DNA of 64,000 nucleotides. Source: the human T2T-CHM13v2.0 reference genome, Homo sapiens. The notes under the pieces are model-generated. The model did no database searches, was not told where the DNA came from, and was given only the letters and a program-made list of their open reading frames with translations. Of the stretch, positions 1 through 64,000 are shown in pieces. A program made the translations under genes and the position numbers. The stretch lies in NCBI RefSeq assembly GCF_009914755.1, contig NC_060938.1; one strand, 5' to 3'. Numbering within the stretch: position 1 is the stretch's first letter; each line of letters starts with the position of its first letter.

Positions 1-400
1 TTTCAGTTAATGTCTGTTTTATCAGAGACTAGGATTGCAAACCCTGCTCTTTTTTGCTTTCCATTTGCTTGGTAAATATTCCTCCATCCCTTTATTTTAA
101 GCCTATGTGTGTCTTTGCACATGAGATGGGTCTCCTGAATACAGGACAACAATGGGTCTTTACTCTTTATCCAACTTGCCAGTCTGTGTCTTTTAACTGG
201 GGCATTTAGCCCATTTACATTTAAATTTAGTATTGTTACATGTGAAATTTATCCTGTCATGATGTTGCTAGCTTTTTATTTTTCCCATTAGTTTGCAGTT
301 TCTTTATAGTGTCAATGGTCTTTACAATTTGATATGTTTTTGTAGTGGCTGGTACTGGTTTTTCCTTTCTACGTTTAGTGTCTCCTTCAGGAGCTCTTGT
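1..400 (-). mobile_element. L1 (L1P) fragment, ORF1/ORF2-endonuclease region, antisense
   Basis: atcagagactaggattgcaacccctgct...cctatgtgtgtctttgcacatgagatgggtctcctgaata is the reverse complement of the L1 ORF2 5' region. Confidence 0.85.
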
Positions 401-584
401 AACACAAGAATGTGGATTTATTTCTTGTAAGGTAAATATGTGGATTTATTTCTTGGGACTGTATTCTATGGCCTTTACCCCAAGAATCATTACTTTTTAA
501 AATGCAATTCAAATTAGCATAAAACATTTACAGCCTATGGAAAGGCTTGTGGCATTAGAATCCTTATTTATAGGATTATTTTGT

Positions 585-888
585 GTTTTTTTGAGATATG
601 GTCTTTGTCATCGAGGCAGAAGTGCCGTGGTTTGATCATAATTCACCACAGCCCTGAACTCTTGAGTCCAAGCCATCCTTTTGCCTTAATCTCCCAACCA
701 GTTGGATCTACAAGCATAAGGCATCATGCGTGGCTAATTTTTTCACGTTTTTTTTTTTTTTTTTTTTTTTTTTTGTCGAGATTATGGTATCACTATGTTG
801 CTCTGGCTGATCTCAAATGTTTGACCTCAAGGGATCTTTCTGCCACAGTCTCCTAAAGTGCTAGGATTATATGCATGATACACCATGC
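585..888 (-). mobile_element. Old Alu (AluJ-like), antisense
   Basis: Two diverged Alu arms with a central T-tract; ends ctcctaaagtgctaggattatatgcatgatacaccatgcc. Confidence 0.8.
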
Positions 889-1336
889 CTATTGTAGAGT
901 ATTACATTATTTTCAAAGTCTTATTGTAAGAGCCATTTATTGCCTTTGGCCTAAATAACTCAATATAATATCTCTGAAACTTTTTTTTGACAAGTTTTGG
1001 GGCATGATGATGAGAGAAGGGGGTTTGAAACTTTCTAATAAGAGTTAACTTAGAGCCATTTAAGAAAGGAAAAAACACAAATTATCAGAAAAACAACAGT
1101 AAGATCAAGTGCAAAAGTTCTGTGGCAAAGATGATGAGAGTAAAGAATATATGTTTGTGACTCATGGTGGCTTTTACTTTGTTCTTGAATTTCTGAGTAC
1201 GGGTTAACATTTAAAGAATCTACATTATAGATAACATTTTATTGCAAGTAAATGTATTTCAAAATTTGTTATTGGTTTTGTATGCGATTATTCTCAGCCT
1301 ACTTCATTATCAAGCTATATTATTTTATTAATGTAG

Positions 1337-1616
1337 TTCGATGATCTTACAGCAAAGCTGAAAGCTGTATCTTCAAAATATGTCTATTTGACTAAAAAGT
1401 TATTCAACAGGAGTTATTATCTATAAAAAAATACAACAGGAATATAAAAAACTTGAAGAGGATAAAAAGATGTTGGAAAAAGTAATATTAAATCTTAAAA
1501 AACATATGGAAACTACACAATGGTGAAGACACATTGGTGAAGTACAAAAATATAAATTGGATCTAGAAGAAAGGGCAATGCAGGCAATAGAAAAATTAGT
1601 AGAAATCCCTTTAAAG
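1337..1616 (+). pseudogene. Orphan pseudo-exon of the ANKRD18/ANKRD20/ANKRD26 (CCDC144-like coiled-coil) family
   Basis: Bounded by tgtag| and |gttagt. Translates with frameshifts as FDDLTAKLKAVSSKYVYL..QQELLSIK..IQQEYKKLEEDKKMLEKVILNLKKHME..GEVQKYKLDLEERAMQAIEKLVEIPLK, resembling the recalled ANKRD18A exon FDDLMAEKEAVSSKCVNL..ERAMQAIEKLEEIHLQ. Confidence 0.8.
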
Positions 1617-1879
1617 GTTAGTTTGTAAAATCAGGTAAGTTTATTTATAATTTGCTTTCATTTATTTCACTGCAAATTATATTTTGGATATGTATATATA
1701 TTGTGCTTCCTCTGCCTGTCTTACAGCAATTTGCCTTGCAGAGTTCTAGGAAAAAGGTGGCATGTGTTTTTACTTTCAAATATTTAAATTTCCATCATTA
1801 TAACAAAATCAATTTTTCAGAGTAATGATTCTCACTGTGGAGTCATTTGATTATTAAGACCCGTTGGCATAAGATTACA

Positions 1880-2345
1880 TCCTCTGACTATAAAAATCCT
1901 GGAAGAAAACCTAGGAAATATTCGTCTGGACATTGCACTTGGCAATGAATTTATGGGTAAGTCCTCAAAAGCAATTGCCAGAAAAACGAAAATTGAGAAG
2001 TGTGATTTAATTAAACTAAAGAGCTGCTTCTGCACAGCATGAGAAACTCTCAAGGGGGATTGAACAGACAGCCTACAGAGTGGAAGAAAATATTCACACA
2101 CTATGCATACAGCAAAGGCCTATTATCCAGAATCTATAAGAGACTTAGACAAATCAAGAAGCAAAAAATAACCCCATTAAAAAATGGGCAAAGAACATGA
2201 ACAGACAGTTTTCAAAAGAACACATACGTGGCCAACAAACATATTAACACATGCATACCATCACTAATCATTAGAGAATGCAAAGCAAAACATCAATTAG
2301 ATACCATCTCACACCAGTTAGAATGACTTCTGTTACAAAGTAAAA
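1880..2345 (+). mobile_element. L1 ORF2 3' fragment
   Basis: ctataaaaatcctggaagaaaacctaggaaata...agataccatctcacaccagttagaatg. Confidence 0.85.
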
Positions 2346-2492
2346 ATAATAAAAATATTTAAATATTCAATAATAAAATGTTATTTAGGTTGAGATAAAT
2401 TAATTTGTCATTATTCTCAAAACGTGGATATTCAAGAATAACCTTACTTCACATGTAATAACACAACAACTACCTTAAAAAATAAAAGCTGG

Positions 2493-2843
<351 letters not shown>

Positions 2844-4440
2844 TTAATGCACATACCATCTTTTGAAAATGTTCATTGTTTCTCTAGAGATTTCAATACC
2901 TATTCTAGCTTATTATAGTAACCTATAATTTGTATTATACCAACTATGGTATAAAAACCTTAAAATGTATATTTTTGTTTTCTCTCTCCTTTATACTATT
3001 TATGTCATGCATTATAGTCTCAAATATTATGAATTCCATAATATAAAGTTACTCTTTTTTTAAAAAAATAAGACAATTATCTTTAGAGCAATGTAAAATA
3101 ATTGGGCTATATATCTTTATATCTTCTCTGGCACTCTTTATTTCTTTGTGTAGTTTCAACTTTCATCTGCTTCCATATTCCTTTTGCCTCAAGAAATGAT
3201 TTTGACATTTATTTTAGTGCAGACCTGTTAGCAAGGGACTCTTGCAGTGTTAATCTGAAAATGTCTTCATTTCATTGTTATTTTCACTATATAGTTAATG
3301 GATGTAAGATTGGGGGTTGACTTTTTTTAAGTTATTTAAAAATTTTGTATCATTGGTTTCTGACTTGTAGAGTTGCTGACACGCAGTTCACTGTAATGGC
3401 TATTTCTGTTTATCTCTCTACACAGTGTTCCTATTTTTCTGTGACTGAATTCAAGATTTTTGCTAATCGTTGGTTTTCAGCAGTTTGACTAGTGTGATTA
3501 TTCTAGCGTTCTTTAAATTTTGTATTTATCTTTCTTGGATCTTTTTGAGTTTATTTGGTCTCCTTAGTCATCTTTTTCAAATTTTTCTTCCCTTACATTC
3601 TGTTTTTACTCTCCTGGAATTCCAATTAATTGTATTTTACTTAATTTCATGTTACCAGAGAATTCTTGGATTCACTGGAGTATTTTATTTGCTTGGCTCA
3701 TTGGTTTATTTTGTTTTTCTCTTTCCTCCCTTTGTGCTACCATTCAAATAATTTGTATTGACCTAGCATAAAATTTACTGCTTCTTTCTTTAGCTCTGAT
3801 GACCAGTCTGCTAATCAGCTTGCTGTTGTAATTCTTCATTTCTGTTCTCATGCTTTCACTTATTTCTAGCTTTTGCCTTTTACTGTTCCCATCTCTGCTG
3901 AAATTCCTCATTTTTCCATACATGTTGTCTTTTTTTAAGTAGATTCTTTAACATTTTGATCATTATTATTTTAAATTAGTTGCATTTAGTTCCAACATCT
4001 GAATTATCTCTGAATTTGATTCTGTTGACTTTTTATCTTTTGAAAATATTATAACTCATAACCCAAATTTCTAACTTGGTTTTATGTGTCTCCCAGTTTC
4101 TAAAAAATGCAAATCATCAGATGTAGAAAATCAGTAGATCATGAGATAATTGTTTATGTTGAGATTGTTTTATATTTATGTTTCATTTTGGTTTGTGTCA
4201 TGCTATTAGTGTGGGCAGGAACAAAGGTTGGTTTTTGCCACGGTGTCTGAAACATTCAGTGAACCACGTAACTCAGATTTCTCCAGCAGCAGGCTGCTAT
4301 ATCATGTGCCTTGTGTGGGGCCTTAGGCTCTGGAGGGCATATTCCAGTGCTCCTGTTCCAGTTATCTTTCCATAGTCCTTACCACATATGTCATAGGAGG
4401 GTCTCTCTCCACTTTCTTGTTCCTCTCTAACTGTAGAACA

Positions 4441-4446
<6 letters not shown>

Positions 4447-4492
<46 letters not shown>
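4447..4492 (+). repeat. (TG)n microsatellite
   Basis: Perfect TG run. Confidence 0.95.
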
Positions 4493-4493
<1 letters not shown>

Positions 4494-6299
4494 CTAGGCA
4501 GAAAATTCAGGTTGGGGGCAGAGGGATGATTCATGTTATTTTTGAGCCAGTTTCATCATTGGACACTCAGAGAAGGGGTATTTTTAGCACTTCCTGACTC
4601 TTATTCTAGTGGGAATCAAACTGTCTCATATCTGTGTTGTTTTTTGAGGAAGAAATGATACCTTGCCCTCCTCCCACCTCAGTGGTAGAAAACCTTTGAT
4701 TTATATCATTGCAAGTTTTCAACCCCACACTAAGGACATACTATTTTATTTCTTCTTCCATAGGAACAATGCACCTTTGTCTGTGTCACTGGATGGAGAT
4801 TTTCCAACCCTTTACCACAGTAGCACAACTCTGCATTAGTGCAAAATCCTGGGCCCCAAAACAATCCTTGTTCCTCTCCTGATGGAGAAGTATTTTTCTT
4901 GCATCCCTCCCCCAGAAGCAGTGATCCTTTGCCTGGTCTCAGGTGGGATAGGGTAGGCTATGAGAGGTTTCTTAACCTTCTCGGAAAGCTGATGTGTTTT
5001 GCTGCTTCTTATCTCCCAGAAACAGTAGACTTTTGCGTGGGTTCATGGACCCAGATGCTTTTTTGCCACAGAAAACGAAGGGTTTTGATTCTTAGGAGAG
5101 AAGCAAATGTTCATGTAGTCAATTTTTTTCTTATTTATTTTTTGCTTTGTTTTATTATTTCAGTAGTGATGAGTATGATCATTATTTTCCACTTATGCCA
5201 CTTGCAACTCTAATATTTTGTTTTTATTAGCCCCCCTTTGACAGTTCAGCACTAAATCAAATGCAGATGATCATCAGTTGTGTGAATAAAGTGTTTTTAT
5301 TGAGAACAAAATTGTTGATATAGACACAAATTAGGATATTATCCTACTTAGCACAATATGTCACTGGCTCAAAATGTAAAATCCTCTTTAGGCTGAACAA
5401 AGAATGGTTCTTAAAACTATTGTCCCTTTTTGACAAATAAAAAAAATCCCAATGCTTTTTATCTCATGGATAGATTATTAAAATAATTACATACCTGATC
5501 TTCATTTTATGTTCTCTCTCTTCAAGATATTTCCTTCAAAACTACTTTGACTGATTAGTCTCTTTTGAATTACGTTAGACTTTGTATTTTCTCCACAAGC
5601 TCATCAGGGTAAATCCTGCCTTTACATTTTTTATAAAAATTCTCTTTTTTTTTTTTCAAATCTTAGTTGAGCTGAAAGATTTCCACCAAATGTCTCCTAT
5701 GCCACAAAGCCTTATTTTACTTATCTGCCCATCCTCCTTGCTCAAGCTCATTTAGGAATATTTTTATTAAAACATTAATGCAATACTGTTTTTTAAAAAA
5801 TCTGAACATACAGTATTTTCAATTTGAACACAAAATAGTGCTCTAACTTGAAAACAAGTTTTAGAAACAAATGTTTCTAGAAGGAGGATCAACAGTGTCA
5901 TAAGTATCATAATCCAATTCTCCTGTTTGTACTAAAACATTAGCAAATATTTATTGAGAAATTGCTGTCTGCCTGAAAGTATAATGCTTTTGATACACAT
6001 TATATCATATAAACTATGTACTATTATTAGTAGTATCTTAAGAGTAAAAATATCGAGTCTTAGAGATGTTAAGCAATGTGCTCAAATAGCATAGGGAAAG
6101 TTGGAATTCTGAAATTCCGACTATGCCTTAGGTATGATAGGAGAATCAATGTTTGTCAAATGTAAGTGTCAAGTCATTGTGGGGATTCAGATGCCTCTGA
6201 TTGCTAGGGTCAGTACACTTAAGCAGATCATGTCACTACTTAGTTAAATCTATTTCATTAAAGCAAAATTCCACAAAGATTATTGGCACCAAAACCATT

Positions 6300-6370
6300 A
6301 TTTTTCTTCCTCCCTTCCTTCTTTCCTTCTTTGCTTCCTTCCTTCCTTCCTCGCTCTCTCACCTGCCTGC

Positions 6371-6428
<58 letters not shown>

Positions 6429-6550
6429 CTTTCTTTTTCTTTCTTTTTCTTTCTCTTTCTTTCCTTTTCTTTCTTTCTTTCTTTCTTTTTCCTTCCTTTC
6501 TTTCTCTTCCTTCCTTCCTTCCTTCCTTCCTTCCTTCCTTCCTTCCTTCT
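6300..6550 (+). repeat. (TTTC)n/(TTCC)n pyrimidine microsatellite, the expanded tail of the adjacent Alu
   Basis: Direct reading; abuts the antisense Alu at 6551. Confidence 0.95.
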
Positions 6551-6836
6551 TTCGAGACAGGGTCTCAGTCTGTTACCCAAGCTGGAGTACAGTGGCACAA
6601 TCATGGCTTACTGCAGCCCCAGCTTCCCCAGGCTCAGGTGATCCTCCCGTCTCATCCTCCTGAGTAGCTGGGACTACAGGCAAGCCACTATGCCTGGCTA
6701 ATTTTTTTTTTTTTTTTGGTAAAGATTGGGTTTCACCATGTTGCCGAGCCTGGTCTGCAACTCCTCAGCTCAAGCAATCCACTTGCCTTTGCCTCCCAAA
6801 CTATTGGGATTCCAGGTGTAAGCCTCACGCCTGGAC
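6551..6836 (-). mobile_element. AluJ, antisense
   Basis: gagacagggtctcagtctgttacccaagctggagtacagtggcacaatcatggc... Confidence 0.9.
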
Positions 6837-8309
6837 AAAAATATTATTTAACAAGTTCAATTTAAGTATTAGATTTTGGACAATGAGGGATAGAATTTTC
6901 TACATCATAATTCATCTTGTGTTCTTTATTTAAAGTAATACATAAGGATTTCAATTCAATTCAAATATATTTATTAGCAAATTAAATGGCTTTTTCAGGA
7001 TTCCAAACTTTTGTTGAAGACATAAATGTTAAATGATGTCACTAATTTTAATTAGATTAACAAAAAGGTATTCTGGTGTGTAATAACAGTGACAGAATGG
7101 GCTATTAATTTTATTTTCTTCCTCTTTCTCTCTTTCCCCTTTTTAAAATATTTTACTTTTTAGGCGCTTTGGAATCCTGCAGATATAATAATGATAATTA
7201 AACAAAACACTCAGAGAAACTGCCAACCCTAGGATGAAGTATATTGTTACTGTGCTTTGGGATTAAAATAAGTAACTACAGTTTATAGAACTTTTATACT
7301 GATACACAGACACTAAAAAGGGAAAGGGTTTAGATGAGAAGCTCTGCTGTGCAATCAAGAATCTCAGCCACTCATTTCTGTAGGGGCTGCAGGAGCTCCC
7401 TGTAAAGAGAGGTTATGGAGTCTGTAGCTTCAGGTAAGATACTTAAAACCCTTCAGAGTTTCCCCATTTTTTCCCATAGTTTCCCCAAAAAGGTTATGAC
7501 ACTTTATAAGAATGCTTCACTTGTGAAAAACAAATATCAAAGTCTTCTTGTAGATTATATTTAAGGACAAATCTTTATTCCATGTTTAATTTATTTAGCT
7601 TCCCCTGTAGCTAATATTTCATGCTGAACACATTTTAAATGCTGTAAATGTAGATAATATAATTTATGTATCATTAATGCCTCTTTAGTAGTTTAGAGAA
7701 AACGTCAAAAGAAATGGCCCCAGAATAAGCTTCTTGATTTGTAAAATTCTATGTCATTGGCTCAAATTTGTATAGTATCTCAAAATATAAATATATAGAC
7801 ATCTCAGATAATATATTTGAAATAGCAAATTCCTGTTAGAAAATAATAGTACTTAACTAGATGAGAATAACAGGTCGCCATTATTTGAATTGTCTCCTAT
7901 TCGTTTTTCATTTGTTGTGTTACTCATGTTTTACTTATGGGGGATATATATAACTTCCGCTGTTTTCAGAATTATTGTATGCAGTCAGTATGAGAATGCA
8001 ATTTAAGTTTCCTTGATGCTTTTTCACACTTCTATTACTAGAAATAAGAATACAGTAATATTGGCAAAGAAAATTGACCAGTTCAATAAAATTTTTTAGT
8101 AAATCTGATTGAAAATAAACATTGCTTATGGCTTTCTTACATCAATATTGTTATGTCCTAGACACCTTATCTGAAATTACGGCTTCAAAATTCTAATTAT
8201 GTGCAAATGTGTAAAATATCAATACTTTATGTTCAAGCTGGGGCCTCTTCAGGCGTCCTGGGCTGAGAGAGAAAGATGCTAGCTCCGCAAGCCGGGGAGG
8301 GAACACCGC

Positions 8310-9238
<929 letters not shown>

Positions 9239-9239
9239 C

Positions 9240-11345
<2,106 letters not shown>

Positions 11346-12349
11346 TCAGTGTCTGACTTGGGAAGCCACCTCTGAAGGAACTGCTGGGTGACTATGGTCG
11401 TAAGTCAATCAAAGCAGACTTTCCCTGGCTTGCTGCGCTACATTGATTTTGTTTTCGTATTTTAAAAGAAGCAGAAGGGAGGTCCTAGGAAATTTGCCCA
11501 GTGCAGATGCTGACAAGAGTGGTGACATGAAAAAGATTACCCAGAAGGAAAACAAGAGCTATTTTCTAAACATCTGAAATCTGTGTAGGCTTTTGGAAAA
11601 GTGAAACTAGATGCAAAGCACAATGATGTAATTCTGGCAATTTCCACTGACACAGAACTCAGTCAATCTGAATTAATCTAAGGGTTACAAGGAAAATGGC
11701 ACTCCAAGAAGTACCTATTAACATCACTCAGCTGCTGTGAAATAGGCTTACAGGCAACATGGAGTGTCAATTATCCAGTGTTTAAAGTCAGTGATACAGA
11801 TTGGACTAACATATCTAAGGCTCATAAAGTCTTCTTTAAAGGATTGACAGATGGTTTATCTGATATGTAGACCATGATTCTCAGCAGTTAACTAGCACAA
11901 CTTGCTAATATCAATTGCTTGAGAAAATCAGATAATTGCTTGAGAAAATTAGGACATTGCTTTGAGGAAGTTAGGTAATTAAATAAATTACTTTTTTTTA
12001 AGGATAGTTTAATATTTTGGCAAGTAGACTTTAAAGTAGATTGGTAATATTTTAAAGGCTACTTTTAAAGAAATAGCAATATAACATTTAATTATAAAAA
12101 TAATGTTGGAAACAATTCAACTTTCTATCACAGATAATTTCACAAATATAGAAATACCATCTCAATAATTAGAAGATGTAGCAGCAATTTCTGTCATTTT
12201 TATGCAAGTTACTCCTAGTCCATTTATTTGGTTTTAAATAGTGTTTTTAAAATTTGTTTTCCAACAGGGCTAATCATAAATAATAGAATATATTTTACAA
12301 TAGTTGAAGGTAACAAAAAGTAAGTGCCATTTAAAAAATTGTATTAGAT

Positions 12350-13955
12350 TGTTTAAAAATGTTGTGGGTACATAGTATGTGTATGTATCTGTGGGGTCCA
12401 TGAGATGTTTTGATACAGGCATGCAATGTGAAATAAGCACATCATGGGGAATAGGGTATCCCTCCCCTCAAGCATTTATCCTTCAAGTTATAAAAAATTC
12501 AATTACAGTCTTAGTTATTTCAAAATGTACAATTAAATTATTATTGAATATAGTCACCCTATTGTGCTATCAAATAGTAGGTCTTATTAACTCTCTATTT
12601 TTATACCCATTAGCCATCCCCACCTTCCCACAACACCCCCTGCCGCTACCTTTCCCAGCCTCTGATAACCATCCTTATACTCTCTGTGTCCATGAGTTTG
12701 TTTTGATTTTAGATTCCACAAATTAGTGAGAACATGTGACATTTGTCTTTCTGTGCCTGGTTTATTTCACTTAACATAATGATCCATAATGTTCCATCAA
12801 TGTTACTGACAATGACTGGATCTTATTCTTTGTTATGGCTGAATAGTCGTCCGTTGTGTATATGTACCACATTTTCTTTATCCATTCATCTGTTGATGGA
12901 CACTAAGGTTTCTTCCAAATCTTAGCGTTGTAAACAGTGCTGCAACAAATACGGGAGTGCAGATATGTATTTGACATACTGATTTCCTTTATTTTTGGTA
13001 TACACCCAGCAGTAAGATTGCTAGATCATATGGTAGCTCCACTTTTAGTTTATTGAGAAACATCCAAACTGTTCACCTTAGTGGTTTTACTAATTTGCAT
13101 TCCCAGGAGCAGTGTACAAGAGTTCCCTTTTCTCTGCATCCCTGCTAGCATTTGTTATTGCCCGTCTTTTGCATACAAGTCATATAAACTGTGGTGAGAT
13201 GATATCTTGTTGTAGTTTTGATTTAAATTTCTCTGATGATCGGTGATATTGAGCACTTTTCTTATACCTATTTGCCATTTGTAGGTCTTCTTTTGAGAAA
13301 TACCTATTCAAATCTTTTGCCCCCCTTTTTTTAGCTAGGTTATTAGATTGTTTCCTAAAGAGTTGTTTGAGTTTTCTATATATTCTGATTATTAATCCTT
13401 GTCAGATGAGTAGTTTGCAAATATTTTCTCCCATTCTGTGGATTGTCTCTTAACTTTGTTGATTGTATCATTTTCTGTGCAGAAGCTTTTTAACTTAATG
13501 TGATCCATTTGTCCATTTTTGCTTTGGTTGCCTGTGCTTGTGGGGTATTGCTCAAGATATTTTTGCCCAGACCAATGTCCTGGAGGTGTTCCCCAAAGTT
13601 TTTCTGTACTAGTTTTATAGTTCGAGGTCTTGGCTTTACATCTTTAAACAACTTTGATTTTACTTTTGTATTTGGTGATAGATACTAGTCTGTTTTCATT
13701 CTTCTGCATATGGATATCCAGTTTTTTCAATACCATTTCCCACCAGTGTATGTTCTTGGCACCTTTGTCAAAAATGAGTTCACTGTAGGTACATTTGTAC
13801 ATTTGTTACTGGGTTCTCTATTCTGTTCCATTGATCTATGGGTCTATTTTTATGCCAGTACCATACTCTTTTGGTTGCTATAATTCTGTGGTATAATATG
13901 AAGTCAGAAAATATAATTCCTCCAGTTTTATTTATTTATTTATTTTTGCTTAGGA
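12350..13955 (-). mobile_element. L1MA (L1MA1-like) 3' portion, antisense
   Basis: gtgggtacatagt...gagatgttttgatacaggcatgcaatgtgaaataagcacatcatgg marks the L1MA 3' end; continues into antisense ORF2. Confidence 0.85.
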
Positions 13956-14109
13956 TAGTATTATTTCTTATAGTGAAAGCATTCTATGTTATTTATTATT
14001 AGTCTAATTTTGTAGTTTTACAATGCTATCCTCTTTTACAAAGCTATGATCAACTCAGTGTGTCCAGATCAGGATCATTTGTAGCTATTTGCAAAAGTAG
14101 CAATATTCT

Positions 14110-14407
14110 GGCTGGGCATGGTGGCTCATGCTTATATTCCCAGCACTTTGGGAGGCCAAGACAGGCAGATCACCTGAGGTCAGAGGTTCAAGACCAGCCT
14201 GGTCAACATGGTGAAACCCTGTCTCCAATAAAAATACAAAAATTAGCCGGGGATGATGGCAGATGCCTGTAATCCCAGCTACTCAGGAGGCTGAGGCAGG
14301 AAACTCACTTGAACCCGGGAGGTGGAGGTTGCAGTGAGCCCAGAATGTGTCATTGCATTCCAGCCTGGGTAACCAAGCGCGACTCTGTCTCAAAAAAGAA
14401 AAAAAAA
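14110..14407 (+). mobile_element. AluS
   Basis: Dimeric Alu with A tail. Confidence 0.9.
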
Positions 14408-17089
14408 GCAATATACTGTGTAATCGTTGACAGCATAATTCACTATTATGTAGATCGGAGAGCAGAGGATTCTGAATGCATGAACATATCATTAACATTT
14501 CAATACATTACTCATAATTACTGATGAACTAAAGAGAAACCAAGAAATCATGGTGATAGTTATATTGACCTGGAGAAATGTAGACACAAAAGAACCGTAA
14601 GATGAGAAATGTGTTAACACAGTCTATAAGGGCATGCAAGAATAAAAATAGGGGAGAAAACAGGAGAGTTTTTCAAGAGCTTTCTGGTCATGTAAGTCAA
14701 CTTGTATCGGTTAATTTTTAAAAGGTTTATTTACATGCAATAAACTGCACATACTTCAATTGTACATTTTGGTAATTCTTGGCATTTGTAGCTCTATAAA
14801 ACCAGCAACATATTAAAATAGCAAACATATCCATTACCTTTACCACCAAAGTTTTCTTGTGTTTTTTCTACTCACTTTTTCCTGCCTATCCCCCCATCTC
14901 TTCCACAGGTAACCACTGATCCACTTCCAGTCACTATCCATGAGTTTTTATTTCCAAATACATGAAATCATATGGTATGTATACTTTCTGATCACTCAGC
15001 ATCACTATTTTTGAGATTAATTCATGTTGCTACATCTATCAATTGTTCTGTTCTTACTAGGGAGTATTATTTCATTATATACGTATGCCATAGTAAGTTT
15101 ATAAGTCACAAATTCACCTGCCATGGACATTTGGAATGTTTTCAGGTTTTGGCTGTTGCAAGTAAAGCTGCTATGAAGATTCATGTAAAATCCTCTGAAT
15201 GGGCATATGCTCTTAGTTTTCATCTCTAATAGAAGTGGAATAGACAGCTATCATGTCTGTAATATGCAAACACAAAGGCTGACAAAACTGATTTTTAAAG
15301 TGGAAACTCCACTGGATAACCTTGACTCCAGCCTGGCTTTTGAGAGTATCTCCTATGTTTGTGCAATGATTGGTCCTGGGGTAGCCACATGACCCAAGGA
15401 GGACCATGTTTAAACTTCTGAGTTTTCATCGAGATTAACATGCATTTGTTGAAAGAGAAAGCCCTTTTTTTCTAATCCCCCAGCTGCAAATGCTTTCAGG
15501 GATCACATCTTGTTGGAACATTTGGTTACAGTGTTTCCTAAACTTCGAGGGTAAAAATTGTTCAAGTAGGTAAAAATGGAGCAAATACAAAGAAAAAAGG
15601 AGTCCAGAAACATCAAATAAAAAAGAAAGGGCCTCCATAAAATCATTTGAACTTATGATTAATTCATCAGTCATTAAAACAAGTTTAATGTACAAAGAGT
15701 CATCCCCCCAACCACCCTTTATTCCTTCACCAAGTTTAAGTTACATTTTTTTAACTTGCAAACAAAAGATTTGTCATTAACTTAGACATCAAAACTCCTT
15801 GTCTCCAAGAGCAGTCATTCAACTCTGTCCCTCTCATTGTTACAATAATATGTTCACTTCATTCTGCATACACCTGCTCTTTGCCCTTGTCTCCCTATTC
15901 TATTCTATTAAAGTTACATCCAGACATTTATTTCATTTTGTATCAAAGAAACTGTATACATGTTTTTAATCTTAGAAAAATTTCTGAGTAATTTTTTGTC
16001 TCATATTTGATTTTAAGCCACCCAAGAAGCATTATTTTTTCATTTAGTATTTTAACTTTTCTAACCCAGGACTTTTATAGTAGATATTATGTCTTTTTCT
16101 AAATGCTCTGCTTCAATTTACATTTTAAATCTAAATTTTAAAAAGTGTACGTTTTCAATATTTGCATCATGTATCTCAGGCCTAAATATCCCTTGATAAC
16201 CAATCCTGCCTTTTTTTCTCTGCATTTTTCACATATTTCAATAGGGAGCTATATCGCCTGACACAATAAAAGTTTTTGCCAATATAACATAACACATAGG
16301 CAAAATTTTGTTTCCAAGTGATTGATGATGTGGTGCCTTCAGTCTAGTCCCAATCCCTCAATGTAATCATCATCCCTATCTAATGAAATATGAAATAAAT
16401 ATTTCACTTTGTTTCTAAAATTCAGCAGACAAATATATAGCCTGTCACATACAGCCTGTAACACCAACATATAAAAATGAAAGCAGTTCCTTCTCCACTC
16501 CCACTGCTTCACTTGACTAGCCTTGAAAAATAATAACAATAATAAAAAATGAAAGCAAAATTGTTCCTTTATTTATCTTTGCAATTTAATGGATATACTG
16601 TCAGAAAAGCTCTTCTATATATATGGAGGGCCTCTATAAAATATAGACTCTTAACTAGAAAAGTAGACTTACATGATGGTTAAATTAAAAACACAATTAT
16701 ATATAGTACCTTCACAAATGCACCAGTACTTATTTCAGAATGCATGATGTAATTGACTAAACCATTTAGGGCTAGACCTCTGAAATAAAAGGCATTCACA
16801 CTTTGTGATTCTAAGGGGAAAATATTATTCAAAATAGAAGCATGCAGAACCTTTACCTGATCATGATAAAAAAATTTTCCTACTTGTTGTGAATATGCCA
16901 CAGCTTTTCAAGGTCAGCAAAAAGAGATTATCCCACAATATAAGCTGATGGCCAAAATTATCTGCCTTACTTTAGTTACCATAATATCTATTAAGTGTAA
17001 ATTTCTTCTGAAAGAAAACAGATACATTTTTCTCAGAAATGTCTTTAGATGAAGATCTAGCACATCTGTTTTTCTAACTTTTGAAAATT

Positions 17090-19850
17090 TTGTTTTTATC
17101 GATAAATATATATGGGGTACAATGTGGTACAATACATGTAAATATTGTGAAGTGGACAAATTAGGCTAAATAACATATCCTTCACCTCAGATATTTATTA
17201 CATTATGGTGAAACATTTAAAATGTACTATTTTAGCGCTTTTAAGATATGCACTATATTATGAGTAACTGCAGTCACTTTGCTGTGTATCATATCACCAG
17301 AATGTATTTCTCCTAACTGAAGCATTATCCCATTGAATATTTCCCCTTTTTCCACCCCCGCCACCCGACCTGCTCAGCCTCTGATAAACCACCATTCTAC
17401 TCTTAACTTCTATGAGTGCACATTTTTGGATTTCACATGTAAGTGGTATCATGAGATATTTGTCTTTCTGTGTCTGGCTTATTTTACTTAGTATAATGTC
17501 CTCTAAATTCATCCACGTTTTTGCAAATGACAGAATTTCATTCATTTATAAAGATAAGTAGTATTTTTGTATGCATCCTACATATGCTTTTAATTTTCCA
17601 CAGCTTTATTGAGATATAATTCATACATTATGTAATTCACTCATTTAAAGTACAAACTTCAAATTCTTTTAGTATATTAACTGGGTGGACAAATAATCTT
17701 CATAAGATAATTTTAGAACATTTTAATGCCCTTAAAAGAGACTTGCACCCATTAGCAATCTTTTCCTATTTTTTCCAGCCTTTTTAAAACCCCTCCTAGT
17801 CTAGGTGACCACTCATCTAATTTCTGACTATGAATTTGCCTATTCTGGACATTTCACATAAACGGAATCATAATAACACATAGTCATTTCTTACTCACTT
17901 CTTTCGCTTAACATATTTTTAATGTTCATCCATTTTGGAGCATGCATTAACACTTTTTTCCCTTTTGTTAAGAAATAAGATTCTATTTTATAGACACACC
18001 ACATTTTATTCATCCACTCCTCAGTTGATGAACATTTCTGTTCTTTTCTACTTTTTGTTGCTATAAACATTTGTGTACTACTTTTTGTGTAGCATTTGTT
18101 TTCTTTTCTTTTTGGTAAATACATAGGAGTGGAATTGCTGGGTCATATGATAACTCTATGTTTAACCATTTGAAGAACTGCCAGACTGTTTTACATTTTA
18201 AGGTCTCACCAGTGGTGTAGAAGGGTTCCAATTTTTCCACATATTTTTATCCATTCTTCAGTTGATAGGCACTTAGGTTGTTTGTAATTCACGGCTATTA
18301 TGAATATTGCTGCAATGAACATGAAATTGCAGATGTCTCTTTTTGACATATTGATTGAAATTCCTTTGGACACATATCCAGAAGTGGGATTGATGGATCA
18401 TAGGGTAAATATATTTATAATTTCTTGAGAAAGCTTCGTACTGTTTTCCAAGATGGCTGTACTAATTTCCATTCCTACCAACAGTGTACAGGGTTTCTTT
18501 TTCTCCACATCCTCACCAACACTTATCTTCCATCTTTTTTTATAATAGCCCTAGTAAAATGTGTGAGGTGATATCTCATTGTGGCTTTGATTTGCACTTC
18601 TCTGATAATTAGGAATGTTTATGATTTTTTCATGTACCTGGTTGGCCTTTTGTATGACGTAGGAAATGTCTGTTCTGATTCTTTGCTTATTTTTTAATAA
18701 GCATAGTTTTTTTCTTATTTTTGAGTAGGTTGAGTTGCTTATATATTATTATATGAGCCCCTTATCTGATGTATGGTTTAAAAATATTATCCCATTTGTG
18801 GGTTCTCTTAATTCTATCATTGCTTCTTTTCCTGTGGAAAAGTTTTAAGTTTTATGCAGTCTCATTTGTGTGTTTTGCTTTTGTTGCCTTTTGGAATAAT
18901 CTACAGAAAATCATAGCTCAGGCCAATGTCATACAGTCTCCTTCTATATTTCCTTGTAGTAGTTTTACATTTAAACTTTAATTTTGATTTGATGCTTGTA
19001 TAAAGAGCAAAATAAAAGTCAAATTTTATTCTTCTGTATGTGGATAGTCAGTTTTGTCTACACCATTTATTGAAAATAATTTTCTTTCTTCACTGTGTAT
19101 TTTTAGTTATTTTATCAAAAAATCAATTGACCACAGACACACGGATTTATTTACAGGTTCTATATCCCTTTGTACTGTTTTACGTGTCTGTTTTTATGCC
19201 ATTGCTATGCTGTTTTAATTCCTATAGCTTTGTAATAGAGTTTGGAGTCAGGTAGTCTGATGCCTCCAGCTTTGTTCTTTTTGTTCAAGATTGCTTTGGT
19301 TGGTCCAGGTCTTTTGTGGTTCCATACAAATTTTAGCAGTAATTTTTCTATTTCTGTGAAGAATGACATTGGAATTTGATAGTGGTTGCATTTAATCTGT
19401 AGATTGCTTTGGGTAGCATTGACACTTTTACAATACTAATTTTTGAATCCAACAATAAAGGATGTTTCTCCATTTATTTATGCCATTTTAATTTTTTTCA
19501 TCAATGTGCTATAGTTTTCAGTATGTAAATCTCTTATGGTTTTGATTAAATTTACTCCTGTCTTTTATATATTTATATATCTGTTTTGATTCTATTATAA
19601 ATTGAATTGCCTTTATTTTTCAGGTAATAGTTTGTCATTAGTTAATAGAAACAATAATGATATTTGTATGTTGATTTTGTAACTATTAACTTTATTGAAT
19701 TTCTTCATCAGCTATAACCATTTATTTTGGTGGAATCTTTAAGATTTTCTCTATCTTAAGATTATATTTTCAAAAAACAGAAACAATCTTACCTCTTCCT
19801 TCCCTATGTGGATTTCTTTTACGTCTTTGTCTTGTGTAACTGTTCTGGCT
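17090..19850 (-). mobile_element. Nested old L1MA/L1MB fragments, antisense
   Basis: L1M 3' ends at ~17090 and ~17590, followed by antisense ORF2 sequence; minus-strand ORFs give L1 C-terminal-like peptides. Confidence 0.75.
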
Positions 19851-19964
19851 AGGCAATTACACATAATGTTTTCATCATTTATAATTTTACATCACATCCA
19901 TCTATTGTGGCACATTGATTGCTACTTTTCAAGTTGTAAACCTGGACATTTATCACTACTCTTC

Positions 19965-22200
19965 CTCCAATACAGGAGTCCATGGCGTGGTGTGGGCCCT
20001 ACTGTGCCACAGTCCAGGGCACGGCTGGGCTGAGGTTCTCTTGTGCAAGAGTCCGTGGCTCTGCGGAGCAAGAGTTCTCCAGTGCCTTAGTCCAGGGTTA
20101 GGCAGGGGTGGGGCTCCTTCAGTAGCTTAGTCCAGTGCGCCGCCCTGCGAGGGTCCTCCTGAGCAGGAGTACACGATGAGGCAGGGTCCTACTGTGCCTT
20201 AGCCCAGGAAGCGGGGGGCTGGGTCCTCTGGTGCCATAGTCCAGGCTGCCGGGAGCTGGGTCCTCTGGTGCCATAGCTCAGGCCGGCGGGAGCTGGGTCC
20301 TCTGGTGCCGTAGTCCAGGGTGCAGCAGAACGGGAGTCCTGCGGAGCAGTAGTCCAGGGCGCGCTGGGGCGTGGATCCTCAGGTGCCACAGTCCAGAGCG
20401 CGACAGGGCAGGATTCCTGCCTTGCTATATCCAGGGTGCAGCGGGGCGGGGGTTCTCTTCTGCAGGAGTCCAGGACGTGGCAGAACGGGAGTCCTCCGTG
20501 TAGGAGTCCTCCGGTGCTGGAGTCCAGAGCACAGTGAGGCTGGGTCCTCCCGTGCCATAGTGTAGGGCATGGCGGGACAGGGATCCTGCCCTGCGATAGT
20601 CCAGTGACTGAGTCCGCAGTAAGGCAGTGGTCCTCCAATGCTGGAGTTCACGGCGTGGTGGGGTCACGGTCCTTCAGTGTCTTAGTCCATGGGTACCAGG
20701 GCGGGGGTCCACAGTTGCCATAGTGAGGACCTGGGAGGAGTGTGGTTCCTGCCTCGCTGTAGTCCGGGGAGCAGGGGGCAGGGGTCCTCTCGTCAGAGTC
20801 TCTGGCGCGGGGTGGGGGTGGGGTGGGGGTTTTCCTATGCGATAGCCCACGGGGCGGTGAGGCCAGGTCCTCGCTTGCCTTTGTCGTGGGCGCAGGGGGG
20901 CGAGGGTCTTCGGTGGTGGAGTCCTCGGAGCGGCAGGGCAGGGGTCCTCCAGTGCCATATTCCAGGGTGCGGCGGAGTGGGCGACCTGTCCTGCAGTGGT
21001 CCAGGGCATGCGGGAGTGGTGGTCCTCCTGTGCCATAGTCCAACGCGCGGCGGGGAGGGGGTCACCTCGGCCTGCAGTCCACCACGCACGAGACCCCGGT
21101 CCTGCTGTGCCCCAGTCCAGTGCGCGGAGGGACGGCAGTCCTTCTGTGCTGTAGTGCAGGACGCGGTGGGGCAGCCGTAACCCAGAGAGCGCCGTGGCAG
21201 GGGGTCCTCCAGTGCTGGAATCCAGTTCATGGCGGGTCAGGGGCCTTATTGTTCCGAAGTCGGTGGCAAGGATCCTCCTGGGCCATAGTCTAGGGGGCGA
21301 CGGGGCAGGGTTCTCTAGTGCAGGTGTCCAGGGTGCGGTGGGGCAGGAGTCCTCTGGTGCAGAAGTCCAGGACGTAATGGAGTGGGAGTACTCCAACGCC
21401 AGAGTCCAGGGCTCTGCGGGGCGGGGTTCCCCCATGCCAGAGTGTAGGGCGCTTTCAGGCGAGGGTCTTGGCGTGCAGTAGTTCAGGGTGCGGTGGGGCA
21501 AGGATAGTCCAGATCTCCATGGCGGGGGTTCCTCTGTGCAGGAGCCCAGTGCCCGGCGGATCGGGGTCCCTCCGTGCTGTAGTCCAGGGCACGGCAAGAT
21601 GTGGGTCCTCTGGTGCCCTATCCAGGGGGCGGTGGGTCAGAGGTTCTCCCCTGTCTTGGTCTAGGGCCCGGCGGGACTGAGGTCCTGGAGTCCACGCGGT
21701 AGCCCAAGTTGCCTCAGGACCAGGTCCTCTGGATCCACAGTCCAGAGCACAGAGGGGCAGGAATAGCTCAGGGCGAGCCAGGGCCGAGGTCCTCGGGAGC
21801 CACAGTCCAGGGTGTGGAGGGGTGGGGGTTCTGCAGTGGCACAGCCCAGGACACAGCGGGGCGGGGCGGGGATCCTCTGGTACCTTAGTCCAGGGCGGAG
21901 CCGGGGGAGAGGTCCTTCAGTAGCATAGTCTAGCGCATGGCGTTGCAGGGGTCCTCCAGTGCCTGAGGCCAGGGCGGGTCGCGGGTCCCACTGTACTCTC
22001 GTTCAGGGCGGAGCAGGTCTGGGGTCTTCTGCTTCAGTCTAGGGTGCTGGAGAGTGGGGGTCCTCTGGTGCCAGAGTCCATGGAGCCATGGGTCGGCGTC
22101 CTGCCATGTCTTAGCCCAGAACGGGGAGAGGCGGAGATCCTCCTTTGCCCTAGTCCAAGGCATTGTGAGGCCCCGCTCCTGCACAGAGGCGGTCTGTTCC
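19965..22200. repeat. Degenerate ~37-39-bp GC-rich minisatellite / CpG island
   Basis: Units such as gggtcctctggtgccatagtccaggctgccgggagct repeated over ~2.2 kb. Confidence 0.85.
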
Positions 22201-25133
22201 TCTACCGCCGTGGGGAAAAACTGCACCATCTCTGGCAAGCCTAACCCAGCAGCTGTCCTTAAAAGATTCCCAGTTGAGTGTGGTTCAGAGCAGCCCTGAG
22301 AAGTGTGCCCTTAGATGGCTTCAAGGGCTCTGGGCAGTGTTTAAGGAATCCAGCTGACCTCAGTTACTCCAAGCCCTTTTCCACTCAGCAGAACTTCTGG
22401 CCACCCGGGTCCTCTATCTGTGGAGCCCTTCTATCATCCCAGATCCCCACAGGGTGGACTCCCTCTCATCCTCACAATCTCAGCTCAGGCCTTATTCATC
22501 ACCGCATTCCTGGCACCAGGCCTGGCCCATGAGAAATGGGTCAGATTAAGAGCTAAATGTGTTTTCATGGTCACTTGTTTTCTTCAGGCCTCCTTTCTTT
22601 GTGCCAACATCTTTGGGTTTCTGGTTAAAGTTTTCAGCAGCTGCATGCGGTTCCATTTTTCTTACCAGGTAAGAGACATAGCTTCATGAAAACAAAGGCA
22701 GAACGCTTGTGACCAGAGAACTCCCAGTCCTCTCCCTGCATAGGAAAACTGGACTTCTCCGGAAGGCTCCAGCTCCTGGGCAAATCTCTAGGGCCACTTA
22801 ATTGGGCTATCCCCCACCTTTGTTTCTGGTTTTGAAGGGACCAAAGTTGGGAATCCTTTTTCAGTCTCTACACACGGAGCCCTTCTTTGGTGGGAAAGTC
22901 TTAACATATACCAGGATTCTCACTGACCTTTCAGAGCCTTCAAGAATCCTGAGCTGCTTTGGCTTCTGTTCCTGGAAGAGAGGCCACTGAACTGCTCTGG
23001 AGCTGGATTTCAAGTTCAGATATTCATCACTGTTACTAAGCCTTTACATAGCATGTGATTTCTTTCTGGCAGGCTCATGGTCACCTAGGTTTGCTTATAT
23101 GTAGATGGAGGGTCTGCATCCTCATTCAGGTAACACCCTCAGTCTTTCATGCTGAGATTGGCCATTTTATTTGTAACTCACTGTACAATCCATTTGCTCT
23201 TCGAGTGTCCCTTAGAAGGATGCAGAGTGTTCTGTAGAATGCCATAGAGACCTGGGTTTAGGGAAAATATTTGACCAAATGTCCACCAACTCACATGAGT
23301 ATCTCCCCACAACTTGTACAGTGCTAGTCTCTGGGTATATAGTAAATGAAACCGTGCCTGAGCAGATGTTACAAACACCCTCCACTGTGAGACTGCAGGG
23401 CTGCTTTATTCAAGCAACAGTGTGCTCTAATAAGGTCAGAGTTGAGAGAAACAAGTTTTCATTCCAGCTTTCTCAAAAACTCCCTTTGTGACTTTAGACA
23501 TCATAATAACACTACCTAAGTAGTGAACACCTCTGTGCCAAGAAATATCATGGTCATTGCCTGAGTTGTAATTCTCACAGTAGTCCTACAGGATAGCTGC
23601 TATTACTGCTTATTACGCAGATGGACAACCTGAGGCTCAGATGGAGTTAAGTGGCTTAATTGGTAGCAATCGAGCCAGGATTTGAACCCAGGGCTGCCTG
23701 ATCACCAAATAAAATTGTATTCAACATGATGCACTTAACTTTTCTGGCCTCATTTCTCTCACCTGTAAAAATGCAGGTTTCAGATGTTTGTAATATTTTA
23801 CCTGTGGTTTAAAGAGTTACCAGCCCTTCCTCGATGACCCATGGTAAGACCCATGAGCCTTTGAATATAATTATAGAAAACATTTGAAGAGGGATAGAGA
23901 AAGACGAGATCATGGCTCCTTTGATAACGTCAAATTTTCAGTGCACTAAGCCATACATAGTGCAGTTTTCTAGCTTCCCTTTCACAAACGGTGTTGAAGA
24001 AAGTAAATTAAGCAACTCAGCTATCACTGGGAATGCAGTAGAAGTAATCAAGTCCAGTGCTGGGAGATAGTTGCCATGATATTCCAACATGGACACCAGG
24101 ATCACAGTCGATGACTATGCCCTCCCTTGAAGATGGTGGCTTGCCTCTCTTTCTGTAAGCAAATGTCATGTCATAACAGTATTAAACAATTACAAGTAAT
24201 GTCCCCATCTGCTTCTGCACTGCCTTTGAAATACTATTTCAGATCTGCCAAAATAAATGGCAAACTCGTTAACAAGAAAGCAGGGTGGGGGGTGCATTCA
24301 TCCCTGCCTTCCTGAGTAGTCTATTCACCCAAAGACAAAAGGATGACCAGCTTCCATCAGGGATATTCAAAGACACAGTCACCCTGCCATGCAGCCAGAG
24401 GCTGGCAAAGGTCCAATCCCCTTTTTAAGAAGCTTGTTGGATGAGCTCTTTAAACATACAACCACAAAGGAAAGGCACAGCCAGTGTGAGGGAGGCTGAT
24501 AAGATGGGCATTTTGTTTGCTTCAAGGTTAGAATGCAACTTGTCTATCAAAATGTGGTTATCTGACCTCCACAATGCTGCAGTCCAGTTAAATACTGCAA
24601 ATATTCATCCACCATTTACTATGGATAAAACAATAATGTGCTGTGGGGAATCCAATTACACAGACACACACACACCCAAGAAAGTGCACACACACGTGGG
24701 CACACACACTGCTCCTGCTGCCTCAGAGCTTCCAGGCCGGCAAGGAGTAAGTGCAAACATTAGTAGGTAAGTCTGCTACCAGGAAGAATATGATAAGTAG
24801 ATCCAACAGGGTACAACGCAGTATGATAGAAGCAAACAAGGTTGAGATGAGTTCTGACTCCCTTTCACTTATAAAACTGATTATGGAATAGTTTATGAAA
24901 GACTCGCCTGGATGAATCTCATATTTTCCAAGTGTTTTCTATCCCAGTGATTGGAACTTTTATTCCTCTATACCATTGTCCAAAAAGAAAGAACAGGAGA
25001 TTTTCCTAAGACCATCCTCTGTCTTATCCCTCATATCCCAAACATCACCAAGCCCTGTCCACTTTTACCTACTCAGTTTCTCTCCACTTGCTCTATTTTC
25101 TCCATAAGCACTAGCAATACCTTGGTTACATGA

Positions 25134-26143
25134 CATTCTGAGAAACTTCTTTGTGATGTGTGCTTTCATCTCACAGAGTTGAATATTTCTTTTGATTGAG
25201 CAGTTTGTAAACAGTGGTTTAGTAGAATCTGCAAAGGGATATTTGTGAGACCATTGTGGCCAATGGGGCAATAGGAAATATCTTCACATAAAAACTAGAC
25301 AGAAACTTTCTGGGAAACTTCTTTGTGATATGTGCTTTCATCTCACAGAGTTGAACCTTTCTTTTGATTGAGCAGTTTGGAAACAGTCTTTTTGTAGTAT
25401 CTGCAAATGGATATTTGGAGCACTTTGAGGCCTATGGTGAAAAAGGAAATATCTTTACTTAAAAACTAGACAGAAGCATTCTGAGAAACTTCGTTGTGAT
25501 GTGTGCATTCATCTCACAGAGTTGAAGCTTTCTTTTGATTGAGCAGTTTTGAAACACTCTTTTTGTAGAATCTGCAAGTGGATAATTGGAGTGCTTTGAG
25601 GCCTATGGTGGAAAAGGAAATATCTTCACGTAAAAACTAGACAGAAGCATTCTGAGAAACTTCGTTGTGATGTGTGCATTCATCTCACAGAGTTGAACCT
25701 TTCTTTTGATTGAGAAGTTTTGAAACACTCTTTTTGCAGAAACCGCGAGTGGATATTTGGAGCGCTTTGAGGCCTGTGGTGGAAAAGGGAATATCTTCAC
25801 ATAAAAACTAGACAGAAGCATTCTGAGAAACTTCTTTGTGATGTGTGCATTCATCTCACAGAATTGAACATTTCTTTTGATTGAGCAGTTTGGAAACCGT
25901 CGTTTTGTAGAATCTGCAAAGGGATATTTGTTAGCCCATTGAGGCCTAAGGGGAAAGAGGAAACATCTTCACATGAAAACTAGACAGAAACTTTCTGAGA
26001 AACTTCTTTGTGATGTGTGCTTTCTTCTCACAGAGTTGAAACTTTCTTTTGATTGAGCAGTTTGGAAACCGTCTTTTTGTAGAATCTGCAAGTGGATATT
26101 TGGAACCCTTTGAGGCCTATGCTGAAAAAAGAAATATCTTCAC
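25134..26143 (+). repeat. Monomeric alpha satellite, ~5.9 monomers, A-type (pJalpha box), no CENP-B box
   Basis: Monomer starts at 25134, 25306, 25477, 25648, 25819 and 25991 (171-172 bp period); ggcctatggtg(g/a)aaaaggaaata at the box position. Confidence 0.97.
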
Positions 26144-27609
26144 TACATGATGACCACCAGCAGCAGCTGGGGAAACCAGCACCCTGTGGAATTCCATACG
26201 GTGCATAGAATACATCCTCCCTTCAGTCGGCTTGGGTCAACTTAGGTCATGGGCCACCTGGCTGATAGCAGTTTCCACAGAAATGCTTCAAGATGGTATA
26301 ATAATCCAAATCTCTTTGCATGGGGCATGGTGTGGCTATCTGAGAAAAACCTGGCTTTTATAGGAAGGAGAAAGAAGAATGCTTCTTGAGGGGAAGAAAC
26401 CAACAGCAATGTGCCTCAGGGAAATGTCACCAGAGGAGAGTGAGCTGTAATGACTATTTTGGCAGATTATTTCTTGTGGTTCTTGGGTTCCTTGGCCCTG
26501 CACAGAGCTACCATTTACTCATTTGACAAGTATTTGAGTGGTAGACTCCAGGGTTCAATAGTGATCAAAAATGCACAGAATTTCTTCCCTAGTGGAGCTT
26601 AGAATCTAACAGAAAGAGCTGACATTAGTCACAAAATTATGTAATAAGGGAAAGTGCAGCAGACCCAGGTGTGCTGCAAGAGCCTGCGAAGGCAGACTGA
26701 CCCCAAGACAGAGGCAGGAAAGGATGCCTCCAGGAATCAGCAATTGAGCCAAAATCAGGGAGAAAACTAGGCAAAGACACAGTATTCAGGAGGAGGTAGA
26801 AGCTGGCCCATGAGGACGGTGGTGTGGAGAGGTGAACCAATACCCAGGTCCTTGGATTTATTGTTGAGCTGCTGAATGAACCAGGGCTGGCTCTTGCCCA
26901 ACCTCTGCACTTCTTGTTTTGCAAGGTTATAAATTTTTTTATTTAAAAGCTAGTATGAGTTGGGATCTGTTGCTTTTCTGAGACCCCGTCCTGTGAGGTA
27001 GACAGGGGGCCTCACTGTACTCTGGGGAACTAAAGATGGAGAAGGGTTTTAGAGTGCCTGGAGAAGAGGCCCTTTAACGGATCATTTTAGAAGAGGGTGC
27101 TACTGCTAGACTGCCCAGATTCCCTTTCTGTCTTTGTGACCTTGGACTCTCTGTGTCTGTTTTCCAATCTGAAAAACAGAATAATGATAGTATCTGCCTC
27201 TGCCTGCAAGACCCTCACCTATCAGACCAACTACCTTTTCACTAGAACTCTCTTCTTGCACTGTACCCCAACTGGACCACTCATTAAAACTTAAAATGGG
27301 CATATTTTCCTTTTCTAGATTTTGCTCAAGACATTTCCCTCATCAAAATTAAATTTGGTCCATCTCCCCCTATTGGAATTAAACCCATTCTCCAGAAATC
27401 AGTTCAAATTTTATCACCAGAAAGCCTCTCTCAATTACCCCCACCTTCTTTTATTCTTTGGGCCATTTCTGCTATCATTTCTGTTTTTCTTTTTTGCTAC
27501 ATATTGGTGTAGGTACATACGATCTCCACTTCCACTCAAATGTGAGGTTACTGCGGGCAGTCCCTATGGATATAGTCATATCCCAAGAGTCCTGGGCAGA
27601 GGGTTTCCC

Positions 27610-27870
27610 TCTTTCACCCAGGCTGGAGTGCAGTGGTGCAACCAGAGCTTACTGCAGCCTCAACCTCCTGGGGTCAAATGATCGTCTCAGCCTTTCCAGT
27701 AGCTGGTACTAAAAGCGGGCACCACCATGCTTGGCTAATTTTCATATTTTTCATAGAGACGGGGTTCCACCATGTGGCCTTGCTTGGTCTGAAAGTTCTG
27801 AGCTCAAGCAACCCACCTGCCTTAGCCTCTCAACGTCCTGGAATGACAGCATGAGTTGCCACACCTGGCT
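27610..27870 (-). mobile_element. AluJ, antisense, lacking tail
   Basis: cacccaggctggagtgcagtggtgc...tcaagcaacccacctgccttagcctc. Confidence 0.85.
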
Positions 27871-28603
27871 GCATGCCGAATACTTTAGAGTTGTTTATGC
27901 CTGACACTTCCAGGGCATGCAGAACTATGGTGGCATTAACCGACACATTAACCAACTGCCTCACTTACTTTTCTTTTGACTCAGTTTATAAATTTTCTTA
28001 ATTTAAATTTTAATTTCAACATGTATACATCTTTGAAATAAATAAAATAAGCTCTTTGAATGTTTGACATAACGTAGAAGAAATTGACAAATGGACATCT
28101 TTACTTCATTTTCTGTCTCAAAATGTGGTACAAATAGCCTCCCCTAAAGTGATCCCAATTATTACATAGCCATCTTGCTGTGGCTAATGTAGAATGTTTT
28201 TGCAGTATCACATGCACGAAGGGCATATCCAAAAAACATTTGAGTGAAGATAATACTAGATTCTAGAAAGTATCTAGACACTTAAGAGCAGGTGGTGATG
28301 ATGTTAATTAATAATAACAATGTTGAGGGGCTGGCTTCTGCCCTTCCCTAATAAGCATAAAGAGCATATAAACTCAGCAAATTTGCTCTTATTTTCTTCA
28401 TTATTTGGTTTTTGAATCAGTAAATGCTTTCCACAGGGGTCATCTTGTTAGTCATCTTGTCATTTTGCTGTGTCCCATCTTCGTCCTTGCAATTTTTCCT
28501 TTTTCCCATTTTGGCATGTATTGAGAGGAGTGTTATGCTGATGAAATGCCCTGTCCTGAATTGCTATCTGATTAGAACTTCCCTCAATTTTTAAAATGCT
28601 TCT

Positions 28604-28993
28604 TGACATGGTTTGGATTTGTGCACCCCCCACCCCCAATCTCATATGGAATTGTAATTGTCAGTGTTGGAGGAGGGGCTTGCTGGAAGGTGACTGGATC
28701 ATAGAGGTGGTTTCTAATGGTTTAGCCTCATCCACCTCGTGCTGTCTGATGATAAAGTTCTCCTGAGATCTGCTTGTTTAAAAAGTGTGTAGCACCTCCC
28801 CTGACTCTTTTCAGCCATGTGAATATGTGCTTGCCTCCTTTTCACCTTCTGCCATGATTGTAAGTTTCCTGAGGCCTCCCTATAAGCATAAGTCTGTACA
28901 GCCCACAGAACTGTGAGCCAATTCAATCCCTTTTCTTTTTCAATTACCCACTCTCATGTATATCTTTATAGCAGTGTGAGAACAGATTAATAC
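28604..28993 (+). mobile_element. ERVL-MaLR solo LTR (MSTA-like)
   Basis: Starts tgacatggtttggatttgtg, ends ctttatagcagtgtgagaacagattaataca. Confidence 0.85.
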
Positions 28994-29316
28994 ACTCCTC
29001 CTCAGAAAGCATTCAATTTAGCTGTGTCTAAAGTATGCCAGGTGTTCTAGGGTGTTATCTTAGCCAATAATTCTTCCTCTTCAGCAAGATCTATTTGCCT
29101 ATGACAGCTTGACCTACATTTCCTACCATACTTGTCAGTAACAAGTAGCCCATAACATCTGAATGGACTTCATTGAAATCACAGAGGTTCTTTAGTTCTC
29201 TACTTTATTAGCAGGCATTCGGGAAACACATCAACTTTCTAATTTAATAAGGTGCCTGTTGCTTTGAAAAACTGCTCAAAAGAAGATAGGAGAGGCTTAC
29301 TTAAAGATATCACTAT

Positions 29317-29647
<331 letters not shown>

Positions 29648-30368
29648 TTAGAATAACTAGGTTTTTTTCAACAGTGGAAACTCAAAACAGACAAAATTGT
29701 TGTACCTCAAGGTGTGTTGTCGTAGTCATATAATTCCTTTGCTTGTAACTGCCCAATAAATGGATGAGGACTCACTTCAACCCATAAATAAGAAAGGTGA
29801 ACAGCACATGGGGCCTGTAGATGCCTTTTGCAGGGCCCTCTTTTTCTCTTCCTAAAGTTGCAATTTGAGTATTTCTCTAGATGGGCACATCATAGAAACT
29901 GTCGTCCTAGATCAGAGCCTGGGGAGAGAGATACAGGAGTCATGCTTACATCTGCAGAGTGGGAACAAGCCCAGAAAAATCAAGATGATTAAGCAGAGAG
30001 CTTCCATACTGGAGATAAACCAGCTGTGTAAAAAATCATTGCACCAAAAAAGCATTGCACCATCGACATAACTGCTTTAACTAAGAAGTAAAGGAACTGA
30101 TGCCCCAGCAGAGCACAGAGAGCCACAGAGACAGGAGCTGCATTTCAAACAAGGTCATTGCTGTTGTCCCCACCCTGAGTTAAGTATCTCTGCTTCACCC
30201 TTCCTTACCAAAGTTCTGCTTGATCATCCTTTTGTTTTGTTTTCTTTTTTCTGCACTTCACTTCTTTGAGAAAATATAAACCAAAACCTTACATAAAACA
30301 GGAATTGAGCTTTTGACAATGTTAGCTCTTGAAACAACCGAACAAAAAGGTTTCTATTATTTCTCATC

Positions 30369-30562
30369 TCTGTGCTACCCAGTACAGTAGCCAATAGCCA
30401 CAGATGACTATTAAAATTAAAATTAATTCAAATAAAACAAAATTTACAATTTAGTTGGTCAGTTGTACTAGCCACATTTCAGTTACTCAATAGCCACATG
30501 TGGCTAGTGGCTACTGAACTGGCCAGCACAAATGTAGAACATTTTCATCATCATAGTTCTCT
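30369..30562. mobile_element. MER3-like hAT-Charlie DNA transposon fossil
   Basis: ctagccacatttcagttactcaatagccacatgtggctagtggctact motif. Confidence 0.7.
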
Positions 30563-31686
30563 AGGCCATGGAAAAATTACTGAACTCAATTTCCAGTGTG
30601 CACATTTATTTGCGTACCTAGGAGCTTTTTGACCCTGTGTTGAGATGCCTAAACAGCTTCCTGATTGACCTCCTGATATTTCTGCAAATGTGGACTAAGA
30701 GGCCAGGATTCCTCAAGGCCCAGGTGACTCAGGTTATTCCAAAATTATATTTGGACTACCAGTCCTCTGCTTGATTTGGGATGCAAAAGGGGACTTCTCT
30801 CCCTAATCACTAAAGTAGCTTTTCAATGTCCCCCTCTCATCACGGTAAGAGTCTCATTTCTTGAGACTCATTTCTTTCCATGACTTATGTTATGTTTTGG
30901 AGAGAGTGGATTCAGACAGAAGAGCTGGCTCTGTGCTGGTTTTCCAGGGGTCAGCCCTTTTGTCAGCGACGAGTCTGCCTCTCTACATGATGTACATTGT
31001 GTCCCACTACTGGTAATAGAATCTCAGCAATTGATTGACTGTTAGGTTATTTTCAAAGCTCAATATTCACAATAATCTAAAAGACATCCACATAACCACG
31101 AGGACAGACAGGGCTCTCATAACCTGCAAAGGACAAGGTGCAAATTTCTTCTTTCCATCCCAGCAACAAATCGACAACTCAGCCAGCACTAAAAGTTGGG
31201 GTAAAAATTAATTAAAAGAAAAATGTATCAAGGATAGATAAAAGAACAAAAAAGCTATTGCAGCTGTCTTCTCCATGACAGAGGGCTGTGATCTGAATTT
31301 TAATGTTTTCATCTACTTTCTACTTTTGTGTTTCTTTTATTATTTTTTTCACTGTCTCTTATTTGTAGATACAAATTTTTAATATTTGAAAGCTATTTTA
31401 AATATAATCTTTAAAAGGAGAAACATTCTTTTTTTTTTGCACAAAATACTGAAGGTGAGATCCACTGATTGCAATGCAATGGGACAATATATCTGGAAGC
31501 AATTTTATCCAGAAAAATCAATAGCTTTAAAACAATTCACAACCTTGGACCTAATACCTCTACTTCTAGGAAGCTAGCCTATGAAGGTTTCTGCTGAAGG
31601 ATGTTTATCACAGTATTATTTATAATGTGAAAAAGCCAAAGAGGAGACCTAAAATGTTTCAAAGATGAAAATGGTTTGATAAAATT

Positions 31687-31977
<291 letters not shown>

Positions 31978-32571
31978 GATAAACAACATATTTAAACTCT
32001 AAAATGTTATGCAAGCATTCCAGGCATGCTTTGGAAAAACTATTAATCCCACAAAAGATGCTTATGTAATTATATAGACTAACAGACCAAGATTCTCCAG
32101 GACACTTACTTTGTTAAGTGTCTGAAGTAAAATGCAATGCTGTATATAAAATGTGACCTGAAGTCAGGTCCCAGTCTTTTCATCTGGAAAATTCTGTTAA
32201 TTATACTGCCCTTCCCCTTTATAGGTTTTCTGTAGGAGTTAAAATACACTTTTTCAATTGCTTGACATAATGCTCAACACTGGTAGGGGAGCTAAAAATG
32301 TCAGCTATTGTCCTATGTGCCAAAAAAAAAAACCACACAGACAGACACACACACACACACAAAGACACACATGGAGGGAGAGGAAGTAAAGATTAGAAAG
32401 CAGCACATAGTGTATTGGTAGGCAATGGGACCACTAGTGATTTTCATATTCTTTTTTATTTTCTTCTTTATACTGCTTACATTTTCAGTGTTATATAATG
32501 AGCATGTATTACTTCTGTAATCAGAAGAAGGTGGTATAAACCTGACCTTAATATAATAAAACAAAATTACT

Positions 32572-32890
32572 GGCCAGGCACAGTGTCTCATGCCTGTAAT
32601 CCTAGCACTTTGGAAGGCTGAGACTGGTAAATCTCTTGAGCTCAAGAATTTGAGACCAGCCTGAGCTCAGTGAGACAGTGAGACCTCGTCTCTGGAAAAA
32701 ATACAAAAATTAGCCAATGATAGTGGTATACACCTGTAGTCCTAAGTTACCTGGGAAGCTGAGGTGGGAGGGTGGCTTGAGCCCAGGAAGTGGCTGCAGT
32801 GAGCTGTGACTGCACCACTGCACTTCAGCCTGGGTGAAAAAGCCAGACCCAGTCTCATACAAAAATAAAAACAAACAAACAAACAAAAAA
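32572..32890 (+). mobile_element. AluJ
   Basis: ggccaggcacagtgtctcatgcctgtaatcc..., with a (CAAA)n tail. Confidence 0.85.
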
Positions 32891-32932
32891 GTTATTACTT
32901 AAATCTCACATGCTATCTTGGAGCCGTCTCAG

Positions 32933-33494
32933 TGTTGAGGGAGTCAAGAGACTGGAGAGACCAATGGGTGAGACAGGAGGATTTTATTAAAGTGACCACT
33001 TGCCCAGTGGATTTGCATCCAAAAGGCTGAGCCCGGAAAAAAGATGGGGCCTGTTTTTTAAGCATGCAGCTTTGCAAAACTTACAGGGCAGGCTTAGCAA
33101 GCTTACAGAAGCAGAACAAAGGCAGTTAATCAAACAGTGACAAGTGTATGACTCAAACATGTCTGGTGACCTCTGCTGGGCCACCCAGCAGGCTCTCAGC
33201 AGATGGCAACTGTTTTAGGCTTGCACAGGCATGTCTTGTGACCTTCTCAGGGTCACACCGATGGAAAACAGGAACTTAAAAAATCCTTACAAACTTACAG
33301 AAATAGTTACAAAAATAGTTATGAGAGCAGAGCAAAGAAATATTGGCCTGGGAAAGAATCTCAAAGGGGGAAGCTGATAAGAACTTGTTTTTCTCATCCC
33401 TGTTCCTGGAGTCCATTCCTTCTGGGCTCTTCCTGGCCTTGTATATAAAGTTATCTTAGTCCTAGCAGGGCCTTGGACTGAGTCAGCCTGGAAC
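32933..33494 (-). mobile_element. Probable ERV solo LTR, antisense (LTR22/HERV-K-like by recall)
   Basis: TG...CA ends; ttttatt (AATAAA on the minus strand) ~50 bp from the left end; ggattttattaaagtg..catccaaaaggctgagccc resembles the LTR22 3' end. Confidence 0.5.
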
Positions 33495-35626
33495 AGGCCA
33501 GAACTTAGGTTTTTCTCTTTTTAATTTCTGCTTTAGTAGGCCAAGGTTCTGATTGTCACTGCTGAGAAAGTAAGGTGTGTTCAGGCTGCCCATGGTTCTG
33601 GGCTCCCCCATGTCTCTGAGGAGGGCTGTCCCCTCCATCACAGAGAATATCAGGACACTAGCCTGTTCCTAGTTATACTTATACACTCCTCTCATGTTGT
33701 CTGTGGAGTGGATGCTGCAGGGAGGGTGACATCCCAGTTAGTCCTAAGAGCCAGACTGCCTGAAGCTCACTGTAACAAGTCCTGCCTTGAGGAAGAAGGA
33801 AGTTTGCCTCTGTGAACCTCCCACCTGGGCCGAAGGGAAGCCACTCTCTCTGCTGCCTCTCCCCAACCTTTTCCTTCTGTGGTCCTAGTGAACCTCTCAC
33901 CCCCTGCCTACAGGCCTGGAATCTCAAGACCATGATGACCTCTCATCACTCCTGAATCCAGAGCTTTCCCTTTACAAAGGGGAAACTGAGACCTGGAGCA
34001 GGGCTGATGTTCAGCCAGCGCACAAGGGAATGGCTGAATTGGTGGTAAAATACTGAAATAGTTCCAGTGTGGATGGAAAGGGGCCACTGCCCTGAGCATC
34101 TCTACTGCCCACCTCATCCCTTCCTCCAGGACCCTGGGTCAGCACCAGGAGTGTCAAAGTGGCCAGGATTGGCCGGAGCCCATGCTAATGGCTCTGCCAG
34201 CCCTTCTCCCCACCAGAGAGGGCAGGGGGATTCAGGCCCTCTAGAGGTAGCATTGTGACCGTGTCTGCAGTAGTCAATCCTTGTGTGCCACAGTCCCTGA
34301 CTTTGTTGATAAGGGCATCAGCCTACATCCCTCTGGTACTCAGTGATAAGCATCTAAAATCTTCTTAAAGAAAAAATTTAAAAAGCTTTCAAAATATACG
34401 ACTTAACATATGAGGCTGCATAAATATCTTTTTAGCAGTTGTCCAACTGGTGCTTCTGGTTCTGCCTCCCCAGAAAGTGGATGACCGGGCCACCCTCCAC
34501 CACTGCCCTGTAAGACCATGGGACACACAGGCCACCAGTTCTTTTCATGTGGTCATCCCCTGTTAGATGGGAGAAAATACACCTGCCTCATTTTTGTACC
34601 TTCTGTGTGAACATTCCACGGCAGAGCTTCACTAAATGTGTGATGAAGAATTGAATGAATGAATGAATATGAGAGAAAATGAATAAATGGTTCAGATCCT
34701 GGGCTGGAAGGCTGTGTATGAGGATGGTGGGTAGAGGAGGGTCTGTTTTTCTTGCCTTTAAGTCACTAATTGTCACTTTGGGGCAGGAGCACAGGCTTTG
34801 AATGCAGACCGACTGGACTTTAATTCTGGCTTTACTAGTTGTGATTGTGTGACCTTGTGCAAGTTACTTAAACCCTCTGTGCCTGTTTCTTTATCTGTAA
34901 AATGGAGATAATAAGATGTCAAAGGACTGTGGTAAGAATTAAATGCTTTAAAAAAATCGCAGTTTGTATTAAGTCCTCAATAGATTGGGTTTAGCATCAT
35001 GAGTGCATGTGTTTCTGGAGCAATGCTCATCTTGGGCTGCATGGTGCCTACACAGAGAAAGACTCTGGCCTCTTCTCATCCACATGTATCTGTCTTATGC
35101 CTGGTTCCCATTCCCAGATCCTTGGAAGATCCATATTGCTGAAACGGTGAAGGGTGATGGGCACCTCAGGACAACTAAGCTGCTCCCCAAACATCTTCCC
35201 CCTCCCAAACTCTCCTGTGGTCTTTCGCATTTAACAGGAATCTCTGGACACTCCAAGGGTTGATCCTCTCATGGAAGACCAGTGGGGAGGAGGCTGCGGG
35301 AAAGGTCAGGCACTGTGCACTTCCCTGACAGCTGCAAATGGTTGTTTCCAAGCCCACTGGTCACTACAAATAAGGCAAGTTATATGACATCATAATGTGA
35401 TTCTTTGGTGCCTCAGTCCACACTGGCACTTTAATATTCCTAGAGTGGATTGCATGGTGGTCTATCAAAAGATATGTCTACCTGGAACATGTGAATGTGC
35501 CTTTATTTGGAAAACAATCTGCAGATGTAATTAAATCCAGCACCTTGAGATGATTAGGATGGGCCCTAAATCCAATGACAAGTATCCTTATAAGAAAAGC
35601 GGCAGGTAGGGCACAGTGGCTCACAC

Positions 35627-35879
35627 ATATAATCCCACCACTGAGAGAGGTCAAGGTGAGAGGATCATTTGAACTGCAGGCTTTCAAGATCTGCCTGGGC
35701 AACATGGTGAGACCCTGTCTCTCCAAAATGTATGTAAAATATAATAGCCAGGCATGATGGCACCCGCCTGTAGTCCCAGCTACCAGCTACTTGGGAGGCT
35801 GAGATGAGAGGGTAGCTTGAATCTGGGAGGTTGAGGCTTCAGTAAGCTGTGTTCATGATGCTGCTCTCCAGCCTGGGGG
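35627..35879 (+). mobile_element. AluJ truncated at its 3' end, inserted after an MLT1-like fragment (~35440-35600)
   Basis: The Alu stops at ctccagcctggggg with no tail; the upstream atgggccctaaatccaatgacaagtatccttataaga is MLT1-like. Confidence 0.75.
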
Positions 35880-38370
35880 AGCCTCTCCAGCCTGGGGGGC
35901 CCCTGGCCCCTCCACAACCTGCGCTAGAAGAGCTGGGCCCTGGCTCTGGCACCATGCAGCCTCTGAGGTGAGGCTGAGAGCCAGTTTCTGCCCTCCTGCG
36001 GCTGGGGACCAACACCCCTGACTTAGGCGTCGTGGAGGCTTCTGGCCCAAGGGTCCGCGCTGCTGGTGGCGCTGGCAGGGTCAGAATTTGCCACAGCTGC
36101 TGCTGCGCGCCTTGTGCAGGTTACCACTGCAGCTGAATCTACAGCAGAGGCAGGCAGGGCTGGTCCCAGACAGCCTGGGGGTCGCTGAGTGGACGGCCCT
36201 TTCACCCTAGAGTCAGCTCTTTCTTGTAGGTGCCCAGATCAGGGTGTGCAGGGGCTGGGCACAGGGCAGCCGCCAGGAAATGGCTGAGCTGCCGGTTCCC
36301 GCCCTCCTGAAGCTGGGGCCGGACCACCTGAATTGGCCGCTGGGCGGCGCCTGGCCCTGGAGTCCGCCTGGCTGGCGTGAAAGCGTGGTCTGGGTTTGCC
36401 ATCAAGGCTGCTCCCCCGCCATGTGCAGGTGGCTGCTGCAGCTGAGCCCATGACGGAGGCTGGCAAGGCGTTTCCCAGGCAGCCTCAGGGTCATTGAGTG
36501 GACCACTATCCCACCCTAGGGTTCTCTGTTCCTTTGCCTGAGCCCAGAGTTCCGGGTCGCGGGCACTGGGAACTGTGCAGCCAAGGAGACTGGGCCGAGG
36601 GCAAAGGTTTCTGCCCTGCTGCAGCTGCGGGGCTGACTGCCTGAATTAGGCGCTGAGGCTGCGTTGTCCCCGGTGTCAGGGCTCTGGTGCAGGCAAAGTG
36701 CCGGGTTGCTCTGCTGCTGTCGTGCCCTTGTACAGGTGGCAGCTGCAGCTGAGCTCTCAGTAGAGGTCGGCAGGGTTGGTCCCAGAAAGCCTGAGGATCG
36801 CGGTGTGCACCACCCTCCCAGCCTAGGGTGCACTCTTCCTTGGCACGCGCCCAGAGCTCGGGGTTTCGGGCGCTGGGCCCTGTGCAGCTGCCCAGAATAG
36901 GCTGTGCGGCTGGTTCCCGCCCTGGCAAGGCATCCAGCCATGGAATCTGCACTGCTGTTGGGGGCAGGCAAGGTCGGGGGATGGGGGTGTGGTTTCCACC
37001 ATTGCTAACGGGCGCCACCTGGCGATGGTAGCTGCAGCTGAGAGCATGGCAGAGGCTGGCAGGGCTGGTCCCAGACACCCTGAGGGTCGCTGAGTGCACC
37101 GCCCTACCACCCTAGAGTCTCCTGTTCCTTAGACTGCTCCCAGGACGTGGTGTGCGAGCGCTAGACACTGAGCAGCCTCCAGGATGGGGCTGAGCGGCCG
37201 ATTCCCGCCTTGCCGCAGCTACAGTCTGAATTAGGCGCCACCGCATTATCTGGCCCTGGGGTTCGTGCTACTGGTGGCATGGACAGAGATGGGGGCTGCC
37301 ACAGCTGCTATGGGGCTGAGCAGCCGATTCCCGCCCTCTTGCAGCTATGGGACCGGCCACCTGACTTAGGTGCCTTGGAGGCGTCCGGCCCTGGGGTCTT
37401 TGCTGCTTGTGTCTGAGGGCAGGGTCAGGGCTGCCACTGCTACTGCCGTGCACCATGCACAGGCGCCAGCTGCAGCTGAGCCCAAGGCAGATGCTGGCAG
37501 GGCTGGCCTGAGGCTGCCCAAGGGTGGGTGAGTGCACCGCCTTTCCACCCTAGGGTCCGTTATTCCTAGACCAGCGCCCAGATTGCGGGGTCGTGGGCGT
37601 TCGACACTGTGCAGCCATGAGGATCTGGTTGGGCGGAGATTCCTGCCCTCCTGCTGCTGAGAGGCCAACCTCCTAACACGCGCTGCAGTGACTTCTGGCT
37701 CTACAGTCTGCGCTCCTGCTGGAGCTGGCAGAGACCAGAGCTGCCACCGCTGCTGCTTCCAGGAGTGTGCAGGTGGCAGCTGCCGCTGAGCCCGCGGCGG
37801 AGGATGGCAGGGCTTGTTCCAGAAGGCTTGAGGGTCCCCGAGTGCACCGCCCTCCCACCGTAAGGTCCAGTCTTCCTTGTCCGCGCCCAGAGAGTGGGAT
37901 TACAGGCGCTGAGCACAGTGCAAGCGCTGGGATGGGGCTGAGCTGCAGGTTTCCTCCCTCTGGCTGCTGGGGGGCCGACCGTCTGAGTTAGGGGACGCGG
38001 CGGCTTTTGGTCATGGGGTCTGCACTGCCGGTGGCTTGCACAGGGTCGGGGGCTGCCACAGCTGCTATAGTTCACCGTGTGCACGTGGCAGCCGTCTCTG
38101 AGCCCACCGCTGAGGCTGCAGGGCTGGCCCGGTCCCAGACGGCCTGAGGGTCATTTGCCCGCGCCCAGAGCACCGGGTGGCGGGAGCTGGGCACTGTGCA
38201 GCCTCCAGGAATCCGCTGAAGGGCGGGTTGCAGCTCTCCTGCAGCTGTGGGCCGACTGCCTGACTTTGGCCACTAGGTGGCCTCTGGCTCTAGGGTTTCG
38301 GGGCCGCTGGTGTCGGCGGGCAGAGTCCGGGTTTGCCACCGCTGCCCACAGGCTCACCATGGCCTGACTA
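35880..38370. repeat. GC-rich ~310-bp degenerate satellite, ~8 units
   Basis: Anchor ctgc(a/c)gctga at 36127, 36436, 36743, 37032, 37470 and 37780, followed ~75 bp later by caccctag-like sequence. Confidence 0.85.
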
Positions 38371-38621
38371 AATGCTCGCACTGCTCATACATCCACTTTT
38401 AAAAATTGGGTTGAACATGAGAACATAATCATTCATATTTTATCCATTTGCATGTATTCAATACCATCCTTTCGCTGTTCTTGTCTCTGCAGCCTTTTTC
38501 TTTAAAGAATGAATGTTTCCATGTTTTATATCCACAGAATTTCTGGTTTTTCCTGTTGGAGCCCAAGGAGCAAGGGCAGAATGAGGAACATGATGTTTCT
38601 TACCGACAGTTACTCATGACG

Positions 38622-38760
38622 TCTCCATCCAGGACTGAGGGGGGCATCCTTCTCCATCTAGGACTGGGGGCATCCTTCTCCATCCAGTATTGGGGGTCAT
38701 CCTTCTCCATCCAGTATTGGGGGTCATCCTCCTCCATCCAGGACCTGAGGGGTGTCCTTT
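38622..38760 (+). repeat. ~27-bp tandem repeat, ~5 copies
   Basis: tctccatccagtattgggggtcatcct and variants. Confidence 0.9.
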
Positions 38761-39504
38761 TCTGCGCTTCCTTGGATGGCAGTCTTTCCCTTCATGTTTA
38801 TAGTGATTTACCATTAAATCACTGTGCCGTTTTTTCCTAAAATATATGGGGTGTGTTTTTTGTTCTCACTTCTGTTAGTCCTTTGGTCCCTAGGTCCAGC
38901 TTTTTTGTAATTTCTTTTGCAACCTAATATGAGTCCCATTTAGTAAGTATTACATATACTAGGAAATGATGTATATTCAGCATTTGTTGTGATTTTAAAA
39001 TTTTTTATAAACACATAACATTTTTGTCTATTTCCCATTTAAATTCAGAAGTATGAGTTCCAGCGTCCCTCTCTAGACCTGCTCTTCCTGTTAGTTTCTT
39101 TGTATGTCCTGGAGGCGAGGCCAGCATTGGACTTGACGTTGCTTCACCTACTCGGTTCTATGGTCCCTCCATGTGCAGTGTCTATCCTGTTGTTCATTAT
39201 TTCTTCCTTAAGTTTTATTTGAACTAAAATTAATTTTGTGGTAGCAGCTTGCTTTCTGTGAATATTTACTTAAAATTTTTATTCCCATTATTTTTCTTTC
39301 TTGAATTTGAAAGTGCTGCTTTGTTACTGATATTTTGTATTTTAATATATGAGGTTAATCCTTCTATGTTTGGTAGGAAAAAGTGATATATTTGAACTTA
39401 TTTCTAGCATTTGATTTTGGATTTTGTATCCCAAAGCTTTATCCTCAATTCTCTTTTCCTTTCTTCAGATTTCTTTTCTTTTCTTTTTTTGGGGGGGGTG
39501 GGGG

Positions 39505-39759
39505 ATGGAGTTTTGCTCTTATTGCCTAGGCTGGAGTGCAATGGGGTGATCTCGGCTCACCACAACCTCTGCCTCTCAGGTTCACGCGATTCTTCTGCCA
39601 TAGCCTCCGAGTAGCTGGGATTACAAGCATGTGCCGCCACACCTGGCTAATTTTGTATTTTTGGTACAGACAGAATTTCTCGAACTCCCGACCTCAGGTG
39701 ATCCACCCACCTTGGTCTCCCAAAGTGCTGGGATTACAGGCATAAGCCACCGCGCCTGG
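39505..39759 (-). mobile_element. AluS, antisense, internally deleted
   Basis: gatggagttttgctcttattgcctaggctggagtgcaatgg...cataagccaccgcgcctgg. Confidence 0.85.
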
Positions 39760-42700
39760 ACTTCCAGATTTATTTTCAATCAGCATTTCATTTTCCACTT
39801 CCTTCCTATGCTGGCTTTTAGGTTTTCCAGGCTATTTACCTTTAGTGTCAAAAATTATTTTGGGAACTTTTGAGTTGTCAACCAATATTGTAAGCATATT
39901 GGATATTGCTGTTTTTCTCCCAGTGCTCTGGTTATAATCTCTCCTATTAATACCTTGTAGCCTTATTGTCGTAGTTATTTTTTTCTATTAATTTCTGAGA
40001 TATAAGAATTAGAATTGTCAAATTGTGGATTTATGCATTTATCCTTTTAATTCAATAACTTTTGCTTTGTGTATTTTGTTATTTTTCTTAGGTGCATACA
40101 TGCTTATGCTTATTAGGTTTTCTAAGCAAATGGACTTATTGCATAAAACATCCTTCTTTATCCCTGTTGATGCTTGTCTTTCTTGTAGTCTGTCTTATCT
40201 GCCATTAATACACTGGCTGCAGTTTTTGATAACAAAGATTTGCATGGTGTATATTTGTCCATCTTTTCAGTTTGAATCTGTTTGTATCTTTACCTCATAA
40301 GTGTATATCGTTTTAAAAGCTGATATTGAGGTTTCCTTTTTACCTACTTTGACAGTCTCTGTTCTGCCTTCCTGGTCTTCTTCTGGATTATTGTAGTTTT
40401 CATTTGTTTGTTTGTTTGTTTTATGGGGTTTTCTTTTTTTTTTAGTATGGATTTTGTATCTTGTGTTTTTCTTAACTATGACTCTTTGTTTCATTTATTT
40501 ATTTTTAGTGAGTTCTTTAGAAATTAAAATAAAAATACTTAAAGTATATTAAATATCATAACACTGTATATAAAATATAAAAACCTTACCTTACCCTCCT
40601 CCCTTCTCTCATCTTTTGTGCCATGTTGTCATAGATTTTTCTTCTGCACATGTTGTAATTCCTGGAGGATGTCATTAAAACAGCAGTTTCCCCTCCACAT
40701 GTTTACTATTTTTGGCACACTTTCATCTTTTCTGAGAACTAGAATTTCCAATTGTTATCATTTTTCTTCAAGCTGAACAGCTTTCTTTTGCATTTATTGT
40801 GGTTTGGGTGTGATGGCAACACATTCTCTCAGACTTTCTTTAATTGAAAATGTACTTTTCTCAACTTCAGTTCTGAATGCTGCTTCAGCAGGTTCAGAAT
40901 TCTAGGGACACCTTCGACTTTGAACAGCATGAAGTCTCTGCTCAGCAGTGCTCTAGTCACCATCTAACATATTATTATATCCAGTTGTGTCAAATCTGTC
41001 ATCGGCCATAGAACCCTTTAACAGGTGCTTCTTGTTGCTTCAGTTCTAAGTATTTCATAGTCTTCAGAGATATGGAGAAGTAGCAGTGCTAGTAACACTA
41101 CCAGTAAAACCAGGATAAGCCCTAAAATAATTAAGCCATCGCATGCACACACATGAACGTTTGACTTCAGCTAAAATGCTTTCAAGTGTACTATTTTATC
41201 TTTACACAAGGTTATAATACAAATTAAAATTTTAAAAATATTTCCACTTTATATATGTGAAAACTGCAGCTCAAAGAATTTAAAAGACATGATTGAAATC
41301 CCATAACTAGGTAAAGATGGTCAAGTCTGGAGCCCACATGTCTCGGTCCCCCCACACCCTGTTACGGAGAGTGCGAGGCTTCACCAGGAAGCTCTTTTGG
41401 CTCAAGGATTAGCTCTGGGGAAGTGCAGCAGGCAGGCCTGCTTTGCATCCTTTTACCAGCAGAAATCCTACGTTTGTTTCAAGTTTCTAGTTCTTTTTGT
41501 TTTGTTTTGTTTCTTACCAGCATGGCTCTGGGAGTTATTTACACAATTTAATTTTAAAAGAGACAGTCCCCATCACTAAGGTTCCTTGGAAACTTATCAT
41601 GCAAAAAAAATAATAATAATAAATGCTGGTAGATGGGAAACTTCTGCAAAATTGTTTTTTATCTATATAATTGTAACTAAATAAATATGTGTATTATAGT
41701 AATAATTTATTACTGTAATTTTCTTGCCAGATTTGAAGGCAATTTTTTAAAGCTCTCCACATGTGGTTTACTGTGGACCAAACACTGGCAGCTTCAGGCT
41801 TACAATCTGCTGACAAACCCTTCTTAGTTCCTTCAATTGAAGAATGTGAGCAAGCACTGCTCATGTGCCTGGCAAGCACGCAAACCACTCAGGAGAAGGA
41901 CAGTGGCCACTCAGGTCATCAGGTGAACTTGTGACGGGGCCATCAAGAGGCTGCACGTGAGCTCCAGAAAATGAAATTCCCACTATCAACCTATTTTCCA
42001 TTTCCGCCCAATGCCCCGCCCCTGCTCCAAATCAAGATCTCCGCCTCTTAGAAATGCTTGATTTTCAGTATTGCTAAACAGGGATTGAAGAAAACAAACT
42101 GAACAAAGAAACAAATAAAGCCTTTAACACAGTGAGCAAAGACACAGCACCTACACCTTCCCCGGGCCCCGCAACAGCTCCAGAGCTGCACAGCTGCTCC
42201 CAGAGCCTGAGCATGGACCTGAGCTCTGGCTCATGGATCTCACCAATGCATTTCTTCCCTCTGTGTCAAAAAAGCATCCAGAAATTGGATTCATTTACTT
42301 GGGACATAAAATAATGTATACCTACAGTTTTGTCCCAGAACTGTGTAAACCAGCATGCTGTCTGCCATAATACAGTCCTCCCCCTGCATCAGGAGCACAG
42401 ATGGGGGAAACCGGCGGGGCTGGAGGCCTGGGAGTCACAGGTGCTTGGAGGGGAGAGAAAAGCACCACAGAGAGCCAGGCCCTGCCTACAAATCCCATTT
42501 TTAGGGGTCTAGTGGTCTGTGCAGGCTGGGAGATGATCTCTAAAGGAAAGGCAAGAAATATTGCCCCACATCTCCCACCACCAAACAGAAAGTGCAGGTG
42601 GTCAGCCCCAGGGCTCACCTGCCCTTTGCCAGGGTCATGAGCTAGGCCCAGGCTGCGCGCTCCACAAAACCATCAAGGGGACGACTGCCTGCCAGGCTGG

Positions 42701-43852
42701 GACAACTGCACCAGGCCCTGACATCCTGGGAAGAACAGGGCTGCATTTAACAGAAACAACTAAACCTGCAGGGATGAGCTTGCCTTTCCCCGGGGCCACG
42801 GGATGGTTTATAGAAAGTTCTGCCCATCAGGACGAGACCTCACATGACACCATCAGAGGAACTGATACCATGCCACAGAGGGAGGAAGACGGCACATGCC
42901 ATAGGTCCGCTGGCCACAGCACACACACGCTCCTGGGAACTTCAGAGCCAGCAGTGTGGCTCAGGTGCCAGGTCAGGATGTGGGAGGACACAGTGTCTGG
43001 GTGAATCTGTCACCTTTGCTAGCTGCCTGGTCCCACCAGGTAGAAGATGTGGCAATGGGAGCACAGCAGTAGGAAGCCCAGTGTCCCCCAACCTTCCACC
43101 TCACACCCAGGACCTCTGAGGTGCATCTATGTCCTGCACATCTAGGCTCTGAAAAGCAGGAGGTCCTGGTTTCCACAGCTGTGGGGCTTCTAGACAGGAC
43201 AGAGCCAGGTTCTCTAAAAAAAACAAGCTCTGGGTGCTGCTTTGTTCTCAGGCTGCTCCTCCATGGGACCTGCGGGCAGAAAGATGTGTACCACCTGGAC
43301 CATGGTGTGAGCAGGAGCAGGGCTGTGCTGCCTGGGGAAGAAGGGGCTCTACGCAAGCGCCTCTCAGTACACAGCATTTGATGGTACCTGGACAAGTGCG
43401 GGAGCCCTAGACCAAGGACTCAGTGGTGAGCAAGACTCAGGACCCCTTAGGGGCGAGGGCCTGGGTTACACCACCAGGGGGTCACCTGGACCCTCAGCAG
43501 AAGGTGAAGGGGTGATCATTACCTTTGCGACCCTGAAATGGGTGGCAGCCACAGGACACAGGGTTCATTGAACCCACCTTGTGTAACTATTGCCCAGGAA
43601 AAGGCCCAGAATTTAATAAAGACAAGGCCCCTGGCAGTGCAGTGTTGGATGGGGCGCACCCCCTGGGGCACCCCTGACCCTCCCCCAGGGCCTTGGCTCT
43701 GAGCTTTGATTATAGACACACGTATGCCATGGCCCCTTCAGACTGCTCCCTTCACCTTTGAAAAACCAGACAGGATGCTTCTGTTCCTGGAAACATGAAT
43801 GCCCTTCATGTGTTTTTTTCTTTGACTAGAAACTCAACTTCAACCAAAATAT

Positions 43853-44838
<986 letters not shown>

Positions 44839-44839
44839 C

Positions 44840-45900
44840 TCCCTGGGAATGGGCGGGCCTGGGTCCAGTCCACAGGGCCCCTCGCGGGCCCTGACGCAGG
44901 ATGGAGTTGAGGTGGGGGCAGCGCTGGACCCCAGGGCCCCTGCCTGCCTCCTGGGGAGCCCGGTGACCCAGGCAGCCCTGGTGAGGCTGTGGGTGTCTGG
45001 GCCATAGCGAGGCCCCCGGGCTCCCACAGGACAGATGCGGACAGTGAGGCCGGGGAGGCCCTGCTGCCCTCCGGACTGTCCCTCCAGCCCCCAGCTTTCT
45101 GTGGTTCTCTGGACCCCCTCTGCAGAGGGGCAGGGGAGCACACCCTGGATCCTGAGACGCCAAGCTTGAGGAACCCCAGAGCTCTAGCGAGGCTGCTTCC
45201 TTTGCGGATGGTGAAACTGAGGTCCAGAGGAGGGCAGGGGCAGGTCCCGGGTGCTCCCTAGGCAAAGGGAGCCGATCTCGGGGAGGGGGTCACAGGGAGC
45301 GTCCCTGCGACTTCTAGGGCCCGAAAGCTGGGGAGGATGAGAGACCAGGGGTCTTTCGTCGCCCCCTGGGGCTGGGCAGAGGCTCAGCCTGTGTTGCCAC
45401 CCAAAGCTGCTTCTGGCAAGTCCGAGCCGCGTCCCTTTAAGAGGGGGTGGAGCTTCAACCTGGCACGAGGGATGCTGCCAGCGTGCGTGTCCCTACGGAA
45501 GCTGAGACTGCACTTCCTGCGAGGCCCCTGCAGCAGCAGCGGCGTGGTCAGAGCGAGCTTCGGAGAAGCAGTGGTGGGTTCCATGTGATGGTGGAGTAGG
45601 AGGCAGGTCTCCGCGGTAAGTGGCGGGGGCGTGGACCCCACCGGGAACCCTCCCGGCTCCTTCCCTGCCTCTCCCTGTTTTCGTGCTTTCACTTCTTCGT
45701 GGGCATCTGGGCCCGAGTCCTCCGCGTGGGGGCGGTTGTGGGGTCCTGGCTACTGCAGCGTCCGCACCCCGGCCGGGAAGGCTATGCCAATGTCCGACCC
45801 GCGTCCAGCATATAGGAGCGCCCTGGCCCAGAGCTGGCGGTGAAACGCCGGACCTGGGTCCCTCCGAGCCTCAGGGGCCTCTGAGCTGGAGTCTAGGATT
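44840..45900 (+). promoter_or_regulatory. CpG island / lncRNA promoter
   Basis: High GC and CpG content; ETS-like cggaag and cttcct motifs just upstream of an exon ending in the strong donor ccgcg|gtaagt. Confidence 0.7.
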
Positions 45901-46084
45901 ATTTTTGATGCCTCAGCACCTTTAAAAAGAGACCTCGCTAGAGCAGGGGACATCTGTAGTTTCAGTTCTTTGAGGAGTCTCCAGCTATTTAGCTGTTTTC
46001 CATGGTGTGTATCCTAATTTTCATTTCCACCTACAGTGTATGAGTTTCCCTTTCTCCAAAACCATACCCGCATTCCTATTATTT

Positions 46085-46392
46085 TTGGTTTGGGGTTTGT
46101 TTTGTTTTTGTTTTGAGATGGAGTCTTGCTCTGTCTTCCAGGCTGGAGTGCAGTGGCGCCATCTCGGCAGACTGCAGCCTCTGCCTGGTTTTAAACAAGT
46201 CTCCTGTCTCGGCCTCCGGAGTAGCTGGGACTACAGGCGCCGCCACCATGCCCAGCTAATTTTTGTATTTTTAGTAGAGATGGGGTTTCACGATATTGGT
46301 CAGGCTGGTCTCAAACTCCTGACCTCAGGTGATCCACCTGCCTCGGCCTCGCAAAGTGCAGAGATTACAGGCATGAGACACCATTCCCAGCC
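46085..46392 (-). mobile_element. AluS, antisense
   Basis: ttttgagatggagtcttgctctgtc...acaggcatgagacaccattcccagcc. Confidence 0.9.
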
Positions 46393-49300
46393 CCTCTTAT
46401 TTTTTAAATAAAAAATCTAGGAATATTCAATAAGTGTGAGATTATCTGTGTGTGGTTTTGAATTACAGTTTTCTAATGAATAGTTTATTTTGAGGACCTT
46501 ATCTCTTATTTGTTGTTCGATTTTATGGCTGTGCAGAATTGTCTGTTCAGGTTCTTTGCAAAATATTAGATTGGATGCTTTTGCTACTTTGTAGTGTTTT
46601 TTGTGTACATGTTAGATGACAACTCCTCGTGAATTACATGATTGCCTGAAATTTTTGCCTAATCTATAGGATGCTTTTTAATTTGGAAAGTAGTTTTCTT
46701 TGATGTGCAGAAACTTTTCATGTTGACATAGTCCCATATATTTATTTTTGCGTTTCATGCATGTAATTTTTGTCACCCATATAAGAAAATATATATCAGT
46801 GACAAAGCATTTAATTGTCAATGAGGTTTTTCTTCTAGGGTGTTTGTTTATTTTCCTCTTTGCAAAGGTGAGCAGAGATTCAAGTGACCCAAAATATATG
46901 CTCATCCTGTGTTTTAGTTAAAAACATTTTGTGGTTTATGGTCTTTTGTTTTGCCTTCAATTTGGGGGAGGGGGTGTTCATTTTCATACATCGTGTAAAA
47001 TAAGGTCCTATTTCTCACTTCTGCATCTGAATATCATTTTTCTCAAAGGTACTCATTCTCTGCCTTCCACATTGCAGTGTTCTTTATCAAAGTCAGTTGA
47101 CTGTGTCCATATTTGTGTTGATCATGTTTTTGTTCTCCCTGTTTTTGTCCATAGTTTATGCAAGTATCATATATCAGCTGTATAACTACAACTTGGCAGT
47201 GTAATTTGATATTGAGGATTGTGGGTCTTCACTTTGTATTTCTGAGGATTCCTTTAGATATTCATTGCTTTTGTGGTTCCCTGTGATTTTTAGCAATACC
47301 TATTTATTTCTATTAACTTTTTTTCACAACATAAAGGTCCATAATTAGGGGTACATTTTCATACATATAGGTTGGGTAATGATCAAATCAGGGTACTTAG
47401 GATCTCTATTTGCTCGTCCAGGCATTTTTTTTTTTTTTTTTTTTTTTGTGGGGAGAACATTCAAAATTCTCCCTTCTTGCTCTAGAAAAATATGATATTG
47501 TTTACTCCAGTCACCAGGCTGAGGAGGAGAACTTCAGATTTATTCCTTTAATGTTAAGATAACTTTGTTTCCATAATCAATCCTTCCCCATTCCCCCTCT
47601 ATCTCCCAAACTCTGGTAACCAATATTGTGCTTTCTACTTCATTAAGATAAACATCTTAAGATTTCACGAGTGGTATCATGCAGTGTTTGTCTTTCTAGG
47701 CCTAGCTCATTACATTTAACATAATGTGTTCCAGGTTCATCTGTGTTGCTCTAAATGACACTGTTTCATTATTTTGATGGCTGGAGAATATTTCCTAGTG
47801 TATGTATATGAGAGTTTCTTGATCTCTTTATCTGTGGATGAACAGGTAGGTTGAATTTATACCCAGTAATGGGACTGCTAGATGATATGGTATTTCTTTT
47901 TTTCCTATTCTTTGCAAGACCTCCAACTGTTTTTTATAGTGTTAATACTAATTTATGTTTCCACAAACAGTTCCCCTTTCTGGAAATTCATACCAGGAAT
48001 TGTCTTTTTAAATATTTTGATCTTTTTGTAATGTTCATTCTATTGGAGTGAGATAAGATCTGAGTGTGGTTTTGATCTGCATTTTTCTCGTGAGTAGTAA
48101 TGTTAACCACGTTTTTGTAGACATTGGGTCAGTTTCCTGTCTTCTTTAGAAAAATATCTAATCCGGTTATTTGCCCAGTTTTTGTCTGGCAATTGTTCTG
48201 TTGTTTTTTTTTGTTTGTTTGTTTTTGTTTTTTTTTTGCCAGCTGGTAGTATGACTCGCTTGTACCTTTTCAAAAATAATCCCTTATCCCAAACTTGTAA
48301 TTTTTAGTGTGCCTTTTTATTTTCTTTATTGTTTCCTTTGTTGGGCACAAACGCTTCAGCTTGACGTGGTCCCACATGTGCATAATTTCTTGGTGGCTGT
48401 GCTGTTGGTTACTAATCAAGAAAAAACAAAATCACAAATCACTACCAAAGCAGTTCATTGTCAATAATTTTTTTCCCTTGTATTTTTGTTTACTTTTTGC
48501 GAACCCTAAGCATACATCCAAGTTGCCCTAAATATACGCACACCTGAGGTTGTCTTTATAGGAGCTTTATGGTTGCAAGTTTTGTGTATAATCTTTAATC
48601 ATTTTGAGTTGATTATTGTGTATCTAGTACCATAAGAGTCCTGTATTATTCTTTTGCATATGGATATCTAGTTTTGGAAATCTTCCCCGTTGTGTCATTT
48701 TGGTGGTGTTTTGAAAAATGTGTTCATTCCATATAAATTTTTGTTTATTATCGAGCACATTCATTTTGCTCACTGGTCTGTGTTTCTCTGTGTATGCCAG
48801 TAACGTATGGGTTTGTTAACTACAGATTTTCATTTAATTAGAACTCAGGGAATGTGACACATCCCATATGGTTTGTATTTCTCAGAATAACTTTGGAAAT
48901 TCAGGGTGTTTCACATTTCCACATAAATTTTGGCATTGTTTCTTTATATTTCTTAAAACACTATTTGTCATATACTAAATGTATACAATTAAAAGGTACA
49001 AGGAAGATTTTGATACGTGTATATGTTGAGTAATGATAAAATCAGGTTATTTAGCATCTCTTCATCTCATATAGTTATTATTTTTGAGTGGTAACAACAT
49101 TCAGAATCTTTCCTTCTAGCTACTTTGAAACATATGATACATTTGTGTTAAGGCTAGTCACCCTGCTGTGGAATAGAAGGCCAGAATTGATCAGTCTCAT
49201 CTGAGAGTAACTTTGTACCCATCACTGATTCCTTCTGAGACTGCCTCCACTTCCCCAGCAGCCTCTGGTAAGCCTTATTGAACTTTCCACTTCTAGAAGA

Positions 49301-51563
49301 TAAAGCTTTCTTCAGTCTGCATGCCTGAGATCACGTGGCATGGGACTTTCTCTACCAGCCTTATTCTTTGAACCTCATGTTCTTCAGGTTTCTTCATGTG
49401 GCTGCAGATGGCAGGATTTCCCAAAGGTTTCTGGCTGAAACATATTCCGTGGTGTATCTGTACAGCAGTTTCCTCATCCCTGCAGCTGTGTTTGAACAGG
49501 TAGGTTGGTTCTCTACCTTGGCCACAGTTAAGAGTGCTTTAGTACCCGTGGGAAGGCAGATAGCTCTCTTCAACCTAGGGACTTCAACTGCTTTAAATGT
49601 GGAACCAGTGGTGGGGCTGTTAGCTGACATGGTAGTTGTACTGTGAATTTTTTCAGAAACCTCTAGCTGTTTTTTATAGTGTGTATACTAATTTACATCC
49701 TCACCAATAGTGTTTAAGAGGTTACCTTTCTGTAAGTCTACACTGGATGTCACCTTCAAAAATTTGTGTTTTGTTTTTGGTAGTACTCATTCTGAGTGGA
49801 ATGAGACGGAATCTTAGTGTGGTTTTCATGGACATTTTTTTGTGAGGTTTAGTGATGTCGAGAAAGTTATTTGAGAAATCCCCACATTGCTTTCCATGGT
49901 GTCCGAACTAGTTTGCATTTCCACCAACAGCAGACCAGCATCCCTCCTCCTCTGCCTTGCTGGTGTTCATTCTTGTGGACTGTGTCATAATTGTCATTCA
50001 TCAGAATGTGTGAAATACTATCTCATGGGCCTTTAGCTTTGCATTTCTCTGATGATTCCTGAGGTAAAGCAATGATATCTTGTCTGTTGGTTGCTGTAAA
50101 CCTTCTTTTGAGATGCATGTTTTCATGCCCCTTACCCTTTCTTCATCGAGTTTTTGTTTTTCTGATTTATTTGCTTAATGTATTTGAGGTAGATCCTGGA
50201 TATTAGACTTCATCAGATGCGTATGTGGGAACATTTTCTCCCATTGTGTAGGCTGTCTGTTTACTGTGTTGGTAATTGCTTCTGCTGTGCAGCAGCTCTT
50301 TTGTGTATTAGGCCCCACTTGTCAATAATTGTTTTAGTTGCACTTGCTTTTGGGGACTTAGGCATAGACATGCTCTGCCAAATCCTCTGTCAAGAAGGGT
50401 ATTTCCAAGTTCTCTTGCAGGCTTCTCATAGTTTGAGGTCTTGTGTTTACATCTTTCATTCATCTTGAGTTAATTTCTGTGCAGGGTGAGACACAGGGGC
50501 CCACTGTTTTTCTTCTGCAACTGGCTAGCACTTTATCCTGGCACCATCTATTGAGAGGAGGGAGTCCTTTCTCCAAAGCTTATTTTTGTGGATTTTTTTG
50601 AAGATCAGATGGTGTTAGGGGTGTGGGTTTACATCTGGGTCCTCTAATCTGTTCCACTGCTCTGTGTGAAATGGGGTCCCTAGCTTTTCAATGAAAATTA
50701 AAATCGGGAAGTGTGACACAACCAATGTAGTGTGGACTTCTCAGGATTGCTTTAGAAATTCAGGGTGTTTTGTGGTCTGCATGAATTTTAGCATTGCATA
50801 TTTACATATTTTTTAAAAGGTTGGCCATATAGTAAAGGTATACAATGGGGGGAGTTAGAGTGGGGCATTTTGGTTAATGCAGACACAGAGGAATGTTAAA
50901 ATCAGGATATTTAGAGTCTCTGTTATCACAAACAGTTGTTAATTTATTTGTGGTGGAAACATTTGGAATCTTCTTTTCCAGATTTTGTGAAAAAGCTGTG
51001 ATGTTTTGTTAACCTCTGGTCACAGTGCTGTGGAACAGAGAGGAACAATTCATTGCTCTCATCTAAGTGTAATTTTGTACCTATTTCTGATCCCTGCCCA
51101 TGCCCCTGCTTCCTTCCAATCTCTGGAAACCACTGTTGTGCTCTCTAGATCTATTGCAATAAAGCCTTTTATTTTGGGTTCTACATGAGTGAGATGTGGC
51201 AATGTTTTTCTTTCTCTACCTGGTTCAGGTCATTTACCATGCTGTCCTCCAGGTTCAACAGTATGGCTCCAAAGGATGAAATTTCATTCTGATTTTCTGG
51301 CTGAAGACTATTCTCTTTGTGTATGTCCACCACAGTTACTTTATCCCTTCATCTGTGGATGGGCAGGTAAGTTTATTCCTTATCTTGGCGATTGTGAATA
51401 GTGCTGCAGTCCACATAGGATGGCTGATACCTCTTGCATAAACTGATTTCTTTGGCACTGAAAGTATACTTAGTAGTAGAATTGTTAGATGAAGTGGTAG
51501 TTGTAGGTTTAATTTTTGGAGGAACCTCCCACTGGTTTCTGTAGTATGTATACTAATTAACAT

Positions 51564-51855
51564 TCTTTTTTTTTTTGGATGGAGTCTCGCTGTATTGCCC
51601 AGGCTGGAGTGCAGTGGCATGATCTCAGCTCACTGCAAGCTCTGCTTCCTGGGTTCACGCCATTCTCCTGCCTCAGCCTCCTGAGTAGCTGGGATTACAG
51701 GCACCCGCCACCACGCCCAGGTAATTTTTTATACTTTTAGTAGAGACGGGGTTTCACCGTGTTAGCCGGGGTGGTCTCGATCTCCTGAACTCGTGATCTG
51801 CCGGCCTCGGCCTCCCAAAGTGCTGGGATTACAGGCGTGAGCCACCGTGCCCGGC
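51564..51855 (-). mobile_element. AluY, antisense, with ~20-bp TSD
   Basis: tgtatactaattaacattctt at 51547-51567 and 51856-51876. Confidence 0.95.
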
Positions 51856-52872
51856 TGTATACTAATTAACATTCTTACCAAATGAGTTTTTCTCTGGAAA
51901 TTTCCACCAGCATTTGTGTCTCTTTTAATATATTGTATCACTTTGATAACATCCATTTGAATTATAGTGAGATATGTGTGTTGTTTTGATTTATATCTTT
52001 CTCATGGTTTGTGATGTTATTCAAGTTTTTAAAACTTGTTTTCAATGTTATGTCTTTTTTGTAGAAATGTCTATTCAGGTTTTGTTTGGTTATTAGTTTC
52101 TCTTTTGTGTTTTTGCTAGTGAGTAGTGTTAGTTGCTTAGACATTTTGAAGACAGCCTTTTATCAGATGTATGTTTGTCGAAACGTTTCTTGTAGAATGA
52201 AACATATATGGAAATGTTCTGTGCAATCAAAACAGCAGTGGTAACAGAGGAGATGTAGGCTCTGAGTGTCTCACTGGAGACTGAAGTCCACAGATATGCA
52301 ACAAAGCCTTTGTCTCCCTGATGTTTTTGCCTCCTGCTGGTCATGTGCTTTCACACATCAAGAGAGGACATTTAACATTTGAGCCACAGTGTCATTTGCT
52401 GTTGTCTGATGGGTGAGATTTTTGCTGGCGTAATCCATATTGTCATATGTTCTTGGGGCCCACAAGATTATTCTTGGTCATCTAAGATGTTACTGACATC
52501 TTATCACCTTAAGATGTTGCTGACTTAATCACCTTCAACTGACTCCTATTCATTCTTTGAAATAAGCAGACACATGTTGTTTCAGTGATTCTTTCAGTTG
52601 GTGATTTGCCTGGTGCATTGCTGTGTGAGGTCACCTCCCGTCAAATGACCCACAGGTGGTAACAGTCTGTGAACAAACAGTTTACAGGAGGGACCAACCA
52701 TGTGCGGACGGACATGGGGTGGGTCATTTCAAAGTGAGGTAGTCAACCTGGGCCCTAGACTGGCACAGACAGAAGAAGCCACAATCCTTTAGAGAGAAAA
52801 AAATTACAAAGTATAAATATCCTTTGTTAAGAGAAATAGAGACCATTTTCAGAGGGCGTAATAGTATTAAAA

Positions 52873-53131
52873 TGTGTTCTCATTGTTCAGCTCCCACTTA
52901 CGAGCGAGAACATGCAGTGTTTGGTTTTCTGTTCCTGTGTTAGCTTGCTGAGGATGATGGCTTCCAGCTTCATCCCTGTCCCTGCAGAGGACTTGATCTC
53001 ATACCTTTTTATGGCTGTGTAGTATTCCATGATGTATATGTAGTACATTTTATTTTTCCAGTCTATCATTGATGGGCATATGGGTTGGTTCCAAGTCTTT
53101 ACCATTGTGAATAGTGCTGCTATAACCATAC
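52873..53131 (-). mobile_element. L1PA 3' fragment, antisense
   Basis: The minus-strand ORF IAALFTMVKTWNQPICPSMIDW is the L1 ORF2 C-terminus. Confidence 0.9.
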
Positions 53132-55470
53132 ATGGAGCAGATGGTTCTCAAAGCAAGATGGACCTCTGAGCAAGATGAGCTCCAAGCTTGATGGAGCTCA
53201 GAGCAGATGGAGCTCCAGGTGAGATGGAGCTCCGATTAATATGAAGCTCGGAGCAGATGTTTCTGAGTATGATGGAGCACCAAGCCTGTGGTCTCAGAGC
53301 AAGATGGAGCTCCGAGCAGATGGTACTCAGAGCCAGATGGAGCTAGGAGTGACTGGGGCTCTGAGCAAGGTGGAGCTCAGAACAGATGGTGCTCAGAGCA
53401 AGATGGAGCTTGGAGTGATTGGAGCTCCAAGCAAGATGGAGCTTGGAGCAGATGGAGCTCTTAGCAGATGGAACTCAGAGCACCATGGAGCATGGAGTGT
53501 CCAGCTCAGAGCAAATATAGCTCAGACAAGAAGGAGCTCCAAGCAAGATGGAGCTTGGAGCCGATGTTCCTCTGTGTAAGATGGAGCCCAGAGCAAGATA
53601 AAGCTTGGAGTCGTTGGAACTCTCAACAGTTCTCTGAGCAGTTGGAACTCTGAGCAAGATGGAGCTCTGAACAAGATGGTACTCAGAGCAGATGAAACTC
53701 TGAGCAATAAGGAGATCTAAGCAAGATGGAGCTTTGTGCAGATGTTGCTCAGTTTCAGATGGAGCTCAGAGCAGATGGTGCTCAGAGCATGATGGAGCTC
53801 AGAATGATTAGAGCTCCAAGCAAGATGGAGCTCAGAGAAGATTGAGCTTGGAGCAGATAGAGCTCTGAACAAAAAGGAGCTCCAAGCAAGATGGAACTTG
53901 GAGCAGATGTTGCTCGGTGTAAGATGGAGCTCAGAGCAGATGCTCGTAACAACATGGAGCTTGAAATGATTGGAACTTAAAAACTTTACTCTGGAGGATT
54001 GGAACTCTGAGCAGATAGTGATCAGAGCAAGATCAGCCTCGGAGTGATTAGAGCTTCGAGCACAATGGGGCTTGGAGCAGATGCAGCTCTGAGCAAGATG
54101 TAGCTCAGAAAACATGTTGCTCACAGTAAGATGTAGCTTGAGCAGATGGTGTTCAGAGCAAAATGATGCTGGAAGTAATTGGAGCTCTCAGCAAGCTGGA
54201 GCTCGGAGCAGATGGAGCTTGGAGCAAACGAAGTTCGGAGCAAGAAGGAGCTCTAAGCAAGATGGAGCTTGGGGCAAATGTTCCTCAGTTTCAGATGGAG
54301 TTCAGAACAGATGGTGCTCAGAGCAAGATGGAGCTCAGAGAACATGCTGCTTACAGTAAGATGGAGCTTCGAGCACATGATGCTCAGAACAAAATGGAGC
54401 TGGAAGTGATTGGAGATATCAGCAAGATGGAGCTAGAAGATGCAGCTCCGAGAATATGGAGCTCTGAGCAGAGGGTACTCAGAGCAAGATGGAGTTTGGA
54501 GGGATTGGAGCTCTGAGAAAGATGGAGCTTGGAGCAAATGGAGCTCTGAGTAAATGGAGCTCTGAGCAAAGTGGAGCTCAGAGTGATGGAAGCTCTAAAG
54601 CAAGATGGAGCTGGGAGTAGATGGAGCTTCAAGAAGATGGTGCTCAGAGCAAGATGGAGCTTGGAGTGATTGGATCTCCGAACCAGATGGAGCTCAGATC
54701 AGATAGACCTCTGAGCAAGAAGGAGCTCCAAACAAAATGGAACTTGGAGCAGATGTTGCTGGTGTAAGATGGAGCTCAGAGCAGATGGTACTCAGAGCAA
54801 GAGGGAGCTCAGAATGATTGGCACTCTGAACATGCTCTGAGCAATTGGAGCTCTGAGCAAGATGCAGCTCAGAGCAGACAGAGCTCTGAGCAAAAAAGGA
54901 GCTCTAAGCAAGATGGAGTTTGGAGGAGACGTTGCTTGGTTTTAGTTGGAGCTCAGAGCAAAACGGAGCCCACAGTGATTACAGCTCCAAGCAAGGTAGA
55001 GCTCAGAGCACATGTAGCTCAGAGTAAGATGAGCTCTGTCCACATGGTGCTCAGAGCAAAATGGAGCTAGAAGTGATTGGAGCTCCCAGCAAGATGGGGC
55101 TTGGAGTGATTGGAACTCCTAGCAAGATGGAGCTCAAAGTGGATGGATCTCTGACTAGATGGAGCTCTGAGTAAGATGAATGTCTATGCAGATGTTGCTC
55201 ACAGCAAGATAGTGCTTGGAGCGATTGGCACTTCGAGCAAGATGGAGCTTGGAGCAGATGGAGCTCTGAGCAAGATGGAGCTTGGAGTAGATAGAGCTTG
55301 GAGCAAGAAGGAGCTCCAAGCAAGATGGAGCTTGCAGCAGGTGCTTCTCAGTGTAAGATGGAGCTCAGAGAAGATGATGCTCAGAGCAAGGTTGAGCTCA
55401 GGGTGATTGGCACTCCAAACATTGCTCTGAGCCCATTGGAGCTCTGAGCAAGAAGGTGGGAAGTGAGCAA
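53132..55470 (+). repeat. Degenerate minisatellite of 16/17-bp subunits forming a 33-bp unit
   Basis: gagcaagatggagctca plus gagcagatggtgctca repeated over ~2.3 kb; ORFs show 11-aa repeats SKMELGADGAL. Confidence 0.92.
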
Positions 55471-55479
55471 GAAGGTGAA

Positions 55480-58400
55480 GAAGTGATACATTCCCACAGA
55501 ACATTACAAGTTTAGCGGAAGCTATTATTGAATGTAAAGAGAAGAATGCCCCAGAATTCTATGTGGATTGTCGGGACAATACTCATTTCTGTAATCAGGC
55601 CTACTTTCTTTTAAAAAGTTTATCATATCAAACCTCACAAGGACAACCAGAACTCTGCGATATCCACTCTACAAACCTCAGACCCCTACAGTGTAGTAAA
55701 GGTGGCAGCCAAGATAGAAAGACAGAAACACACTGTTTGATGACCAGTCTTTGGAAGTTGAGACAGCAAATGTGGATTTACTCAGATTATTTTCCTGTTA
55801 GCACCTCCAGGTGTTATTTTGATGGTACTTTGCATTGGGCTGATGACACAATGGGGAAACATAAACTGCTGACGCTGGACTTCAGCAGTACAGTAACAGC
55901 CATGTGCAAGGCCATTGAAAAAGTAAAGACTGGTGGTTACATTGCCACGTGTTTTTCTGCATGGCATCATCATCTTAACTATGGACTTTATGTGCTTTCA
56001 CAGCAAGATGTTTCTAGTATTTAGAAATGGACCTTATGCATTGTATACTTCCTAAGAGCTTGGAAAGCTCTCACCCAGGTACTACCAAATGCCAGACATC
56101 TCTCTATGTGGGCCATTTTCTGCCACAGCCAGAATTCATTCTGGGTGACATGCTGTTCTTGGCTGCTAAGGAAGTGATGTGGGGGAGCCAGGTGTCTCTC
56201 GCTGTCTGTGAGTCTATGGGAAAAAGGAGAATACTGAAAGGCACTAAGTTTACTGCCATGTTTAGAGGAGCTTTGTCAAGGCAACACAAGAGTGTTGTAG
56301 TCCTTTGTGGCCAACACCAACCTGAGTTTTTACAGCAGTTGTTGCATAATGATCACAGTCACATTCAAGTTCACTTTCTAAATCTTAGGTTCTACAAAAA
56401 CTCTGTCTGATAATGTCCTATAGACCTTTCGGTAGCTAAAATCAATGAGTTTGAAAAATAATTTGAATTTGGCTTGCTCACCTTTTCAGCAGAATGCACT
56501 TGTGAGTCCTGCTCTGTCATTGTATTTTACATGTGTGGCTGTCCCTCTTGCTGTGTTGGAAGTCAGTGTTCCAGAATGTTAACTTCTACAAATACCTATG
56601 TATAGAGCAAAGAGAAAACTCTTCAAGTCAAAAGAGTGTATATTATTTCAGGGCAGCTCTCTAGCCTTGGATTTGAAACTATAGTATTTGTTACACAGAG
56701 AGAAGATGGTTCTTTTTTGTATTTTATTTTTAATGTTTGTGGGTACATAGTATTTATGGAGTACATGAGATGTTTTGACACGGGCATTCAATGTGAAAAA
56801 AAGCACATCCTAGAGAATGGGGTATCCCCTCAGTGATTCTTTGAGTTACAAATATTCCAATTACACTCTTTATGTTATTTTCAAATATATGATTAAGTTA
56901 TTATTGACTATAGTCACCTGGGTTTGCTATCAAATAGTAGGTTTTTATTATATATTATTTCTTTTTTGTTTTTTGTATCCATTAACAATTCCTGCCTCCC
57001 CCTCACTCTCTCACTACCCTTCCCAAGCTCTGGTAATCATCCTTCTACTCTCTACGTCCATGAGTTTAATTGTTTTTATTTTTAGATCCCGGAAATAAGC
57101 GAGAACACATGATGTTTGTATTTCTGTGCCTGGCTTATTTTTCTTGACATAATCATCTTCAGTTCCATCCATGTTGTTGCAAATGACAGGCTTTCATTTT
57201 TATGGCTGAATAGTACTCCACTGTGTATATGTACCACATTTTCTTCATTCATCTGTTGATGGACACTTAGGTTGCTTTCAAATATTAGTAATTGTAAACA
57301 GTGCTGCAGCAAACCTAGGAGTGCAGAAATCTCTTTGATATACTCATTTCCTTTCTTTTGGGTATATACCAAGCAGTGGGATTTTTGGATCATATGGTAG
57401 TATATCTGTTTTTTTTCAGGAAACTCCAAACTGTCCAAGGAGATAGTTCTGTTGTGATTACTTCATTGAGAAATTTAACTTATGAGCAGTTGAAAGGAAT
57501 GCAAGTTGCTGCAAAATCAGAATGAAGAGTGCAAAACGACTAAGCTACAATGTTTTGTCATTATTCACTCTGATGTGAAAAAGGCAGTGAATTTAATAGA
57601 AAATAACTTCGTAGAGCAAAATCTCAGGTGTGTTTTTTTAGTGCCGCAGTCTTGGATGATGGGTTCCTAGAAGCTCTCAACATCTCTTCTTAATTGGAGA
57701 AAGTGTTAAGCCCCAAAGTAGCTGGAGCAGTACATCTTCAATTTTTGACAAGAAAGCAGGAACTTGATTACTTTGAGTGCTATTCATTAGTTTCTGCTTT
57801 CATTGAGAATGCAACAAAAGCCAACTAGGCTGCTGCTAACTCCTTGCTGGACTTCTTCTGCCACTGTCACAGGAACTGTAATCTCACTGGACAATTAACT
57901 AGGGAGTCTTTCATCTTGAGTGACTGCTGCACAAATGATCTTCAAAGCATTTTAGCCACCAGAGGAATTCTCTTGAAATACCCAAAATCCATCAGTATCT
58001 TGAATCATGCTGGATTTTGAAGAATTCTTAACAAGCCATGTAAAGGGGGCTCTCTGGCCTTGAAATAGTGATGTTTTTTATACAGAAAGGAGAATGCAGA
58101 ATGGTCAGACTACCATGCACTGTTAAATTTGATTTCAAGAAATTACAGGAAAACTTTCCAAAGTTCCATCTCACAGAAATTATTTTTACAAAGAATTCCA
58201 AGATAAGTTTAGTTTTATGGAAGACTTTTATGTGGTTTTTACTCACTCTTCATCTCAGACATCAACAGATGATTACATCACTTATTTAGCTAGTAAATTT
58301 ATTAATATAAAAACTCAGAGACATTCCAATATCCACATTGCTTACACCATTAGGCATAGATTCAGTGTCAGCTATGACAATTGAAAATAAGCTGTTTTGT

Positions 58401-58499
58401 GATTTAAAGGTTTAAATTTCTCTAACCAAACTGCTTGATCCAGATGCAGGACTGCAAATGTTAATATTTGTTCTGGAAGAACAATCAAATAAGACTTAA
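55480..58499 (+). pseudogene. Fossil of a vertebrate-type type I polyketide synthase, C-terminal ER-KR-ACP region
   Basis: Colinear motifs: YSDYFPVS..KHKLLTLDFSSTVTAMCKAIEKVKTG (ER-like, from 55779); VYIISGQLSSLGFETIVFVTQR (KR Rossmann, 56636); SAAVLDDG..EKVLSPKVAGAVHL..LDYFECYSLVSAFIENATKAN*AAANSLLDFFCH (KR, 57640-57870); LGIDSVSAMTIEN..LTKLLDP (ACP, 58350-58442). Many stops and frameshifts. Confidence 0.88.
56714..57437 (-). mobile_element. L1MA (L1MA1-like) 3' fragment inserted in the PKS KR coding sequence
   Basis: T-rich tail, then tttgtgggtacatagt..gagatgttttgacacgggc; flanked by agaagatggttct / aggagatagttct (11/13 match). Confidence 0.88.
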
Positions 58500-60410
58500 G
58501 AGGAAAAGGAATGGCCACAATCCACCTGAAATTTTTTTTTTAAAAAGTGTGCAGCCTACTAAATCAGAATGAAAATAGAAGTACAAGATTATAAACAAAA
58601 TGCAATCAAACTTTTCTTAAGCTTACCTAAAGTTATTTCATCTGAAAATTTCAAGCAACTTTGTTCAACATTAAATTGACAATCTAAACTAACAAGTCTT
58701 TTGAATTTATGCATGGTAGTAAACATTCTCTCTATTAACTTTATTACCTAAGGCTAAACCTAAAATTTTTAAGCAAAATTAGAAAAATAGTCTTCACTCA
58801 TCAAAAAATAAAGTTTGTTACATTTAGTATTTTCCCAATAAAATTGGTCGTTCTTGGTTTTTTATTTGGAGAGTCTGTGCAAAATGTCACTAAAAATAAA
58901 TTAGCACTAGAAATTATTTCTAAATACCAAAAAAAAAAAAAATGAAGAATGGTTTCACAAAGAAAAAAAGAAAACTTTCTTAATTAGCAGAGTATCATCT
59001 CTGTGATTTTTGTGATTATTTGATCAGTGTGCTGAGATGGATACAATGGCAAGTAATGACAAAATTAAAATAAGCATGCAGATTTTTTTAAATTAAGTGC
59101 CAAAAAATAATGGGTCGTGCAAAGCCCTTAAAAACACTGTGGCCTAATTCTAAAGTTTTTTGCTACTATGCTACATCACACCCAACATCAGTTAAGTGCT
59201 CATTCTGTGACAGGTAGTACATTACATTTTAGCAAACTACACAAGACCCCTATGTGATAATATGCTTCGGGGTTGTAAGGTTGGGTGCGTTTAGTAGTCT
59301 TGAATTTTCTGGGAGTATACAAACCCAATATTAGTCTAGATGCCCAAAGATCTATTTAGACGTCAAAGTAGAATGGAGAGAAATCTTGACCACAGGAAGC
59401 TGTGTTGTGGCATTTATTTTGAAATGATTTTTTCTTGATTTTTTTGCCTTTTAATTCTTTTGTGAGTTTTATAATGCACAGAATATTTTTAAATTATTAT
59501 ATATATAAACTGATTAGTCTTCAATTTAAACTTACACCTCTGGGGTCTTACTTGGGTTTCTCCTAACAATATTATACACATATTTGCAATAATTTCTCTC
59601 ATACTGCTTTTAACTCATTTAATTTTTCAACTTTTTAAGAATAACAAAAGTGATATTAACTGTAAAAATGCTGAAGTGACATATGAATTTATGAAGTGCA
59701 TATGTATTTTTTATTTTACCAATGAGATGGGAGAAATGCTGTCTTATATTTTAACATACATTTTGGCCATTACACAGATGAAGCAACTTTTCATTTGTTA
59801 ATACATAGCATACGTTTTCTTCTGTGTAATTCCTCTTTATATTCTTTGCTCATTTTCCCACTGGGATTTGCAAGTTCTTTATTATTTGATAATCTCTATA
59901 CATTCTGAATATCCATTTTTTTGTTATATATACCATGTAAATATTTTCTTCTAATTTATTTGTCTCAATGGTATTTATCAAGTGTTTGCTAAAAATGAGT
60001 TTGTTTAGTTAGTAAAATTTGTCTGTCTTTTACTTCATGATATTTATATTTCATGTCATGAGGAAAAGGCATGAATATTTTAAAAACTTCCTTGTAGTAT
60101 TAATTTTATTTTTTATTTCATTCTTTAAGTTATTTGAAATTTATTGTTTATTTCTTCAAATTCCAAATAATAACCAACTTTCTCAAAGTAATACTTCTTT
60201 CTACTGATTTCAAATGTTACATTTGTCTTCTCTGAAGTTCTTGTCTATTTGATACCTGACGGTCACACTACTGCTGTGGATGTGCTTCGTACCACCACAG
60301 TACTGTAGGGTTATAAGATTATCTGATAGCCAATAGAAGCAGACCTCTACTCACTGTCATTCTTTTTTCTTTTGGAGAAGAAAGTTAGCTATTTTTATCT
60401 GGGTTCTCAA

Positions 60411-60709
60411 TTTTTTTTTTTTTCTTTTTGAGATGAAGCCTTGCTCTCTCACCCAGGCTAGAGTGCAGTGGCATAATCTTGGCTCTCTGCAACCTCTGCC
60501 TCCCTGGTTCAATTGATTCTCCTGCCTCAGGCTCCTGAGTAGCCAGGATTACAGGCATCCATCACCACGCCTGGCTAATTTTTTTATTTTTAGTAGAGAC
60601 AGGGTTTCACCATCTTGGCCAGGCTGGTCTTGAACTCCTGACCTCGTGTTGCACCCACCTCTGATTCCCAAAGTCCTGGGATTACAGGCATGAGCCACCG
60701 CACCTAACC
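60411..60709 (-). mobile_element. AluS, antisense
   Basis: T-tract plus dimeric antisense Alu. Confidence 0.9.
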
Positions 60710-60964
60710 GGGTTCTCAGTTTCGTATAAACTTTAAAGTAGATTATCAAATCACATACCAATTGCCATCTGATTGAAATTTCAATGTTTTTATATGTAAG
60801 TTTCGAGACTAAAGCCATCTCTATTCTTTCAGCACTTCAGATGTTTATCTTTCAATTCAAAATGTATTCTAAGTTTTATTTTGATGTTTCTTTGTGAATT
60901 ATTCAGAAGTTTGTTGTTTGATTTCCAAACACTTGTGTGTTTACTAAGTATCTTATTGATATTC

Positions 60965-62714
60965 ATTTTTTTCTTTTTTAATTTATATTTTAGGTTCAGG
61001 GGGTACACGTGCAGCTTTGTTATGTAGGTAAATTGCATGTTGCTGGGGTTTCATGGAAAAAATAATTTAGTCACTGAGGTAGTGAGCATAGTACCTGATA
61101 GGCATAAGTAATTTTTCAATCTTCACCGATTTTTCACCCTCTACCCTCACACAGGCCCTAGTATCTATTGGTCCTTGTTTTGGACCATGTGGAGCCAATG
61201 TTTATCTCTCATTTATAGGTGATAATATATGCTGTCTTTTTCTGTTTTTGTGTTAATCTGCTTAATTTGTGGGATGTAGCCTCCAGCTACATCCATTTTG
61301 TTGCAAAAGCCATAAATTTATTGTTTTTTTGTTGCTACACAGTATTTCATGGTGTATATGTACCAATTTTTTTTCTTTTTGAGATAGAGTCTCACTCCGA
61401 CACCCAGGCTGGAGTGCTGTGGCATAATCTGGGCCCACTGCAACCTTCGCCTCCCAGGTTCAAGCTATTCTGCCACCTCAGTTTCCCAAGTAGCTGGGTC
61501 TACAGGCATGTACCACCATGCCTGGCTAATTTTTGTATTTTTAGTAGAGATGGTGTTTCACCATGTTGGCCAGGCTTTTCTCAAACTCCTAATATCAGAT
61601 GATCCGCCCATCTCGGCCTCCCAAAGTGCTGGGAATACAGGCGTGAGCAACCACGTCAGGCGGTACACATTTTTTTTTTTCTAGTCCACCACTGATGAGC
61701 CTCTAGGTTGGTTCCATGTTTTTGCTACTGTTAATAGTGCTGTGATAATCATACAAGTACATGTGTCATTTGATAGAACAATTCATATTTCTTTGTGTAT
61801 GTGCCCAGTAATGAGACTGCTGCGCCAAATGGTAGTTCTGTTTAAGTTTTTTGAGAAATCTTCACACTGCTTTATACAATGGCTGAATTAATTTACATTC
61901 CCAACGGAAGTGTATAAGATTTCCCTTTTCTCTGCAACCTCAGCAACATCTGTTATTTTCTGACTTTTTATTAGTAGCCATTGTGATTGGTATGAAATGG
62001 TATCTCATTGTGGTTTTCATTTGCATTTCTCTAATGATTAGTGATTTTTAAAATGGAGCATTTTTTCATATTCTTGTTAACAGCATGTATGTCTTTTTTG
62101 AGAAGTGTCTGTTCTTGTCCTTTGCCCATTTTTCAATGAGGTTGTTTAGTTTTTGCTTAAAAATTTTTTTAAGTTCCTTACAGGTTCTGGATATGAGACC
62201 TTTGTCAGATCCATAGTTTGCAAATATTTTCTCCCATTTTGTCGGTTGTCTGTTTACTCTGCTGATAGTTTCTTTTGTTGAACATAATCTCCTTAGTATA
62301 CTTAGGTCCCACTTGTCTATTTATGTTTTTGTTGCAATAGCTATTGGAAACTTGATCATAAAATCCTTGTTATTGCCTATGTCCAGAATATTATGTTCTG
62401 GGCTTTTGTCTAGGGTTTTTATACTTTTAGGTTTTACATTTAGGTCTTTAATCCATCTTAAGTTGATTTTTTTAATATGTTGGAAGGAAGTTGTCCATTT
62501 TAAATCTTCTGAATATGGCTAAACAGTTATCCTAGTACCATTCATTGAATAGGGAGTCTGTTCCCATTGCTTCTAATTATAGACTTTGTCAAAGATCAGA
62601 TGGTTGTAGGAGTGCAGCCTACAACCTTCTCTAATCTGTTCCATTGGCTTTTGTGTCATGGTTTTTGTACCAGACCTATGATGTTTTGGTTACTATATCC
62701 TTGGAGTATAGTTT
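60965..62714 (-). mobile_element. Old L1PA/L1PB 3' portion, antisense, containing an antisense AluS (61368-61663)
   Basis: ttttaggttcagggggtacacgtgcagctttgttatgtaggtaaattgcatg marks the 3' end; continues into antisense ORF2. Confidence 0.85.
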
Positions 62715-62733
62715 GTGAACCCTCAAAATCTGA

Positions 62734-63985
<1,252 letters not shown>

Positions 63986-64000
63986 TATATATATGTATAT

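What the first reader, a model, noticed from the sequence alone, without database searches (positions are those of the whole stretch)
55480..58499. Fossil animal polyketide synthase gene (ER-KR-ACP) in human pericentromeric DNA
Seen: hand translation across frameshifts gives, in the expected order, an ER-like segment (TSDPYSV at 55675; YSDYFPVS at 55779; KLLTLDFSSTVTA..EKVKTG; CIVYFLRAWKALTQVLP) and a KR Rossmann motif (VYIISGQLSSLGFET). Next come the KR core (AAVLDDG, PKVAG, LDYF, AN*AAANSLLD) and an ACP with the phosphopantetheine motif LGIDS (Ser codon 58362-58364), with no thioesterase after it. Known: KS-AT-DH-ER-KR-ACP without TE is the architecture of vertebrate iterative PKSs (medaka/zebrafish pks1 for otolith formation, budgerigar MuPKS for psittacofulvin), a class generally described as missing from humans. 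From memory, SDYFPVS and LLALDFSGTVTAVG are characteristic of those proteins. Inference: this is a remnant of a lost ancestral mammalian PKS that was copied into a pericentromeric duplicon, and I do not recall it being annotated as such. The ~2.3 kb of coding remnant has no visible introns, so it is either one large exon or a retrocopy.
Basis: partly seen in the sequence, partly recalled or inferred. Interest (0 to 1): 0.95.

Follow-up and report, generated by a model that had tools for sequence, protein, structure and literature searches.

The report
Fossil polyketide synthase gene in humans
This stretch is the decayed tail of a polyketide synthase gene that fish, birds and marsupials still have and placental mammals are reported to lack, so humans inherited the gene and then let it rot.

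Summary
Window 55482-58487 (+) aligns colinearly with residues 1338-2085 of marsupial type I polyketide synthase (PKS). That covers the ER-like region, KR and ACP: 730 codons, 46% identity, 17 frameshifts, 5 stops, and one L1-like insert at 56714-57441 with a 9-bp target duplication. The alignment score is 897, against 36-48 for shuffled controls. Pfam finds KR (E 6e-15).

In trees the human pieces form one clade, sister to marsupial PKSs, and the gene tree follows the species tree. This argues against a FASN origin, contamination or horizontal transfer.

T2T-CHM13 holds further pieces:
- Near-identical tails on chr14 (two) and chr22, and one on chr2 at 96%.
- An older copy on chr16, cut in two by 13.1 Mb whose two sampled edges are HSat2-like satellite.
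- AT-DH-KR-ACP pieces on chr13.
- Five spliced KS exons on chr10p12.1.

The chr10, chr13 and chr16 pieces each lie downstream of an ANKRD26-family exon. The copies diverged neutrally.

The missing introns reflect the giant sixth exon of living vertebrate PKS genes. This is not a retrocopy.

My literature searches found no report of such a human relic. It is a non-functional gene fossil, apparently undescribed.

The parts
53135..55401 (.). Minisatellite with a 16-17 bp unit (GAGCAGATGGAGCTCA, about 139 copies). It replaces everything 5' of PKS residue 1338 in this copy. It is not PKS-derived and marks the 5' boundary.
   Evidence: Tandem Repeats Finder. It is also present upstream of the chr2 copy. 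The chr16 copy instead continues into the DH domain at this point.
55482..56632 (+). DH-KR interdomain and ER-like region, guide residues 1338-1736: 385 aligned codons, 44% identity, 13 frameshifts, 2 stops. The ADH_N-like core is at 55755-55952 (48.5% identity, no lesion).
   Evidence: Pfam ADH_N is only sub-threshold even in the intact guide protein and was not detected in the window.
56633..56713 (+). Start of the KR domain. This is the degenerate NADPH-binding strand-loop VYIISGQLSSLGFET; Trichosurus has VYIVSGGLTGLGFET.
56714..57441 (.). Interspersed-repeat (L1-like) insertion that interrupts KR. It is flanked by the 9-bp target-site duplication at 56705-56713 and 57442-57450.
   Evidence: 8801 first-look candidates genome-wide, with unrelated copies 77-81% identical. 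The insert is shared by the chr14, chr22, chr2 and chr16 copies. The target duplication was read.
57451..57915 (+). Rest of the KR domain. Over the whole KR: 181 codons, 52.5% identity, 1 frameshift, 1 stop. By alignment to the conserved N-Y-A-A-A-N of the guide, the Tyr codon of that KR motif reads TAG at 57826-57828. That this Tyr is the catalytic residue is recalled, not tested.
   Evidence: Pfam KR E 6e-15; PDB KR domains of PksJ, MlnE and FASN. The same codon reads TAT in the chr16 and chr13 copies and GAG in chr2.
57916..58240 (+). KR-ACP linker: 82 codons, 35% identity, 2 frameshifts, 1 stop.
58241..58487 (+). ACP: 82 codons, 50% identity, 1 frameshift, 1 stop. It carries LGIDS, with the Ser codon at 58362-58364 aligned to LGMDS/LGIDS of intact PKSs. 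The first in-frame stop is TAA at 58497-58499.
   Evidence: Pfam PP-binding was not detected on the window translation.
58488..59080 (+). 3' flank that is still homologous among copies. It contains AATAAA at 58895-58900. Homology with the chr13 copy ends there, while homology with the chr16 copy runs on. There is no poly(A) tail.

Best explanation
Window 55482-58499 is a non-functional relic of the 3' part of the giant last exon (exon 6) of a vertebrate iterative type I polyketide synthase. The gene's layout is KS-AT-DH-ER-like-KR-ACP with no thioesterase.

The gene came to the human lineage by vertical descent; its closest living relatives are the marsupial PKSs. It stopped being maintained, took an L1-like insertion in KR and many frameshifts and stops, and was copied as plain genomic DNA by segmental duplication.

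Inferred, not shown: the original gene lay just downstream of, and on the same strand as, an ANKRD26-family gene. The chr10p12.1 locus still holds the start codon and exons 1-5 (the N-terminal KS domain). Copies of the ANKRD26-PKS unit went to chr13 and chr16. A chr16-type tail later joined the POTE-associated pericentromeric block now on chr14 (twice), chr22 and chr2.

The remnant does nothing today. It lies in an intron of the transcribed pseudogene DUXAP9.
For: Homology and order:
- Pfam KR E 6e-15.
- Colinear tblastn matches, E 2e-18, 3e-22 and 3e-7.
- Frameshift-aware alignment over residues 1338-2085: 730 codons, 46% identity, score 897 against 36-48 for 10 shuffles.

Descent:
- The 7 best of 25 reference PKSs by summed score are all marsupial.
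- In maximum-likelihood trees of 28 references plus 4 human rows, the human rows form one clade (100/99) sister to the marsupials (mammal clade 100/100). The tree otherwise follows the order fish, lungfish, amphibians, amniotes.
- Building the human rows on a crocodilian guide gave the same topology.

Decay:
- 17 frameshifts, 5 stops and the L1-like insert in the window copy.
- Differences between copies show no third-codon-position excess. For chr14 vs chr16 the rates are 0.189/0.129/0.154, and for chr14 vs chr13 0.278/0.227/0.205.
- The PKS part diverged as fast as the L1-like insert inside it (0.156 against 0.149).
- The chr14 and chr16 copies share 4 frameshifts, 1 stop and the insert.

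Copies.

Large exon rather than retrocopy:
- chr13 is uninterrupted over residues 660-1317, and chr16 over 1016-2085 apart from the satellite and the L1-like insert.
- chr10 has five exon-sized pieces with an ATG, 5 GT donors and 4 AG acceptors.
- Medaka and parrot PKS genes have six exons, and in parrots codons 428-1957 fall in exon 6 (PMC4604110, PMC11739604, passages read).

ANKRD26 link:
- A DUF3496 exon lies upstream on the same strand at chr10 (37 kb), chr13 (25 kb) and chr16 (8 kb).
- chr16:52271687-52272700 is about 75% identical to chr10:27041856-27042654.
- POTEM lies upstream of the window (hub table), and POTE genes descend from ANKRD26 (PMC7073761, passages read).
Against: - Pfam did not detect an ER (ADH) or PP-binding domain on the window translations (0 of 9). 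Those two domains rest on alignment to vertebrate PKSs only.
- The ancestral-locus part is inferred. I found no unique DNA homology between the flanks of the tail copies and chr10:26930001-27020000.
- The 5.3 kb between the ANKRD26-like exon and the PKS piece on chr16 does not match chr10.
- chr10 has no exon 6, and residues 260-659 were found nowhere in the genome.
- No lesion is clearly shared between the chr13 copy and the others. Whether the gene was already dead at the first duplication is therefore open.
- The human protein rows used in the trees were built by my own alignment script against a guide protein, which could bias them. The crocodilian-guide control argues against that.
- No placental genome other than human could be searched.
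Confidence: 0.92

Rival explanations
1. The tail copies are 5'-truncated processed retrocopies of a PKS mRNA, not genomic duplicates.
For: There are no introns across 2.3-4.3 kb of coding remnant. Homology between the chr13 copy and the others stops right at an AATAAA signal. No lesion is clearly shared between the chr13 copy and the chr16/chr14 copies. The chr10 exons are less decayed than the tails.
Against: No poly(A) tail follows the signal in any of the 4 copies aligned. The A-run in the window is only AAAAA in the chr16 copy. Homology between chr14 and chr16 continues past the signal. The intron-free stretch lies inside the giant exon 6 of living genes, so missing introns are uninformative (PMC11739604, passages read). 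Three loci each have an ANKRD26-family exon upstream on the same strand, which genomic co-duplication explains and retroposition does not.
Confidence: 0.08
2. It is a diverged pseudogene of human fatty acid synthase (FASN) or of another short-chain dehydrogenase.
For: The FASN KR is among the solved structures matched (E 1e-6). FASN has the same KR-ACP order.
Against: The match to FASN covers only about 87 residues at 30-32 bits. Marsupial PKS aligns over 730 codons at 46% identity. The ER-like and ACP segments match vertebrate PKS and not FASN. In the genome-wide search with a PKS query, the FASN locus appears separately and only through its KS. There is no thioesterase.
Confidence: 0.01
3. 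It is foreign DNA, either bacterial or fungal PKS by horizontal transfer or assembly contamination.
For: Many of the 150 best representative hits are giant multi-module proteins at 27-42% identity, and the best solved-structure hits are bacterial KR domains.
Against: It is present at seven places in a telomere-to-telomere assembly. It is pierced by a primate-genome interspersed repeat and, on chr16, flanked by human-type satellite. Its identity to vertebrate single-module PKSs is higher, at 46-55%. It sits as sister to marsupials in a tree that mirrors vertebrate phylogeny.
Confidence: 0.01
4. Part of the gene is not fully dead. The chr10 KS exons stayed under selection much longer than the tails, or are still spliced into an RNA or a short protein.
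For: Over 250 codons the chr10 exons have 0 stops, 1 frameshift, an intact ATG, 9 of 9 canonical splice dinucleotides and the DSACSSS cysteine motif. The tails carry 22-25 lesions per 730-1045 codons. That predicts 5-7.5 lesions in 250 codons, giving my own Poisson P of about 0.005-0.03.
Against: The human KS branch is about 2-3 times longer than the marsupial branches, much as in the tail. There is no exon 6 on chr10. No named placental row is among the 120 best relatives listed. Local alignment exon by exon hides lesions at exon edges. Pericentromeric copies may also mutate faster than unique sequence.
Confidence: 0.12

Closest known systems
Marsupial type I PKSs, for example Trichosurus vulpecula '6-methylsalicylic acid synthase-like' (P0355, 2102 aa) and Monodelphis domestica 'mycocerosic acid synthase-like' (P0365). 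The names are as given by NCBI.
   Same: Same domain order. The window tail is 46% identical over 730 codons and the chr10 KS exons are 64-76% identical. They are the sister group in trees.
   Different: The marsupial genes are predicted to be intact. The human copies are broken, fragmented and dispersed. The function of the marsupial enzymes is unknown (PMC10764717, passages read).
Medaka OlPKS and zebrafish pks1, which are needed for otolith nucleation.
   Same: Same family and architecture, and a six-exon gene (PMC4604110, passage read). Fish PKSs of this family, for example Salmo P0114, align colinearly with the window.
   Different: Fish sequences are more distant, at 34-55% identity in the matched segments. 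I did not test whether OlPKS/pks1 is the one-to-one orthologue. The human relic cannot make a product.
Parrot psittacofulvin synthase (MuPKS).
   Same: A six-exon gene with codon 112 in exon 3, codon 243 in exon 5 and codons 428-1957 in exon 6 (PMC11739604, passages read). This matches the human chr10 exon layout. Parrot proteins in the sister sauropsid clade carry 5-6 of 8 published residues at a single numbering offset, so they are probably that gene.
   Different: Orthology with MuPKS is only suggested. The bird enzyme is active and the human relic is not.
Human FASN.
   Same: Related megasynthase with KR and ACP in the same order. A weak KR match (E 1e-6).
   Different: Much lower similarity. 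FASN has a thioesterase, lies at a different locus (chr17) and has many small exons. The remnant is not derived from it.

Membership tests
Vertebrate iterative type I PKS (KS-AT-DH-ER-like-KR-ACP, no TE) | KR domain recognisable by a family model | tested here: met
   Pfam PF08659 at E 6e-15, 56.1 bits against a cut-off of 22.6, on window 57451-58020 read through with X at stops.
Vertebrate iterative type I PKS (KS-AT-DH-ER-like-KR-ACP, no TE) | Colinear ER-like, KR and ACP segments in the order of intact members | tested here: met
   A single alignment path covers residues 1338-2085 and window 55482-58487. The tblastn matches are colinear. Controls scored 36-48 against 897.
Vertebrate iterative type I PKS (KS-AT-DH-ER-like-KR-ACP, no TE) | ACP with the phosphopantetheine-attachment serine motif | tested here: inconclusive
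   LGIDS aligns with LGMDS/LGIDS of intact members, and the segment is 50% identical over 82 codons. Pfam PP-binding did not fire on the window translation.
Vertebrate iterative type I PKS (KS-AT-DH-ER-like-KR-ACP, no TE) | ER domain | tested here: inconclusive
   No ADH model fired on the window. Intact members themselves give only a sub-threshold ADH_N hit, 19-22.6 bits against a cut-off of 23.5. The homologous segment is present at 48.5% identity.
Vertebrate iterative type I PKS (KS-AT-DH-ER-like-KR-ACP, no TE) | Placement inside the vertebrate PKS clade | tested here: met
   Human clade 100/99, and human plus marsupial clade 100/100. The result is robust to the choice of guide. FASN and microbial outgroups were not included in the trees.
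Vertebrate iterative type I PKS (KS-AT-DH-ER-like-KR-ACP, no TE) | Gene layout of five small exons plus one giant exon | tested here: met
   chr10 has five exon-sized KS pieces with splice signals. There are intron-free tails on chr13, chr16 and chr14. The layout in living species comes from PMC4604110 and PMC11739604 (passages read).
Vertebrate iterative type I PKS (KS-AT-DH-ER-like-KR-ACP, no TE) | Intact reading frame, that is, a working enzyme | tested here: not met
   17 frameshifts, 5 stops, an L1-like insert in KR and TAG at the Tyr codon of the conserved N-Y-A-A-A-N motif. It is a pseudogene of the family, not a functional member.
FASN-derived pseudogene | Closest relative is FASN, and a thioesterase follows the ACP | tested here: not met
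   The FASN KR matches at only 30-32 bits over about 87 residues. The in-frame stop comes 3 codons after the last aligned ACP residue. The best relatives are PKSs.
Processed pseudogene (retrocopy) | Poly(A) tail after the poly(A) signal, and loss of all introns including those between exons 1-5 | tested here: not met
   No poly(A) tail in the 4 copies aligned. The only KS exons in the genome still have their introns. Target-site duplications of the copies themselves were not examined.

The most novel reading that the evidence does not exclude
The PKS gene next to ANKRD26 on chr10p12.1 outlived its duplicated tails by a long time. It keeps its start codon, all nine splice dinucleotides, the active-site cysteine motif and an almost open frame over 250 codons. 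If so, a working PKS, or a spliced KS-bearing transcript, persisted well into primate evolution or is still expressed. Loss of PKS in placental mammals would then be several later, parallel events and not one loss at the base of the group.
Probability: 0.12. Interest if true: 0.8.

Novelty: new member of a known kind. Interest (0 to 1): 0.6.

Why it matters
Animal PKSs have a patchy distribution. [quoted passage not shown]

A datable relic in the human genome that sits as sister to marsupial PKSs shows vertical inheritance followed by decay. It also supplies a candidate ancestral locus beside ANKRD26 that can be checked in other mammals.

The finding also adds a parent-less unitary pseudogene that pipelines seeded with human or mouse proteins would miss (my inference). 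Finally, it gives markers for the history of the POTE/ANKRD26 pericentromeric duplications and of the chr16 satellite block.

Tried and rejected
- Pfam on single open frames and read-through frames found only KR. There was no ER or ACP hit.
- The search for homologous proteins with the window KR and 'longer' lengths found nothing, because of the tool's word and length limits.
- The protein-atlas look-up of P0021 returned generic bacterial and haptophyte PKS clusters and did not help. A first try with P0114 was over the size limit.
- A genome-wide DNA search with chr10:26990001-27000000 was swamped by an L1 element. The raw blastn of chr10 against the window was likewise swamped by Alu and L1.
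- A search for residues 250-744 of the Trichosurus PKS in the human genome found only OXSM, FASN and the chr13 AT pieces. The C-terminal KS half and the KS-AT linker appear to be gone.
- The first codon-position test, which compared codons through the guide alignment, was inflated by register errors (chr14-chr2 10% against 3.7% true). I replaced it with a nucleotide alignment.
- Candidate lesions shared between the chr13 copy and the others were checked by eye. Two stops lie in adjacent codons, not the same one. The indels lie in a poly-A run or conflict with the tree. They were not accepted as shared.
- Published parrot residue numbers did not match bird proteins at zero offset. They matched 5-6 of 8 at one offset.
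- The bacterial promoter/terminator scan was irrelevant to this eukaryotic sequence.
- I did not fold any structure. It would add nothing for a broken gene.
Full report
**What is in the window**

Of 11 stop-to-stop frames, 1 hit Pfam KR (E 3.2e-7). I then read nine longer stretches through their stops, writing X at each stop. Of these 9, 1 hit KR at E 6e-15 (56.1 bits, cut-off 22.6). None hit an alcohol-dehydrogenase or PP-binding model.

Against solved structures, the 38 sequences matched at E up to 1 were all KR-bearing PKS or FAS chains. The best was Bacillus PksJ (2.1e-7), and human FASN scored 1e-6 over about 87 residues.

A search of 1.84 billion representative proteins gave 5800 hits at E up to 0.001. 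Most of the 150 listed were multi-module giants at 27-42% identity. Two single-module proteins of 2104 and 2108 residues matched at 53% and 48%. A named database later identified these two as PKSs of Salmo salar and Pogona vitticeps.

tblastn of those two proteins against the whole window gave colinear matches:
- residues 1340-1745 to 55482-56654 (E 2e-18)
- residues 1780-1939 to 57494-57969 (E 3e-22)
- residues 2028-2094 to 58320-58523 (E 3e-7)

Nothing upstream in the window scored better than E 0.37.

**Anatomy of the window copy**

I wrote a protein-to-DNA aligner that allows frameshifts, and tested it on a toy case. Against the Trichosurus PKS (P0355, 2102 aa) it produced one path:
- guide residues 1338-2085, window 55482-58487
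- 730 aligned codons at 46.0% identity
- 17 frameshifts and 5 in-frame stops
- score 897

The reversed guide scored 39 and ten shuffled guides scored 36-48.

| Domain | Window | Identity | Lesions |
|---|---|---|---|
| ER-like / interdomain | 55482-56632 | 44% | 13 frameshifts, 2 stops |
| ADH_N-like core (inside the above) | 55755-55952 | 48.5% | none |
| KR | 56633-57915 | 52.5% | 1 frameshift, 1 stop |
| KR-ACP linker | 57916-58240 | 35% | 2 frameshifts, 1 stop |
| ACP | 58241-58487 | 50% | 1 frameshift, 1 stop |

Other details:
- The Tyr codon of the conserved N-Y-A-A-A-N motif of KR reads TAG at 57826-57828.
- The ACP serine codon is TCA at 58362-58364.
- An in-frame TAA follows at 58497-58499. 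No thioesterase follows.

KR is interrupted at 56714-57441 by a repeat with 8801 first-look candidates in the genome. Unrelated copies are 77-81% identical to it. It is flanked by a 9-bp duplication at 56705-56713 and 57442-57450.

A 16-17 bp minisatellite at 53135-55401 lies upstream, and PKS homology starts at 55482.

Intact relatives give only a sub-threshold Pfam ADH_N hit in this region. 'ER-like' is therefore the accurate term.

**Whose gene it was**

Among 25 vertebrate PKSs, the seven with the highest summed tblastn scores to the window are all marsupial.

I added four human rows to an alignment of 28 reference PKSs. The rows were chr14, chr2, chr16 and chr13, built from the frameshift-aware alignments with X at stops. 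Alignment segments scoring under 100 were dropped. The second chr14 copy and the chr22 copy were left out because they are about 100% identical to the window over the stretch compared.

The careful tree (748 columns) gave these supports (ultrafast bootstrap / SH-aLRT):
- human clade 100/99
- marsupial clade 96/97
- human plus marsupial clade 100/100

Sauropsids, amphibians, lungfish and ray-finned fish branch in species-tree order. The quick tree agrees. Rebuilding the human rows on a gharial guide gave the same topology with supports of 100.

Separate trees for the KS exons and for the AT-DH region also place the human rows inside the mammal clade, at 99 and 100. The position relative to the two marsupial paralogue groups is not stable between regions.

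This rules out a FASN origin, contamination and horizontal transfer. Two limits apply. No FASN or microbial outgroup was in the trees. The rows depend on my own aligner.

**Other pieces in the same genome (T2T-CHM13)**

A DNA search with 57451-58500 found the window itself plus:
- chr14:13637796-13638845 on the minus strand (100%)
- chr22:16370773 (100%)
- chr2:132131544 (95%)
- chr16:39.164 Mb (82-83%)
- chr13:18.453 Mb (75-76%)

A protein search with the salmon PKS added:
- chr13:18454978 (AT)
- chr13:20479664 (AT)
- chr16:52263423-52264884 (DH and ER-like)
- chr10:26994419-27002058 (KS, no stops)

It also found the true genes FASN and OXSM. That search ran in a stricter mode and may have missed weak pieces.

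Aligned to the Trichosurus guide:

| Copy | Guide residues | Lesions (frameshifts plus stops) |
|---|---|---|
| chr13:18.45 Mb | 660-1317 and 1885-2085 (the stretch between is deleted) | 25 |
| chr13:20.48 Mb | 660-976 | 5 |
| chr16 | 1016-1513 at 52.26 Mb and 1513-2085 at 39.16 Mb | 22 |
| chr2 | 1338-2085 | 22 |
| chr10 | 1-252 in five pieces | 1 |

Residues 260-659 were not found anywhere. A query covering Trichosurus residues 250-744 returned 7 matches, all of them OXSM, FASN or the chr13 AT pieces. Nothing further was found on chr10 down to 26930001.

**Large exon, not retrocopy**

The chr10 pieces begin with ATG. They have 5 of 5 GT donors and 4 of 4 AG acceptors with pyrimidine tracts. 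They keep the DSACSSS cysteine motif and carry one frameshift, in the fourth piece. Together they equal the Pfam ketoacyl-synt N-terminal domain, residues 5-253 in the guide.

Medaka olpks 'comprises six exons' (PMC4604110, passage read). The parrot PKS has six exons, with codon 112 in exon 3, codon 243 in exon 5 and codons 428, 668, 883 and 1957 in exon 6 (PMC11739604, passages read). The human layout fits this pattern. The intron-free tails all lie inside exon 6.

None of the four aligned copies has a poly(A) tail after the AATAAA at 58895-58900. The A-run in the window is only AAAAA in the chr16 copy, and chr14-chr16 homology continues past it. Homology with the chr13 copy does end at that signal. 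I cannot explain this, and it keeps a small probability on retroposition for that copy.

**History of the copies**

From a nucleotide alignment, excluding the L1-like insert:

| Pair | K2P distance |
|---|---|
| chr14-chr2 | 0.038 |
| chr14-chr16 | 0.177 |
| chr16-chr13 | 0.256 |
| chr14-chr13 | 0.292 |

Differences are not concentrated at third codon positions. For chr14-chr16 the rates are 0.189/0.129/0.154, for chr14-chr13 0.278/0.227/0.205, and for chr16-chr13 0.238/0.225/0.157. The L1-like insert diverged as fast as the coding remnant (0.149 against 0.156). All copies therefore evolved without protein-level constraint since they split.

The chr14 and chr16 copies share the L1-like insert and the same lesion type at guide residues 1367, 1395, 1500, 1526 and 1592. 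The tail was therefore already dead before that duplication.

I accepted no lesion as shared between chr13 and the others. The first duplication may therefore have copied a gene that was still intact or had only just died.

Absolute dates are inference only. The ANKRD26-like DNA next to the chr16 piece is 74-75% identical to its chr13 and chr10 counterparts. It is 72-73% identical to the paralogous family loci on chr17. This suggests that the deepest split is old, of the order of the early placental radiation.

**Link to ANKRD26 and POTE**

Pfam DUF3496, a C-terminal ANKRD26-family domain, matched 91 places in the genome. Three of them lie upstream of, and on the same strand as, a PKS piece:
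- chr10:27043066, 37 kb from PKS exon 1
- chr13:18481055, 25 kb from the PKS piece
- chr16:52272615, 8 kb from the PKS piece

With roughly 50 such loci in 3.1 Gb, one such coincidence has a chance of about 3e-4 (my estimate).

chr16:52271687-52272700 matches chr10:27041856-27042654 at 75%. The 5.3 kb between it and the PKS piece does not match chr10. No unique flank homology to chr10:26.93-27.02 Mb was found.

The window lies 69 kb downstream of POTEM on the same strand (hub table). POTE genes descend from ANKRD26 (PMC7073761, passages read). I conclude, with moderate confidence, that the PKS gene sat next to an ANKRD26-family gene and travelled with it.

**Is it known?**

Hojo et al. list '-' for human, cattle, dog, dolphin and mouse. 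[quoted passage not shown] Full-text searches gave the following:
- polyketide synthase with pseudogene and mammals: no paper describing a human PKS relic
- with ANKRD26: 0 papers
- with placental, eutherian and marsupial terms: the 15 papers listed of 2101 held no occurrence of 'polyketide synthase', and I saw no further rows
- with MuPKS and psittacofulvin: no such paper
- with otolith and pks1: no such paper

For the two otolith papers I read passages only, and they say nothing on a mammalian gene.

Among the 120 best relatives listed of 1425 for the Pogona tail, 8 named rows are marsupial and 0 are placental. Frogs are present. The other 1305 rows were not shown.

The RefSeq table supplied has no row for 55480-58499, which falls in a DUXAP9 intron. 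I could not inspect GENCODE or other tracks.

**Verdict**

This is a real gene fossil. It is the 3' part of exon 6 of a vertebrate type I PKS, inherited vertically, dead, pierced by an L1-like element and spread by segmental duplication. It has no present function. As far as my searches reach it is undescribed. It makes the loss of PKS in placental mammals directly testable.

Two side observations deserve follow-up. The chr10 KS exons are unusually well preserved. The chr16 copy is bisected by a 13.1-Mb interval whose two sampled edges are satellite.

Noticed in passing
G000 chr16:39163660-39166265 and chr16:52263389-52264884 (loci L005, L006, L021, L039, L049): The chr16 PKS copy is a single copy cut at guide residue 1513. 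On both sides the PKS sequence runs straight into GGAAT-rich HSat2-like satellite, and the two halves lie 13.1 Mb apart on the same strand. I sampled only 1.5 kb and 1 kb of the two edges. The 16q11.2 satellite block therefore appears to sit inside this pseudogene's ER-like region, which gives a precise junction marker for the array.
   Followed up: partly
G000 chr10:26994413-27006140, minus strand (loci L046, L047): There are five exon-sized KS pieces covering PKS residues 1-259. They have an ATG, all 5 GT donors, all 4 AG acceptors, the DSACSSS cysteine motif, no stop and a single frameshift. That is far fewer lesions than in the tails (1 against 5-7.5 expected in 250 codons). Exon 6 is absent from this locus.
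   Followed up: partly
G000 chr13:18453061-18455624 (minus) and chr13:20479548-20480471 (plus): Two copies of the AT-domain remnant lie 2 Mb apart in opposite orientation and are 85% identical. Both start at residue 660 and share a stop at 771, a frameshift at 920 and a stop at 925. An extra short AT fragment lies about 1.1 kb upstream of the second copy. The first copy has lost residues 1318-1884. One breakpoint of that deletion lies within about 30 nt of the point where the window copy's PKS homology begins.
   Followed up: partly
window 53135-55401: A long degenerate minisatellite (16-17 bp unit, about 139 copies, 62% matches) abuts the PKS remnant. It is shared with the chr2 copy. It produces many spurious open frames on both strands.
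   Followed up: partly
proteins P0004, P0008, P0076, P0107, P0141: Public protein collections hold short 'proteins' that are simply open frames called on these pseudogene copies. P0004 is 100% the chr2 copy. P0107 is 97% the chr2 copy and includes L1-derived residues. P0008 is closest to the chr16 copy at 87%, so it probably comes from another primate. They could mislead homology searches.
   Followed up: partly
G000 chr16:52266385-52271687 (locus L056): The 5.3 kb between the ANKRD26-like exon and the PKS piece on chr16 has no counterpart on chr10. It matches chr4:169355-171060 and chr4:427440-429733 at 70-72%, so another duplicated module of unknown origin sits there.
   Followed up: no
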